The position numbers and the translations under genes were made by a program. The notes under the pieces are model-generated. The model saw only the letters and a list, made by a program, of their open reading frames with translations. It had not been told where the DNA came from and did no database searches. This document shows, piece by piece, positions 1-64,000 of a DNA stretch of 64,000 nucleotides. Each line of letters starts with the position of its first letter. Position 1 is the stretch's first letter. This DNA is from an uncultured Methanoregulaceae archaeon (GTDB lineage Archaea; Halobacteriota; Methanomicrobia; Methanomicrobiales; Methanospirillaceae): NCBI GenBank assembly GCA_963841015.1, contig CAWJAX010000005.1:32001-96000 (forward strand), in the 5' to 3' direction.

Positions 1-225
1 ATTCACCAGCTCAGTCTGCATCTGAAGCTGATGCCCCGGAATGAACGTGGTTGCACCGGAAGGGCCGACGTAGTACCTGGCAGTGACGTGCTGTTGCCTG
101 CCGATCAGGAGCGGAGGGTTGGGTGTGCAGGACACCCCGGTGAGTGTCATAATCGCGGTAGCGGGTATAGCCTGAAGCAGGATCACAACAATCGCAAGGG
201 AGAAGAGGTTGATTCCACGGATCAT
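1..225 (-). CDS. Secreted hypothetical protein, partial (runs off the window start)
   Basis: Manual translation from ATG at 225: MIRGINLFSLAIVVILLQAIPATAIMTLTG..., a signal-peptide-like N-terminus, open to position 1. Not in the ORF track. Confidence 0.7.
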   Translation of the reverse strand, partial: MIRGINLFSLAIVVILLQAIPATAIMTLTGVSCTPNPPLLIGRQQHVTARYYVGPSGATTFIPGHQLQMQTELVN

Positions 226-277
226 ACAGTTCAACAAAGGGAGATCTGCTTAAAAAAAGTATTAGTTTGTGTTACGG

Positions 278-1177
278 TTACCGGTTCAACGTGTCCTGGG
301 TATATGCCCCGATATTGCCGATTGCCCGCTGACCTTCGGGTATTTCCTGGGCGAATACCTGCCAGCAGTGAAACATCCCCTCCCAGAGTTCGAACTGGAC
401 GGGAACTCCTGCCCAGCGTGCTTTCTCGACGAATGTGGCTATATCCGATAACAGCAATTCATGGGTGCCGGCCTGAATATAGAGTCTGGGGAGACCGTTG
501 AGATGTGCAAAGACGGGGGATGCAAAGGGATCCTTCGGATCATGGCCCGCAAGGTATACCGTTCTGATTGCTTCGAGTCTTTCCAGGGTGAGCCAGTCAT
601 TTTCAAGGTTCTTTTTCACCGACTCCCCGGAAAAAAGCATGTCCACGACAGGTGACATGCAGATCCCGGCAAGGGGAAGAGGCAGTTTCCGATCGCGTGC
701 GGAGAGTAAAAGATCGAGAACGAGCGTTCCTCCTGCCGAAATTCCAACCGGGATAATGCGGTGCGGCATGGTGCCATGGGTAATCAGGTAGCGATATGCA
801 TCAAGGGCATCTTCAACTGCTGCTGGAAAAACACTTTCCGGTGCCAGCCGGTAATCGACGGAGAAAACCTGTGCCCGGGCTTCCCGGGCAAGCCGGATAC
901 ACAATCCCAGATAGTCCTTTGTCGAGCCAAGCGTGAAACCACCTCCATGGAAAAAAAGAATCGTGTGACCCGTCACCGCTTCCGGAACATCGATCCAGTA
1001 GCCAAAGACACCCTTGGAGATCTCCACACGTTCGGTAATCATGTACTCTCCCCGATCGTCCTGCATTGATTCGTAGAATGCAGAATGATCTTTCCGTACC
1101 AGGGAGACTGGCCTCTTCTGGTCGGGATTATGGGATTTGATGAGGGTAAGCAGGTCTACCGTTGAATCACTTATCAT
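278..1177 (-). CDS. Alpha/beta hydrolase (HSL-family esterase/lipase)
   Basis: HGGG oxyanion motif, DYRLAPE, GISAGG nucleophile elbow, C-terminal His (GMFH). Start uncertain; the ORF extends to 1231. Confidence 0.9.
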   Translation of the reverse strand: MISDSTVDLLTLIKSHNPDQKRPVSLVRKDHSAFYESMQDDRGEYMITERVEISKGVFGYWIDVPEAVTGHTILFFHGGGFTLGSTKDYLGLCIRLAREARAQVFSVDYRLAPESVFPAAVEDALDAYRYLITHGTMPHRIIPVGISAGGTLVLDLLLSARDRKLPLPLAGICMSPVVDMLFSGESVKKNLENDWLTLERLEAIRTVYLAGHDPKDPFASPVFAHLNGLPRLYIQAGTHELLLSDIATFVEKARWAGVPVQFELWEGMFHCWQVFAQEIPEGQRAIGNIGAYTQDTLNR

Positions 1178-1439
1178 TAATCTGGTTATGGTGAAGGAGG
1201 AAGATAAAGGAAGAGGGTTCATGCCCTTCATGGGATAACAGGGGGTTTTTCAAATATCCCGTAAATGCCGCATTACCCCCGCAAAACCAGGGGTAGAACG
1301 AAAAAAATCCCTGTTTGAGGTTTTTTTCGAAATTCTTTAATATAATCGTACATAAACTACCATCTTAATCCCGACATCGGCATCCCCCAGTCGGGGATGA
1401 GGTTGTCAGGCAATTCCACCGTAGAGGGAGGGAGTAGTT

Positions 1440-2033
1440 TTGAAGATTTCACGTGTAAGTATCATCGCAATCGTGCTGGTTGTAATTGCTGTTGCAATTG
1501 CAGGATGTTCGAGCACAAGTCCGACCACCCCTGCAACCGGAGGGACTCCGGCAGCCACGCCTGCTGCAGGAGCTCCGTCAGGGACTACCGCAGCGCAGTC
1601 TGGAGGATCCGTCAGTGGGGGACAGTTATTTGGGGGTGTTGGATATAACTGGGTCGAGTACAGGATGTCTACCGGTTCCGGATCCGATGCTATGACGATT
1701 TATTATAAATATGACAAACAGACCGGAAAATGCACAATGCGTTTTGAAGGGGCAAAAAAAATTGAGGGAATGCCCACTGAGATGGACTGCAGCTCGACCG
1801 GAGGAGCAAAAACGCAGGGTGACCCCAACCAGGTGAACCCGGATGTGAAGTTCGTTAAAGTTGGTACGGAAGTTGTGACCGTACCTGCAGGAACATTTAC
1901 TGCAGACAAATACACTGCGACATACCAGGGCGTCACCGCCACCTACTGGTTTGTAAATGGCAAGCCCCTGATCAAGATGGCCGGTGGGGATGCAACAGGT
2001 TCCATGAACATGGAACTGAATGCAATGGGATGA
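1440..2033 (+). CDS. Putative lipoprotein / surface protein
   Basis: TTG start after a GGAG-rich RBS; hydrophobic signal ending in IAGC (lipobox-like); T/P/A/G-rich linker. Confidence 0.75.
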   Translation: MKISRVSIIAIVLVVIAVAIAGCSSTSPTTPATGGTPAATPAAGAPSGTTAAQSGGSVSGGQLFGGVGYNWVEYRMSTGSGSDAMTIYYKYDKQTGKCTMRFEGAKKIEGMPTEMDCSSTGGAKTQGDPNQVNPDVKFVKVGTEVVTVPAGTFTADKYTATYQGVTATYWFVNGKPLIKMAGGDATGSMNMELNAMG

Positions 2034-2123
2034 AAAAAGAATCCTGTTTCATCTTTTTTTTTGTGCATTACCATGAAATCCCGAAAATAACTGACATCGT
2101 TGTAAACAGTTCGCTCACCTTTC

Positions 2124-2939
2124 ATGAACTCTCCTCACGAACTCTACGTCCATGGTCGCTCAGACCTTGAAGCAGAACGCCTTCATTACCAGGCATCAAA
2201 ATTAGCTGAGCTGCTCCACCACGACACCTGTTACCCGCCAGGGTGCAGGGTGCTCGAGGCTGCATGCGGTGTTGGCGCCCAGACCATCCTCCTTGCCAGG
2301 AACAGTCCCGGTGTGGAATTTGTCTCTGTTGATATCTCCCGGGAATCCCTCATCAGGGCAAAACGTCGTGTTTCTGAGGAGGGAATCACCAACGTCACGT
2401 TTCGTCAGGCTGATATCTACCATTTACCCTTCAGGCCTGAAACCTTCGACCATATATTCGTGTGTTTCCTGCTTGAGCACCTGCCGGATCCGCTCCTGTC
2501 TATCACACGCATGAAGGAGATCCTCCGCCCGGGAGGGTCCATAACATTCATTGAAGGAGACCATGGCTCCGCATTGTTTTTCCCGGACAGCAGGGATGCT
2601 CATACCGTTATCGACTGCCTTGTTCAGCTCCAGCGGGAGATGGGGGGAAATGCTCTCATCGGCAGAGAACTCTGGCACCTGATGACTGATGCCGGGTTTG
2701 TAAAAGTCGCAGTCTCGCCGCGGATAGTCTACGCTGACAGGAGCCGCCCGGAGTATACTGAAGGGGTGAAAAATATTTTCATTGCAATGGTTGAGGGAAT
2801 ACGGGAGCAGGCTGTTGCCCGGGGCATGGTCGATAGTGAAACGTGGAAGAGGGGAATCAGGGATTTATACCGGACTACAGAGCAGGACGGTACTTTCTGT
2901 TATACGTTTTTCAAGGCAACAGGCTCAAAGGAATTATAG
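2124..2939 (+). CDS. Class I SAM-dependent methyltransferase
   Basis: VLEAACGVG motif I, FDHIF, LRPGG. Confidence 0.9.
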   Translation: MNSPHELYVHGRSDLEAERLHYQASKLAELLHHDTCYPPGCRVLEAACGVGAQTILLARNSPGVEFVSVDISRESLIRAKRRVSEEGITNVTFRQADIYHLPFRPETFDHIFVCFLLEHLPDPLLSITRMKEILRPGGSITFIEGDHGSALFFPDSRDAHTVIDCLVQLQREMGGNALIGRELWHLMTDAGFVKVAVSPRIVYADRSRPEYTEGVKNIFIAMVEGIREQAVARGMVDSETWKRGIRDLYRTTEQDGTFCYTFFKATGSKEL

Positions 2940-3045
2940 GGGGCAGTAGAGAGAAAACAGGATTTTGCCTCCCTGCTATTTTTCCATCACGTCATTAAAT
3001 TCAATTGAACCGTCATCTTCGAAATTGCATCCATTTAAAGGGGAT

Positions 3046-3402
3046 TCAGATTTTTTTCACCAGAGAAATCAGCGATTCATTTCCGGTGGGTTTTGGCAGC
3101 GTACTTCCCTCCCCCTTCCCAAATACCAGTTTCTGAGACCATGAAGGGTGCATGCCGACAATAAAGAACAGAATGGCAATCAGGATAAATCCGAACTGGG
3201 CGACATCGATAAAAATGCTGTTTACTATGGTAAAAAAGAACAGATCAATAACTTCAATAATGGAATAAAGAAGGAGGAAAGACAGACCTGGCAGAAATTG
3301 GGGCTTATTCCATTTCACTGCAAGGACTACGGCAATGAGGGCAGTAATCATCTGAATAATTCCATAAAGTATAATGCTGGATGCCAGGAGGAGCGGGATC
3401 AT
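3046..3402 (-). CDS. Small membrane protein (about 3 TM segments)
   Basis: Three hydrophobic stretches in a 118-aa ORF. Confidence 0.7.
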   Translation of the reverse strand: MIPLLLASSIILYGIIQMITALIAVVLAVKWNKPQFLPGLSFLLLYSIIEVIDLFFFTIVNSIFIDVAQFGFILIAILFFIVGMHPSWSQKLVFGKGEGSTLPKPTGNESLISLVKKI

Positions 3403-3556
3403 GTCAATGTCAACCTTAGCGAAAGCATGAGCATTCTGACATATTTAATAGTTAGCATATAATTAAAAATATAGAATAAAAACAAGAGAATATTCTCCTG
3501 TTCCCAGAGCTAATATCAATGAACAGACAGAATTATTTTCCTTGACAATACGAATT

Positions 3557-4246
3557 TTATAAAATTTTTTTGGGGATATATCGTGCCCAGATAATTCCCT
3601 GATCAAGCACTTCACTATTTTGAAGAACCAGGGGAACTTGTGAACTAAGCATTCCTGCCTTTACTGGATCGAATAGGGTCGGATCTGGCTGCCCTCCGGC
3701 AAGGAATGGATGGATCAACACACTTAATTCGTCAACGAGTCCGGAATTCAGGAGCACGCTGTTGAGCGTCCCACCGCTATCAACCCGGACTGTGGCAACA
3801 CCGTAATCCCGTTTCAGCACCTCCATGGCTGCACGCACATCTATGCGATCTGAACCAGTGACAATAGCAGCAATCTTTCTTTCTCCAAGATAGTTTCGGT
3901 ATTCCTGCGGGGTCGAAGACGAACACAAGGCCAGAACATCCCGCATATAAGGCCATTTCCGGATAGCATCCCAGCAGCGCACCCTTCCCCGGCTGTCAGC
4001 AATGACCAGCAGCGGGCGGGGATCAGATTCTGTATTTTCAGGAGGGCGAAATATTTCTTCATGTTCCGGGGGGACTTCCAGCGAAGGGTTATCCCGGACG
4101 GCGGCAAGGACGGTTTCGCTCCCAAAGAGTATGGCATCTGGATTCCATCGTGCAGCAAGCGCATAGTAAAGATCAAGGTCAGCGGGAAAATTCGTGATCC
4201 GGCCATCAAGGCTCATGGCAGTGTGAAGAATAACGCGGGGAAGCAT
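3557..4246 (-). CDS. RibD C-terminal (DHFR-fold) reductase family protein
   Basis: SLDGRI, DSRGR, GGTLN and GLVDEL motifs. Confidence 0.85.
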   Translation of the reverse strand: MLPRVILHTAMSLDGRITNFPADLDLYYALAARWNPDAILFGSETVLAAVRDNPSLEVPPEHEEIFRPPENTESDPRPLLVIADSRGRVRCWDAIRKWPYMRDVLALCSSSTPQEYRNYLGERKIAAIVTGSDRIDVRAAMEVLKRDYGVATVRVDSGGTLNSVLLNSGLVDELSVLIHPFLAGGQPDPTLFDPVKAGMLSSQVPLVLQNSEVLDQGIIWARYIPKKIL

Positions 4247-4497
4247 GTGGTGACTCCAAAAGAAAATTTCACGGGTTCTTTATTTAAACAATGGTCGGGA
4301 GGTGTGAAAATAGGAAGGAAACGGATTTTTTTTTAGATATTCTGGAAAGGAGAAAAAGGAAATCGTAATTCCCAAAACTGTCACCCAGGTCGTGAACCTG
4401 ACGGTATCGCACAAAAGTCGATAATAACAGAATCAATGATGAGCATCCGCTTGTCAGGAAAATTTCTTAAGAACAGATTGCCGTTTAAGGAAGGAAG

Positions 4498-4622
4498 GTG
4501 ATAGCAGCTTGGTATGATTCCCGAGGACTCGCGTACCTCGGTACAACATACTACGTGAGCTGGCTTAACTTCTGGGTTCGGAATGAGACCAGGTGTGTCC
4601 CAGCTGCTATGGCCGCTATCAC
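4498..4622 (-). rRNA. rrf: 5S rRNA
   Basis: Minus strand GATAGCGGCCATAGC...CATTCCGAACCCAGAAGTTAAGCC...GCTGCTATC with a terminal helix. Ends approximate. Confidence 0.95.
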
Positions 4623-4646
4623 CACAAATACGGGGTAAAACCCCAA

Positions 4647-4718
4647 AGCCAAGGTCCGGATTTGAACCGGAGTGTAGTTGATCTGCAGTCAACCGCGTGG
4701 CCGCTCCGCCACCTTGGC
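4647..4718 (-). tRNA. tRNA-Cys(GCA)
   Basis: Acceptor stem GCCAAGG/CCTTGGC, anticodon arm GTTGA-CTGCAGA-TCAAC, T loop TTCAAAT. Confidence 0.97.
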
Positions 4719-4799
4719 GACCGTGTAGTTTGATACCCTATTTTCTATGTCAGGATAGGATATAAGGTTTGCACACAGAATTTCGTCTGGGTTTAACGT

Positions 4800-7712
<2,913 letters not shown>

Positions 7713-7833
7713 TACTAATGCTCCGCTAAACCCATTTAACGTCCTGTGTGCAAACCTTTACACGGCCTCAAAAAGTCATTGGTTTGACTCTCAGCCCTTC
7801 CCTCGTGATTCACATCCCGAGGTGCATCTAAAA

Positions 7834-7887
7834 CGGTTCATCAGGATTCGAACCCGTATTCTTTCACCCCATTTTGGTGATTGAACC
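7834..7887 (-). other. tRNA-like remnant (t-element) in the 16S-23S spacer
   Basis: GGTTCA/TGAACC acceptor-like stem, CGGG-TTCGAAT-CCTG T arm, one internal hairpin; only about 54 nt. Confidence 0.7.
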
Positions 7888-7956
7888 TTATTATTGTCGA
7901 CACCGGCAATTTTACAGTTTGTTTAGCAACCGCGTAACCCAAAAATCAAATTCGTT

Positions 7957-9423
<1,467 letters not shown>

Positions 9424-9631
9424 TCATTTTGTACAATGTACGCACACTATATCTGAACTGTTTAAGGAATTAGCGGTTACTAAACAAATTTCCGCATTGC
9501 CAGTATCAACGTCAGAACCAACTCCGGTCATGCCGGATCTTGTTGGATCTCCATCAAAAATATTTGTTTTACAATTATTATCGTCGTGTTTTTTCTAATT
9601 AAACACAGGCCTATAGTGTAGGCTTCAGGAT

Positions 9632-9639
9632 TATTTATA
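9632..9639 (-). promoter_or_regulatory. Candidate TATA box of the rRNA operon
   Basis: TATAAATA on the minus strand, preceded by a purine-rich BRE-like stretch, upstream of the 16S processing stem. Confidence 0.4.
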
Positions 9640-10082
9640 CCTTGTTGCCTGCACAGTTTTCTCTCCGAACCGACACCGGAATTTTTTCTGGTTTTCGTCG
9701 GTTCATCATCAGATCTTGTGGATCACATAATAACACATTCAAACACTTAAACGTTATCCATGGCCGGGCCTCCCTTTTCCACCCTTGATTTATCGATAAA
9801 AATTTATTTTTAAAAAAAATACCTTCTGAATGCTTCAATATAGCATTTTTAACCATATTTTCAGCATTTTTCGCACCAGTAAACAGTACCGCGTGGAACC
9901 CCTAATTCAGGCCAAGAAGAGTGTCCCGATAGTACGTTCGCTTGCAGAGCGCGTTCGTGTTTCCTGCGATTTTCTGACGGTAACCCTTTTTTTCCGGATT
10001 GCTTAAAATCAAAACCATGCCGCGATCGCGCAGATCATAGTTCGTACCTTATTTTTTTATAAGATTTTTATAAGAGATGGCA

Positions 10083-10967
10083 TCAGTTGTCTGCATGACA
10101 AATCTGCACAAAAACATCACCGAAAAACTCTTCCTGCCGCAGGGAACACCGCCCCTCAAGGGCAAGGAAGAGGAGCGGGATATAGACTTCCGGGATGCCC
10201 CACTCCATCTTCTCGCATAGCTCAGCCAGGGTCATCTCTTCATCGATCTCCAGACCTTCGAGATATTCTGCGAGCAGCACCATGGACGATTCCTGGTAGC
10301 CTTCATCATGGGCAATACTCACGACATCATCGGCGTAGATAAGATAATCGTCCCCCACATCCTTGAGACGGCGGCGCCTGCGCTCTTCTTTTTCGATGTT
10401 TTTCAGTTCAATGATCAGTTCAAAGAGCGTAACCGGGCTTTTTCGCAGGTTCTTCCGGTCGAGCCGCCGCTGTATCTCGTGTTCCAGCAGCTCGATAGGG
10501 CCAAGCCTCCCATGGTAATCTGTCTCAGAATCGAGTGCAAGGGCATAATCTTCTCCGTACGATTCGTCATCTTCATCAAGGCCTTCTATAGCAGGATCTG
10601 ACTGGAGTTCGAGTTGTTCTGACTTCATGCGCAACAGGGTTGCGGCATAAAAGAGCGTACGTCCGGAGACCTGCAGGTTAAGTTGCCGGCATCGTTCAAG
10701 TTCAGACAGGAACCGGTCGGTCACTTCGATAATATTAATATTCCATGGATCGATTTCACCCCGCTCAGCAAGTCCCACCAGAATCTCAACCGGGTCTTCA
10801 ATAACACCTGACAGGGATGATTCGGAGGGTTCAGATACCAAAGAAGAATCCTCAGGGGCTCCCGAAGGATCCGGTTCAGGGGGGGTTTCTAAGCCTGGGG
10901 TTTCACGCTCGAGCGGGGAGATGTCGGGGGGATTGTTACCGGGTTTATTCTCATAAGGATCAGCCAT
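10083..10967 (-). CDS. scpA: Segregation and condensation protein A (kleisin)
   Basis: GEIDPWNINI N-terminal kleisin motif, C-terminal LRQEEFFGD; overlaps the end of smc. Confidence 0.92.
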   Translation of the reverse strand: MADPYENKPGNNPPDISPLERETPGLETPPEPDPSGAPEDSSLVSEPSESSLSGVIEDPVEILVGLAERGEIDPWNINIIEVTDRFLSELERCRQLNLQVSGRTLFYAATLLRMKSEQLELQSDPAIEGLDEDDESYGEDYALALDSETDYHGRLGPIELLEHEIQRRLDRKNLRKSPVTLFELIIELKNIEKEERRRRRLKDVGDDYLIYADDVVSIAHDEGYQESSMVLLAEYLEGLEIDEEMTLAELCEKMEWGIPEVYIPLLFLALEGRCSLRQEEFFGDVFVQICHADN

Positions 10968-13900
10968 TCGCTTTTACTCCGGTAACGAGCGTGCTTTTAT
11001 CCGGTCGCAATGTAACACCCATGATCCGTTGTGCTGCCTCAATCATCGGTTTGCGCAGGGAGACAATGACAAATTGCGATTGGGGCGAAAGCTCTGTGAT
11101 CATTGAAGAGATGCGCTCGACATTGGATCCGTCAAGCGACATGTCTACTTCATCGAATGCATAGAAGGGTGCAGGGATATACCGCTGGATTGAGAAGATG
11201 AATGCCAGGGTGGTCAGTGATTTTTCTCCTCCGGATAGTGAGGATAAGAGATGTACCTTCTTGTCGCGGGGTTGTACAGCAAACGTCATGCCACCGGTAA
11301 AAGGATCTTCCTCGTTCTCGAGGATCAGGTGCCCGCTTCCGCTCGTGAGCCTGGCAAATATCTCCCGGAAATTGGTGTCAATGGCGCGAAACGCGGTTGT
11401 GAAGGCTTCATACTTCATCTGTTCAAATTTCTCTATGCGCTCGATCAGGGTTGTACGTTCGCGGGAAAGGGTTTCTTTTCGCTCCGTTCGTTCCCCGACC
11501 TGACGCTGCACTTTCTCATACTCTTCAATCGCGAGCATATTCACCGCCCCGATCTTACGCAGCGCTCCATCAGCCTCAGCGATCTTTCCTTCAATCTCTG
11601 ACAACGAGAGGGTTGTGTCCATATCCCCTACCTGGTGCCTGAGCATATCCACTTCGATTCCGAGTGTCCTGGCCCGCTCTTCAATAGCCACCATCTGGAT
11701 GGTGATCCTTTCTTTATCGGCATCGAACTTCATGAGCTTTAATTCAGAGTCCTGAATCTGCTGCGAGGCTTCGGATCGCCTGGCACGTAATTCATCAAGC
11801 TCACCTGAGAACTCTTTTTGCCGTTCTTCAAGTGCGGCAATCTGCAATTTGTGAACTGCAATCTGTTCATTTGATCCTGCGATATCTGCATCGATCTGAC
11901 CGTTGCGTTCGTCCTGCCGTTTGCGATCATCGCCCAGTTCGACAAGACGGGCGGTGAAATGCTGCCGCTCGCGCTGGGCATCATTAATATCCCCGTCCTT
12001 GTTTCGCAACCGTCGTTCGGACTCTTCGATCTCTTTCTTTTTCTTCTCTATCTGATCAGTGAGCACCGGAATATTGGTATCATCAAGACGTTTCTTGAGC
12101 TCATCTATCCGGGAGGTGATCTCATTGATGGATTCCGTGGTTTTGTCAATATCTGTTTCGAGCAGGGTGAGTTCTGCGGCACCGTTCTTCGTCTCTTCCT
12201 GCTGCCGTGCAACAGACTGCCTCTATGGTCTGCTTTTCGACCGTGATAGCTTCGAACCTGCGGGAAAATTCCTCGGTGAACATCCCCAGGCGGGCGATCT
12301 TCTGCTCGATCTCGTTGCGGGTCGACCGCTTTGTATCCACTTCTTCGGTCAGCCTTTTTACGCCTGCTTCAAGCGTTGCCGCTTCCCCCTGCAGCTCCCC
12401 AAGATGTGCACGTACACGGAATATCTCATCATCAACGGCGGCACCGAATCCTCTTCCACCCTGTTTCTTTGTCGCACCACCCGTCATTGCACCGCTCTTT
12501 TCGAGCAGTTCGCCCTCGAGCGTTACCATCCGGTACCTGCCAATGAGTTTGCGGGCTCGTTCAAGCGTATCGACAACAACGGTTGATCCGAGTGCAACGG
12601 CAAACGCCCGGTCATACCTTGGGTCGTACTCGACCAGATTGATCGCGTAATCGATAATACCCGGCTCTTTTAACGGGGGAAGTGCAGGAGGTTTTAATTT
12701 ATTGAGCGGGAGAAAGGTAACGCGACCGAGCCGCTCTTCTTTTAAGTGCCTGATGGCATCTGCTGCCACCTGATCATCATCGCAGACAACAAACTGGAGC
12801 CTGTTTCCTGCAGCAATATTAAGAGAAGTTGCATACTCTGCAGGTGCTTTCCCAAGGTCAGCGATCGTGCCATGTACATGTTCCATGGCCATAACCGCTT
12901 CGATCGCCCTGCCTCCGGATTCACCCCTCGCCTGCTGTGCCGCTTCAAGACGGAATGCATCCTGTTCATTGTCACGGATCTCGTTACGGAGGCGTTCCAG
13001 CGATGACCGCTGTGCAAACATAGCTCCTTCCAGCTCTGACAGATTGCGATCCAGTTCTTTTTTACCAGCAAGAAGGTCCCCTGCGCTCTTTTCACTGTCC
13101 GTGAGCTGGCTCTGCTTTGCTGTGTACCTCTTCATCCAGCTGTCTGAGAAGCAGCATAAGACGCTCGAGTTCCGTAGTGCGCATCCGGCTCTTCTCAATA
13201 TGCATATCCTGCTGGTGAAGGATTTCCGATCGCTGCCCCCTCTTCTCCTCAAGGTCATGCAACAGGGCGAACAATTTTTCGCGGGCGCCCTCAGTATCCT
13301 CCCCGTGTTGCCGGATCTCGGACTCGAACTTTTCAAGCTGCGCTTTGGCGGCAGCAATCTCCATGGCAAGGTTTGTCCGGTCAATGGATAACGTGCGAAT
13401 CTGATCCGTGCATTCCGCCACCCTGGCTTCGGCACGTTTGGTATCCATGTAGACACGATTGATTGCCTCAAGATTGGTCTCCTTTTCCTTGCGGAGGCGC
13501 ACGATGGTCTGATCTGAAAGTTTGATCCCGCTTTTTGCCTCCTCGAGTTCGGCGATAAGTTTGAGATAGTCAGACCCGCTCTTTTTGTTAATCAGGTCAT
13601 CAATATCTTTTAAATCAGCCTTAAGGTAGGAAAGTTCATTCTCTTCCAGGCTCCGGTCGGCGCCAATGCGGGTGAGCATAATCCTGTGCTCATCAGTGGA
13701 TCTGGTGAGAGATGCCAGCTCTTTTTCCCGGTCGTGGAGCTGGGCGGCAGCCCTGCAGTTTTGGAAAAAAGAGAGATCCTTTTGCCATTTCTGGTATTCG
13801 AGGGCGTGCTCCCGTTCGCGTCTGAGTTCATTTACTCTCCTGGTGAGCTCGAGCAGGAGAAGCTCTTCACGTTCTATCCGTTCCCTCACGATATCAAGTT

Positions 13901-14405
13901 CGGAAAGAGACTGCTGCTTTTTAAGATCAAATTCCGAAACACCCGCAATCTCATCGATAATCTTTCGCCGCTCGAAATCACTCATTTCCATGATTCGGGT
14001 TACATCACCCTGCATGACGACATTGTAGCCATGAGGTTTTATCCCGTGCTTTGAAAGGTGATCGACGATGTCGCTCTGCTTGCAGAGCCGTTCATTGAGG
14101 TAATTATAACTGTAGTACCCGTTGCTGGTACGTTTGATTCTTCTTTTGATCTTCGTCCCATCGGAAAATTCGAGTGCTACCTCTGCGGTGTTCCGGCCGG
14201 AATTGAGGTTGATAAGATCGGTAAGCTTCTCGGCACGGAGATTGCGTGAGCTCGAGAGAGCAAGTACAAAAAGGATGGAATCGATGATGTTGCTTTTCCC
14301 GGAACCATTGGGCCCGGAAATAACGGTAAAGCCCCCTAAAAAGGGGATTTTTGTCTTTTTAGAAAAAGACTTGAAATTGTCAATCTCCAGTTCGGTGATA
14401 TGCAA
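10960..14405 (-). CDS. smc: Chromosome segregation protein SMC (two apparent frameshifts at about 13128 and 12215)
   Basis: Walker A GPNGSGKSN, hinge GRVTFLPL...GAMTGG, signature LSGGEKS and Walker B FDEVD, spread over three consecutive ORFs. Confidence 0.93.
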
Positions 14406-14417
14406 AGATCCGGCTCC

Positions 14418-14909
14418 TTACTTCTTTGCAGGATCCTTCTTGTCTTCCTCTGCGGCCACGATGAGATCGCCCTGTTTTGACTTGACGGATACCCCCTTCT
14501 TGCTTTTCCCGTATCCTGGCGATGCAACTATGTAGTTTTTGTCACCCCGCCTTTCTTCCAGTTTCATGGTTCCATCCGATTGCATGATCATGTCCATGGA
14601 GGGCTCTGGTGGCGCTGCGGGAGTATCAGAGGGGCGGGCACCTTTACGCATTACGACTGTGCTTGAAGCGGCAGGAGTACCGGTTGATGGAGCAGGCAGC
14701 GGCTGTACACCCTGAACAACCGGTGGCCCCCGTTTAGCATCCTGCCTGCTGCGTTCTTCGGTCTGTTTGGACATTTTCATTGCTACAGACTTGAGATCGA
14801 GAAGCTCCTGGGTTAACCCCTTGACGAGTGCTTCCAAATCTCTCACCTTTTTTTCAATCGCAACAATTCGCTCCTCAGTTGCAGCTCCGGTTCCTGAAAT
14901 TTCCAGCAT
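14418..14909 (-). CDS. Hypothetical coiled-coil protein directly upstream of smc
   Basis: N-terminal heptads, Pro/Ala-rich linker, C-terminal DLIVA; ends 12 nt before the smc start. Confidence 0.8.
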   Translation of the reverse strand: MLEISGTGAATEERIVAIEKKVRDLEALVKGLTQELLDLKSVAMKMSKQTEERSRQDAKRGPPVVQGVQPLPAPSTGTPAASSTVVMRKGARPSDTPAAPPEPSMDMIMQSDGTMKLEERRGDKNYIVASPGYGKSKKGVSVKSKQGDLIVAAEEDKKDPAKK

Positions 14910-15223
14910 TGATATCAGTTTCTCCTTTTCTTCATGGTTATACTCAAGATATACGATCTTTGCATCAGGTCTGCGCCATCACGCATACTTACTGTACTGG
15001 TGCGGCGCACTCCTTATAAATAATAGTAGTGATCGCCGGATAAGGAAAAAAGGTTTGTGCTTTATTTCACCTTACAATCCGCTGTACGCAGATAATCCTG
15101 ACCTTTATTTACGCGCTCTGCTGGCAGAAAATCGAAAAAGTGTCATCCGGCAACAAAATTGTCCAACGCGCTTACCAGTGCCGGGAAAAAGGTATTACCT
15201 GATTGCAGCGAACCCTTCTCCAT

Positions 15224-16463
15224 ATGTCCTATCTGTCTAAAACTGATCCAGAAATAGCAGATATCATCGAGAAGGAGCGGCTCCGCCAGCAAAATGGTCT
15301 TGAGCTGATCGCGTCTGAAAATCTCGTTTCGCATGCAGTACTTGAGGCCATGGGGTCAATAATGACCAACAAATATGCCGAAGGATATCCCGGGAAAAGA
15401 TACTATGGAGGCTGCGAATTCCATGATATGGCAGAGAATCTTGCCCGTGATCGCCTGAAAGAGCTGTTCGGGGCAGAGCATGCAAACGTCCAGCCGCACT
15501 CAGGTACCCAGGCAAATATGGCAGTCTATTTTGCGTTCATGAACCTTGGAGATACTCTGATGAGCATGAAGCTCACCCAGGGAGGACACCTTTCCCATGG
15601 CTCACCGGTCAGCTTTACCGGGAAATTTTACAAAGTAGCCCAGTACAGCCTCGATCCCAAAACGGAAACACTGGATTATGGTGTAATTGAAGAGATGGCA
15701 AAAAAGGAAAAGCCGAAGATGCTTGTCTGCGGGGCATCTGCGTACCCGAGAACCATTGATTTTAAAGCGTTCCAGGAAATTGCAGATAGTGTCGGGGCAT
15801 ACTGTATGGCAGACATTGCCCATATCGCGGGACTTTGTGCAACGGGTGTTCACCCGAACTCGGTCAATGTCGTAAACTTCACGACTACTACAACACACAA
15901 GACACTCCGGGGCCCCCGTGGCGGAGCAATCATGTGCAACAGCGAGTATGCACAGCCAATTGACAAGGCTATATTCCCCGGCATGCAGGGGGGTCCGCTC
16001 ATGCACACTATAACCGCAAAAGTCTGTCTGCTTCAAAGAGGCGCTCAGGCCCTCGTTCAAGGAATACAATAAACAGATCGTAAAGAACGCACAGGTGCTC
16101 GCAGAGACCCTGATGAATCACGGGCTTCGGCTCGTTTCCGGGGGTACTGATAACCACCTGATGCTTCTTGACCTCACTGCACAGGGTATTACCGGACTTG
16201 AGGCGGAAAATGCACTCGGAAGAGCAGGCATTACCGTCAATAAGAACACAATCCCCAATGAAACCAAGAGCCCGTTTGTCACCAGCGGGCTGCGTGTCGG
16301 TACGCCGGCAGTCACTTCCCGGGGCATGAAAGAAGCAGAGATGCGCCAGATAGGGACCTGGATAGCAACAGTGGTAAAGGATATCAGCAACGAAGCGGCA
16401 ATCAAAAATGTGCATACCGGTGTGACTGCGATGGCAAGCAGATTCACCCTGCATCCCGAATAA
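15224..16463 (+). CDS. glyA: Serine hydroxymethyltransferase (apparent frameshift at about 16023)
   Basis: [42 protein letters not shown]. Confidence 0.95.
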
Positions 16464-16489
16464 AAAAATATGAACCAACGGACTCTCCC

Positions 16490-17338
16490 ATGACCACGAT
16501 CCTTGACGGGAAGAAAATTGCAGATCTGAGGCTGGAAGTCCTTAAAGAGGAAATTGCGGACTCCGGCCTCTCTCCCCGGCTGGCGACCGTGATTGTGGGA
16601 GCCGATCCGGCGTCACAGATGTATATCAGGATGAAACACCGGGCGTGCGGGCAGGTCGGAATAGGTTCTGTCGGGATGGAACTGGCGGGCGATGCAACAA
16701 CTGAACAGGTCCTGCAAACTGTCGCACAGTTGAATAATGACCCGGATATTCATGGTATCCTCATCCAGCTCCCGCTTCCAAAACAGGTAGATTTTGAGCG
16801 GGTAATCGCAGCAGTACACCCGAAAAAAGATGTGGATGGATTCCATCCGTTCAATCTTGGTCTTCTCTTTTCCGGAAGACCCCGGTTTGTTCCTTGTACA
16901 CCACAAGGGATCATGACACTGCTGGCGGAATACAGGATTGATCCTGCAGGTACCCGCGCAGTTGTGGTCGGGCGCAGTATCGATGTGGGTCGTCCGATGT
17001 CAGCACTCCTCACGAATGGTGATGCTACCGTCACTCTTTGCCATAGTAAAACAAAGAACCTCTCCATGGAGACCAGACATGCAGACATTCTTGTGTCCGC
17101 AACCGGCAAAGCGCACTTCATCACCATGGAGATGGTCAAACCGGGTGCGGTTGTTATAGATGTCGGCATCAACCAGTTGAACGGCAAACTGGTGGGGGAT
17201 GTGGACTTTGCGGCGGTTAGGACCATTGCATCCGCAATCACACCGGTGCCGGGCGGCGTTGGTCCGATGACTATCGCGACGCTGATGGAGAACACCTATC
17301 GTGCAGCGAGTCTGGGGATATGCGAACCTGTGTGGTAA
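16490..17338 (+). CDS. folD: Methylene-THF dehydrogenase/cyclohydrolase
   Basis: [26 protein letters not shown]. Confidence 0.95.
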
Positions 17339-18133
17339 ATAAGACTTGTTATAGGGGGTGACGCACCTGTCCGCGTGATGGGTGTGATCAACTGCAGCCC
17401 TGAGTCGTTTTATGCAAATTCCTATTTCCCGATCGATTTTGTGCATAAAACAGCAGTCGAAATGGTAGAGCAGGGTGCAGACCTTATCGATATCGGTGCA
17501 CGAAGTACTGCCCCCAATACCCAGGCCATCAGCGGAAGTACTGAAGCGGAAAGGATCGATGCTGCTCTCAGGGAACTGGACGGCAGCGGGATAACGGTCT
17601 CGGTGGATACCATGAATCCCTGGGTCCTCGATGTCTGTCTGAACCATGAGATCCATGCAATTAACGATATTTCCGGGCTCTCTTCCCAACGGTACACACA
17701 ACGACTTGCACAATCGGGGCTTCCTGCATTCCTGATGGCATCCAATAATCAACCAGGTGATGCTGTTGGACTGGATGCAACTCTCGCTGCGCTCAAAACC
17801 GTTGTAGCCCGGTGCGAAAATGCCGGAATTAATGACTACATCCTTGATCCGGGTATCGGGATCTGGACCCCTTTCCGTACCGTCGAAGATGACTGGACCC
17901 TCTGCCAGCATTTTGCTGAATTTGGGAAATTTGACCGACCGCTTCTTGCTGCGATCTCAAGAAAGACGTTTATCGGGGATCTTTTACACAGGGATCCCGA
18001 AGGTCGCCTCACCGGAAGCCTCGCGGTTACCCTGATGCTGCTGCAGAAAGGTGCATCGGTTGTCCGGACCCATGATGTTGCTCAGACACTTGATGTGATA
18101 CGGGTGTTCGAACGCATGGTGAAACACCCATGA
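17320..18133 (+). CDS. folP: Dihydropteroate synthase (apparent +1 indel near 17341)
   Basis: [27 protein letters not shown] and RTHDV motifs. Removing one base restores the N-terminus MRTCVVNRLVIGG. Confidence 0.9.
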
Positions 18134-18906
18134 ACAGTTCGTTCAGGGTCTACGGGCTTCCCACCGGAATCATTACCATGGGCGATTCGATCGCCGAGCG
18201 TGTTGTTGCGGCAGCAGGGAAAACCTGTAGCGGTTTTAAGGATGGCGATATACTTGTTCTTGCCGAAACGGCTGTTGCAACGGCAGAAGGCAATGTAATC
18301 ACCCTTTCTACGATCACTCCCTCGGAGCGAGCACAGGAACTTGCAGCACGCTACCATATGGATCCCCGCACGGTTGAAGTCGTGCTCCAGGAGAGTGATT
18401 CAGTTGTCGGAGGTATTCCCGGATTTCTTCTATGTATGAAACACGGCACCCTTCTCCCGAATGCCGGTGTGGATGCCTCGAATGCCCCGCCGGGGTGCGT
18501 TACACCGCTTCCGGAAAATCCGGACCGCAGCGCACTCACCATCAGACATGCCATCGAAGACAAGACGGGAGCGAGGATTGGGGTGATTATCGCCGACAGC
18601 CGGACGCATGCCATGCGCCGTGGATGTAGTGGGGTTGCAATTGGAAATGCAGGGATAATCGCAGTCATCGATGACCGGGGCAGGAGCGACCTGTTCGGCA
18701 GAAAACTTGAAGTGACTCGGCGTGCAGTAGCAGACAACATTGCCTCTGCGGCGGAACTGGTTATGGGAGAAGCAGATGAGTGCATCCCCGCTGCGATTAT
18801 CCGGGGGTTGGGCATGCCCATTGTCGATCAAACCGGTATTGAATCAATTGCTGCAGAAGAGTGTCTGTTCATGGGTGTATTCCGGAAAAATGCCTCTTCA
18901 CCTTGA
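18130..18906 (+). CDS. cofE: CofE-family gamma-glutamyl ligase (F420-0:L-glutamate ligase or FolC2-like)
   Basis: NAGVDASN, IIADS, D..G..DLFGRKL, AELVMGEADE; ATGA overlap with folP. Confidence 0.8.
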   Translation: MNSSFRVYGLPTGIITMGDSIAERVVAAAGKTCSGFKDGDILVLAETAVATAEGNVITLSTITPSERAQELAARYHMDPRTVEVVLQESDSVVGGIPGFLLCMKHGTLLPNAGVDASNAPPGCVTPLPENPDRSALTIRHAIEDKTGARIGVIIADSRTHAMRRGCSGVAIGNAGIIAVIDDRGRSDLFGRKLEVTRRAVADNIASAAELVMGEADECIPAAIIRGLGMPIVDQTGIESIAAEECLFMGVFRKNASSP

Positions 18907-18965
18907 GCTATTTTCATGAATTCAGGGAATATTCCCGCAGACATCTTTAACTACGGCGGGTTTAT

Positions 18966-19610
18966 TCATGCCACTTCAGTTTTCTTTTCCTTCCGCTCCA
19001 CGCCGACCCGCCCTTTCTCCACAGATAGCACAAACCCAAGTTCTTCGAGGTAAGCACGGCTCTTACCTGTCCCGTGAATCAGCAGTTCGACCAGATCCTC
19101 TTTCTCATCGATATCCGTATGGAGCCGGAATGAATCGATCACTTCGCAGGAAAGTCCGGCGTCCTGTGCAATTTTTACATGCTTAAAAAAACTTGTACCG
19201 TAATAATCGACATGGAACCGTTGCGGTTCCCTGATGAAAATAACATTCGTCCCACCACCCCTTCCCGGGACAATCGCCATATCATTTTTGGTAGTAATCA
19301 CCCGCTGGATTGCCTGGGCATTGGCAAGGGGAAGGTCAGCCATTATTATCAGAATCGAACCCACTGACTGGGGAAGAAGTGAATTGAGCGTCTGGTTGAG
19401 ATCCGCATCGCTGACCGTGATCTGGATATCCTCGCTGTCAAATAATTCGGTGCCCACGATTACCGGACTGCAGTTCGCATCTTTTACTGCGTGGATCACA
19501 TCTTCCAGCATCGCACGGGCAAATACTTCCCTTTCGTCCTGGCTGAGCACACAGGAGAGCCGGGTCTTCGGGTTAACAAGCTTGAACGGGATCAGGGCAT
19601 GAGGGCACAT
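18966..19610 (-). CDS. cofC: 2-phospho-L-lactate (PEP) guanylyltransferase
   Basis: IPFK...KTRLS, MADLP, GGGTN, DID..EDL. Confidence 0.9.
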   Translation of the reverse strand: MCPHALIPFKLVNPKTRLSCVLSQDEREVFARAMLEDVIHAVKDANCSPVIVGTELFDSEDIQITVSDADLNQTLNSLLPQSVGSILIIMADLPLANAQAIQRVITTKNDMAIVPGRGGGTNVIFIREPQRFHVDYYGTSFFKHVKIAQDAGLSCEVIDSFRLHTDIDEKEDLVELLIHGTGKSRAYLEELGFVLSVEKGRVGVERKEKKTEVA

Positions 19611-19721
19611 TTCATAGCGTGTTATGCAGTGAGATAAAAAAAAGATGCTGGTGTGCATCGGGACGGGAAAGCAAAGGGGAATAACCGCAGATATAACATC
19701 CCTCTTGTCGATAGTTTTGAC

Positions 19722-20216
19722 ATGGATAACCTTGCATTTACCGTGAAAAAAATGCCCGGGAAAATTATCATGGGGGTCCAGCGCAGGACTTCAAATGCAG
19801 ATGGGCGTAGTATCAAGGATATCCCCGCCTGCTGGCAGGATTTTTTCTCCCAAAACATGGCATCAAAAATTCCTCAACGCAAAGACACCGGCAATGTTTG
19901 CCGTGTATTCGGATTATGAGAGTGACTGGACTGGAGAATATCACTGCCTTATCGGGAGTGAAGTGACAAAGGCAGATAAAATTCCCACGGGGATGGCAGT
20001 CGTGCGGATTCCCGCCCAGACCTATGTGGTCTTCACTGCGGCAGGGCCGATGCCGGACGCGATCCTTTTGATCTGGGCGTCGATCTGGGGACAAAACTTC
20101 CACGGGCATATACCTGCGATTTTGAGCAGTACGATGCCCGGTTTACCCGCCCGGAGAATAAGGAGGCTGATATCTGCATAGCGGTTCATGAAGAGCAACT
20201 GAAATCAATGCAATAA
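19722..20216 (+). CDS. GyrI-like small-molecule effector-binding protein (two apparent indels)
   Basis: RTSN...IPACWQDF, AVYSDYESD..GEY, YVVFT..GPMP, RAYTCDFEQY across shifted frames. Confidence 0.75.
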
Positions 20217-20380
20217 TTTCACCCGTGTTCCTTTTTTCTATCTGCCCTGATATCCACCTCACAACAGGGTTGACAAGGCATGGCAGCAGGGTTAAGCGAC
20301 ACTAAATTCTCACTGGCTGGTATGCCCCAACAGGTCATGCCGGCATTACCTTTCAATAGATAGGACGAGTATCTTTTCTC

Positions 20381-21370
20381 ATGCAGTCCCGCACTATCAC
20401 CTTCTCGCGGAATATATTCCTCCCTCTCACTACGGTATGCCGGAACCGTTGTGGGTACTGCTCATTCCGTACTCCGGTTTATAACGGATGCCTCATGGCA
20501 CAAAAAGACGTTGAAAAGACCCTTCAGAACGGGGCAGCACTTGGATGTACGGAAGCACTCTTCACATTCGGGGAGCACCCTGAGGAAGAATCTGGCTTTA
20601 CCGACTATCTCAAACGAGCCGGGTATGCTACTATTCTCGATTACTGCGAGGCTATGTGCAGGAAAAGTATCGGGTATGGGGTACTTCCGCACACGAACGC
20701 CGGTATCCTGACATGGGATGAGATGGAACGGTTGCGTACAGTAAATGCAAGCATGGGTCTGATGCTGGAGACGACCGCCAGGATCCCGGCTCATTTCAAT
20801 TCTAAAGGCAAGGAACCAGAAATCAGGCTTCGCATGATAGAGGATGCCGGAAAACTCAAAATACCCTTCACCACCGGCCTGCTTTTGGGAATTGGTGAAA
20901 CAATGGCAGACCGGGAAGAATCCCTCCGGGCTCTGCAGGATCTTCATAAAAGGTACGGGCACATTCAGGAAATTATCATCCAGAATTTTTGTCCTAAACC
21001 AGGGACACCGATGGCTCACCATCCGGTGCCGGGAACCAATGAAATCTGCTCTGTTATCAGGATGGCACGCGATATTCTCCCAAAAGATATCGCCATCCAG
21101 ATCCCTCCAAATCTCATCGATGCGTCCGTGCTTATCTCCTGCGGGGTGGATGACCTCGGGGGGGTCTCACCCCTCACTATCGATTATGTCAATCCGGAAC
21201 ACCCCTGGCCAGCGATTGACGAACTCAAAAAGATCGTCGGTAACGCCCATCTCCGTGAGCGACTCTGCATCTACCCGCAGTACATAAAAAGAGGATGGTA
21301 TCACCCCCATTTGCAACCCCTAATAAACCGGCTCGCACAAACTGTTAAGGCAAGGAGCAGTGGACTATGA
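20381..21370 (+). CDS. cofG: FO synthase subunit 1
   Basis: ITFSRN, radical SAM motif CRNRCGYC, PHTNAG, ASMGLMLE, NPEHPWP. Confidence 0.95.
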   Translation: MQSRTITFSRNIFLPLTTVCRNRCGYCSFRTPVYNGCLMAQKDVEKTLQNGAALGCTEALFTFGEHPEEESGFTDYLKRAGYATILDYCEAMCRKSIGYGVLPHTNAGILTWDEMERLRTVNASMGLMLETTARIPAHFNSKGKEPEIRLRMIEDAGKLKIPFTTGLLLGIGETMADREESLRALQDLHKRYGHIQEIIIQNFCPKPGTPMAHHPVPGTNEICSVIRMARDILPKDIAIQIPPNLIDASVLISCGVDDLGGVSPLTIDYVNPEHPWPAIDELKKIVGNAHLRERLCIYPQYIKRGWYHPHLQPLINRLAQTVKARSSGL

Positions 21371-22098
21371 AGTGTAAGGATCTCCTGATTAAAGGTAAAG
21401 CAAAATCAGTATACGCCACCGATACAAAGGGCAAACTCATTGTTGAGTTCCGTGACGACATCACCGCATTTGATGGCGGGAAAAAAGATTTGCTGAAAAA
21501 TAAAGGGACCTGCAATGCGGAGGTTTCAGCATTCTTCTTTGAATATCTCGAACATAACGGGGTAAAAACCCATTTTTTCACCATGCTGGATTCTCACCAT
21601 ATGGTGGTAAGAAAACTCGAAATGATCCCGCTTGAAGTAATTGTGCGGAACATCGCTGCCGGCTCCATTGTCAGAAATTATCCGTTTGTGGAGGGGACAC
21701 CGCTTGACCCACCCCTGATCGTGATCGATTATAAGGACGATGTACGGCATGATCCGATGCTCAACGATGAGATTATTTTTGCCTTAAAACTCGCCACACC
21801 TGCTGAGCTAAAAACAATCAAAAAAGTGGCACTCGAAATCAACAGGCTTCTTTCTGCATTACTTGCAGCACAGGGAATCACGCTGGTGGATTTCAAAATA
21901 GAGTTTGGCAGGCAGGGAAAAACGATCTATCTGGGCGATGAGATCAGCATGGACTCCATGCGACTCTGGGACAAAAAAACCGGTGAGTCGCTGGACAAGG
22001 ATGTGTACCGGTTCGAGAAGGGAGATGTAATGGCAATTTACAACAAGGTAGCACAGCGGATCACAAAGCCGGGTAAAGAAACAGTAACAAAGGGTTGA
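21367..22098 (+). CDS. purC: SAICAR synthase
   Basis: GKAKSVY, FRDDITAFDG, LVDFKIEFG, LDKDVYR. Confidence 0.96.
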   Translation: MKCKDLLIKGKAKSVYATDTKGKLIVEFRDDITAFDGGKKDLLKNKGTCNAEVSAFFFEYLEHNGVKTHFFTMLDSHHMVVRKLEMIPLEVIVRNIAAGSIVRNYPFVEGTPLDPPLIVIDYKDDVRHDPMLNDEIIFALKLATPAELKTIKKVALEINRLLSALLAAQGITLVDFKIEFGRQGKTIYLGDEISMDSMRLWDKKTGESLDKDVYRFEKGDVMAIYNKVAQRITKPGKETVTKG

Positions 22099-22230
22099 TG
22101 AAAACGAGTAATTCCAGAAAAGTATCGACAGCGTTGATACCGGTGTCCGCTGAATTGAGCACAAAGACTAACGTCTTGAATCAAGAAACATATCATGAAA
22201 GAGAATATCATACAGACAGGGTCTGGTAGC

Positions 22231-22512
22231 ATGACAGAAGAAAATGCAGATGAAGAAGAGATGCTCAAATGGGCAAAAGGATATGCAAACAAGCAGGGAT
22301 GGGAACTCAATACCGATCAGAAACAACTTTCGACAGTTATCCGGGGGCTTGTTCGGAACAAAAAGAAGTTCGGAAGACCGTACTGTCCCTGCCGTCTCCG
22401 GAGCGGCGATGAGGAGAAAGACCTGGCGATTGAATGTCCCTGTGTGTACCATAAAGATGAAGTTTCCCGCGATGGACATTGTCATTGCAACCTCTATTTT
22501 AAAAAGAACTGA
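22231..22512 (+). CDS. Ferredoxin-thioredoxin reductase catalytic-subunit-like protein
   Basis: CPC...CPC...CHC motif. Confidence 0.9.
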   Translation: MTEENADEEEMLKWAKGYANKQGWELNTDQKQLSTVIRGLVRNKKKFGRPYCPCRLRSGDEEKDLAIECPCVYHKDEVSRDGHCHCNLYFKKN

Positions 22513-22556
22513 TCATTTTTTTTACGAGAGTAATTCACCTGTTCTAGAGTTTAACC

Positions 22557-23063
22557 ATGGATGAACCACCTGTTACCACTGCTACCGGCCCGGTCACAGG
22601 TCTGCCACCGGTTCATGGCGAATCACCTGAGATACTCATTCTCGGGAGTTTTCCTGGCAGGCAGTCACTGCTGAAACATGAGTACTATGGGAACCCCAGG
22701 AATCATTTCTGGCACATAACAGAAGCCCTGTTTCTTGTTGATCGTCACCTTCCGTATCGTGTACGGATAGTACGGTTAATGGATCACCGCATCGCACTCT
22801 GGGATGTTGTCAGCACCTGCTCCCGGGAAGGGAGTGCAGATGCCCGGATTCAGGATCCTGTGTTCAATGATCTTACTGCTTTCCTTGCAGAATTTCCCTC
22901 AATTCACCTCATTGCCCTCAACGGAAGCTCTGCCGGCCGATACTATCACCAGCTGAAAATATCTGTGTCTGTCCCTGCTGTTGTCCTGCCATCAACAAGC
23001 CCGGCAAACACCCGTTACTCCCTTGGTGAAAAAATTAAGAAGTGGGAAATAATCCGCAGATAG
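22557..23063 (+). CDS. Hypoxanthine-DNA glycosylase (UDG family 6)
   Basis: ILGSFPG, YYGNPRNHFW, LWDV, LPSTSPAN. Confidence 0.9.
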   Translation: MDEPPVTTATGPVTGLPPVHGESPEILILGSFPGRQSLLKHEYYGNPRNHFWHITEALFLVDRHLPYRVRIVRLMDHRIALWDVVSTCSREGSADARIQDPVFNDLTAFLAEFPSIHLIALNGSSAGRYYHQLKISVSVPAVVLPSTSPANTRYSLGEKIKKWEIIRR

Positions 23064-23087
23064 ACAACCAACAATTAATAAAAAAAT

Positions 23088-24752
23088 TTATCGTCCCATG
23101 TGGAACTTCAGGAAAATAACGTGATATATTGCGTAGAATCCTACAAGCACGGCAAAGGTATAGCCGAAGATTGCAACCCAGTAGATATAGTCCGGAAGGG
23201 ATAGCGGGTGCGAAAGCAGTACAAGCGAGGACCCTACCACAAGGGAAGCCACGACTAGACCAAGTAAGAGCTTGTCGCTGGCTTTATCGAGAGACATCTG
23301 GAGTTTCTGGATATCGGTTTCAACGATCTCCAGCTTGAACGTCCCGGTTGAGAGCCGCCGGAGCATAAGGTTGAGATTACGGGGCATATCAAAAATGGCA
23401 TCGGCGGCGTCCAGAAAGGATACGGAGGCTCGTTTGAAATACGCAGCAGAAAGGTTTCGCGCATCAGCAAGCTTGGTAAGATAAGGTGTGACCTCTTTTT
23501 CGAAATTGAATCTCGGATCAAGCCGGATACCGATGTCAAGTACCATAATGAAGACCTTGAGCAGGAGCATCAGGTTCATAGGGACTTTCAGGCTATAGCG
23601 TCGCATTGCATTGGTCAGTTCGGTTACGACAAGCCGGAAATTGTATTGCGCAAGCTCGTCACTACCACCGAAATCATGCATCAGGATGTAAAGGTCGTCC
23701 CGCAGGGATTCACGGTCAGACTCATCAATCTCGATTCCGAATCCTTCGAGGGACCTGATCATGAGTTCAACGTCGTCATTCACCAGCGCAAAAAGGAGGT
23801 TTATGAATCCCTGCCGTTTTTCCGGACGCAGGATACCAACAATACCAAAATCCAGAAAGACGATGTTTCCCTCTTTTGTTACGAGAAGGTTACCAGGGTG
23901 CGGGTCACCGTGGAAGAATCCATCTTCAAAGATCATCTTGAGGTAAGCATGGAATCCCCGGACTCCGATTTCATGGGGGTCAAGACCCATCGTCACTATT
24001 GCTTCCCGATCATCAATCCTGACCCCTTCGACAAACTCCATGACCATCAGGTATTCAGATGAGTATTCCCAGTAGACCTTTGGGAAACGGATACCGGGAA
24101 CATTATGGAAGTTTCGTCTCATTCGGTCGGCGTTTCGGGCATCCCGGGTAAAATCGAGCTCTTTTACGATCTGATGGGCAAAATCATCCACCATGCCGAT
24201 CGGATTGTAAACCCGCGTTTCGGGAAATACTGTTTCGACACGCTCTGCCATGGATCGAAGAATGGAAAGATCCGTTTCGATAATTTCCCTGATTCCGGGC
24301 CTTTGTATTTTAAGGGCGACTCTGGTCCCGTCTTTCAGGATTGCGGAATGTACCTGAGCAATCGATGCGGAAGCAACCGGCAGTTCATCGACCTTCCAGA
24401 ACCAGTTTTCGCATTGGTTAAAACCTTCACAACTCTTTTCCAGGACCACCCGGACTTCTGAGAAAGGGACAGGTTTTGCATGGTCCTGCAGTTTTTTAAG
24501 CTGTTCAATCAGTTCCGGGGGAAGCAGTTCGGTCCTCGTGCTCATTATCTGCCCGAACTTAACAAATGTCGGGCCAAGTTCCTCGAGGGCAAGCCGCATC
24601 CGTTCGTACACCGTGGATGCATCGGGATCCTTCCCCTCGCCGGGAAGCCTGAACCGGGCTCGTGTGGGGAACATTGTTTCAAGCCCTATATTAAAACCAT
24701 GTTTGCCCAGTATGTCCACTATCTGTGCATACCGCGTGATCCGGTTAACCAT
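23088..24752 (-). CDS. AarF/UbiB (ABC1) atypical kinase
   Basis: LGPTFVKFGQ, SASIAQVH, KIQRP, FFHGDPHPGN, DFG; two C-terminal TM segments. Confidence 0.93.
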   Translation of the reverse strand: MVNRITRYAQIVDILGKHGFNIGLETMFPTRARFRLPGEGKDPDASTVYERMRLALEELGPTFVKFGQIMSTRTELLPPELIEQLKKLQDHAKPVPFSEVRVVLEKSCEGFNQCENWFWKVDELPVASASIAQVHSAILKDGTRVALKIQRPGIREIIETDLSILRSMAERVETVFPETRVYNPIGMVDDFAHQIVKELDFTRDARNADRMRRNFHNVPGIRFPKVYWEYSSEYLMVMEFVEGVRIDDREAIVTMGLDPHEIGVRGFHAYLKMIFEDGFFHGDPHPGNLLVTKEGNIVFLDFGIVGILRPEKRQGFINLLFALVNDDVELMIRSLEGFGIEIDESDRESLRDDLYILMHDFGGSDELAQYNFRLVVTELTNAMRRYSLKVPMNLMLLLKVFIMVLDIGIRLDPRFNFEKEVTPYLTKLADARNLSAAYFKRASVSFLDAADAIFDMPRNLNLMLRRLSTGTFKLEIVETDIQKLQMSLDKASDKLLLGLVVASLVVGSSLVLLSHPLSLPDYIYWVAIFGYTFAVLVGFYAIYHVIFLKFHMGR

Positions 24753-24871
24753 GCGTATGATTTGGATGTCGTGATACTTAATGCGTGCTTTTTCCGTCAC
24801 AATCCCCGCGGATGGGCAGGAAAAAAATCATGGAGTCAGGTCCAGAAGGGATAACTCCTCAATCATTATTG

Positions 24872-26119
24872 TTATTCTGGTTTATGGAAAATGACAATCC
24901 GGTTTGTATTCGTGCCGGATGCCATATTGTTCACGCCCCATATATTGGAGGTTTTGGTGAATACCTGCTGGTTGATCAGCACTCCGTCACACCTGAACCC
25001 TGCTGCGATCCCGAGCGGGATGACCTGTTCTTCCAGGTGAATCGTCCGTTTTCTTACCTCCCCCACTTCAAACGCAACATAGCCCCCGACCCGGGTAATC
25101 CGGTAGAGCTCCCGGAATACCGACCCCATAACACCGGTCCACTCATCCAGAGTCCGGGCCATCGTAATCTGCTCCCCAATCGCTTCCTCGTGTTGACCGT
25201 TAAACCAGAAGCGGAGCCAGTTATCCTCCCGGTACTGGACGATATCAAGAAACGGGGGTGATGTCACGGTCAGCTGTACGCTGGCTTCCGGAATGTCGGG
25301 TGTTGAACGAGCATCCCCGGTGAGAAAGCGGGCTTTTTTTCCTGCCCGGTTAAGATTCTTCTTTTCTCCGGGGGATAGTGAACGTAACAGGCTCTTTGTC
25401 TTGTCCAGAATAAGTCGGTGGGTATCACGGTAATCGGGGATCTGCTGGCGTTTCCGGTTGATCCGTTGCTGGCTCTGCTGTGATACTGCCTGGTTTGGCG
25501 GCAGGGTATATACGGAGAAAAATCCCTTTGAGTGACCAGTGAGCCGGTTCGTCGCCACCATCGCAATCCAGCGGTCAATCATATCATCCCTGCAATCTGA
25601 TTTCCGGTTCAGGAGATACTGCTTCAGGGCCACAATTTCTTTCTCGGTATCGGGATGGTAAAACATGGAGAGATCGATGGTTGCCCCTTCGCTGTCCCGG
25701 GGGATGGTAGTAAGACGTTTGTCAACGCCTGCAATATCAGGAGGAAAGAACCGTGGTTCCATCATAATCCGGGAGAGGGGATTTGCATCGTTTGCGAGTA
25801 CATCACGTCCGGAAAGGCCCGCTTCGATGAGGGTTGTACCACGACCACTGAATGGATCGTAGACAACATCACCTTTCCGGGTCAGGATATCGATGAAAAA
25901 ACGGGGAAGTTGTGGTTTGAAGCATGCACGATACGATATCTCATGGATTGAAGATGCCTGCCTTTGCCGGGAGGTCCAGAATTCATTGGTATACTTTGGG
26001 ACGGTAACCGGTCCGATTACCATATCCTCAACGACTGTGGGGATAGCGGCATGGCTCACGAATTCGCGAAGATACCGGTTCAGGGTATCTAGGGGTAAAG
26101 GAGATCTGCCGGACACCAT
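24872..26119 (-). CDS. Amino (N4/N6) nucleic-acid methyltransferase, orphan
   Basis: Motif I DPFSGRGTT, motif IV VTSPPF. Start uncertain; the ORF extends to 26302. Confidence 0.8.
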   Translation of the reverse strand: MVSGRSPLPLDTLNRYLREFVSHAAIPTVVEDMVIGPVTVPKYTNEFWTSRQRQASSIHEISYRACFKPQLPRFFIDILTRKGDVVYDPFSGRGTTLIEAGLSGRDVLANDANPLSRIMMEPRFFPPDIAGVDKRLTTIPRDSEGATIDLSMFYHPDTEKEIVALKQYLLNRKSDCRDDMIDRWIAMVATNRLTGHSKGFFSVYTLPPNQAVSQQSQQRINRKRQQIPDYRDTHRLILDKTKSLLRSLSPGEKKNLNRAGKKARFLTGDARSTPDIPEASVQLTVTSPPFLDIVQYREDNWLRFWFNGQHEEAIGEQITMARTLDEWTGVMGSVFRELYRITRVGGYVAFEVGEVRKRTIHLEEQVIPLGIAAGFRCDGVLINQQVFTKTSNIWGVNNMASGTNTNRIVIFHKPE

Positions 26120-26346
26120 AGCTAAGGGTAGGTTGGCGGACGAAGGTATAATGCTGGTGCCCACCAGGTCATGATAGGGATGTGCCGGCACCAATACACG
26201 GACCAGGGAACACGGGGAGGCTGGTGCAGGAGTAAAACAACACTGCTCTGCCAATATCCGACTCTGGGGTAAATACTGGATCCCGGGAAAGTTACGGATC
26301 AATTAAAAAAGAGACACTTGTACACTTTCAGACGAATCGGGAAGGA

Positions 26347-26913
26347 TCAGGAGAGCGAATTTATTTTTTTGCTCTTTGGTATGCTCATGCCCTCGATTGC
26401 ATCAAATGCTTCCGGGTATTTCACTATGCCCTGAATGCCATCCAGTGCGCCGGGGTCCAGGGCAAGTACCATAAATACATCGTCGGCAACAGCGAATGGC
26501 GCTACAATACCATTTGCCCGTGCTGAGCGAAATCCATACCGGGGATAATATCCCGGGTGGCCGATGACAATAACAATACGATGCCCAAGAGTCCGGCATA
26601 CGTTAAGTCCCTCTTCAATGAGCGCGGCGCCAACACCACGGCATTGGTAATCCGGGTGCACCACAAGCGGGGCAAGAGCAATCGCCGGGGTGATTCCCCG
26701 GGGAGATTCGATGGTGACGGGGGGAAACATGATATGCCCGATGATCCTTTCCCCATCAACTGCGACCAGCGAAAGTTCGGGATTGAAAACCCTGGCATCC
26801 CGCAGGGCATCTACCAGACGTGCTTCGTCATAATGAGCAAACGCCTGGTAGTTTACCTCAAAAATTGCAGGAATATCCGCAGGAATTTCCTGCCGGATAA
26901 AAAAGGAATCCAT
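26347..26913 (-). CDS. GNAT N-acetyltransferase (YhbS-like)
   Basis: LAPLVVHPDYQCRGVG, GHPGYYPRYGF. Confidence 0.9.
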   Translation of the reverse strand: MDSFFIRQEIPADIPAIFEVNYQAFAHYDEARLVDALRDARVFNPELSLVAVDGERIIGHIMFPPVTIESPRGITPAIALAPLVVHPDYQCRGVGAALIEEGLNVCRTLGHRIVIVIGHPGYYPRYGFRSARANGIVAPFAVADDVFMVLALDPGALDGIQGIVKYPEAFDAIEGMSIPKSKKINSLS

Positions 26914-27062
26914 CCTGTCCTATTAGGTGGCTGGGCAGATAAGGGAGAGGTTCGTGGACTACCTGATTCAACATGTAAAAAACATTCCTTAAATCATTGA
27001 CAGCGGGTTGATTCCGGTTTATCAAAGGGTGTAAATGTGAGTACTGCAAACCTCCTTTTAGA

Positions 27063-27962
27063 ATGAACCAGACCATCAGGGCATATATCGATCTTACCCG
27101 GCTCCAGTTTTTCTTTGCTTGGCCACTTCTCTTCTGTTCGGGATACCTGCTTGCGACCACCGTCTACGGAAATTTCGCATGGTTCGATCTCGCACGGGTT
27201 TCTTTGATTGGATTCTTCGGCTTTGAAGCCGGGCTTGTCCTGAATGATTATATCGATCGAAATTACGACAAAAAGGACATCGAATCGGATAAGCTCACGA
27301 AATACTGGCGGATATTTAAAACCCGGCCGATCGCCGCAGGGCTGATTTCCCCCAACCAGGCATTAGGACTTTTCATCGGTTTAGCCGCCATCACTACCGT
27401 TCTTATCGTAACACTCCCGTATCCGCACTCACTGATAGTCCTTCTCATCATGATCTACAGTTATACCATAGAAATATTCTACCAGATCGAGAAACGGCAG
27501 CCCCAGCAATTCCCCTTTGCCCAGCTTATCGGCAGAACGGATTTCGCCCTGTTTCCGGTTGCCGGGTATCTCTGTATCGGGAACCCTGACCTGAATGCAT
27601 TCCTGTACTTTGTTTTTTTCTACCCGTTTGCTCTGGCACACCTTGGGGCTAATGACCTGATCGATGTGGCAAATGACCGTGCAAGAGGAATGAGTACCAT
27701 CCCGATACTCTATGATATTCCCAGGACAACCTACTGGATTGCGGGATTTACGATTATCCATGCGATGATGGCGTTCCTTTTCATGACACGGCTTGGATGG
27801 ATCGGCCGTGCGGGTCTTTTAATCGGGCTGATACTCCTCATGGCTGCAAATATCGTGATCCTGAAGAAAAAGACACCGGAAGCCGGTCTGAAAGTGCTTC
27901 CACTTTTCCATGTAACGATGCTCGTTTACGCAGGATCGATTGGGCTGGATTCGGTACTGTAA
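27063..27962 (+). CDS. UbiA-family prenyltransferase
   Basis: NDYIDRNYD, RPIAAG, NDLIDVAND motifs; multiple TM segments. Confidence 0.88.
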   Translation: MNQTIRAYIDLTRLQFFFAWPLLFCSGYLLATTVYGNFAWFDLARVSLIGFFGFEAGLVLNDYIDRNYDKKDIESDKLTKYWRIFKTRPIAAGLISPNQALGLFIGLAAITTVLIVTLPYPHSLIVLLIMIYSYTIEIFYQIEKRQPQQFPFAQLIGRTDFALFPVAGYLCIGNPDLNAFLYFVFFYPFALAHLGANDLIDVANDRARGMSTIPILYDIPRTTYWIAGFTIIHAMMAFLFMTRLGWIGRAGLLIGLILLMAANIVILKKKTPEAGLKVLPLFHVTMLVYAGSIGLDSVL

Positions 27963-28018
27963 CTGGCGGGAACTTTCTTTCTTTTTTTTGGGGGGGATTG
28001 ATAAGGAAAACTGCACCA

Positions 28019-28690
28019 TCAGATTTTCAGCAACCACTCATGGTCTTTCAACCAGTGCCTGCGCTGCTCGAAATCCGGCATTATTTTTCTTATCTTATCC
28101 CAGAATTTTTTCGAATGGTCAGGCTGGTCGATATGGACAAGTTCATGCACCACCACGTAATCAACAATTTCGGGAGGAGCCTGGATCAGACGCCAGCTGA
28201 AATTAAGTCCCCGCTTGTGGGTACATGACCCCCATCGCTTCCGTGCATCGGTAATACGGATCGTGGCCGGAACATGACCCGTTTTTAAGGAGAACCACAT
28301 GCATCGGGCCTGGATTTCCTTACGGGCTTCCTCTCTGTACCAGTGTTTGAGCTGGTTCCTGATATCCGGTACGAGCCTACTGGACACATACAGGCTGTCG
28401 CTGCGTTCAATTGTCACACTTCCGTTTTTAACAATGTGCAGCGGGTATGAACGCCCGAGAAAGAGGAACATCTCCCCCTCGGCATACTCATGCACAGGTG
28501 AGAGCGGACGCCGCTTCACCTCATCCATTTTCCGCAGGATCCATGATCTCTTCTGCCGGATTATCTCCCCTATGTCCGAAGAGGATGCACGGAAGGGTGC
28601 CCTGACAACAAGGGTCGCGCCAGAGGTAATTTCGAGTGCAATGGTCCTGCGACGAGAGCGTACAATTTTCTCTACAGGGATTTCTTCCAT
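28019..28690 (-). CDS. YgjP-like (M48/SprT-type) metal-dependent hydrolase
   Basis: RWGSC, DYVVVHELVH, HSKKFW. Confidence 0.9.
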   Translation of the reverse strand: MEEIPVEKIVRSRRRTIALEITSGATLVVRAPFRASSSDIGEIIRQKRSWILRKMDEVKRRPLSPVHEYAEGEMFLFLGRSYPLHIVKNGSVTIERSDSLYVSSRLVPDIRNQLKHWYREEARKEIQARCMWFSLKTGHVPATIRITDARKRWGSCTHKRGLNFSWRLIQAPPEIVDYVVVHELVHIDQPDHSKKFWDKIRKIMPDFEQRRHWLKDHEWLLKI

Positions 28691-28771
28691 GACTACAGAC
28701 TACCTGCCATAGATTACCTGCACAGTGTTTGTTGTGCGACAAAAAAAGGGTCGGGATACTGCATCGGTACT

Positions 28772-29467
28772 TCAGGAGGTGGTTTTCCCGTTAATCCCGT
28801 CACTGACAATCTTACCATCTCTCAACCTGATAATGCGGTGGAAATAATCCTTGTGCCAGTCCTCGTGAGACACCATCACAATGGTCTGGCGCATTGACTC
28901 ATTGATTTCCTTAAAAAGTTCAAGCACTATCTGCGAATTTTCCGTATCAAGGTTGGCGCATGGCTCATCTGCAAAGAGAATATCCGGTTTATTTACCATC
29001 GCACGGGCAAGCGAAACCCTCTGCTGCTGGCCGCCGGAGAGTTCCCGGGGAAGGTGGTCCCGCCGTTCACCTAGTCCGATTTTCTGCAATATCTCAAAGC
29101 TGTCCTTCTTTAACTGCTCCTCAGTGCGGTCTTTTCTGAGCATTGCGGTAAGGGAGACGTTCTCCATCACTGTCAGGTCGGGAACAAGTGCGTAATCCTG
29201 GAAGACATACCCGAGCTTGTAGAGCCGGAACATGGTTTTCTCGTAATCGGTGAGTTTTAAGATATCCAGCCCGTCAATCACAATTTTACCTGAAGTGGGA
29301 AGATCCAGGAGTCCCAGCATATGCAGGAGTGTAGTCTTACCACTTCCGCTCGGTCCCATGATACCAAGAAACTCTCCTTTTTCAATGGTGAGCGAGACCC
29401 CGTCAAGGGCTTTCACTTCGACATTTCCCATATGGTAGGTTTTCCGCAATTCTGAAATCTCGATCAT
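28772..29467 (-). CDS. ABC transporter ATP-binding protein (LolD/MacB-type)
   Basis: GPSGSGKT, LSGGQQQR, ADEP. Confidence 0.95.
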   Translation of the reverse strand: MIEISELRKTYHMGNVEVKALDGVSLTIEKGEFLGIMGPSGSGKTTLLHMLGLLDLPTSGKIVIDGLDILKLTDYEKTMFRLYKLGYVFQDYALVPDLTVMENVSLTAMLRKDRTEEQLKKDSFEILQKIGLGERRDHLPRELSGGQQQRVSLARAMVNKPDILFADEPCANLDTENSQIVLELFKEINESMRQTIVMVSHEDWHKDYFHRIIRLRDGKIVSDGINGKTTS

Positions 29468-29468
29468 A

Positions 29469-30689
29469 TCAGGACCTCATGGCAGCCTGGATATCCTCAC
29501 GGGAGACCTGGTAAGCAGGAACATACCCGGCCACGACCGCTGCACAGAACAGGATCACGGAATTGAACAAAAGATCCCAAGGCGTGATATACAGGGTGGC
29601 AGACCATTCCGGTGTAACAATGGGATGAACTGACATGTATGCTGCGAGCAGGAGCGTGATGATAATTCCGAGAATAATACCAAGGATCCCGAGAATGATA
29701 ACCTGGAAGCCGTAGTTATGCATAATAACCTCCTTATCCACACCGATAGCCTTGAGAATTCCAATCTGCTTGCGGCTGTTGAGGGTCTTGATTGTGATAA
29801 CGATGAACAACACGACCGTTGTAATGATGATGCTGACAAACAGGGACACCGCGTTAATAATGGCAAAACTCTGGAGCACCTTGCCTACGCTCTTACTCAG
29901 CAGGTCAGTCATGGACTGGACTTGTCCGTTTCCTCCCACCCCATAAGCGAGGAGCTCGTTCTTGATGAACTGCTCGGTGTACCCGGGTTTTGCTTTCACA
30001 GTGATGTAATCTGCTTTGTCAAGCGTCTTTCCTTCAACCTCTTCCATATCCGTCCAGGTCACAAACGCTGCGTTATCAACCGGACTCCAACCGGTGGCAT
30101 AGATCCCCTTGACCCGGTAATCTTTCGTATACCCGTTGCCGTACTCAACGGTGATCGAGTCTCCGACACGGACACCCCCCAGCGATGGCTGGAATTCGTC
30201 TTCCTGGCGGACGGTGGCATCACCGGCTATCGGTTTCCCGATAATTATCTCCCCGGTATCCCCTTCTCCCAGATAACTGCCGGCAACCATTTTCGTATAG
30301 ACCGGGGATACTTCCTTCTCATCCGTGGGCGAGATGGCTCGCACGGAAACGCCGAGGACCCGCTGCCTATACTTGAAGGTCCCTCCCTTCGAATAATGGG
30401 GGGATGCCCGCTGTACGCCCGGCATACCATTGATCAGATCGAGCGTGGATCCAAGGTCGGTAATATACTGGTCGCCCGGTTTGGGGCTGACAAGGATATT
30501 TGAGAACTCATAATCCACCAGCTGTGTTGTAATGCTCTGGCCAATCCCACTGAACATGGAGGGGAGGAAGAGCATATTGGTAAAGCACAATCCGATAATC
30601 AGGATTGTCAGGATCGCGCTTGAGCGGCTTCCCCGCTGAAGCGAACGCAGCGCCAGCAGGAATGCCACTTTTAGTTCTTTTTGTCCCAT
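29469..30689 (-). CDS. FtsX/MacB-like ABC permease
   Basis: N-terminal TM, large extracytoplasmic loop, IGILKAIG, three C-terminal TM segments; start MGQKELK. Confidence 0.85.
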   Translation of the reverse strand: MGQKELKVAFLLALRSLQRGSRSSAILTILIIGLCFTNMLFLPSMFSGIGQSITTQLVDYEFSNILVSPKPGDQYITDLGSTLDLINGMPGVQRASPHYSKGGTFKYRQRVLGVSVRAISPTDEKEVSPVYTKMVAGSYLGEGDTGEIIIGKPIAGDATVRQEDEFQPSLGGVRVGDSITVEYGNGYTKDYRVKGIYATGWSPVDNAAFVTWTDMEEVEGKTLDKADYITVKAKPGYTEQFIKNELLAYGVGGNGQVQSMTDLLSKSVGKVLQSFAIINAVSLFVSIIITTVVLFIVITIKTLNSRKQIGILKAIGVDKEVIMHNYGFQVIILGILGIILGIIITLLLAAYMSVHPIVTPEWSATLYITPWDLLFNSVILFCAAVVAGYVPAYQVSREDIQAAMRS

Positions 30690-31946
30690 GGGAGTTTTCC
30701 GTTCCCGTTCCTTTTTGGTAAGTACCAGTACCCGGTATGCCACGAACCCCAGGATACCAAGGATGATGAGACCGATAATTATTGTACCTGACTGGTCTGC
30801 TGCTGGCACCCTCAGGTTCATCTGCCGTATCTGGGTATGGACTCCCATATCATCGGTATACGAGAGGGTAAGGTTATAAGGGTAGTTGCCGGCTTTGATT
30901 CCTTCAAGAAGGAATACGGCTGGTGCATCATTACCGGGCTTGATCTTTCCGATAAAAGCTTCTTTTGTGCCTTCTGCAGGGAGATCAATCTTCGCCGAGA
31001 CCTGTTTTGCCTCCCCGGTTCCGGTGTTTTCAATGCGAATAGTGAGATCAAATGGTGTGTTTTCTGAAAGTCGCGGGGGGTTTGTATCCACAGAAACAAA
31101 CCCTAATTCGGCCTTGCCTTTCATCATCAAATCGATCCCGCTCATCTGGGTGCGGTGGGCTCCATCAATTGCATTGTAACTGATAGTGACCGGAATCCTG
31201 ACAAGACCGGCTGTTGTTTTTTTATCTGACAGCAAGGTGAGTTCGACGGTCTTCATTCCACCAGCCGTGATAGCCCCGAGATGATATGCATCAGCACTCT
31301 TTGGAGCCACTGTTGCACTAACATTCTCGATTCTGATAATCACATCGTCGGCAAGCGTCTGCCCGGCGTTATTTATGGTAAGTGTCACCGGGATCTCATC
31401 GCCGGGGTTCACATTGCCACTCAGCGAGCTTGCCATGATAAGTATTGCCTGCCTCTCTATTCCCACGGCTGTGTTAACATTTACGGGGACAGGGTATCTG
31501 GTACTCCTTCCGCCGGTTGTATCAATCCATACTTCAGGAAAATACATCCCGCTTTTTGAAGGTGCCTGTATAGAAAACGTCAACGGTATGGATTGGCCGG
31601 GCCCTATCTCACCCACATGCTGAAAATCCCTGCTCTGGACAATGATCCCATTACCCTCGAGCTTGACATTTTCAATATTGACATTGATATCCGTAACTTT
31701 CGTGGTCGCTGCATCTGTCATTACCAGCCCTGTATTCTCTTTGAGGGTGGCACTTGTTGCCGTATTTTTCACGATAATGGTGATAGTCCCGAGACTGTCC
31801 GGCATCAGAACCGAGGGGGCTACCTTATATTCGGTAATTGCAACGGTTGGTGCATCTGCTGCTGACACAGGCAATGCACATGCTCCCAGAATGAGAACCG
31901 CTATGAGCACGCCTGATTGAAGAGATGTCTGGAACAGTGCCGGCAT
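30671..31946 (-). CDS. COG1361 S-layer-domain protein (indel at about 30733 fuses it to the permease in the ORF track)
   Basis: Signal peptide, repeated Ig-like units (I.N.G...A..V), C-terminal TM. Removing one G gives ...YRYWYLPKRNGNGKLPWDKKN-stop. Confidence 0.8.
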
Positions 31947-32062
31947 CTTCGGTATTTTCCTGTTTTTTGAAATTGATGACATGAGTATTGTCATAGAGTA
32001 ACTCCGAACCGGGTCAAAACCGGAATTAGTAGTATAAAGTGCAATACCCAAAGTTATTAAAC

Positions 32063-32075
32063 TTACCATTGGTAA
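32063..32075. promoter_or_regulatory. Candidate TetR operator palindrome
   Basis: TTACCA-T-TGGTAA between the divergent tetR gene and the S-layer/ABC operon. Confidence 0.5.
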
Positions 32076-32146
32076 CTTAATATTACCAAGAGTATCACCT
32101 GCTTTGATCGGGGGATTACCTGACGCGCAAACCGGATGTCACCTTC

Positions 32147-32725
32147 ATGCCACGCATTATTCACGAATACAGGGAGGAAGTCAGAAAAAAGATTGTCGAA
32201 GCAGCGTACAGTCTTTTTCTCCACAAAGGGTATCACGGTACAACCATGAGTGCTATCGCCGAAGTTCTCGGTGTCACAAAAACGGCACTGTATCAGTATT
32301 TTCCCGGAAAGGAGGACCTGTACGCGGCCGTTGCCGAACATGGTCGTGAGGAACTGGCCGCAATCCTGGAACGATCCTTCAAAAAAAGGGATTTGCGAAG
32401 CGGTAGTGAGGTTCTTTTTGATACCCTTGCCCGGTACACCCCCCAGTTCAGCGGCATTTATTCAGAGATGATGATGCTTGCTATGCATAACGAACGGATC
32501 CGGAACCTGCTCCATGAAGACCGGATTGAGGATATCCGTGTTGTTGAGCGATTTATAACAAGGCAGCAGGAAACCGGACTGGTATCCGGCCAGCTCAATC
32601 CCCGCGTACTTGCGATCGCATGCGATGCACTCATGAACGGCCTTCTCATTGATATTATGTCAGGAATGGATAAAGAAGAGGCAAAAAAGATCTGGATTGC
32701 AGCCGTCACCCAGCTGACGGAATAA
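32147..32725 (+). CDS. TetR/AcrR-family regulator
   Basis: GYHGTTMSAIAEVLGVTKTALYQYFPGKEDL helix-turn-helix. Confidence 0.93.
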   Translation: MPRIIHEYREEVRKKIVEAAYSLFLHKGYHGTTMSAIAEVLGVTKTALYQYFPGKEDLYAAVAEHGREELAAILERSFKKRDLRSGSEVLFDTLARYTPQFSGIYSEMMMLAMHNERIRNLLHEDRIEDIRVVERFITRQQETGLVSGQLNPRVLAIACDALMNGLLIDIMSGMDKEEAKKIWIAAVTQLTE

Positions 32726-32786
32726 AACGATAAACGGCTTCAATTCCAGCTTGTCTTAAAATTAGGGGCTGTACTAGATTCGAGTT

Positions 32787-32863
32787 TTATATATCCCCTC
32801 ACAGCCTCAATGTTTCGAGTTGTTGCATGGGTGTTCCGTAATTAAGCATGAATCTCACACTTC
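32787..32863 (-). pseudogene. C-terminal remnant of an IS1016-type transposase
   Basis: Translates as CE/FMLNYGTPMQQLETLRL*GDI*, matching the recalled IS1016 tail (ECEFRFNxGTPxQQLKxLRxWCGI); contains an indel and an internal stop. Confidence 0.75.
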
Positions 32864-32933
32864 GACGAGCCACTGAGTGTAGCTCAGCCGCCCCAGCCGT
32901 TGACAATCCGCCAAATATCCCCTCTGCCTCACA

Positions 32934-33680
32934 TCACCGCGCCATCAGCGCGAATACGCCCCATCCAAGGTATTCACGCGTGTACGCGGCGTAGCGTTTT
33001 GGTTCCAAAGTCAGTTTGGCTCTAATATCTTTCGCGAGGTCGTCGTCGGGGTTCGCTTCAAGCCATCGGCGCATGGTGAGCCACTTGGCCGCTTCGTACC
33101 TATCCCAGCCTTCCTGGTCAGCCAGAACCATCTCCACAACATCGTAATCGAGGTCGCCGAAAGACGCGAGAAGTTCTGGAAGGATGAGAAAGTCGGAGAT
33201 AGAATTGGCAGAGCATCCCCTGGCAACGTCTTCCGTCGGGGGTAACCGCAGCCAGTAGGGCTCGCCGATGAGGATGATTCCTTCGGAGCGGAGACTCTTC
33301 GCCAAAAGATCGATGGTGCCGACGACTCCTCCACCGATCCACGTAGCACCGAGACAGGCTGCCACACCGACCTTTTCGGCAGCGACGTAGCCGACAGCGT
33401 CGCCATGGATGAACTCAACTCGATCGGCCACTCCGAGTTCTTCAGCGCGGAGTTTCGCTTGCTCGGTGAACAACTGGCTCATGTCGATGCCGACACCCAT
33501 GATTCCGTAATCGCGTGCCCAGGTGCATAGCATCTCGCCCGAACCGCTGCCGAGGTCGAGCACCCGAGTCCCCGATTCCAGGCGCAACACTGCGCCGAGA
33601 GTGGCGAGCTTTTCTGGTGTGAACGGGTTATGGATGCGGTGAGCACTTTCGGTAATGGTGAACATACGTGGGATGTCCAA
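32934..33680 (-). CDS. YjhP-like class I SAM methyltransferase (passenger)
   Basis: DIPRMFTITESAHRIHNPFT, LDLGSGSGEMLCTWARD, GWDRYEAAKWLTMRRWLEANPDDD; TTG start after AAAAGGAG. Confidence 0.9.
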   Translation of the reverse strand: MDIPRMFTITESAHRIHNPFTPEKLATLGAVLRLESGTRVLDLGSGSGEMLCTWARDYGIMGVGIDMSQLFTEQAKLRAEELGVADRVEFIHGDAVGYVAAEKVGVAACLGATWIGGGVVGTIDLLAKSLRSEGIILIGEPYWLRLPPTEDVARGCSANSISDFLILPELLASFGDLDYDVVEMVLADQEGWDRYEAAKWLTMRRWLEANPDDDLAKDIRAKLTLEPKRYAAYTREYLGWGVFALMAR

Positions 33681-33697
33681 TGCACACACTCCTTTTA

Positions 33698-33871
33698 CTA
33701 AGTTGTGTAATAACTGGAATATACCCTTAGTGATTGTAGCAGAGCTGCCGTATTGGGGTGAATATCAAGCAAATTAGCTGCTGATCTTGCGGTAACTTCC
33801 AGCACGAAATATTCAAGCAGCCTAAGTTGAGTATTTTTCTTTAATTTACAATTGTTTCGCTTCATTTTCAT
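33698..33871 (-). pseudogene. N-terminal remnant of an IS1016-type transposase (57-aa mini-ORF)
   Basis: MKMKRNNCKLKKNTQLRLLEYFVLEVTARSAANLLDIHPNTAAL, followed by an unrelated tail; below the ORF-track length cutoff. Confidence 0.85.
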
Positions 33872-33924
33872 AGATTAGCATATTGGCTAATCTAGTACAG
33901 CACCGAAAATTATAAAAAAAATAA

Positions 33925-35616
33925 TTATCTGTGGGTAAAATACGCTCTTACCCCTTTAGAATCTACGACATCAACCTTTACAAACCCGATGCGCTCGAAC
34001 TGGACTACATTCCCCGGTTCATTTTTCACTGCTTGTTCGCAGGCACCCGACATTTCGCCTTCCTGCGTGAGGAGTGTACAGGTAACTGAGTTCTGCACAG
34101 GCAGCCACTGGATGATCGGAGCCTTTGCTGCACGGGCTTCCCCGAGGGATTCCCCGGCATAGGAGAACGTGGGGATGTTTCCGTTCCATGCAATCTTCAC
34201 ATTAAAGAGGTCCTTGAGCCGGACCATCGTTGCATCCTGAGTGATCTCACTTCCTGGCAGGAGAACAGTTCCTTCAAATTTCAGGGTACGGGTACCTCTT
34301 GCAGCATCGCTTGGGTGGAGCATCGCATGTGCAGTATGGGGCTGTGCGCCACCAATGTGTGCAGTTACCGGATCCGGCACAAAGAAATACCGGTTTGCCA
34401 CCGGGTCAACGATCTTCTTGTTTTCTGCATAGAGGTTATCCCACGAGAATGAGATGTCGGTGTCACCGATCCCTATTGCCAGAACGGCATTCTTTACCGC
34501 ATCAGGATTGATCCCCCTCCGTGCAAGAGCACGGAGCGTTCCGAGCCGGATATCATCCCATCCGGTAAAGGTCCCATCGTTGATACCCAGGCGCATCTGT
34601 GAAGTAGAAAGAACAACACCTTCGATCCCCATCCTGCCATAGTGCCGGTAGACCGGCACCTCCCAGCCAAAATGGTCGTAGATATAGCGTTGCCGCCGGG
34701 TGTTTGCAATGTGGTCCTTGCCCCGGATCACATGGGTAACCCCCAGCAGGTGATCATCTGCAACGACCGAGAAGTTCATGAGGGGGTAGACATGCGCTGT
34801 TACCTTGGGATGAGGGGGAGAATCGAGAATTCGGAAGGCGGGGAAGTCCCGCATGGCCGGATCGGGATTGTTGAGATCGGTTTTTATCCGGACGGTCACC
34901 TCCCCTTCCCTGAACGTGTGATCGAGCATCTTCTCCCAGAGCTCGAGGTTTTGCTCCACTGGCTGGTCCCTGCACGGGCATGCAGTCTTTGCCTGCTTGA
35001 GTTCCTTAAAGTGCTCGTTGTTGCAGGTGCAGACATAGGCCCCCCCCCGCCCAATCAATTGTTTGCAAAGATCGTAGTAGAGCGGCAGACGATCACTCTG
35101 CGTGACGGTCTCGGTGATGCCAAGACCGAGCCATGCAATATCTTCGATGACCATTGCATACGCATCGGGATCAACACGTTTCGGGTCGGTGTCCTCTATG
35201 CGAAGGATATACCTTCCACCGTATTGTTTCACGTAGGCATCGTTCAGCACCGCAGCACGGGCATGCCCGAGATGAAGAGGCCCCGAAGGATTCGGCGCAA
35301 ACCGCATTACCACGCCCTGTTCTGCACCTTCCAGATCCGGGAGCCCCTTCCGGTGCTCATGTTTTACAAAAAGGGCATCGTACATGTCAGGGGCAAGGTC
35401 CTGTAGTTTTCTTACCCGATCTTCCGCAGAGAGTGCAGCAACATCGGCAATGGCTTCTTTTGCCAGAACTGCAACTTCTTTTGCCCGTGGGCGAAATTCG
35501 GGGTGGGCACCCATCACCATACCGACCACGGCACCGGCCTGCGGTACACCTCCGTGCTTCACCGCATTCTGGAGTGCACAGAGGAAAAGGAGTTCTTTTG
35601 GGTCATCCCCCGCCAT
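33925..35616 (-). CDS. gltX: Glutamate--tRNA ligase (archaeal)
   Basis: RFAPNPSGPLHLGH, RIEDTDP, HVIRGKDH, QFERIGF. Confidence 0.97.
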   Translation of the reverse strand: MAGDDPKELLFLCALQNAVKHGGVPQAGAVVGMVMGAHPEFRPRAKEVAVLAKEAIADVAALSAEDRVRKLQDLAPDMYDALFVKHEHRKGLPDLEGAEQGVVMRFAPNPSGPLHLGHARAAVLNDAYVKQYGGRYILRIEDTDPKRVDPDAYAMVIEDIAWLGLGITETVTQSDRLPLYYDLCKQLIGRGGAYVCTCNNEHFKELKQAKTACPCRDQPVEQNLELWEKMLDHTFREGEVTVRIKTDLNNPDPAMRDFPAFRILDSPPHPKVTAHVYPLMNFSVVADDHLLGVTHVIRGKDHIANTRRQRYIYDHFGWEVPVYRHYGRMGIEGVVLSTSQMRLGINDGTFTGWDDIRLGTLRALARRGINPDAVKNAVLAIGIGDTDISFSWDNLYAENKKIVDPVANRYFFVPDPVTAHIGGAQPHTAHAMLHPSDAARGTRTLKFEGTVLLPGSEITQDATMVRLKDLFNVKIAWNGNIPTFSYAGESLGEARAAKAPIIQWLPVQNSVTCTLLTQEGEMSGACEQAVKNEPGNVVQFERIGFVKVDVVDSKGVRAYFTHR

Positions 35617-35617
35617 C

Positions 35618-36583
35618 CTAATAGCTCCGGGTCACAAAAAATTCGCCAATTTCCATCAGGAGTTCCCGCTCCTTTGAGGGGGGAAGCAGGGAAAGATGCT
35701 TGTTACTGGAAAAAACCAGGTCGTGTGCAACATTTTTCACATCGGCAAGGACACCTTTGTCGTTCAGCTCTTTGATCACCGCATCTATCTCAGCATCAGT
35801 GAGCTCACGTTTGTAGGGTAACAAGTCGATCCCTTTCTCGCGTGCCTTGATCATAATCAGCGTCTGTTTTCCTTCCCGCAGATCAGAAGCCCGGTTCTTT
35901 CCGCTCTTTTCAGCCGGGGTTAACAGATCAATAAGATCGTCCTGTATCTGGAACGCAATCCCGGTATTCAGCCCGAAAAGGTAGAGTGCTTTTGCCTGGT
36001 GTGCGGTGCTCCCTGCAAGAATTGCACCAATTCCCGCAGCTGCAGCATACAGAACCCCGGTTTTTTTCTTCACCATTTCGAGATATTCATACTCGTCTAC
36101 ATCATTCCGGTGCGCAAAGGACATGTCCATATGCTGTCCTTCGCAGATATCGGCACAGGCACGGGCAAGCATCGACACTGCACGAACCTTTGCATTATCC
36201 TGAGCCTTTGCCAGACAGATGAACTCAAACGCCCGGGCATACAGAACGTCACCGGCAAGGATCCCGGTGGGCATATCCCATTTCGTATGGACGGTCTGGA
36301 CTCCGCGCCGGAGATTATCTTCATCCATGATATCATCATGGATAAGCGTAAACGTGTGCGTGAGCTCCAGCGCAAGCGCTGCCTGGATAATATCACCGGA
36401 ACTTCCCTTTTTTACCGCATCTGCAGCGAGCATGACGACCGCCGGGCGAAGGCGTTTCCCCCCGGCAGCGAGAAGGTGAGCACTCGCTTTGTTCAGTTCA
36501 CCAACCTTGTCGATAAAATACCGGTCGATCATGAGGTCAATTTCCTGAGCGACCGATTCCAGATACGGTAAAAGTTCTGACAT
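35618..36583 (-). CDS. idsA: Geranylgeranyl diphosphate synthase
   Basis: GGKRLRP, LIHDDIMD..RRG, FQIQDDLID. Confidence 0.92.
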   Translation of the reverse strand: MSELLPYLESVAQEIDLMIDRYFIDKVGELNKASAHLLAAGGKRLRPAVVMLAADAVKKGSSGDIIQAALALELTHTFTLIHDDIMDEDNLRRGVQTVHTKWDMPTGILAGDVLYARAFEFICLAKAQDNAKVRAVSMLARACADICEGQHMDMSFAHRNDVDEYEYLEMVKKKTGVLYAAAAGIGAILAGSTAHQAKALYLFGLNTGIAFQIQDDLIDLLTPAEKSGKNRASDLREGKQTLIMIKAREKGIDLLPYKRELTDAEIDAVIKELNDKGVLADVKNVAHDLVFSSNKHLSLLPPSKERELLMEIGEFFVTRSY

Positions 36584-36598
36584 TCTGTGTTCCTCGTT

Positions 36599-37937
36599 CT
36601 AGGTGAGTCTGAGCCTCTGGCCGTTTTTCATCATATGGACGGTGGAATGGGCAGTGTAGCCAAGTTCAGATGCAAAGTCTGTGTAACCTGCTGTCATCTT
36701 CAGGTGACCGTGTGCCGGGATGATATGCTGGGGATTGAGCAGGTGAATAAACTCATAATGGTCCTCGCGGTAGGCATGACCACTTACGTGAAGATCCTCA
36801 AAGATACGGGCTCCGGCCATTTTTAAGTGCTGTTCGATCTTGTAGCGCTGTCCGAAATTCATCGGGTTGGGGATCACATTTGCCGAGAAGAGAACCTTGT
36901 CGCCCTTGGTCAACTGGTAGGGTGTATCACCGAGTGCAAGACGGGTGAGGATAGAGCCGGGTTCCCCCTGGTGTCCGGTAATAATGGGCACAAACTTATC
37001 TTTCCCCGCCTTCATCATCCGGCGCATCGTCCGATCGACTGTCCGGCGGTTCCCGAACACACTGGTAGTTTCTGGGAACGAGACGAGTTTCATCTGTTCA
37101 GCAGTTACCGAGTATTTCTCCATGGAGCGTCCAAGCAGCACCGGTTTTCTCCCTATTTCATGGGCACATTCTGCTATCGTCTTGACACGGGCAATATGCG
37201 ATGAGAATGTGGAAACAAGAATTGCATTCTTGTCGTCCTCGAAACTGGTGATGGTGTCCCGAACGAGATCCTTGGCGATCCGCTCACTGGGACACCTTCC
37301 CGGGCGATCGATATAGGTACTTTCCACGATAAGGGCTATTACACCTTCTTTGCCGATCTGCCTGAGCCGGGCAAAATCCGGGGGTTGCCCTATCACCGGT
37401 GTCCGGTCAAGTTTAAAGTCACATGCGTAGACAATCGCACCCTGCGGGGTATGAAGTACCGGAGTTACTGTATCAATGATCGAATGCTGTGTGTGAACAA
37501 ACTCCAGAACGAGGTTCTGGGAAAGGGTATACCGCTGACCTGCCTTAAGCGCGAAGAGTCTTGTTGTTCACCCCGAATTTCTGTTCACCGGATATCTGTT
37601 GACGGATCAATTCCGTTGCATAGGGGGTTGCGATGATCGGTGCATTATACCGGTGCGCCAGTTTCGGGATTGCCCCGATATGGTCAAGGTGCCCGTGTGA
37701 GCAGACAATCGCCTTTACGGTTCCCTCGACCGAATTCATCATTGTATCATCGGGTATCGCCTTAATCTTGATCAGATCAAGGGAGTGCATATTCTCGATC
37801 TCCGCATCTTCGTGGATCATTACCTGGTCCAGGCGGAGTCCCATATCAAATATGACAATTTCCTTTCCGCAGCGGACAGCGGTCATATTTCGCCCGACCT
37901 CGTCATACCCGCCCACTGCTATAATCTCAATATCCAT
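36599..37937 (-). CDS. rnj: Ribonuclease J (apparent frameshift at about 37560)
   Basis: [36 protein letters not shown]. Confidence 0.92.
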
Positions 37938-37993
37938 GTTTTATCTCCTTGTTGTTCGTGTTAGTGTGTTTCTTTGAAATATGTGCCGGTTTC

Positions 37994-39088
37994 TTATGTT
38001 CGCCTGATGCGAGCCGGATTGTCCTTTTCTATCATCTGCCGGGTTCTGCCCAGAATAAACATTCTTGTCTTTTTAAGATCGGCTGGATGTGCTGAGCCGG
38101 TCAGGAACATTGCAGCGGTCAGTTGCTGGTGGATTCCCTCAATCGTACGACCCAGTGCCTCATCACTATCCATTGCAGGTTTTAAGAGAGGCAGTGCCAT
38201 TCCGCAGAGATCCGCGCCAAGTGCCAGTGCCTTGGCAATATCAAGACCTGACCTGATGCCTCCGGATGCGATTACCGGGCCACCACATGCAAGCACTTCG
38301 GCAAGACTAACTACCGTTGGGATCCCCCATTCGATAAAATCTTTTCCGAGCGTTTTTAATCGTTTGTCGTGTTCATTTCCGCTTTCGTCTGCGCGGACAC
38401 TCTCTACTGCAGCCCATGAGGTTCCACCCCAGCCACCGATATCAATGGCATTCACTCCCGCTCCCCAGCATTGTCTCGCCGTATCTGCCGAAATGCCACA
38501 GCCGGTTTCTTTAATGATGACCGGGGTACGGAAATCCCGGCAGAGTTCTCCGATGGCGGCCAGGCAGCCAAGAGCATTTTGATCTCCCTCGGGCTGGATC
38601 GCCTCCTGCAGGAAATTCAGGTGGATTGCAATTGCATCCGCCTCAACCATCTCAACAGCCCTCTCCGCCCATTCAATGCCATGGTCACGGAGCTGGACAA
38701 CACCGAGATTTGCCACCAGGAATGCATGGGGGGCCTCATCACGGACTATTGAGAAGGTGTCTGCAAGAGAAGGATTCTCGAGTGCAGCCCGTTGTGAGCC
38801 GACTCCCATCCCAATCCCGAAGCGTTCCGCAGCCCGGGCAAGACGGGCATTCACTTCTTTTGTTCCGGGGTGACCCCCGGTCATAGCCGAGATAAACAGG
38901 GGGGAAGAGAATGTGCGGTTCAGGAACCGGGCGGTAAGATCGATAGTCCCCATGTCACATTCCGGTAAGGCATTATGCACAAACCGGATATCGCCAAACC
39001 CCGTATCGCCACTCTCAACCGCTGTATCTGCACAGATCCTCAGGTGGTCAAGTTTGCGCAACGATGTGAACCTTTTTTTATCTCCCAT
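37994..39088 (-). CDS. fni: Type 2 isopentenyl-diphosphate isomerase
   Basis: RKLDHL, AMTGG, GVGSQR, HLNFLQE, KETGCG, GGTSW. Confidence 0.96.
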   Translation of the reverse strand: MGDKKRFTSLRKLDHLRICADTAVESGDTGFGDIRFVHNALPECDMGTIDLTARFLNRTFSSPLFISAMTGGHPGTKEVNARLARAAERFGIGMGVGSQRAALENPSLADTFSIVRDEAPHAFLVANLGVVQLRDHGIEWAERAVEMVEADAIAIHLNFLQEAIQPEGDQNALGCLAAIGELCRDFRTPVIIKETGCGISADTARQCWGAGVNAIDIGGWGGTSWAAVESVRADESGNEHDKRLKTLGKDFIEWGIPTVVSLAEVLACGGPVIASGGIRSGLDIAKALALGADLCGMALPLLKPAMDSDEALGRTIEGIHQQLTAAMFLTGSAHPADLKKTRMFILGRTRQMIEKDNPARIRRT

Positions 39089-39093
39089 ACTGG

Positions 39094-39849
39094 TTAGTCC
39101 CCTTTGATTTTTGTCCCGCCATGATCGGTTCCTGCAAGAAAGTCACCGATACGCGAGACATGGAATATATCGGACCCGATCCCTGCAGATGCAAGTCCGA
39201 GCAATTCATTCATTTTCCCTCTCATTCCACCGGTGACATCGGTATGCATCGAGTTGCCGATCTGGAGTGATGGTGCCGTTTTTCTGGTAATTTCCGGCAC
39301 CACGTGCCCTCCATCCAGCACTCCCGGTACATCGGTGGCGAGCCCCACGCGATCGATTTTGAGTGCGACCGCGAGATACCGCACGAGCTGGTCGCCCGAT
39401 ACGATGCAGGCCCCACGTGAAAGGTCCATCACCACGTCACCGTGGATCACAGGAACCATTTTGAGTGAAAGCATCTTTTCCAGATGCCGGTATTCAAAGG
39501 TAACGAGCCTGCCATTATCCGCTACCGCCGTATGAAGCGGATGAACACCGATAGCAGCTACTCCTTTTTCACGGAGAGCCTCAACAACCGCATCGTTCAA
39601 CCTGCTGACCGCACGATGGGTAACATAGATTCCTTCGGTCTCCCCTGCGGCTGCTCCCTCATCAAGCCGGTAGTGTTTTGCTTCCGGGTGCCCACATGAA
39701 CCGGCTCCGTGAATAAGAACAATGCCGCTGGTGCCGGCACGGGAAATCGCTGATGCAATGGATAACAGCTGATCGTGGTTAACAGCACAGTCGGTTTTCT
39801 TATCAGTGATTATGCTCCCGCCGAGCTTCAGGAGGAGTCGGTCAGACAT
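39094..39849 (-). CDS. ipk: Isopentenyl phosphate kinase
   Basis: KLGGSIITDK, HGAGSCGH, SGD, DVTGGM; lies between mvk and fni. Confidence 0.93.
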   Translation of the reverse strand: MSDRLLLKLGGSIITDKKTDCAVNHDQLLSIASAISRAGTSGIVLIHGAGSCGHPEAKHYRLDEGAAAGETEGIYVTHRAVSRLNDAVVEALREKGVAAIGVHPLHTAVADNGRLVTFEYRHLEKMLSLKMVPVIHGDVVMDLSRGACIVSGDQLVRYLAVALKIDRVGLATDVPGVLDGGHVVPEITRKTAPSLQIGNSMHTDVTGGMRGKMNELLGLASAGIGSDIFHVSRIGDFLAGTDHGGTKIKGD

Positions 39850-40711
39850 CCTTTTCCTTCCTTGCACCTTCAGTGTCAATTCCCGTCACAATCGCACGGG
39901 CTTCACAGTCCTCAATCGCACCGGCAATCCGCATCTTCAGATGCTTTGGGCAGAGAGCAATCATGCACCCCCCTCCACCAGCACCCGTGATTTTAGCTCC
40001 AAATGCACCTTGTGCCCGGGCAGCAAGCACAATCCTGGAGAGTTGCGGGTGACCTACCCCCAGTGCTTCGAGCAGCGCGTGGTTCATGTCCATATATCGC
40101 CCCAGTTCCTTAGGGTTACTGAGATGATGGATTGCGCTCATACTCACTCCCTGAATGGCATCGAGGATCGGGTCCACGATACCGGGATGTTTCTTTTTTA
40201 AGTCTCCGACCAGTTCCACCATCTTTGCGGTGCTATGTGAGACAAGCGAATCACCGATAACAAGGTGCATATTCTGCGGAGGGAGCCTCCTGCGGGAGCC
40301 CCCCGTGATAAGGACAATCCCGCCATACATCGAAACAGTAGTATCCGTGGGGCTCGCCCTCCCCTTCTGCACTTTTTTCTCTATCTCAAATGCCATATCA
40401 GCGATATCTTCACGGGTTTTATGCAGGGAAAACTCATCGTTGATTGCCGAGAGCGTTGCAACCGTGACAGCTGCTGATGAGCCCAGACCTGATGAACTCG
40501 GTATCTGGGAGTTTATATAGACACTGCCAAGGACTCCCATTGCCTCAAAACACCCGTCTATATAGGGTGACTTTGCGCGCTGAGGGCGTTTGGTGTTTCT
40601 GACTGTAACAAACACACGGGGTTTTATCGCCATCGCTATTCCGGGCTTTCCGTATACCACCGCATGCTCACCGAACAAAAATACCTTGCCCGGTGCACTC
40701 CATGTTGCCAA
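39842..40711 (-). CDS. mvk: Mevalonate kinase
   Basis: PGKVFLFGEHAVVYG, GLGSSAA, KITGAGGGG. Confidence 0.96.
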   Translation of the reverse strand: MATWSAPGKVFLFGEHAVVYGKPGIAMAIKPRVFVTVRNTKRPQRAKSPYIDGCFEAMGVLGSVYINSQIPSSSGLGSSAAVTVATLSAINDEFSLHKTREDIADMAFEIEKKVQKGRASPTDTTVSMYGGIVLITGGSRRRLPPQNMHLVIGDSLVSHSTAKMVELVGDLKKKHPGIVDPILDAIQGVSMSAIHHLSNPKELGRYMDMNHALLEALGVGHPQLSRIVLAARAQGAFGAKITGAGGGGCMIALCPKHLKMRIAGAIEDCEARAIVTGIDTEGARKEKDV

Positions 40712-40712
40712 C

Positions 40713-41501
40713 CTACATCACCGCAATGGCTGCATACCCAACGACTTCGCGACGGTCCCCCGTCACATCGCCACTTGTCGCATACCGTATAAGCTGTGCC
40801 GTCTTCGCCCCGAGTTTTCCGCATGCTGTTACCATGGCGGCAATCGGGCCATATCCACAGGCTGATACATCCCGTTCCTCAATCCGACGGTAAAACTCCA
40901 CTACATCAAGAGAGTTTAATGGTTCAATCGCATAGAGATCATCGGATTTTGCCTTTTTTTCCTGCACATAGTGGGAGAAATCGCTCGACGCTACGATCCG
41001 GACATCACGTTTTGAGAGTTTGATCGCGGTTCCGATCTTCTCTGCAAGTCCCATCGCACTTGCATAGTCCTGCTGCCCCATCATCACCGGGGCAATCCGT
41101 GCCCGGGGGAAGCGGTACTTGATGAAAGGCATCTGCACTTCAAGCGAGTGTTCGTCGCGATGAGAGAATTCGTCCGTTTCGATATCGAGCAATTCGACAA
41201 ACTCAACATCTGTATCTACCATACCCAGGGGTGTTTCCCACGGGACCTTCGAAACACAGTTGATGTAACCACGATGAGATGGGCCAATTACAATAAAAGT
41301 GCCAGAAAAATCAGGTGAGATCGTGGAGAACGCCTGAGCGGCAACCTCCCCGGAATAAATATACCCTGCATGGGGGGACACAATGCCTAGGGAGCTGCCC
41401 GCCTTGCGGCTCACCGAGAAGAACTTCTCCAGGAGCTGCTCGAGGTGGGATGGATCCCTTGGATAAAACATGCCAGCCACTGCGCATGTACGCATCGTCA
41501 T
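40713..41501 (-). CDS. MEMO1-family protein
   Basis: VAGMFYP, PHAGYIYSG, EHSLEVQ, SSDFSHY, VVGY. Confidence 0.93.
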   Translation of the reverse strand: MTMRTCAVAGMFYPRDPSHLEQLLEKFFSVSRKAGSSLGIVSPHAGYIYSGEVAAQAFSTISPDFSGTFIVIGPSHRGYINCVSKVPWETPLGMVDTDVEFVELLDIETDEFSHRDEHSLEVQMPFIKYRFPRARIAPVMMGQQDYASAMGLAEKIGTAIKLSKRDVRIVASSDFSHYVQEKKAKSDDLYAIEPLNSLDVVEFYRRIEERDVSACGYGPIAAMVTACGKLGAKTAQLIRYATSGDVTGDRREVVGYAAIAVM

Positions 41502-41567
41502 CGGATCAACCCTCTGGTCGTTATATTATATCTAACGATCGGTCATCCAAAAAGGAGACCGGCCGGA

Positions 41568-42179
41568 TCAGAGTTCCATTTCGAAGTCTTCCGGGGTAAG
41601 TGCTGTTGAGATCCCACGAAGACGGAGCATCTCCCTGGTGAGCAGGAAATAGATCATCGACAATGCTTTCCGGCCCTTGTTGTTGGTGGGGATTACCAGG
41701 TCCACGTACTTGGTCATATTGTTGGTGTCGCACAACGCAACTACCGGAATCCCGCACTGAACTGCTTCATTTATTACCTGAGCATCACCAATCGGGTCGG
41801 TGACTACGACTACCTGGGGCTCGATGTATCCATCGAGTACCGGGTTGGTAAGCAATCCTGGGATAAACCGTCCGGTTGCCGACATTGCGCCGATTGTATC
41901 GGCTAATTTCCTGGCTGGGTACTGTCCGTACTGCCTTGAAGTGACAACGAGAATATTTGGGGCCTCGTACTGGTTTAGGAATTTCGCTGCGGTCTTGATC
42001 CGTGAGTCCGTCTCGCGGATGTCAAGGATGTAGAGTCCATCACCGCGGACGCGGTAGATGAACTTCTTCATGTCCTCGCTCTTCTGTTGTGTACCGATGT
42101 GGACACCGGCTGCAAGGTATTCCTCGACAGGGATGAGCGGTTCTTTTAATTCAATTTCCATCTCGTTTACAATGGTCAT
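41568..42179 (-). CDS. rps2: 30S ribosomal protein S2
   Basis: [27 protein letters not shown]. Confidence 0.97.
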
Positions 42180-43363
42180 AGCTGTTCCTCAATACGTATC
42201 AGTTCATTCAGTTTTGCAATGCGTTCTCCCCCAACAATACCGCATTTTAAGAAAATACAGGAGAATGCAGTTGCGAGGTGGGCGATTGTTGTATCAGTTG
42301 TCTCACCGGACCGGTGGCTCATTACGGTATCCAGGCCACGGGTATGGGAAAGTCGGACCGCATCGAACGTGTCAGTCAGAGTCCCGACCTGGTTGGGTTT
42401 TATAAGCACGCAGTTAGCTGCGTTCATTTCGATACCCTGATGAATGCGGTCGACCTGCGTCACAAAGATGTCATCTCCGCAGATGAGGCACCGGTCTCCT
42501 ACCTGACTGGTGAGCTCAGCAAACCCGTCAAAGTCATCTTCGTGAAGCGGATCTTCCACATACACAAGATCATAGCTGTCAATAAGCTCAGCAATGTACG
42601 CGATCTGGTCTTCCGTAGTGCGAACCTTTTCGCGGTACGTGTATCCTTCTCCGTTCCACATCTGGCTGGCAGCAACATCTATTCCCATATCGACAGATAT
42701 GTTCATCTCATCAGCAACAATTCCGGTCGCCTCGGCAATGAGCTCAAATGCAAGGGCATCATCGATCTGTGGAGCCCAGGCACCCTCATCACCCTTGCCG
42801 CAGGATTTCCCGTGTTTTGCCAGGAGTTCCCTGACATTCCGGTGAACCGCAGCGTTTGCAAGCACTGCCTCTTCTGCATCCGTGGCATCCCCGGGAACGA
42901 CAAGGAATTCCTGGATCTCGGTAGAGTTTGCGGCATGCGCACCTCCGCCGATTACATTCCCCAGGGGGAGTGGCATCTCATTTACGAACGCTCCGCCAAG
43001 ATAGCGGAAGAGTGCAACCCCCATAGATGATGAAGCTGCCTTTGCGTTTGCCAGAGAGAGCGCTACGGCAATGTTTGCACCGATTTCGGCGAAGTTTGCC
43101 GTCCCGTCTATGTCGCGGAGCTGCTCATCAAATCCCTGCTGGTCTCCTGCATCCAGACCGATAAGTGCAGGAATTACATTCTGGACCGCATACTCTACAG
43201 CTTCTTTGGGGGGTTTGACCTTTGCTTCCAGCGTGCCGGTACTCGCACCACTGGGAGCTGCAGACCTGCCAAAACCGCCGGGGGTATGGATGTCGGCTTC
43301 GACAGTCATGTTGCCACGGCTGTCGAGGATAGTCCGTAGCTCGATTACCTCAATTGTTGTCAT
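42176..43363 (-). CDS. eno: Enolase
   Basis: [33 protein letters not shown]. Confidence 0.97.
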
Positions 43364-43371
43364 CGTTTCCT

Positions 43372-43545
43372 CTACTTCCTCTTTACCGTAATGGGGATGG
43401 TGTTGTTGTTGTATTCCTCAATGGCGATCTCCAGTGGATCGATCCGTGTCGTAGTGATAAGTAAGGGAGCACCCATTGATATCTGCAGAGCCCTTGCTCC
43501 AATAATCCTCGCCCGTTCATACCGGGTGTATGTCTGCGTCTGCAT
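43372..43545 (-). CDS. rpoK: RNA polymerase subunit K (Rpo6)
   Basis: Manual translation [27 protein letters not shown]...IPITVKRK (57 aa); not in the ORF track. Confidence 0.95.
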
Positions 43546-43581
43546 TTTTCGTCCTCAAAATGATGGTTTTTACAGTTACTA

Positions 43582-43656
43582 TGGGGTCGCTGAGATTCGA
43601 ACTCAGGTCACTGCGTCCCGAACGCAATAGGATGGTCCAGGCTACCCTACGACCCC
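43582..43656 (-). tRNA. tRNA-Pro(CGG)
   Basis: Acceptor GGGGTCG/CGACCCC, anticodon arm TTGCG-TTCGGGA-CGCAG, T loop TTCGAAT. Confidence 0.96.
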
Positions 43657-43672
43657 TCGGTCTTATGTCAAT

Positions 43673-43861
43673 CTACTGGTACGGGTTGAGCTCATCAATG
43701 ATCTCTTTATGGGTCAGGAGCATCCGCCTGCAGCAGTACCGGGAAATATTAAGATCGTCGAGGATCTTTTTAGGATCCTCGCCTTTCTCCCGTCTCAGCT
43801 TGAACTCTTCCCACGCTGTTGAGACTGGTTTCCCACAGGTGAAACATCGAACGGGTATCAA
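43673..43861 (-). CDS. rpoN: RNA polymerase subunit N (Rpo10)
   Basis: [11 protein letters not shown]...RYCCRRM. Confidence 0.97.
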
Positions 43862-43891
43862 GATTTTTTACCTCTCATCATATCTTTTATC

Positions 43892-44293
43892 TTAACGATA
43901 AGACTTTTGGAATTTCTTGCGTGCTCCACGGCCGTGCGGTTTCTTTGCTTCTTTCTGCCGCGAGTCGTTGACAAGGAGCGTCCTGTCATAGGTAAGATAG
44001 ATATCCTTAATCTGGGGATCGTTGTGCCACAGAAGGATACCACGTGCAAGTGCAGTGCGGATTGCTTCTGCCTGCCCCATAACACCGCCACCTGCGACAT
44101 CGATGATCACATCAATGCCGTGTATCGCTTTGGGTACAAGAAGCAGCGGTTCTGATATCTTCATCCGTGTAACTTCGCTGCCATAGGTCTCGAGCGGTAC
44201 AGAGTTGACCCGGATCATGCCTTTCCCTGCCTTCAGGGTTGCACGTGCGATTGCTGTCTTGCGTTTTCCACTTGTGTTTATGATCTTTACCAT
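43892..44293 (-). CDS. rps9: 30S ribosomal protein S9
   Basis: SGKRKTAIARA...GARKKFQKSYR. Confidence 0.97.
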   Translation of the reverse strand: MVKIINTSGKRKTAIARATLKAGKGMIRVNSVPLETYGSEVTRMKISEPLLLVPKAIHGIDVIIDVAGGGVMGQAEAIRTALARGILLWHNDPQIKDIYLTYDRTLLVNDSRQKEAKKPHGRGARKKFQKSYR

Positions 44294-44303
44294 GGGGAAC
44301 ACC

Positions 44304-44732
44304 TTAGAATTTCGCTCCGAGGAACGTGCATACTGCACCGAGCGTTACAAATGCCGGGTTGTTCAGCCGGTTCATGTGGGCGTCTTCGAGCACTTCCATC
44401 TCTTTTCCGACAAATTCTACCGGAACACCGACATAGCACCTGATGCGTTTCATGGCATCGACACCACGGGGGCGTTTGTACGGGATCATGCCACGGATAG
44501 TCCGCTTCATGAGATGATCGGGCCGTCGTGGGACGAACGGTCCCCAGCGGTTGCCGCTGGCGCCGCGTTCCACCTTGTGCCGGTAGTTGGCAAGCACACG
44601 TGCACGACTACCGGAGATGATGGCTTTCTCTGCGTTGACAATCGCAATCTCTTCACCGGCAAGTCCGCGCTGCGCGACAAGGCTTGCAAGCCGTCCAAGA
44701 AGCAATCCGTCACCGTTGATTATTGTAACCAT
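44304..44732 (-). CDS. rpl13: 50S ribosomal protein L13
   Basis: [23 protein letters not shown]. Confidence 0.96.
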
Positions 44733-44739
44733 GTTTTGT

Positions 44740-45105
44740 TCACCTCAGGATACGGACACCGCTGCCTTTCGGATTGTCCAAAAGGAGTTGTTCGATCGAC
44801 ATACACTGTCCCTTTGCGTCCCTGATCTTGCTGGTGGCTGATGCCGAGAAGTTCAAGGCTGCAACCTTCACAGACTGCTCCAGTACACCGCTGCCCAGTA
44901 CTTTTCCGGGAACAATGATTGTCTCACCATTCTGGGCATAGCGATTGATCTTGGACAGGTTGACCTCGGCGTAATTCCTGTTCGGGGTCTCCAGCCTGCT
45001 TGCGATCTCGCGCCAGATCTTTGCCTCATTCTCCCGTGAATTATTCTTCAGGAGCGCTATAAGGTTGGTAAGACGGGGGTTCGTCTTTTCCACAATTCTT
45101 GTCAT
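44740..45105 (-). CDS. rpl18e: 50S ribosomal protein L18e
   Basis: [21 protein letters not shown]. Confidence 0.96.
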
Positions 45106-45941
45106 TTCTTCTCATCCCCTGATATCTCATTTATTTGTCTCTCCAGCTCGTCTGACTGATCCCTGATATAATGCAGTGCACGGTCCATGATCTCCTTTAC
45201 CGGTAACGAACCATCGCTCTCGACTATGAAAATATACCGGTCTGTTTCTGCAGATATGGTAATTGCCGGTTCGTCCCCGATACCGCTTTCCAGGCATGCC
45301 TTCTCACAAAGTTTGCACATGGAGCAGTCGGGAAGCTTACCGTTTACTACCCTGACTTTCTTGCCTTTTGGATCCGGTACCTCAAGAATGATACGGGGGC
45401 ATACGTCCACACAGTTCATGCAGGCATCGCAGGCTTCACTGATGGATACTACAGGATAGTTCTTGAATCCGCATACAAGTGTCGGCTGCCATTTTGCATG
45501 CTCTCTTCCGGTATTCAGGATGGCGTGTGCTTCCAGGACGAGTTTCTGACCTTTCGTGAGCTTCACGATTGGTATATTATCGTACACCGGAGCCGCATTG
45601 GGATCCTGGGAAATGAGGTCGCTTGACAGGACTGTCTTTGGACCTTCGACGCTCAACGTGAACGTAACCATACAGCCCGGGCATCCCACTCCACCGCAGG
45701 AGCATTTTTCCTTGGTCGAATAGGTTGAAAGATCTGTTTTTATGGGTATGAGCCCCAGCCGGTGTGCCAGCATCTCATCGAAGAACGCACTGGTATTGTC
45801 ATAGATACGTACATCTTCAATTGCAAGAGTCGGCACTTCACCGATCATTGCCCGCCGGAACCCATTGGCAAATGCCGGGCTCGCTCCCGAAAGAGTGAAT
45901 CGTGCCAGAGTATCATCAAGACTGCTGAATTCGATCTCCAT
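45102..45941 (-). CDS. rpoD: RNA polymerase subunit D (Rpo3) with ferredoxin-like domain
   Basis: EVPTLAIE, DEMLAHRLGLIP, HAKWQP, CxxCxxC clusters. Confidence 0.96.
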   Translation of the reverse strand: MEIEFSSLDDTLARFTLSGASPAFANGFRRAMIGEVPTLAIEDVRIYDNTSAFFDEMLAHRLGLIPIKTDLSTYSTKEKCSCGGVGCPGCMVTFTLSVEGPKTVLSSDLISQDPNAAPVYDNIPIVKLTKGQKLVLEAHAILNTGREHAKWQPTLVCGFKNYPVVSISEACDACMNCVDVCPRIILEVPDPKGKKVRVVNGKLPDCSMCKLCEKACLESGIGDEPAITISAETDRYIFIVESDGSLPVKEIMDRALHYIRDQSDELERQINEISGDEKK

Positions 45942-46339
45942 CACACTCTCCTTCCTCTCCTGCCGCCCTTTGCGCGACATGAGTCGTGAGGGACAGGGGT
46001 GACATCTTCAATACGCCCGATCCGCATCCCGGCACGGGCGAGTGCACGAATTGCTGCCTGGGCACCGGGGCCCGGGCTGCGTTGTTTACCCTGGCCTGGC
46101 GCACGCACCTTGACGTGGACCCCCACAATTCCCTTCTCGCGGGCATTCTGGGCAACGTTGCCTGCCATCTGCATTGCTGCATAGGGAGAGCCTTCGTTCC
46201 GGTCCTGCTTGACTACCATGCCACCACTGCTTTTTGTAACAGTCTCAGCACCGGAGAGATCGGTGATGGTGATGATGGTATTGTTGAACGATGCGAAAAT
46301 ATGTGCAACGCCCCACTTTTCCTTATCATTTGCTGCCAT
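45941..46339 (-). CDS. rps11: 30S ribosomal protein S11
   Basis: [30 protein letters not shown]. Confidence 0.97.
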
Positions 46340-46340
46340 C

Positions 46341-46892
46341 TTATCTCACTCCTGCTGGTTTGGTAATCCTTGACTTTTCGGGATGTGAGTCACTTAAAAA
46401 CGGGGATTTGCCGTAGTAAGCGATCTGCACCTCTTCATTCCTGTTTACACGGTAACCCGGAATAGTGACGCGCCTGCCACCAATGGCGATATGTCCATGG
46501 GTAATGAGCTGGCGTGCCTGCTTCGGGGAACGGGCAAGGCCTTTCCGGTGTACAAGGCTCTGGAGCCGGCGCTCGAGCTGAGTCTGGACTTTAAGTGCCA
46601 GTACATCTTCGATATCTGCATCCGGACCAAGCAGTCCTGATCGCTGCATGTGGGAGATCAGTTCGGTTTTCTTTGCCTCAAAAAGCGTCCTGTCAATATT
46701 GCTTGACATGAGGGCAAGAAGGTCTCGTGCTCCTTTCCGGTACTTTCTCAGGTAGCTCTGTGCTTTCCAGACTTCACGCTTGTTGCGCAGCCCGTATTCT
46801 ATAACGAGACGTGTTTCCGATTCGATCCGCGTCTTTTCAAAGGGGCGTTTGGGGGTCTGGTACGATTTATGATTCTTTCCCGGATATCCCAT
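46341..46892 (-). CDS. rps4: 30S ribosomal protein S4
   Basis: [26 protein letters not shown]. Confidence 0.97.
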
Positions 46893-46895
46893 GGT

Positions 46896-47357
46896 TCAGC
46901 TGCCTCCTTCTTTCTTCCTCTTGACACCCACAGTCGTCCCGGTTCTTCCGGTAGACTTGGTGCGCTGCCCGCGGACTTTCTGCCCGGTCTCGTGCCGGAT
47001 ACCGCGATAGCAGCGGATCTTTCTCATGAGGTTGACGTCTTCATCCTTTGAGAGCGCTACATCGCCACCTAACAGGTGCTTTGCCTCGCCGGTGTAGGTG
47101 TCTTTTGGCCGGTTCGCCATCCATGATGGGATCTTCGATGAGTATTGTTCAACAGCGGTGCGGAGCCGGTTGACCGACTCCTCGTCAATGCGACCAAGCT
47201 GTGCGTATTCGTCGACTTTCGCCATACGGGAGATTACCGTAGAGGTATGCCTGCCTACGCCCATGATGCCGGTCAGGGCAACCCTCACCGATTTGGTTCC
47301 ATCCAGATCGGTTGTGCCTACCCTTACAAAATATTTTATGTCTTCTTCCTGAGCCAT
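46896..47357 (-). CDS. rps13: 30S ribosomal protein S13
   Basis: [22 protein letters not shown]; start MAQEED. Confidence 0.97.
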
Positions 47358-47393
47358 CCAATCCCCTCGTTGTGTGAGATTTTCTCTTTTGAG

Positions 47394-47478
47394 CGCTGAG
47401 GGAGGGATTTGAACCCTCGAGTCCCAGGGGGACACAGGTTTAGCAAACCTGCGCCATACCAGGCTTGGCTACCTCAAC
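47394..47478 (-). tRNA. tRNA-Ser(GCT)
   Basis: Anticodon arm CAGGT-TTGCTAA-ACCTG, long variable arm, T loop TTCAAAT. Confidence 0.96.
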
Positions 47479-47672
47479 AGAGGAATCTCGCATCTTGTAC
47501 AGACACTCGCAGTGAATAGTCACTGCTCCATGAATGGTGCTTACTATATGGGAAGGGTCTGGTAATAAGTGTTTGGCAGAAAAAAGCACACGGCCGGTCC
47601 TGTTGCAATATCCTTACAAACATGAACGGATTCGTGTGCACCCCATTATTAGTATCTAAAGAATGATTGCAT

Positions 47673-48679
47673 GGCTCTGTAGAAATGCTAAGTTCACAGA
47701 AGTAAAAAGCTGACCACAAAAGCTAAGGTACGGCGCCTCCTTACCTTGTTATGTTCAGTAACCATAAGGAGGCAAGATAATGTCGACAAACCGGTATATC
47801 AGGTTTGTTGAATTATCTTCTGGTTTGATCCGAGATTGCCGAATTCCACTGTACTCTTCAAAATATTCCAAAAAGATCTATACCCAGCACCAGTTGCTCA
47901 TTCTCCTTCTCCTGAAAGAATACCTGTCTGAAGATTACCGGGACACCGTCGAACTTACTGAAATTATGGACTCACTTCGGGAAAAGATCCATCTCGATGA
48001 AGTACCGCATTTCACGACGATTCACAAGTTCTGTCAACGGATCCGGTCCTCCACATTTACCCGGTTACTGAACAGACTCATGAAAATGTTCTATGACTGG
48101 GGAGAGAGGATACCCTGTACCGCTATCGACTCATCCGGATTCACCAGTTCGTACGCCAGTCATTATTATTCCTGGAGAACCGGAAAAACCAGAAAACGAT
48201 TCCTGAAAACTTCGATCTCGGTTGACACGGATCAACAAATCATTACCGGTCTGAAGATCTCCCAACACCCCGTCCATGATATTCCTCATGCTGAAAAACT
48301 CCTCAAACAATGTCACAGGACCAGACCGTCTGAGCTCTATGTCATGGATAAAGGATACGATTCAGAAGAGATCCATGAATTAATCCAAGATACCCTCAAC
48401 TCATGCTCCCTCATTCCCGTCAGAAACCGAAAACGGAAACGTATCTCCGGTTATTACCGAAAACGGATCGCTCGCTTATTCGATAATCAAAAATATCATC
48501 AGAGAAACAAGATCGAAACGGTATTCTCTGTCATGAAAAGAAAGTTCGGTGAATCTCTCAAAGCTCGCAAATATAGATCCCAAATCAAGGAGATCAAAAT
48601 GAAAGTTATACTCTACAACATTTCAAGAATGATTTCATCTTTGTCATTCCTAATTCTCATTGAGGAATTCTACAAAGCC
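47673..48679 (+). mobile_element. IS5-family (ISH1-group-like) insertion sequence
   Basis: TIRs GGCTCTGTAGAAAT / GGCTTTGTAGAATT; perfect 8-bp target duplication GATTGCAT (47665-47672, 48680-48687). Confidence 0.93.
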
Positions 48680-48697
48680 GATTGCATCATATTTTAA
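47780..48697 (+). CDS. IS5-family DDE transposase
   Basis: [36 protein letters not shown]. Confidence 0.95.
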
Positions 48698-48868
48698 AAA
48701 ATATAGATCCTGAAACATGCATATTGAGTGTCGGTCAGCTTGGGGGCGCCCCATAACGATCGGCTGCTTTTTTATGTATTTTTTAGTAAGTGATCATCAC
48801 TTGGAGATTTTGACGTATCGTTATAAACGGGAACAACTTATTACTGGATCACTTCCCAATAGCGATGT

Positions 48869-49522
48869 GTGAACCTTATCAGGGGGGCAATTATCGCCGG
48901 CCTCGTTATTACCTTCGCCATTACCATTGCCGTCTATCCGTCAGCTCCGGATCGTATCGTATCACACTGGAACGCTGCCGGCCATGCTGACGGATATATG
49001 TCGAAGTTCTGGGGGCTTTTTCTCATTCCCATAATCATGACAGGCTTTGTCGCCCTGCTGGCGGTTCTTCCCCGCATCGACCCGCACAAAAAGAATTACG
49101 AGAAATTCCGGGACTATTACGATGGATTCATTCTCCTGTTTACCCTCTTCCTGCTTGCCATACAGGTCCAGATTATTCTCTGGAGTATCGGGTTCCAGAT
49201 CAGCCCGAACCTCACGTTCCCGATTCTCATCGGGATACTATTTATCTACCTCGGATTTCTCCTTGACCATGCTGAGCAGAACTGGTTTGTTGGTATCCGC
49301 ACACCCTGGACGCTGAGCAGTAAAACAGTCTGGAAAAATACGCACGAACTTGGCGGGAAATTGTTTAAAATAGCAGGAGTTATTTCTTGTTTAGGGATAT
49401 TTGCCGGGGTATATGCGCTCTGGTTCGTTCTCGTACCGGCACTTGCAGTTGCAGTGATTACCGTGGCATATTCTTATTACGAGTTCCAGAAGGAGTTAAA
49501 AAACGGAGAGAAAACTGGTTGA
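48869..49522 (+). CDS. SdpI / DUF1648 membrane protein
   Basis: SHWNAAG.ADG, IDP, NWFVGIRTPWTL, W..TH..GG. Confidence 0.88.
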   Translation: MNLIRGAIIAGLVITFAITIAVYPSAPDRIVSHWNAAGHADGYMSKFWGLFLIPIIMTGFVALLAVLPRIDPHKKNYEKFRDYYDGFILLFTLFLLAIQVQIILWSIGFQISPNLTFPILIGILFIYLGFLLDHAEQNWFVGIRTPWTLSSKTVWKNTHELGGKLFKIAGVISCLGIFAGVYALWFVLVPALAVAVITVAYSYYEFQKELKNGEKTG

Positions 49523-49661
49523 GATTTTTGTTTTTTATTTTTAATTTTCACCTCCCGGGTAGTTACGGAAATCAAAACAATGAAAATTGTATTGAAATAT
49601 GATGGAACCCGCTTCAGGGCCTCTCATAGGCACGGCGGGGCAGAAAGTTTTTTTATTTTTT

Positions 49662-49882
49662 GGCTATGCAGAAATCCCCTCGCGTTTTTTGAGCTGGTGT
49701 GGAAATTGCGAGGGTGACCCCCTCGACCCCCAAGAGAGGTTGGATTTTTCTCCACGCTGCCGAGATCCTCAGCCATGCCCCACGGGGCGAGACCCGACGA
49801 GGCGGTGAGAGTCCGTGGCCCCATTGCTATCCGATACCAGTCCCCTCTTCGGTTTTTTAACGAGCATGATTTCTACAGAGCA
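49662..49882. mobile_element. MITE with ends related to the IS5/ISH1-type element
   Basis: Ends GGCTATGCAGAAATC / TGCTCTGTAGAAATC (reverse complement); flanks TATTTTTT / AATTTTTT; non-coding GC-rich interior. Confidence 0.72.
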
Positions 49883-49999
49883 AATTTTTTTGTCAATAAT
49901 CAGCCGCGGGGGCGTCCTATCGGGGGAGGCGGGGTTATCGCAATTATACCAGATTGAGAGAATGATAATATCCGCGATCGAAAAGGGGGAGGTTGAATA

Positions 50000-50776
50000 T
50001 TACAGCGCCTGAACAAGAGAGCGACGCGTGATCATACCAACCAGTTTGCCTTTATCGACCACCGGAATTGAACTGATATTTTTTTTCAGCATCGTGCTGA
50101 CAATATCTGCCATCTTTGTGTTCCTGTCGATCGTAAGGATTGGGGAGGTCATAATTGTCCTGACGATGATGTTGTGAAACCGGAAGTCCTGGTGCCGGTC
50201 CTCTATCTTCTCCCGGAATTTCCGGAGTGAGATTGCAAGGTCGGTTTCCGTTACGATGCCACTGATTTTTTCACCATCCATAACAACAAAACGGGAGATA
50301 TCGTGTTCCTCCATCAGTGACTGGAGGTGCGAAAGCCGTTCGTCTGCTTCAATGGTATGAGCAGGTTCCGTCACCCCATCGATATTTCCCCGGGGCTGAA
50401 GCACCCTGAGTATTTCCCCATATCCGACCTGCCCGATAAGGCGCTTTTCGCTGTCATGCACAACCACCAGTTTATGCTTTTTTAAGAGCGGGACGACAAC
50501 CCGGATCTCCTGCTCCGGGAGCACCGAGGGTATATTTTCCTCGAGCGAACTGGCAACATGAATCTTTGCCGTGGAGATCGTTGCCTTGTGTTTACTCCCC
50601 AGCTTATCTGCGATTGATTTGCGGGATATTGTTCCCACAACCTGGTGATTTGTAAGCACAATGAGCGGGTCACTGCTTTCATCGAGCATCTTATCCAGAG
50701 CTTCGTTGATTGACTGGGATTTTGAAATGGTCACCGGCTTTGCCATTACATCCTTAACCGACAACTGAACAGTCAT
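50000..50776 (-). CDS. CBS-domain protein (two Bateman modules)
   Basis: VKDVM..P, GIVTETD, ISSIPVVD.GKLVGMITR. Confidence 0.9.
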   Translation of the reverse strand: MTVQLSVKDVMAKPVTISKSQSINEALDKMLDESSDPLIVLTNHQVVGTISRKSIADKLGSKHKATISTAKIHVASSLEENIPSVLPEQEIRVVVPLLKKHKLVVVHDSEKRLIGQVGYGEILRVLQPRGNIDGVTEPAHTIEADERLSHLQSLMEEHDISRFVVMDGEKISGIVTETDLAISLRKFREKIEDRHQDFRFHNIIVRTIMTSPILTIDRNTKMADIVSTMLKKNISSIPVVDKGKLVGMITRRSLVQAL

Positions 50777-50879
50777 ATTACCTCTTTGATCCTTCTTCCT
50801 CTTGTCTTTTCTCCGTCTGTTTTTATTAAGACACATCTCCTCGGACATGTTCCGGTATTCCCTGCAGAAGACTCAGGGT

Positions 50880-51655
50880 CTAAAGCGCGTTAACCAGCGA
50901 CCTTCGCGTGATGATACCGGACAGCCTTCCCTTATCCACGACCGGGACCGAACTGATATTCTTTTTGAGCATCAGGTCTATCACCGCCGACACACTTGCC
51001 GAAGGGTCAACGGATATGAGTGGTGCAGTCATGATGTCCCTGACAATCATATTCCGAATCCGGTGATCCTGGTGCTGGTCCTTGACGGACTCCCGGAATT
51101 TCCGCATCGCAATAGCGACATCGGTTTCTGTGACGATTCCAATATATTTGCCTTGATCCGAAACGACAAAACGGGTGATATTGTCATCAAGCATGCGGCG
51201 GCGCAGGTGAACAACGCGTTCATCTGCCTCAATAGTGATGACCTTCTCAATCGCACTTTCTATCCCGTTTTCCGGCTGGAACTTTTTCAGCAGATCACCC
51301 GCACTCACCTGGCCGATCAACTTGTGATCACCATCATACACAACAACCAGCTTGTAATGCTGGAGCAGCGGGATGAGTACATTAATACTTTCATCAGGAT
51401 AGACGCTTGTGAATTCTTCCTCAACCACACTCGCCACATGAATAGCGGTGGGTGCAAGAGTGGAGTTCTGTTTGCTGCCCAGCTTCTAGCTATCGCCTGC
51501 CGGGAGACTATACCTACTACAGAATTATTATTGACTGCAATAAGGGGATCAATACCCTCTGCAAGCATTTTATCAAGTGCTTCGGTGATCTTTGCCGATT
51601 TGGATATTGTGGTTGGTTTTACCATAACATCTTTGATAAAAACTTCTTTTGTCAT
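50880..51655 (-). CDS. CBS-domain protein (apparent frameshift at about 51488)
   Basis: Two ORFs join into a full-length paralog of 50000-50776. Confidence 0.88.
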
Positions 51656-52500
51656 TTCGCCACTTCCTTTATGATATCATCCCGTTTAATAATTCCAGAT
51701 ATCGCGCCATTTTCCACAACAACAAGACTGTTGACATGGTTTTTTCTCATCAGTTCAAGGGCATCAGGCAGCAGTGTTGCCGGATTTACCGTAATCACCG
51801 GGCTGGTCATTACATCCTCCGCAATCACTGATTCGACAGTTCGTAAGTGGTGACTGCTTGTCCCACCCGCCTCTTCGCGTCTCCGTGTTGTTACATCTTT
51901 TTTAACCACCCTGGAAATCGTATGCTCATTATCAAAGAACGCAAGGTTCGTTTCGGTGATTATTCCGGCAATCGTACCATCATTATTCATGACAACAACT
52001 TTGTCATCGCGTTCGCTCATCACTGCTATCACATGGTCAAGTGAGTGGTAACGGCTGATCGTTGCCACATCCTCCATCACGTCATTGACCGGACAGGTAA
52101 GGTTCCGGACAAGACCGGATTTCATCAGATCCGTTTTTGTTACGATTCCAACGATATGTCCTGCATCAACCACCGGAACACAACTGATACTGTTTCCTGA
52201 AAAAATACCTGCGATCGTCCTGATCCCTGCATCGGGTGCAACGACGATTGGATTGCCAGTAGCAAATACACCTACCGGAATCTGGTCAATGGGGCGCCGG
52301 CGCCATGCGGGTTCTCCCTGGTGAAGGCGGTACGCAATGTCCTTTTTGGTGAGAATTCCCGTGAGCCGGCCGTCCTCCATCACCAGGACACGTGAGATTT
52401 TGTGCTTCACCATCAGGTTCCTTGCGTAAGCGACCGTTTCATGAGGGGAGACAAAATAGACCGGTGAAGTCATAACATCGCGTGCAAACATTTTTTTCAC
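51652..52500 (-). CDS. CBS-domain protein
   Basis: ARDVMTSPV, GILTKKD, AEDVMTSPV. Confidence 0.9.
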   Translation of the reverse strand: MKKMFARDVMTSPVYFVSPHETVAYARNLMVKHKISRVLVMEDGRLTGILTKKDIAYRLHQGEPAWRRRPIDQIPVGVFATGNPIVVAPDAGIRTIAGIFSGNSISCVPVVDAGHIVGIVTKTDLMKSGLVRNLTCPVNDVMEDVATISRYHSLDHVIAVMSERDDKVVVMNNDGTIAGIITETNLAFFDNEHTISRVVKKDVTTRRREEAGGTSSHHLRTVESVIAEDVMTSPVITVNPATLLPDALELMRKNHVNSLVVVENGAISGIIKRDDIIKEVAK

Positions 52501-53438
52501 CCCTTCGCAAATGCCCGGACAAGGTCGAACTCGGTAACCAGACCGATCAGCCGGGAACCCTCAATCACAGGTAATGCACCGATATTTCTAGTCAGCATCT
52601 CCCGGGCCGCGAGGTTGATGCTCTGCATCGGTGTAGTGGTAAAGAGGTCCCCCCCAATCAGCGTACGCACAGGCAACTCCATAACTTCCGCAACATTACC
52701 GGTTGTCAGGCGCGAAAAGACCTCGCGGCTCCCAAGATACTTCATTATGTCCGTGGCGGTTATCATGCCATAGAGCACGTCATCACTTACTACAGGCAAC
52801 CGCCGGAACCTGTAATGGGTCATGTCATGGGCAACGTTCGCTATTGTGCAGTCCGGGCTCGTCACACGAAGCGAGGAACTCATAACATCCTCAACAGTGA
52901 AGGTACTTCGCTCCGCACCAAGCACCCGCAGTACATCGCGTTCAGTGACGATTCCATTCAACACACCATCATCATCGATGATGGGGAGACCCCCGATCTT
53001 TTTTTTGACTATGATATCTACAGCATCACTGATTCGTGAATCATGTGCGAGCGTGGTAATCTGCTGGGTCATGATGGTTCTTACGCTTTCGTTGACCGCG
53101 GCGAGCAGGTTGCCGCCATGCCTGACCTGTACGAGTTTGTACTTGTCACCTCCTCCCATGAAATTGATCACATCACCGGAGGTGATTATCCCGCGCAGTT
53201 TCTTTGAACCGGCATCAGTCACCGGTAAACGACGGAATCCGCATTTTGTCATGATCTCGACTGCCCCGATAATACTTTGCGTGGGCGGTACCGATATGAC
53301 ATCATGGGATGCGATTGCCATGATCTCACCTTCCTGCTGGACTATGTGGGATTTGAACTCAACCGGCCCCCGGTCAAGTTTCCCCTGCATTTTTAAAAGC
53401 CGGTCACCCTGTTTGATACCCCGGTCATTCTGGTTCAT
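52497..53438 (-). CDS. CBS-domain protein
   Basis: FRRLPV twice, GIVTERD, GLVTEFD. Confidence 0.92.
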   Translation of the reverse strand: MNQNDRGIKQGDRLLKMQGKLDRGPVEFKSHIVQQEGEIMAIASHDVISVPPTQSIIGAVEIMTKCGFRRLPVTDAGSKKLRGIITSGDVINFMGGGDKYKLVQVRHGGNLLAAVNESVRTIMTQQITTLAHDSRISDAVDIIVKKKIGGLPIIDDDGVLNGIVTERDVLRVLGAERSTFTVEDVMSSSLRVTSPDCTIANVAHDMTHYRFRRLPVVSDDVLYGMITATDIMKYLGSREVFSRLTTGNVAEVMELPVRTLIGGDLFTTTPMQSINLAAREMLTRNIGALPVIEGSRLIGLVTEFDLVRAFAKG

Positions 53439-53545
53439 AATTCCCCTCCGACAGGTTCAATACCCCTGATTATATGATTTTCTGGAACGGTACATGTCGC
53501 CGTTTATCAGAAATCTGCTCACTTCTGGCAGATTCGCAGAACCAT

Positions 53546-54295
53546 TCATGCCAGACCTTTCAGTACATCGTGCCGGTCAACAATTCCGACAATCCGGTCC
53601 CCATCGATGACGGGGAGCCGGCTCACATCGTGCTTCACCAGCAGTTCCGCAGCAGAACCGATCGGTTCATCAGGGCCAATGGTAACCACATTCTTGGACA
53701 TAACCTCCTCAATGGTTGTGTGGGCGTGCCGGGCAATTATTGACTGCACCCGCCGTGTCCGGATGAGGTCGCGACGGGAGATTATGCCGACAATCCGTTT
53801 CTTCTTCACCACGGGAAATGCGGAAAATCCGCTCTCCATGATCATGGTATAAATCTTCTGGATTGTGTCTGTCGGACTTGCTATAGTGACATTCCTGGTC
53901 ATATGAGATCCAACCGTCCCGTGAAGTTCATGACGTGAGATGATAACGGGAAATACGTCTGACAGGAGCACACCTCCGATAATATGAGGGCTGGGATCCA
54001 CGACAGCAACGCTGTCCGTCTCGTAATCCCGCATCACCCTCGCCAGATGTTCAATTGTATCAGCAGGGGTGACCATAGGGGCTTCCTTGACGTACCCTTC
54101 AACGGTTACATTCGATTTTGTCGCAGTTACCCGCAGCCCATCCGTGAGGTCAATATAGCCGATGAGTTTTTTTTTCACATCCACGACATAGACTTCACGG
54201 AACTTCTCGTCTCGCAGGATTTGCCGTGCCTTGGTTATCTGGTCATTATATTTCAGCACAGGAATCCCGATCATGAAATCCTGTGCTGTTTTCAT
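53546..54295 (-). CDS. CBS-domain protein
   Basis: FPVV..GIISRRD, SRLPVI..GIVDRHD. Confidence 0.9.
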   Translation of the reverse strand: MKTAQDFMIGIPVLKYNDQITKARQILRDEKFREVYVVDVKKKLIGYIDLTDGLRVTATKSNVTVEGYVKEAPMVTPADTIEHLARVMRDYETDSVAVVDPSPHIIGGVLLSDVFPVIISRHELHGTVGSHMTRNVTIASPTDTIQKIYTMIMESGFSAFPVVKKKRIVGIISRRDLIRTRRVQSIIARHAHTTIEEVMSKNVVTIGPDEPIGSAAELLVKHDVSRLPVIDGDRIVGIVDRHDVLKGLA

Positions 54296-54858
54296 GCAAT
54301 AGAATCCTCATCACGGCAGCGGGGACAGAGCAGGAGGTTGTCGGCCCGTTTGAGATCATCAGACATCTGACCGCAGCGATTGCACATGCCCTGCTCAACG
54401 ATTTCCTCGCGATTAATCTCCACCAGATCCGTGAGGAGTTCATTAAGTTCATTGGATACGGTAAGCAGGTCTCGCACGGTGACTATCCCAATAACTTTCT
54501 TTTTTGCATCGATAACCGGCAGTCTCCGTACCTTATGCTTCACCATCATATGGGCGGCATCTCCTACAGTTTTGTCCGCACTCACCGTAATGAGTGGCGT
54601 ACTCATGATTTCTTTTACGTGTACAGTACTTGGCTTGAGATCCTTTGCTACGACCTTACAGGCAATATCTTCTTCAGTAACAATTCCGATGGGTTTACCG
54701 TTGCCTACGATAATCACACTGCCAACTTCTTCCTGGCACATGGTTTTTGCCGCTTTTGCGACCGTTGCATCGATACCTATCATGGCGGGGTTGTTTTTCA
54801 TTACGTCTCTTAACGGGATCTGGGTCTCAAACCGCATTTCATTGGTTGTTTTTTTCAT
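54292..54858 (-). CDS. CBS-pair protein with C-terminal Zn ribbon
   Basis: GIVTEED, VRRLPV, CNRC...CPRC. Confidence 0.9.
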   Translation of the reverse strand: MKKTTNEMRFETQIPLRDVMKNNPAMIGIDATVAKAAKTMCQEEVGSVIIVGNGKPIGIVTEEDIACKVVAKDLKPSTVHVKEIMSTPLITVSADKTVGDAAHMMVKHKVRRLPVIDAKKKVIGIVTVRDLLTVSNELNELLTDLVEINREEIVEQGMCNRCGQMSDDLKRADNLLLCPRCRDEDSIA

Positions 54859-55109
54859 GAGTCACCTCCTTGAAGTGCTTGTTCTGATGATTTACAATTA
54901 GCATACTCCCCTTCTCTTGTATAAATAGAATTTGGCAGGGGCAACCTATAATGCAGCACAGTAATAATGGGGGATATGAATGAGAATTACGGGGGGGTAA
55001 GGAAAGGCATATTATAAGAAACATAATAAAGAGCAATTTCTATACACTACTAACGAATTATGGTGAATTCTTTGTTCCTTTGTACAATGCATAGCCAGGG
55101 GGGTTTCCT

Positions 55110-55763
55110 ATGAAGATATTTTATCAGGCCTATGGTAAGGCAAAGAAGAAATTTTCCAAGATACTCACCAGGTTTTTCAAGAAGAAGAGGACTCGTATCG
55201 GCATATACGGCCCGCCCAATGCAGGCAAGACAACGCTTGCAAACCGCATTGCCCGGGACTGGACAGGTGATGCGGTCGGTCCGGTCAGCGAGATCCCGCA
55301 CGAGACCAGAAGGGCAAGGAAAAAAGAAGATATCATCATCTCGGGAGCAAACGGCAGCACAATAATGATTGATATTGTCGATACCCCGGGGGTAACCACC
55401 AAGATTGACTATCACGAATTCTTAGAATTCGGTATGGAAAAAGATGAAGCAATCATCCGCGCCCGCGAGGCAACAGAGGGAGTCGCGGAGGCGATGCACT
55501 GGCTTAGAGAGGATATTGACGGTGTTATCTACATGCTGGATTCTACCCTTGATCCGTTCCTGCAGGTCAATATCATGATGATTGGAATCATCGAGAGCCG
55601 AAAACTCCCGGTTATTATTGTTGCAAACAAGATCGATCTCGCTGATGCAGTTCCTGCACGGATAAGAAGTGCATTCCCGCAGCACCCGGTTGTCGCTATC
55701 TCCGGCCTTGAAGGACGGAATGTTGAGAGCCTGTACGAAACCATGCTTGAGTGCTTCGGGTGA
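55110..55763 (+). CDS. oapA: Era-like small GTPase (OapA family)
   Basis: GPPNAGKTT, PHETR, DTPG, REATEGV, NKID. Confidence 0.85.
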   Translation: MKIFYQAYGKAKKKFSKILTRFFKKKRTRIGIYGPPNAGKTTLANRIARDWTGDAVGPVSEIPHETRRARKKEDIIISGANGSTIMIDIVDTPGVTTKIDYHEFLEFGMEKDEAIIRAREATEGVAEAMHWLREDIDGVIYMLDSTLDPFLQVNIMMIGIIESRKLPVIIVANKIDLADAVPARIRSAFPQHPVVAISGLEGRNVESLYETMLECFG

Positions 55764-55768
55764 GGGGC

Positions 55769-56164
55769 ATGCCGCACAAATGTACAAAATGCGGACGGGA
55801 ATACAAGGCTGGTTCGACTGAGATCCTTAAAGGCTGCGCGAGCTGCGGAGGAAAAAAATTCCTCTATGTAAAGGATACAGAGATCAACAAGGACGTTCTG
55901 GAAGAGAAATCAATATCTGAAATTGCCGATGAATCTCATGAGGATATTCTTGAGATTATCGAGCCAAAGAAAAAAGAACAGGTGGAGATGTATGACCGTG
56001 TGGAGACGATCCGTATTGTCTCCCCAGGTACCTACGAGCTCAATCTTGAAAAAATGGCACAGAGTGACCAGCGGATCGTGAGTGTAGGAAAAGAGGGAAA
56101 TTATATCATTGATCTCATGTCCATGGCAAAAGATGAACCGAAAAAGAAGAAAGGAAAGAAGTAG
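55769..56164 (+). CDS. oapC: Zn-ribbon protein (OapC / DUF2072 family)
   Basis: MPHKCTKCG...ILKGCASCGGKKFLY, ETIRI..PGTYELNL. Confidence 0.85.
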   Translation: MPHKCTKCGREYKAGSTEILKGCASCGGKKFLYVKDTEINKDVLEEKSISEIADESHEDILEIIEPKKKEQVEMYDRVETIRIVSPGTYELNLEKMAQSDQRIVSVGKEGNYIIDLMSMAKDEPKKKKGKK

Positions 56165-56170
56165 AACCTT

Positions 56171-56911
56171 TTACGATATTGTTGCCAATTCATTTTTTAT
56201 CCCGTCATAAGGCGCGGGAAGTTCAAGTTTTTTGAAAAATTCATCGGTAAAAGAGAGGCTGTTTTTCACCGCCCATTCTGCGCATCCGTGCCCGAAGCAT
56301 ATATCCGGAAAAAACGGGCGGTTTTTTTGAGCCAGCGGATTGACCGGAAATTTGTTCCTGAGCATCCGCTCCAGTTTTTCTCCGTGCGTCTCTTCAATAA
56401 CCCCGGAAATTTCACCTTTTTGAACAACAATCCATTCCCGTTTGTAATGCATCAGGGAATTCCGGATTTCTATTAAGTTCCGGATGTTGGAAAAAACTTG
56501 ATTGTCGTCATTGAAAACGGGTCTCTGTGCGATTATGAGTATTTTCTGGTACTTGTTTACCAGGGGGGCACGATCAAAATTCTTTTCGTTTCTCCATTTC
56601 TCACCGATAGTTTTCAGGAGCTCTTCATTTTTTTCATCAATGAAAAAATAGGCATCGTCTGCTGCATCAGCATAGAGCTCATTGATGGTGGATTCGAGGA
56701 ATGCAACAGATGAGAGGATTGAGTTGAGGATGAATACCTCATGCCTAAGGCGATCGTTTTCGGAAATAATGCCTGACTCCAAAAAATCCTTTTCTATCCG
56801 GTGACCCAGCCTGCACAACAATGCAGCTGACTGGATATACCGGACAGAGAAACAGTCCCTGAACCTTATGGAGGATTCATCGTCAATCGTTTCCAGAGGT
56901 ATTTTATCCAT
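56171..56911 (-). CDS. Hypothetical helical protein with HEPN-like RxxxxH motif
   Basis: AFLESTINE upstream helix and RNSLMH motif. Confidence 0.7.
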   Translation of the reverse strand: MDKIPLETIDDESSIRFRDCFSVRYIQSAALLCRLGHRIEKDFLESGIISENDRLRHEVFILNSILSSVAFLESTINELYADAADDAYFFIDEKNEELLKTIGEKWRNEKNFDRAPLVNKYQKILIIAQRPVFNDDNQVFSNIRNLIEIRNSLMHYKREWIVVQKGEISGVIEETHGEKLERMLRNKFPVNPLAQKNRPFFPDICFGHGCAEWAVKNSLSFTDEFFKKLELPAPYDGIKNELATIS

Positions 56912-57042
56912 TCTAACATTCCTTTTCTTTTTCCGTATAAAAAGGAAGGGGGCTAGAGATGAAAAAAGTCGGGTTCATGGATCTTAAAAGATCACCGGGA
57001 AATGAAGAGGATCAATCCTTCCTGAGAGGATTAAAAAATATT

Positions 57043-57265
57043 TGTTCTGTAGAAATGCTCAATTACAAGCTAAACGCTCAAGGGGGTTTCACCCCCGCCG
57101 CTGTGGCTCCCCCGATGCGATAACTCCTGAAAAGGTAATACATCTTCATCGCCCTCAGGTACAGGGGAGGCAAGGGAGGACAGGACTGTCGCCCCTTCGT
57201 ATTTCCTGTCCTTTTTATTTCATTCCTTCTAAAAGAAAGTCCGTTGAGTTGATTCTGGCATAGTT
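57043..57265. mobile_element. Degenerate MITE related to the IS5/ISH1-type ends
   Basis: Left end TGTTCTGTAGAAATGCT versus IS end GGCTCTGTAGAAATGCT; right end (reverse complement) AACTATGCCAGAATC; about 223 bp; no clear target duplication. Confidence 0.55.
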
Positions 57266-57537
57266 CATAGCTTAAAAAACAGTATTGCTAAAACAGTGAC
57301 TATGAGGATAATGCCAATAATCGCATAAAGAAGGTTTTTTCCCAGCGTGGGTTTTTTCTGGGATCGGCGTATCAGGTTCCTGATATTCAGGATTTCTCTT
57401 TGCGATTCTTCAACCGAGTCCCGGATCTGACGAAGTAAAACACATTCATCTTCAGGAAATCGGTTTCCGCAGTGCATACAGAATGCTGCACTATTTTCGT
57501 GCGTTAAATTCCTGCAGCACTCACACATTTTCACCAT
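57265..57537 (-). CDS. Zn-ribbon / coiled-coil / C-terminal TM small protein
   Basis: CECC...FCMHCG, short coiled coil, hydrophobic tail. Confidence 0.7.
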   Translation of the reverse strand: MVKMCECCRNLTHENSAAFCMHCGNRFPEDECVLLRQIRDSVEESQREILNIRNLIRRSQKKPTLGKNLLYAIIGIILIVTVLAILFFKL

Positions 57538-57947
57538 TGTTGCTCAACTTTTGTGCACGATATTGCACTGATAATATTCTATCAGGTCAGTAGGTTTATA
57601 AATTAAACGTTATCGCTTCAAAAAAACGTGATTGCTGCTTTTACGAGAGCAGAAATCAGGGGGTACATCTTCAAATCCCCCCACCATTTTAGCCCGGCTT
57701 TGCATGTTATTCCGGATTGGTGACTATACGGCAGAAAAGGAACAGGATATCACGGCTCCCCCAATGAGGTAAGCCGGACCCGAAACTCTGCTTGTTCGCG
57801 CTCCAGCTTCAGGAATAAATTGCGTACCCATAAAAATCTGTACCTCTATGGATTTTTGGCGAGGATCCTAAAAACCAGTATTCGATCCTTGGTGATAAGG
57901 GTGATCTTTTTATTTCAGAAAACAGTATTAACGTTAAGAGTGCTGCA

Positions 57948-58841
57948 ATGTTCAAAAAAGTGCTGGTTGCCCTGGATTTTTCACGCTATACACAAAAAAT
58001 CCTTGATCGTATCAGCGAGATTCCCGGAATACAGGAAGTAGTTCTCGTGCATGTAGTGGATACCACACGCCCTGCGAAACTGGATTGGACGCACGGTCAC
58101 CCGCATATCGAAAATCCTCAGGTCCTCTTAGAAGAGAAAAAAAGGTTCCTTGAACAACGCGGCATGAGAGTGACCATAAATGTTGACGTGATAGTCAATG
58201 CGATTACGCAGAGCCCGGTTTCAAACGCCATCCTGGAAATTGCCAAAACCGAAAACGTGTCCCTGATAGTCATTGGTGCCCGGGGCATAAACCCGATCCA
58301 GGAACTTCTGCTGGGGAGTGTATCATCCTCGGTGATCCGGTATGCAACGACAAATGTACTCATTATGCATTTCCCCCAAGCCTCTGATGAGTCACACGCT
58401 TCACCTGATTTTACCTACCAGAAACTGTTTTCAAAAGTACTGGTGCCTACGGATTTTTCCCGCTCCGCCAGCGATGCATTAGCAATTGTAAAAACGATTC
58501 CCGGGATCAAAGAAACAGTTCTCCTGCATGTTGTCAGTCGCGCAGAATCAGAAAAGGATATCGAAGTTGATTTAAAAACCTCAGAAAAAAGGCTCGAGGA
58601 CATGAAAAAGGAATTAATCGATACTGGTGCTGATATTAAACTTCATGTTGGTGCTGGAGATCCTACAGAGATGATACTATCGGTTGCAGATGAAGAAAAT
58701 GTGTCCCTGATAGCAATGAGTGCCTTTGGTCTGGACTGGATAAGCGAGTTTGTGCTGGGAAGCACTACGTTTACTGTCGTAAGAAGAACAAAAAAACCGG
58801 TTCTCATCATTCGAACCGCAGAGGAAAACAAAACCCTCTGA
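57948..58841 (+). CDS. Universal stress protein (tandem USP domains)
   Basis: FKKVLVALDFS / FSKVLVPTDFS, LLGSVS / VLGSTT. Confidence 0.93.
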   Translation: MFKKVLVALDFSRYTQKILDRISEIPGIQEVVLVHVVDTTRPAKLDWTHGHPHIENPQVLLEEKKRFLEQRGMRVTINVDVIVNAITQSPVSNAILEIAKTENVSLIVIGARGINPIQELLLGSVSSSVIRYATTNVLIMHFPQASDESHASPDFTYQKLFSKVLVPTDFSRSASDALAIVKTIPGIKETVLLHVVSRAESEKDIEVDLKTSEKRLEDMKKELIDTGADIKLHVGAGDPTEMILSVADEENVSLIAMSAFGLDWISEFVLGSTTFTVVRRTKKPVLIIRTAEENKTL

Positions 58842-58989
58842 ATACCTGTCAGGAGCCCTGGGGACCTCCCGGGGGGTTTTCCAGGTTGATGCACCGGATG
58901 CTCAATCAGAATATTCGATACACTGTTCCCAGGAGAAGAGCGGGCGCTTTTAAAAAACCGTTTTTTTCCTTAAAAAATTGTTTGAAAAA

Positions 58990-60634
58990 TTAATACTCAT
59001 CCATGCCGGGGGGCATTCCGCCCATACCGCCGGGAGGCATCCCCCCGCCAGGTGCGCCGGTTTTCGAAGATGCAATGACATCGTCAATGCGGAGGATCAT
59101 GACTGCCGCTTCTGCCGCACTTGATATTGCCTGTGTTTTCACCCGCAGCGGTTCAACGACACCTGCCTTGAGCATATCCACGGGTTTACCCTCATAGACA
59201 TCAAGCCCAAAATTCTTTTTGCCCGCCTCATGGGCAGCACGGATTGCGACAAGCATATCGATGGGATCGAGACCCGAGTTTTCAGCAAGGGACCGGGGGA
59301 TGACCTCCAGAGCTGCAGCGAATGCTTCAATCGCAAGCTGGACGCGACCTCCTTCCTGCGATGCATATCTCCGCAGATGAAGCGAGAGTTCTGTCTCGGG
59401 TGCCCCGCCACCGGGAACGATCTTTTTGCCCTCAACAACGACGCTCACGACCATAAGTGCATCATGGAGGGCACGTTCGAGTTCATCGACAACGTGCTCG
59501 GTTCCTCCCCTGACGATAATGGAGACTGCTTTGGGATCTTTACACTGCGAGATATAAATCATCTCGTCGCCCGAGACCTTGCGTTCCTCAACAAGCCCTG
59601 CAGCGCCGAGATCCTTTGGGGTTATTGCATCGATGCTGTTGACGATGTTCGCACCCGTTGCACGGGCAAGGTTCTCGATATCACTTTTCTTCAGCCTGCG
59701 GACAGCTGAGGATCCCGGCTTTTGCAAGGTAGTGCTGGGCTACATCATCAATACCCTTCTGGCAGAAAATGACGGTCGCACCGCTTTTAAGAACCTTGTC
59801 CACCATCGTGTGGACCATGTGCTCCTCTTCATCGAGAAATGCCTGGGCTTGTCCGGGGGTGGAGATATTGATCTTCGCGTTCACTTCGGTCTTTTTGAAT
59901 TCGAGTGCTGCATTAAGGAGCAGTATCTTTGCATTCTTCACCGATTTGGGCATGCCTGGATGTGCACGTTCCTTGTCGACAACCATACCTTCGATAAGAT
60001 TGGTGTCGTCCACAGATCCGCCGACCTTCTTTTCGACGTTGATATGAGCGATGTCAACCTTGCCGTCGGGATCGGTAACGAAGGTGATCGCCTTCACGAT
60101 GATGTTGCAGAGCCGGTCTTTAGATACCTCTGCATTCTTACCCGTGAGTGCTGTCTCTGCGATCTTTTTGAGTTTTTCTGTATCTGAAGGTTTCACGGTT
60201 ATAGCGAACCCGTTGAGCATCACGAGCGCCTCTGCCGCTGCCATCCGGTATCCTTCAGCGATAACGGTCGGGTGGACGCCCTGGGTAAGAAGCCCCTCAG
60301 CGTTCTTTAAAAGTTCCCCTGCGATTACAACTGCGCTGGTTGTTCCATCGCCGACCTCAGCGTCCTGGGTCTTTGCAACCTCAACCATCATCTTTGCGGC
60401 AGGATGTTCGATGTCCATCTCCTTTAAGATGGTGACCCCGTCATTGGTGATCGTGATATCACCCATGCTGTCAATGAGCATCTTGTCCATGCCTTTGGGA
60501 CCGAGGGTCGAACGTACAGCGGCTGCCACTGCCCTCGCCGCGGCAAAATTATTATTCTGGGCTTCCTGCCCCCGGTTTCTCGTTGCTCCTTCCCTGAGAA
60601 TAATTATGGGTTGTCCCCCGAGTTGTTGTGACAT
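58990..60634 (-). CDS. ths: Thermosome (group II chaperonin) subunit, apparent frameshift at about 59707
   Basis: [42 protein letters not shown]-rich tail. Confidence 0.95.
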
Positions 60635-60879
60635 GGTATTCCTCATTAAGTGGTATACATGTTATTTTTTATAAGATAAATAGCGTTACATTCCACTTTT
60701 TTTTCCTTATCACGGTTTTTAGGTATTCCGGATTATTATATCCGGGCTCAAACCTGGATGATCGTAAGGTTTGATAAAGCGATACTTTCGTATCCTTTGA
60801 TGCGTTAATGAGGGAAAAACGGCCGTAAAATTGGGGAATCCATCGGGATCTCAAAAGATATTAGCACGGTTCGATTCAC

Positions 60880-61611
60880 TTATCTTTCGACTGACTTGTC
60901 CGGTTCGGTTCGATCTCCGTATCCTTCCTCATTGCCTTCAAGTCGCCGGATATATTGTTTCATGGTGTGGCGATACCGTTCCGTCTCCTTTTCAAGTTCA
61001 AGGATACGTTTTGTGTTTTTAGCATCTGCTTCGGTTAACGCACTTACTTCGCTCTTCCAATCCTGGATTTTCTGCGTGTACTCTTCAATTGCTGTACGTG
61101 TTCTCTCCGCATCACGCTCAAATTCAACAATCCTTTGACGATTTTTTACCTCAGATTCCCTGAGTGCCCCAAGTTCGCCTTCATTTTTCCGGACCTGTTG
61201 AATATACTGTTCAATTGTTGAACGCAACCGTTCAGATTCTCTTTCCATTTCAGCTATTCGTTTTGCATTTTTTGTTTCGGATTCCCGAAAAGCTCCGATT
61301 TCGACCTCCTTTTCCTTGAGGGTCTGGGACATATAGAGGTTGGAAGTCTTCACAATCGCATAATCAGATTTCAAATCCGCCAGAAGCGATTTCTGGTGAT
61401 CCAGATCCTGGTAAACTGATCGTAACTGGTTTTTGGTCTGCCTGTTCTGATCAGTGAGAGAATCAAGTTCGTTGTTGAGGGTGGTTAGTTCAGTCCTGGC
61501 AGCAGAATTCATTTCAAGAATGTAATGCCACCTGAATGATCTCCCCAAAAAACCAACAGATTTAAGTTTCTCAAATAAAGCCCGTAAATTATCTGATGTT
61601 GAGACGACCAT
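60880..61611 (-). CDS. Coiled-coil protein with three 42-aa repeats
   Basis: Long open frame, heptad pattern, internal repeats at residues 104-229. Confidence 0.8.
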   Translation of the reverse strand: MVVSTSDNLRALFEKLKSVGFLGRSFRWHYILEMNSAARTELTTLNNELDSLTDQNRQTKNQLRSVYQDLDHQKSLLADLKSDYAIVKTSNLYMSQTLKEKEVEIGAFRESETKNAKRIAEMERESERLRSTIEQYIQQVRKNEGELGALRESEVKNRQRIVEFERDAERTRTAIEEYTQKIQDWKSEVSALTEADAKNTKRILELEKETERYRHTMKQYIRRLEGNEEGYGDRTEPDKSVER

Positions 61612-61740
61612 TATCCACTCTCGGTAAATTTAAAGTCCATTAATGAGTACAAACGCTCTTAGTATTTAAAAATTTTTATTATATCTGTTCAAGGAAAGAG
61701 GGATAAAAAGAAAACAAAGGTTAATTCGTGGATTAAATCC

Positions 61741-62133
61741 CTATTTTTTTCTTTTGGGGACTGTTTTTTCTTTCTTTGGCCAGAATACCAGGAGAATTGC
61801 AATTACTCCCAAGCTTACTATCGACATTGTCACGATACCCCAGAATGTTTTATCTGTGCCCTGCGTAAAATACGCCAGAGAAGCAAAGGTCAGTGCACCG
61901 GTGGCTATTATTAAGGCTCCCCCGGTAAATATCACCATGACACGGGATAAATGAAACATTCGTTCTGCAAGGTCATTTGATTTCTTTTGAGATTCCACGG
62001 ACTGTATCAGGATGGCAGTTGCAATACTGTCCGGACTATCTTTAAGTTTTTGATATGCCTGTATTTTATCATCAATTTTTTTTTCAAATTCTGAATAATT
62101 GGTGATTAAATCATCGATATCGTCTGCATCCAT
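61741..62133 (-). CDS. Hypothetical membrane protein (2 TM)
   Basis: Acidic N-terminus, two hydrophobic helices, basic tail. Confidence 0.7.
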   Translation of the reverse strand: MDADDIDDLITNYSEFEKKIDDKIQAYQKLKDSPDSIATAILIQSVESQKKSNDLAERMFHLSRVMVIFTGGALIIATGALTFASLAYFTQGTDKTFWGIVTMSIVSLGVIAILLVFWPKKEKTVPKRKK

Positions 62134-62582
62134 ACTGTAGAATCATTCAGGAAGGCAATGCTATAAAATGATATTCCTTGCACCGGTGCCTTGCATCATA
62201 TGTGGTATAACGTGAAGAGGGAATATCAGGAATTGTTCAAGGTGGATTAGTGGCTGAACTCGAATGCCATTTAAAAGGCTTAAAATAAAAATCAGAGCAC
62301 AATTCGGGCATATTCGATTTTTCGTCAGATCACGGTACCCGGTCTTATTGGGGCGTTTTTGATCACGTTTTTTCGAATTCTTACTTTTTGGGCGTGGAAT
62401 CCGGAATAGCCCAGTTTACGGGGAGAAAAACCGGCCTGTTTATTCCTTATTGGTTGGCAGATCTCATGTTTGATCAACCATAACTACCGATTAAGGAAAA
62501 AAACACCTGTTTTGAACATTTCGCGCAAAATCCCTTTCGCCAGCTGTATGAGGGAAAACGGGCAAAGCATAAGGATTTTTTT

Positions 62583-62975
62583 TTATTTTTTAGAAACTCG
62601 GGAATACCATAGTACTCCATATCCATCTTTTTTTTCTACTAATGTTTTATTTTTCACGCAGTTTTTCAGATATCTCCTGAACATAGCTAAGGTAATATCC
62701 CCGATTCTCCACGTGATTTTATCCAGACTGAATTTTCCATTGAATTTTTTGAGATATTCATCCAATTTCTTTTCCATTTTTGTTTCTATATCATCTGTTG
62801 TTGTTATTGATCTTACCTGATTATTGATTGGTGATTCAACTCCACATTTAACAAAATTGCTGCAATTATTCTTTTCCTCTTTCCAAATATTTCCGCATCT
62901 TTTACAACGGAGAGAATTCAGGAGACTATACACATTTTTGCTTGAACAGACCGGACAACGTATTTCTGTCTCCAT
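62583..62975 (-). CDS. Zn-ribbon protein with possible winged-helix C-terminus
   Basis: CPVC...CKRC; GAGGTGGAG RBS upstream; basic helical C-terminal domain ending in a beta-hairpin-like segment. Confidence 0.7.
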   Translation of the reverse strand: METEIRCPVCSSKNVYSLLNSLRCKRCGNIWKEEKNNCSNFVKCGVESPINNQVRSITTTDDIETKMEKKLDEYLKKFNGKFSLDKITWRIGDITLAMFRRYLKNCVKNKTLVEKKDGYGVLWYSRVSKK

Positions 62976-63335
62976 TTCTCCACCTCATTCATATTCACGA
63001 TGAAACGGGTAACAAACGCTACTATTTACTTAAAGTAGGGGTACATGGAAATGCGTTACTTGATATATAATTTTTTTCATTAGAACGGCAAGCAATAACA
63101 GACACATTCTGTTTGGGAAAAGTTGGAATATTCTTAATGATATCAGATCTGATCCTTTACAAATTGTGGGAACCACAACACAAATTGTAAGTGCAGATTT
63201 CATAATTCGAATGGTATTTCTTTCATCCAAAATTCCGGAAAAATTGCATTAAGAAATTAGCGTGAAAAACCATAGCAACCCTTATAATTGCTCAACCCAA
63301 ATGTAGTCAGGCACTTTTACATATTGTGCTGACAG

Positions 63336-63431
63336 ATGTAAGTCCGACGTGCTTTTTTAAGCACAGCCTCAACCAAGGCTTTGGGATTACAGGGAGTCAG
63401 TAAAAAATACTCGACTTTTCTGGACTTACAT
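63336..63431 (+). promoter_or_regulatory. Structured 5' leader of rps15 (probable S15 ribosomal leader)
   Basis: Perfect 10-bp closing stem ATGTAAGTCC/GGACTTACAT enclosing hairpins GTGCTT..AAGCAC and AGCCT..AGGCT, just upstream of the AGGAGG RBS. Confidence 0.65.
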
Positions 63432-63452
63432 AAGACATTAGGAGGCTATTGT

Positions 63453-63911
63453 ATGGCACGAATGCATGCTCGAAGAAGAGGCAAGTCATGCTCTGTCCGC
63501 CCCTACCGGAAACAGGCACCTGCGTGGTCCAACATGGACGCAAAGGCGATCACCAAAGTGATCCTGGATCTTCGTAAGGAAGGCGCATCGAGCAGCAAAA
63601 TTGGGCTTGTCCTGCGGGACAGCTATGGCGTCCCGGACGTGAAACTTGCCCTTGGTAAGCGTATCGGTGATATTTTAAAAGAGAACAAAGTTGCATCTGA
63701 GATTCCTGAAGATCTCCGCGATCTCATGATAAAGGCACTCGGGCTGCGCAAGCACCTGGGTGAGAACAAGAAAGACCTGCACAACAAGCGGCAGCTGAAC
63801 CTGACGGAGTCGAAGATCCGGCGCCTTGTGCGGTACTACCGGGGAACAAAGAAAATACCCAAGGAATTCGTCTACAAACCTGAGACTGCAGAAATTCTGT
63901 TGTCAAGATAA
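63453..63911 (+). CDS. rps15: 30S ribosomal protein S15 (S13e)
   Basis: MARMHARRRGKS, IPEDL, ESKIRRLVRYY. Confidence 0.97.
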   Translation: MARMHARRRGKSCSVRPYRKQAPAWSNMDAKAITKVILDLRKEGASSSKIGLVLRDSYGVPDVKLALGKRIGDILKENKVASEIPEDLRDLMIKALGLRKHLGENKKDLHNKRQLNLTESKIRRLVRYYRGTKKIPKEFVYKPETAEILLSR

Positions 63912-63938
63912 GGAACAATCGTCGTCCAGAGAATACCC

Positions 63939-64000
63939 ATGCCCCTTGAATCCATAGCAGAAACGGTTGCAGATCAGATCCGGCACCAGGAGTTTGTCGA
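63939..64000 (+). CDS. Start of the next gene, probably the DHH-family protein usually found after rps15 (partial)
   Basis: ATG opens MPLESIAETVADQIRHQEFV. The product is assigned from recalled gene order only. Confidence 0.45.
   Translation, partial: MPLESIAETVADQIRHQEFV

Follow-up and report, generated by a model that had tools for sequence, protein, structure and literature searches.

A methyltransferase gene in the shortened shell of an IS1016-group insertion sequence in a Methanoregulaceae genome

The element between tetR and gltX

The window, a 64,000-nucleotide stretch of DNA from an uncultured Methanoregulaceae archaeon, carries a 1,140-bp element between two convergent genes: tetR (32147..32725, + strand), a member of the TetR family, and gltX (33925..35616, - strand), which encodes an archaeal-type glutamyl-tRNA synthetase. 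A first-pass annotation of the sequence had described terminal inverted repeats (IRs), near-identical AT-rich flanks and the two convergent genes, and we confirmed the element as a real feature with all of its parts where that annotation had placed them. It comprises the following features, in which MT denotes the methyltransferase and P0123 an intact transposase used for comparison.

32757..32764, no strand: target-site duplication, copy 1, TAAAATTA; identical to 33905-33912 at 7/8 positions in the window and 8/8 in a strain variant
32765..32780, + strand: outer inverted repeat by the transposase C-terminus (the C-end), GGGGCTGTACTAGATT; its first 14 nt are the ISApl4 IR
32799..32864, - strand: decayed transposase tail, the last ~21 codons and the stop; 14/21 residues identical to P0123 residues 195-215
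32854..32933, - strand: MT 3' trailer, 80 nt, common to bacterial copies; joins the transposase remnant at GAAGTGTGAG
32934..33680, - strand: intact YjhP-family class I SAM-dependent methyltransferase (MT), 248 aa from a TTG start
33681..33729, - strand: MT 5' leader with an AAGGAG ribosome-binding site and a TATA-like GTATATTC; common to other archaeal copies
33730..33743, + strand: degenerate 14-nt stump of an inner C-end repeat, from comparison with loci L011, L027 and L158
33744..33871, - strand: transposase start, the first ~44 codons; 43/45 residues identical to P0123 residues 1-45
33889..33904, - strand: inverted repeat by the transposase N-terminus (the N-end), reverse complement GGTGCTGTACTAGATT
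33905..33912, no strand: target-site duplication, copy 2, GAAAATTA in the window and TAAAATTA in the strain variant

The left and right IRs are identical at 15 of 16 positions (32765-32780 against the reverse complement of 33889-33904), and both ends carry terminal repeats of the ISApl4 type, GGGGCTGTACTAGA, with matches of 16/16 and 15/16. Across the whole 2.28-Mb genome (five contigs, 94% complete), the IR pattern gave two matches with zero mismatches, both of them the ends of the element, and the next best match had two mismatches; at up to three mismatches, 20 matches were found against 23 for a reversed control. The IR pair exceeds chance expectation. In the strain variant, which is ~98% identical and occurs in public runs X1, X2 and X15, position 33905 is a T, making the 8-bp duplication perfect. 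The duplication copy at 33905..33912 adjoins a run of eight T residues, itself 3' of the gltX stop codon, which probably acts as the gltX terminator.

The flanking DNA has a GC content of ~0.50-0.55, from which the MT gene (~0.60) and the IS ends (0.34-0.45) differ, a departure that could reflect an assembly chimera or bacterial contamination. Against such an artefact, contigs of run X2, from a study other than the best holder's, bridge 32562-33089 and 33624-34300 and so span the tetR-element junction, the element-gltX junction and the internal deletion junction described below, and the element also sits within many other genomes of the genus, single-contig ones included. We regard the probability of an artefact as negligible.

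The two transposase peptides lie in short open reading frames. The N-terminal peptide is encoded by an ORF at 33698..33871(-), which continues out of frame into the MT leader, and the C-terminal peptide by an ORF at 32799..32906(-), inside the left end. Both match P0123, a metagenomic IS1595-family transposase of 219 residues (Pfam DDE_Tnp_IS1595, PF12762, 2.4e-29) that is 74% identical to the transposase of ISAba36, in agreement with their first identification as the two termini of one protein. The tail segment, 32799..32864, is also present in ISEc69 and ISAba36, whose annotated transposases start and finish with the same peptide motifs as the stubs in the window. Of the ~217-220-aa DDE transposase of the IS1016 subgroup, only codons 1-44 and ~195-215 are left. 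In a distant-homology search of plasmids, as distinct from megablast, the right 170 nt of the element matched 11 records in total, namely ISEc69 on five E. coli plasmids and ISAba36 on four Acinetobacter plasmids, both at ~75% DNA identity, and two weaker Neisseria records. With megablast, the entire element matched one plasmid record, from Azospirillum (78% over the MT), and its ends matched none.

The IRs, the AT-rich 8-bp duplication and the two peptides support the earlier assignment to the IS1016 group of the IS1595 family, of which the element is a derivative. ISApl4 has been described as an IS1016-subgroup element of 712 bp with the IR GGGGCTGTACTAGA and AT-rich 8-bp direct repeats (PMC12561309); this terminal repeat and an AT-rich 8-bp duplication are shared by ISApl4, ISAba36, ISEc69 and the window element. 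Whereas those three are bacterial ISs of ~710 bp free of cargo, the window element has a cargo gene, has lost the DDE core and resides in a methanogen. We found IS1595 or IS1016 elements in Methanoregula, Methanomicrobiales or Archaea mentioned in no title or abstract of the literature searched.

Related copies, long forms and a probable local deletion

The element is single-copy in this genome. A search of the whole genome revealed no second IR pair, so that the further pairs enclosing cargo envisaged in the first-pass annotation have no example here, and no gene matched PF12762. Since no IS1595-family transposase is encoded in this 94% complete genome, the window copy is now immobile in it, and the earlier description of a non-autonomous element carrying an intact MT holds. 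Within the genus, IS1595-family genes occur in 39 of 108 genomes. When 30 IS1595-family loci were examined for a cognate enzyme, only two transposases, both MT-adjacent, were >70% identical to that of ISAba36, the remainder being 27-47% identical and belonging to other subgroups.

Related copies are widespread in the order. The stretch 32759-33743 recurs at 82-95% identity among 31 relatives searched, and the MT/IS module was found in at least 30 of the 107 other genomes of the genus, at several different sites; this count is a lower bound, with two candidates scored per genome. Outside the family, 4 of 12 genomes of the order have the MT module. The transposase N-terminal or N-end part is present in 8 of 27 module-bearing loci. 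Genomes with a gltX only 71-84% identical still carry copies that match the element at 90-95%. In one genome (G009) the MT module is a tandem duplicate, and in a genome of another family (G024) a decayed, GC-ameliorated whole IS lies beside the MT. Among the best 80 MT loci, out of 559 described below, IS1016 parts lie beside the MT in 13, of which 11 are archaeal-labelled and two are MAG contigs labelled as bacterial that hold just fragments. Three loci in the collection appear under duplicate ids (L033=L128, L029=L135 and L027=L080).

The 8-bp flanks match at 7-8 of 8 positions in four of six other copies that have both ends; at L032 the flanks are inverted, not direct, and at L011 the match is 6/8. 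Target-site evidence across the copies is weakened by a strong preference for A/T-run targets. Eleven loci have 100-340 bp of flank in common, so the spread through the genus may in part be inheritance of one locus or of a larger unit.

These copies bear on a suggestion made with the original description, that a foreign gene had inserted once into a dead IS resident at this site. The single copy in this genome would suit such an event; it is contradicted by the junctions of the trailer with the transposase tail and of the leader with the inner end, which recur at 82-95% identity in the 30 or more congeneric genomes and in other families, at several loci. A one-off insertion here is therefore extremely unlikely.

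Longer relatives reveal a different arrangement from that of the window. Copies L027 (genome G105) and L029/L072 (genome G075) have both IRs and a total length of 1,865-1,875 bp, and the A-rich 8-bp flanks of L027 and L029 match at 7/8 and 8/8 positions. They begin with the outer IR and continue through the transposase tail fragment, the MT, a degenerate inner end and a transposase gene to the far IR. The transposase ORFs of L027 and L029, of 182 and 199 aa (NCBIfam IS1595, 1.8e-30), are broken after about residue 181 by an insert of ~190 bp. A protein search identified full-length 219-aa transposases at 86-93% identity, among which P0123 represents 106 member sequences. At L027, L029 and L158 alike, the MT is not inside the transposase gene but has a duplicated outer end on one side and the degenerate inner end on the other. 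The earlier proposal that the cargo replaced the DDE core, in a single step, is thus not supported; a later deletion of ~550 bp, from the inner end into codon 45, would have produced the short form.

L158 (2,625 bp) is the sole one of 80 metagenome loci that encodes P0123 at 98% identity, the next best locus reaching 79%. In the orientation of the window, it reads MT 5' end, leader, degenerate inner end, intact 219-aa transposase and N-end IR, and beyond the IR are an AT-rich flank and a gene for an AI-2E-family transporter. This flanking gene is 94% identical to that of genome G065 and 84% to that of the genome under study, which places the autonomous-looking form in a close relative within the same genus, Methanoregula. 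The search for an intact transposase proposed at the outset thus failed in this genome and succeeded in its genus. The L158 contig stops inside the MT, so one IR is visible, and none of the loci examined combines the two outer IRs with an intact transposase, as a complete parent would. No empty site was found for L158: the G065 contig ends there, and the G000 and G117 spacers are diverged.

Compared with the long forms, the window element keeps the inner end up to 33743, and the transposase resumes at 33741-33744 near codon 44, with ~550 bp missing. The deletion junction, 33741-33743, is a 3-bp microhomology. It is confined to this locus, being present in 0 of 237 other sequences, and other shortened copies (L095, L032, L011 and L102) have breakpoints that differ from that of the window; a different deletion in each short copy is what local decay would predict. 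In run X15, a loose end at 33741 leads on into the transposase and is not assignable to the tetR-gltX site. In five relatives (G117, G065, G042, G017 and G049; tetR 84-91% identical), tetR and gltX lie 66-216 bp apart with neither MT nor IS between them, as the first annotation had led one to look for. A base-exact empty site was not obtained, as the tetR-gltX spacers of the nearest relatives are too diverged, having in common only the gene adjacency and an AT run containing AAAATTA.

Could the short form itself travel? By definition, mobile insertion cassettes (MICs) can be moved by a cognate transposase; MIC231 of Bacillus cereus and the TnXax1-derived MICs of Xanthomonas are examples (PMC4337579). 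Like them, the window copy has a passenger gene between IS-type IRs and no transposase of its own, which is the structural hallmark of a MIC. MICs are usually multi-copy, whereas the window element is present once, has a unique junction, keeps N- and C-terminal transposase stubs and resides in a genome without the transposase. Delivery of the 1.14-kb form in trans by a cognate IS1016-type transposase would be consistent with two intact outer IRs inside an 8-bp duplication, with the intact cognate enzyme in the same genus (L158/P0123) and with the independent shortening of other copies (L095, L032 and L102). It is opposed by the restriction of the junction to this one locus, by the single copy in a 94% complete genome without an IS1595-family transposase, and by the private deletion of every short copy examined, which fits local decay. 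The proposal that the short form is movable in trans therefore finds little backing in these data, and we consider it unlikely. A junction present at one site, in a genome without the transposase, argues for a stranded derivative and not for a demonstrated trans-mobilised cassette.

The cargo methyltransferase and its bacterial relatives

The MT gene lies on the same strand as the transposase remnants, intact between the two ends, as first described (ORF 32934..33689, -). An upstream GTG at 33689 would give a protein of 251 aa; the start common to the homologues is at 33680. The leader probably provides the gene with a promoter of its own, given the TATA-like GTATATTC some 45 nt before the start codon. 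The protein matches Pfam Methyltransf_31/25 and contains the SAM-binding motif DLGSGSG, and its residues 1-247 align to the PDB entries 5BP7 (E 2.6e-142), 5EPE and 1NKV, the last being E. coli YjhP, with E-values of 2e-122 to 2.6e-142. No NCBIfam family scored above its cut-off for the MT. A candidate match to the MADS defence protein mad2 (PADLOC) was rejected, as only profile positions 273-411 of 492, the MT domain, are matched (E 2.4e-15).

The E. coli operon topAI-yjhQ-yjhP, in which yjhP comes third, is strongly induced by tetracycline (PMC12121999), and a yjhP knockout is reported to cause no growth defect (PMC12096079). The window MT thus matches YjhP, 5BP7 and 5EPE over its full length, but it stands alone inside an IS shell where the E. 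coli gene is part of an operon. The MT may methylate a small molecule and confer a portable benefit on its host. MT-matching contigs in RNA libraries (Logan contigs) derive from many organisms.

The gene is also widespread beyond the Archaea. A protein search returned 7,999 matches among 8,000 candidates, the best 120 of them at 85-95% identity and with Methanoregula, Methanocella, Desulfocarbo, Pseudodesulfovibrio, Victivallaceae and Planctomycetota among their sources. In genome_contigs, 559 stretches encode MT relatives; the best 80 of these, at 84-95% protein identity and 78-94% DNA identity to the window, comprise 14 archaeal-labelled and 66 other loci and cover more than 20 bacterial phyla. 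Of 97 full-length MT copies compared, a set in which three loci are counted twice under two ids, 94 are intact, and dN/dS against the window MT ranges from 0.04 to 0.38. With dS mostly 0.1-0.7, synonymous sites are unsaturated even between domains. Intactness together with purifying selection indicates that the MT is the part of the element that selection has retained.

At these loci, homology to the window is nearly confined to the ORF, extending 2-66 nt beyond its 5' end and 1-181 nt beyond its 3' end. No MT neighbour is conserved across the best 80 loci, the largest cluster of non-MT neighbours being a group II intron maturase-like protein at four of them. A GTTRRRY core occurs within 90 nt upstream of the MT in 20 of 79 loci, and in 16 of these it lies exactly 48 nt upstream; an attC-like hairpin of 60-100 nt with complementary R''/R' boxes follows the MT in 5 of 79. 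By the same simple test, the cassette core is absent from most bacterial MT loci (59/79). Bacterial copies that are preceded by GTTAGGC at a distance of 48 nt and followed by attC-like hairpins resemble integron cassettes or CALINs, whereas the vehicle at the window locus is a DDE transposon.

These borders raise the question of whether the MT entered the archaeon by integrase recombination, in the form of an integron cassette, with the IS parts as bystanders. Integrons have been reported in Archaea (PMC9668308), and a Bathyarchaeota-labelled locus in our set (L123) has the MT in an attC-type context, both of which, along with the cassette borders at part of the bacterial loci, would favour such an arrival. 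The main text of PMC9668308 contains none of the terms methyltransferase, transposase and Methanomicrobi, while its supplements may list relevant cassettes. At the window locus we found no attC, R''/R' pair or integrase. The trailer breaks off 80 nt past the MT stop codon, with no attC ahead of the break, and there runs into the coding sequence of the transposase at the 10-nt microhomology GAAGTGTGAG; homology to bacterial loci (L088, L099, L143, L116, L123, L137 and L146) ends at this point, at 32854-32855. The unit is bounded by IRs and an 8-bp duplication typical of IS1016 elements and not by a cassette junction. Arrival by integrase is, on these grounds, very unlikely.

Origin of the element and its implications

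We propose that a cargo-carrying IS of the IS1016 group, circulating in Methanoregula and other Methanomicrobiales, gave rise by deletion to the window element and left it stranded, a reading to which we assign a probability of about 0.8. The MT would have come from the bacterial gene pool, where it appears as nearly gene-sized mobile DNA, part of the loci having integron-cassette borders. The parent, of ~1.7-1.9 kb, would have consisted of a good outer IR, a transposase C-terminal fragment of ~20 codons, the MT between a leader of ~50 nt and a trailer of 80 nt, a degenerate inner IR, the 219-aa transposase and a good far IR. With the inner IR decayed, the transposase would be expected to use the two good outer IRs and to carry the MT along. 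The parent would then have transposed into the AT-rich TAAAATTA beside the gltX terminator, duplicating 8 bp, as the flanks of the element record, and a deletion of ~550 bp at the 3-bp microhomology, visible by comparison with the long forms, would have joined the inner IR to transposase codon 45. The deletion probably took place at the tetR-gltX site after the long form had inserted, an order suggested solely by the uniqueness of the junction to this locus.

The parent so reconstructed has parallels among known carriers. Transporter ISs (tIS), a term of ISfinder described for IS1595-family members, are ISs with passenger genes. Like a tIS, the parent form would have one transposase and one passenger gene within one IR pair; unlike in a tIS, a second, decayed end separates the passenger from the transposase gene. 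Tn7560 is a pseudo-compound transposon bounded by directly oriented copies of ISApl4 (PMC12561309), and the parent form resembles it in having cargo between directly oriented IS1016-type sequences, the outermost ends of which would move the whole unit. It departs from Tn7560 in that one "IS" is an end fragment of ~90 bp, the inner IR is degenerate and the cargo is a single gene. The parent may accordingly be described as a cargo-carrying IS or as a pseudo-compound transposon reduced to little over one IS copy, both of which are known kinds.

A bolder extension would have the transposon act as an active shuttle between domains, in which an IS1016 transposon of the gammaproteobacterial kind captured a former integron cassette, entered methanogens that lack integrons and still transposes in Methanoregula, with an MT that is strongly beneficial in anoxic sediments whatever the host. 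The ground offered for ongoing transposition is the intact transposase cluster of 106 member sequences, and methylation of a toxic small molecule is an example of the benefit. If true, this scenario would explain why the MT keeps a DNA identity of 83-94% in both domains and in more than 20 phyla; we hold it as tentative and, on balance, doubtful.

The simplest reading, in which a long form inserted and then decayed locally, would make the element one route by which a bacterial gene entered methanogens and spread among them: an IS with the MT landed between two genes and later lost its transposase. What is new is an IS1016-subgroup element in methanogens, with a spread through a genus and a cargo that is bordered like an integron cassette at part of its bacterial loci. 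We found no description of such an IS1016-MT element in methanogens in the literature searched. Annotation at the level of ORFs overlooks such IS shells, and the gene shows as a lone "SAM-dependent methyltransferase".

The element would trace, at base-pair level, gene flow from Bacteria to Archaea by two vehicles, an integron cassette and then a DDE IS spreading through a methanogen genus. Among genes whose function is unknown, YjhP would rank with the most promiscuous, and purifying selection acts on it in hundreds of unrelated genomes. What it does can be tested directly, with solved structures at hand and cultured hosts in Methanoculleus sediminis, Methanocella arvoryzae and E. coli.

Transposase remnants and resident transposases

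The transposase stub in the window, an N-terminal remnant of the transposase of the IS1016-type (IS1595 family) element, remains open as a 57-aa frame with its own ATG (33698-33871, minus strand). This frame codes for the N-terminal 44 residues of the transposase, which presumably form its DNA-binding part. In the long forms, where a YjhP-family SAM methyltransferase gene (MT), a degenerate inner end and a transposase gene lie between outer inverted repeats, the transposase gene is split after about residue 181 by an insert of ~190 bp, with a diverged copy of the coding segment for "...AKRVLRKYNGI..." on each side of it. The insert was found in two loci:

L027 (genome G105), 2573-2800: ~190-bp insert in the transposase gene
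L072 (genome G075), 1274-1530: ~190-bp insert in the transposase gene

This insert may be either a small element that entered the gene or the scar left by recombination between two IS variants.

A genus-wide search recovered other IS1595-family transposases in 39 of 108 Methanoregula genomes, with 12 matches in G094 alone. Their open frames span 190-316 aa and are only 27-47% identical to ISAba36, the Acinetobacter IS1016-subgroup member used as reference; they represent resident subgroups of archaea that are separate from the IS1016-type element.

Flanks and tandem copies of the MT module

The MT module, comprising MT and the adjoining IS parts, has common flanks in 11 loci, extending 160-220 bp to the left and 100-340 bp to the right, beyond which homology ends:

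L012, L013, L016, L026, L028, L030, L035, L036, L037, L038, L040: MT modules with common flanks

A sequence of ~115 nt lies in direct orientation on both sides of the module, the left and right copies in L040, for example, matching at 77%. Either the 11 loci represent one inherited locus, or the module sits within a larger repeat-bounded unit. In L011 (G009:C16), the module is duplicated in tandem, in the order MT, inner end, tail fragment, MT, and a contig of public sequencing run X1 carries the same joined form (joint 33743->32816).

MT in communities, bacteria and a second archaeal family

Across MT (window 32912-33679), summed contig depth exceeds the flanking depth by a factor of 10-200 in runs X1, X2, X15 and X16, in both DNA and RNA libraries; many members of the sediment communities therefore carry MT relatives. 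Group II intron maturase/RT-like ORFs adjoin MT in 4 of 80 loci (the bacterial loci L107, L117, L143 and L144). Integron arrays are known to contain attC-targeting group II introns, with which these ORFs would fit.

In G024, from another family of the order, one locus pairs MT with an IS copy:

L014, 2340-3035: whole but decayed IS copy next to MT

This copy, complete yet decayed, has shifted to the high GC of its host, whereas the adjacent MT is still 88% identical to that of the window. The pairing of a GC-drifted IS with a conserved MT indicates that the element has long been resident and that selection has acted only on the cargo.
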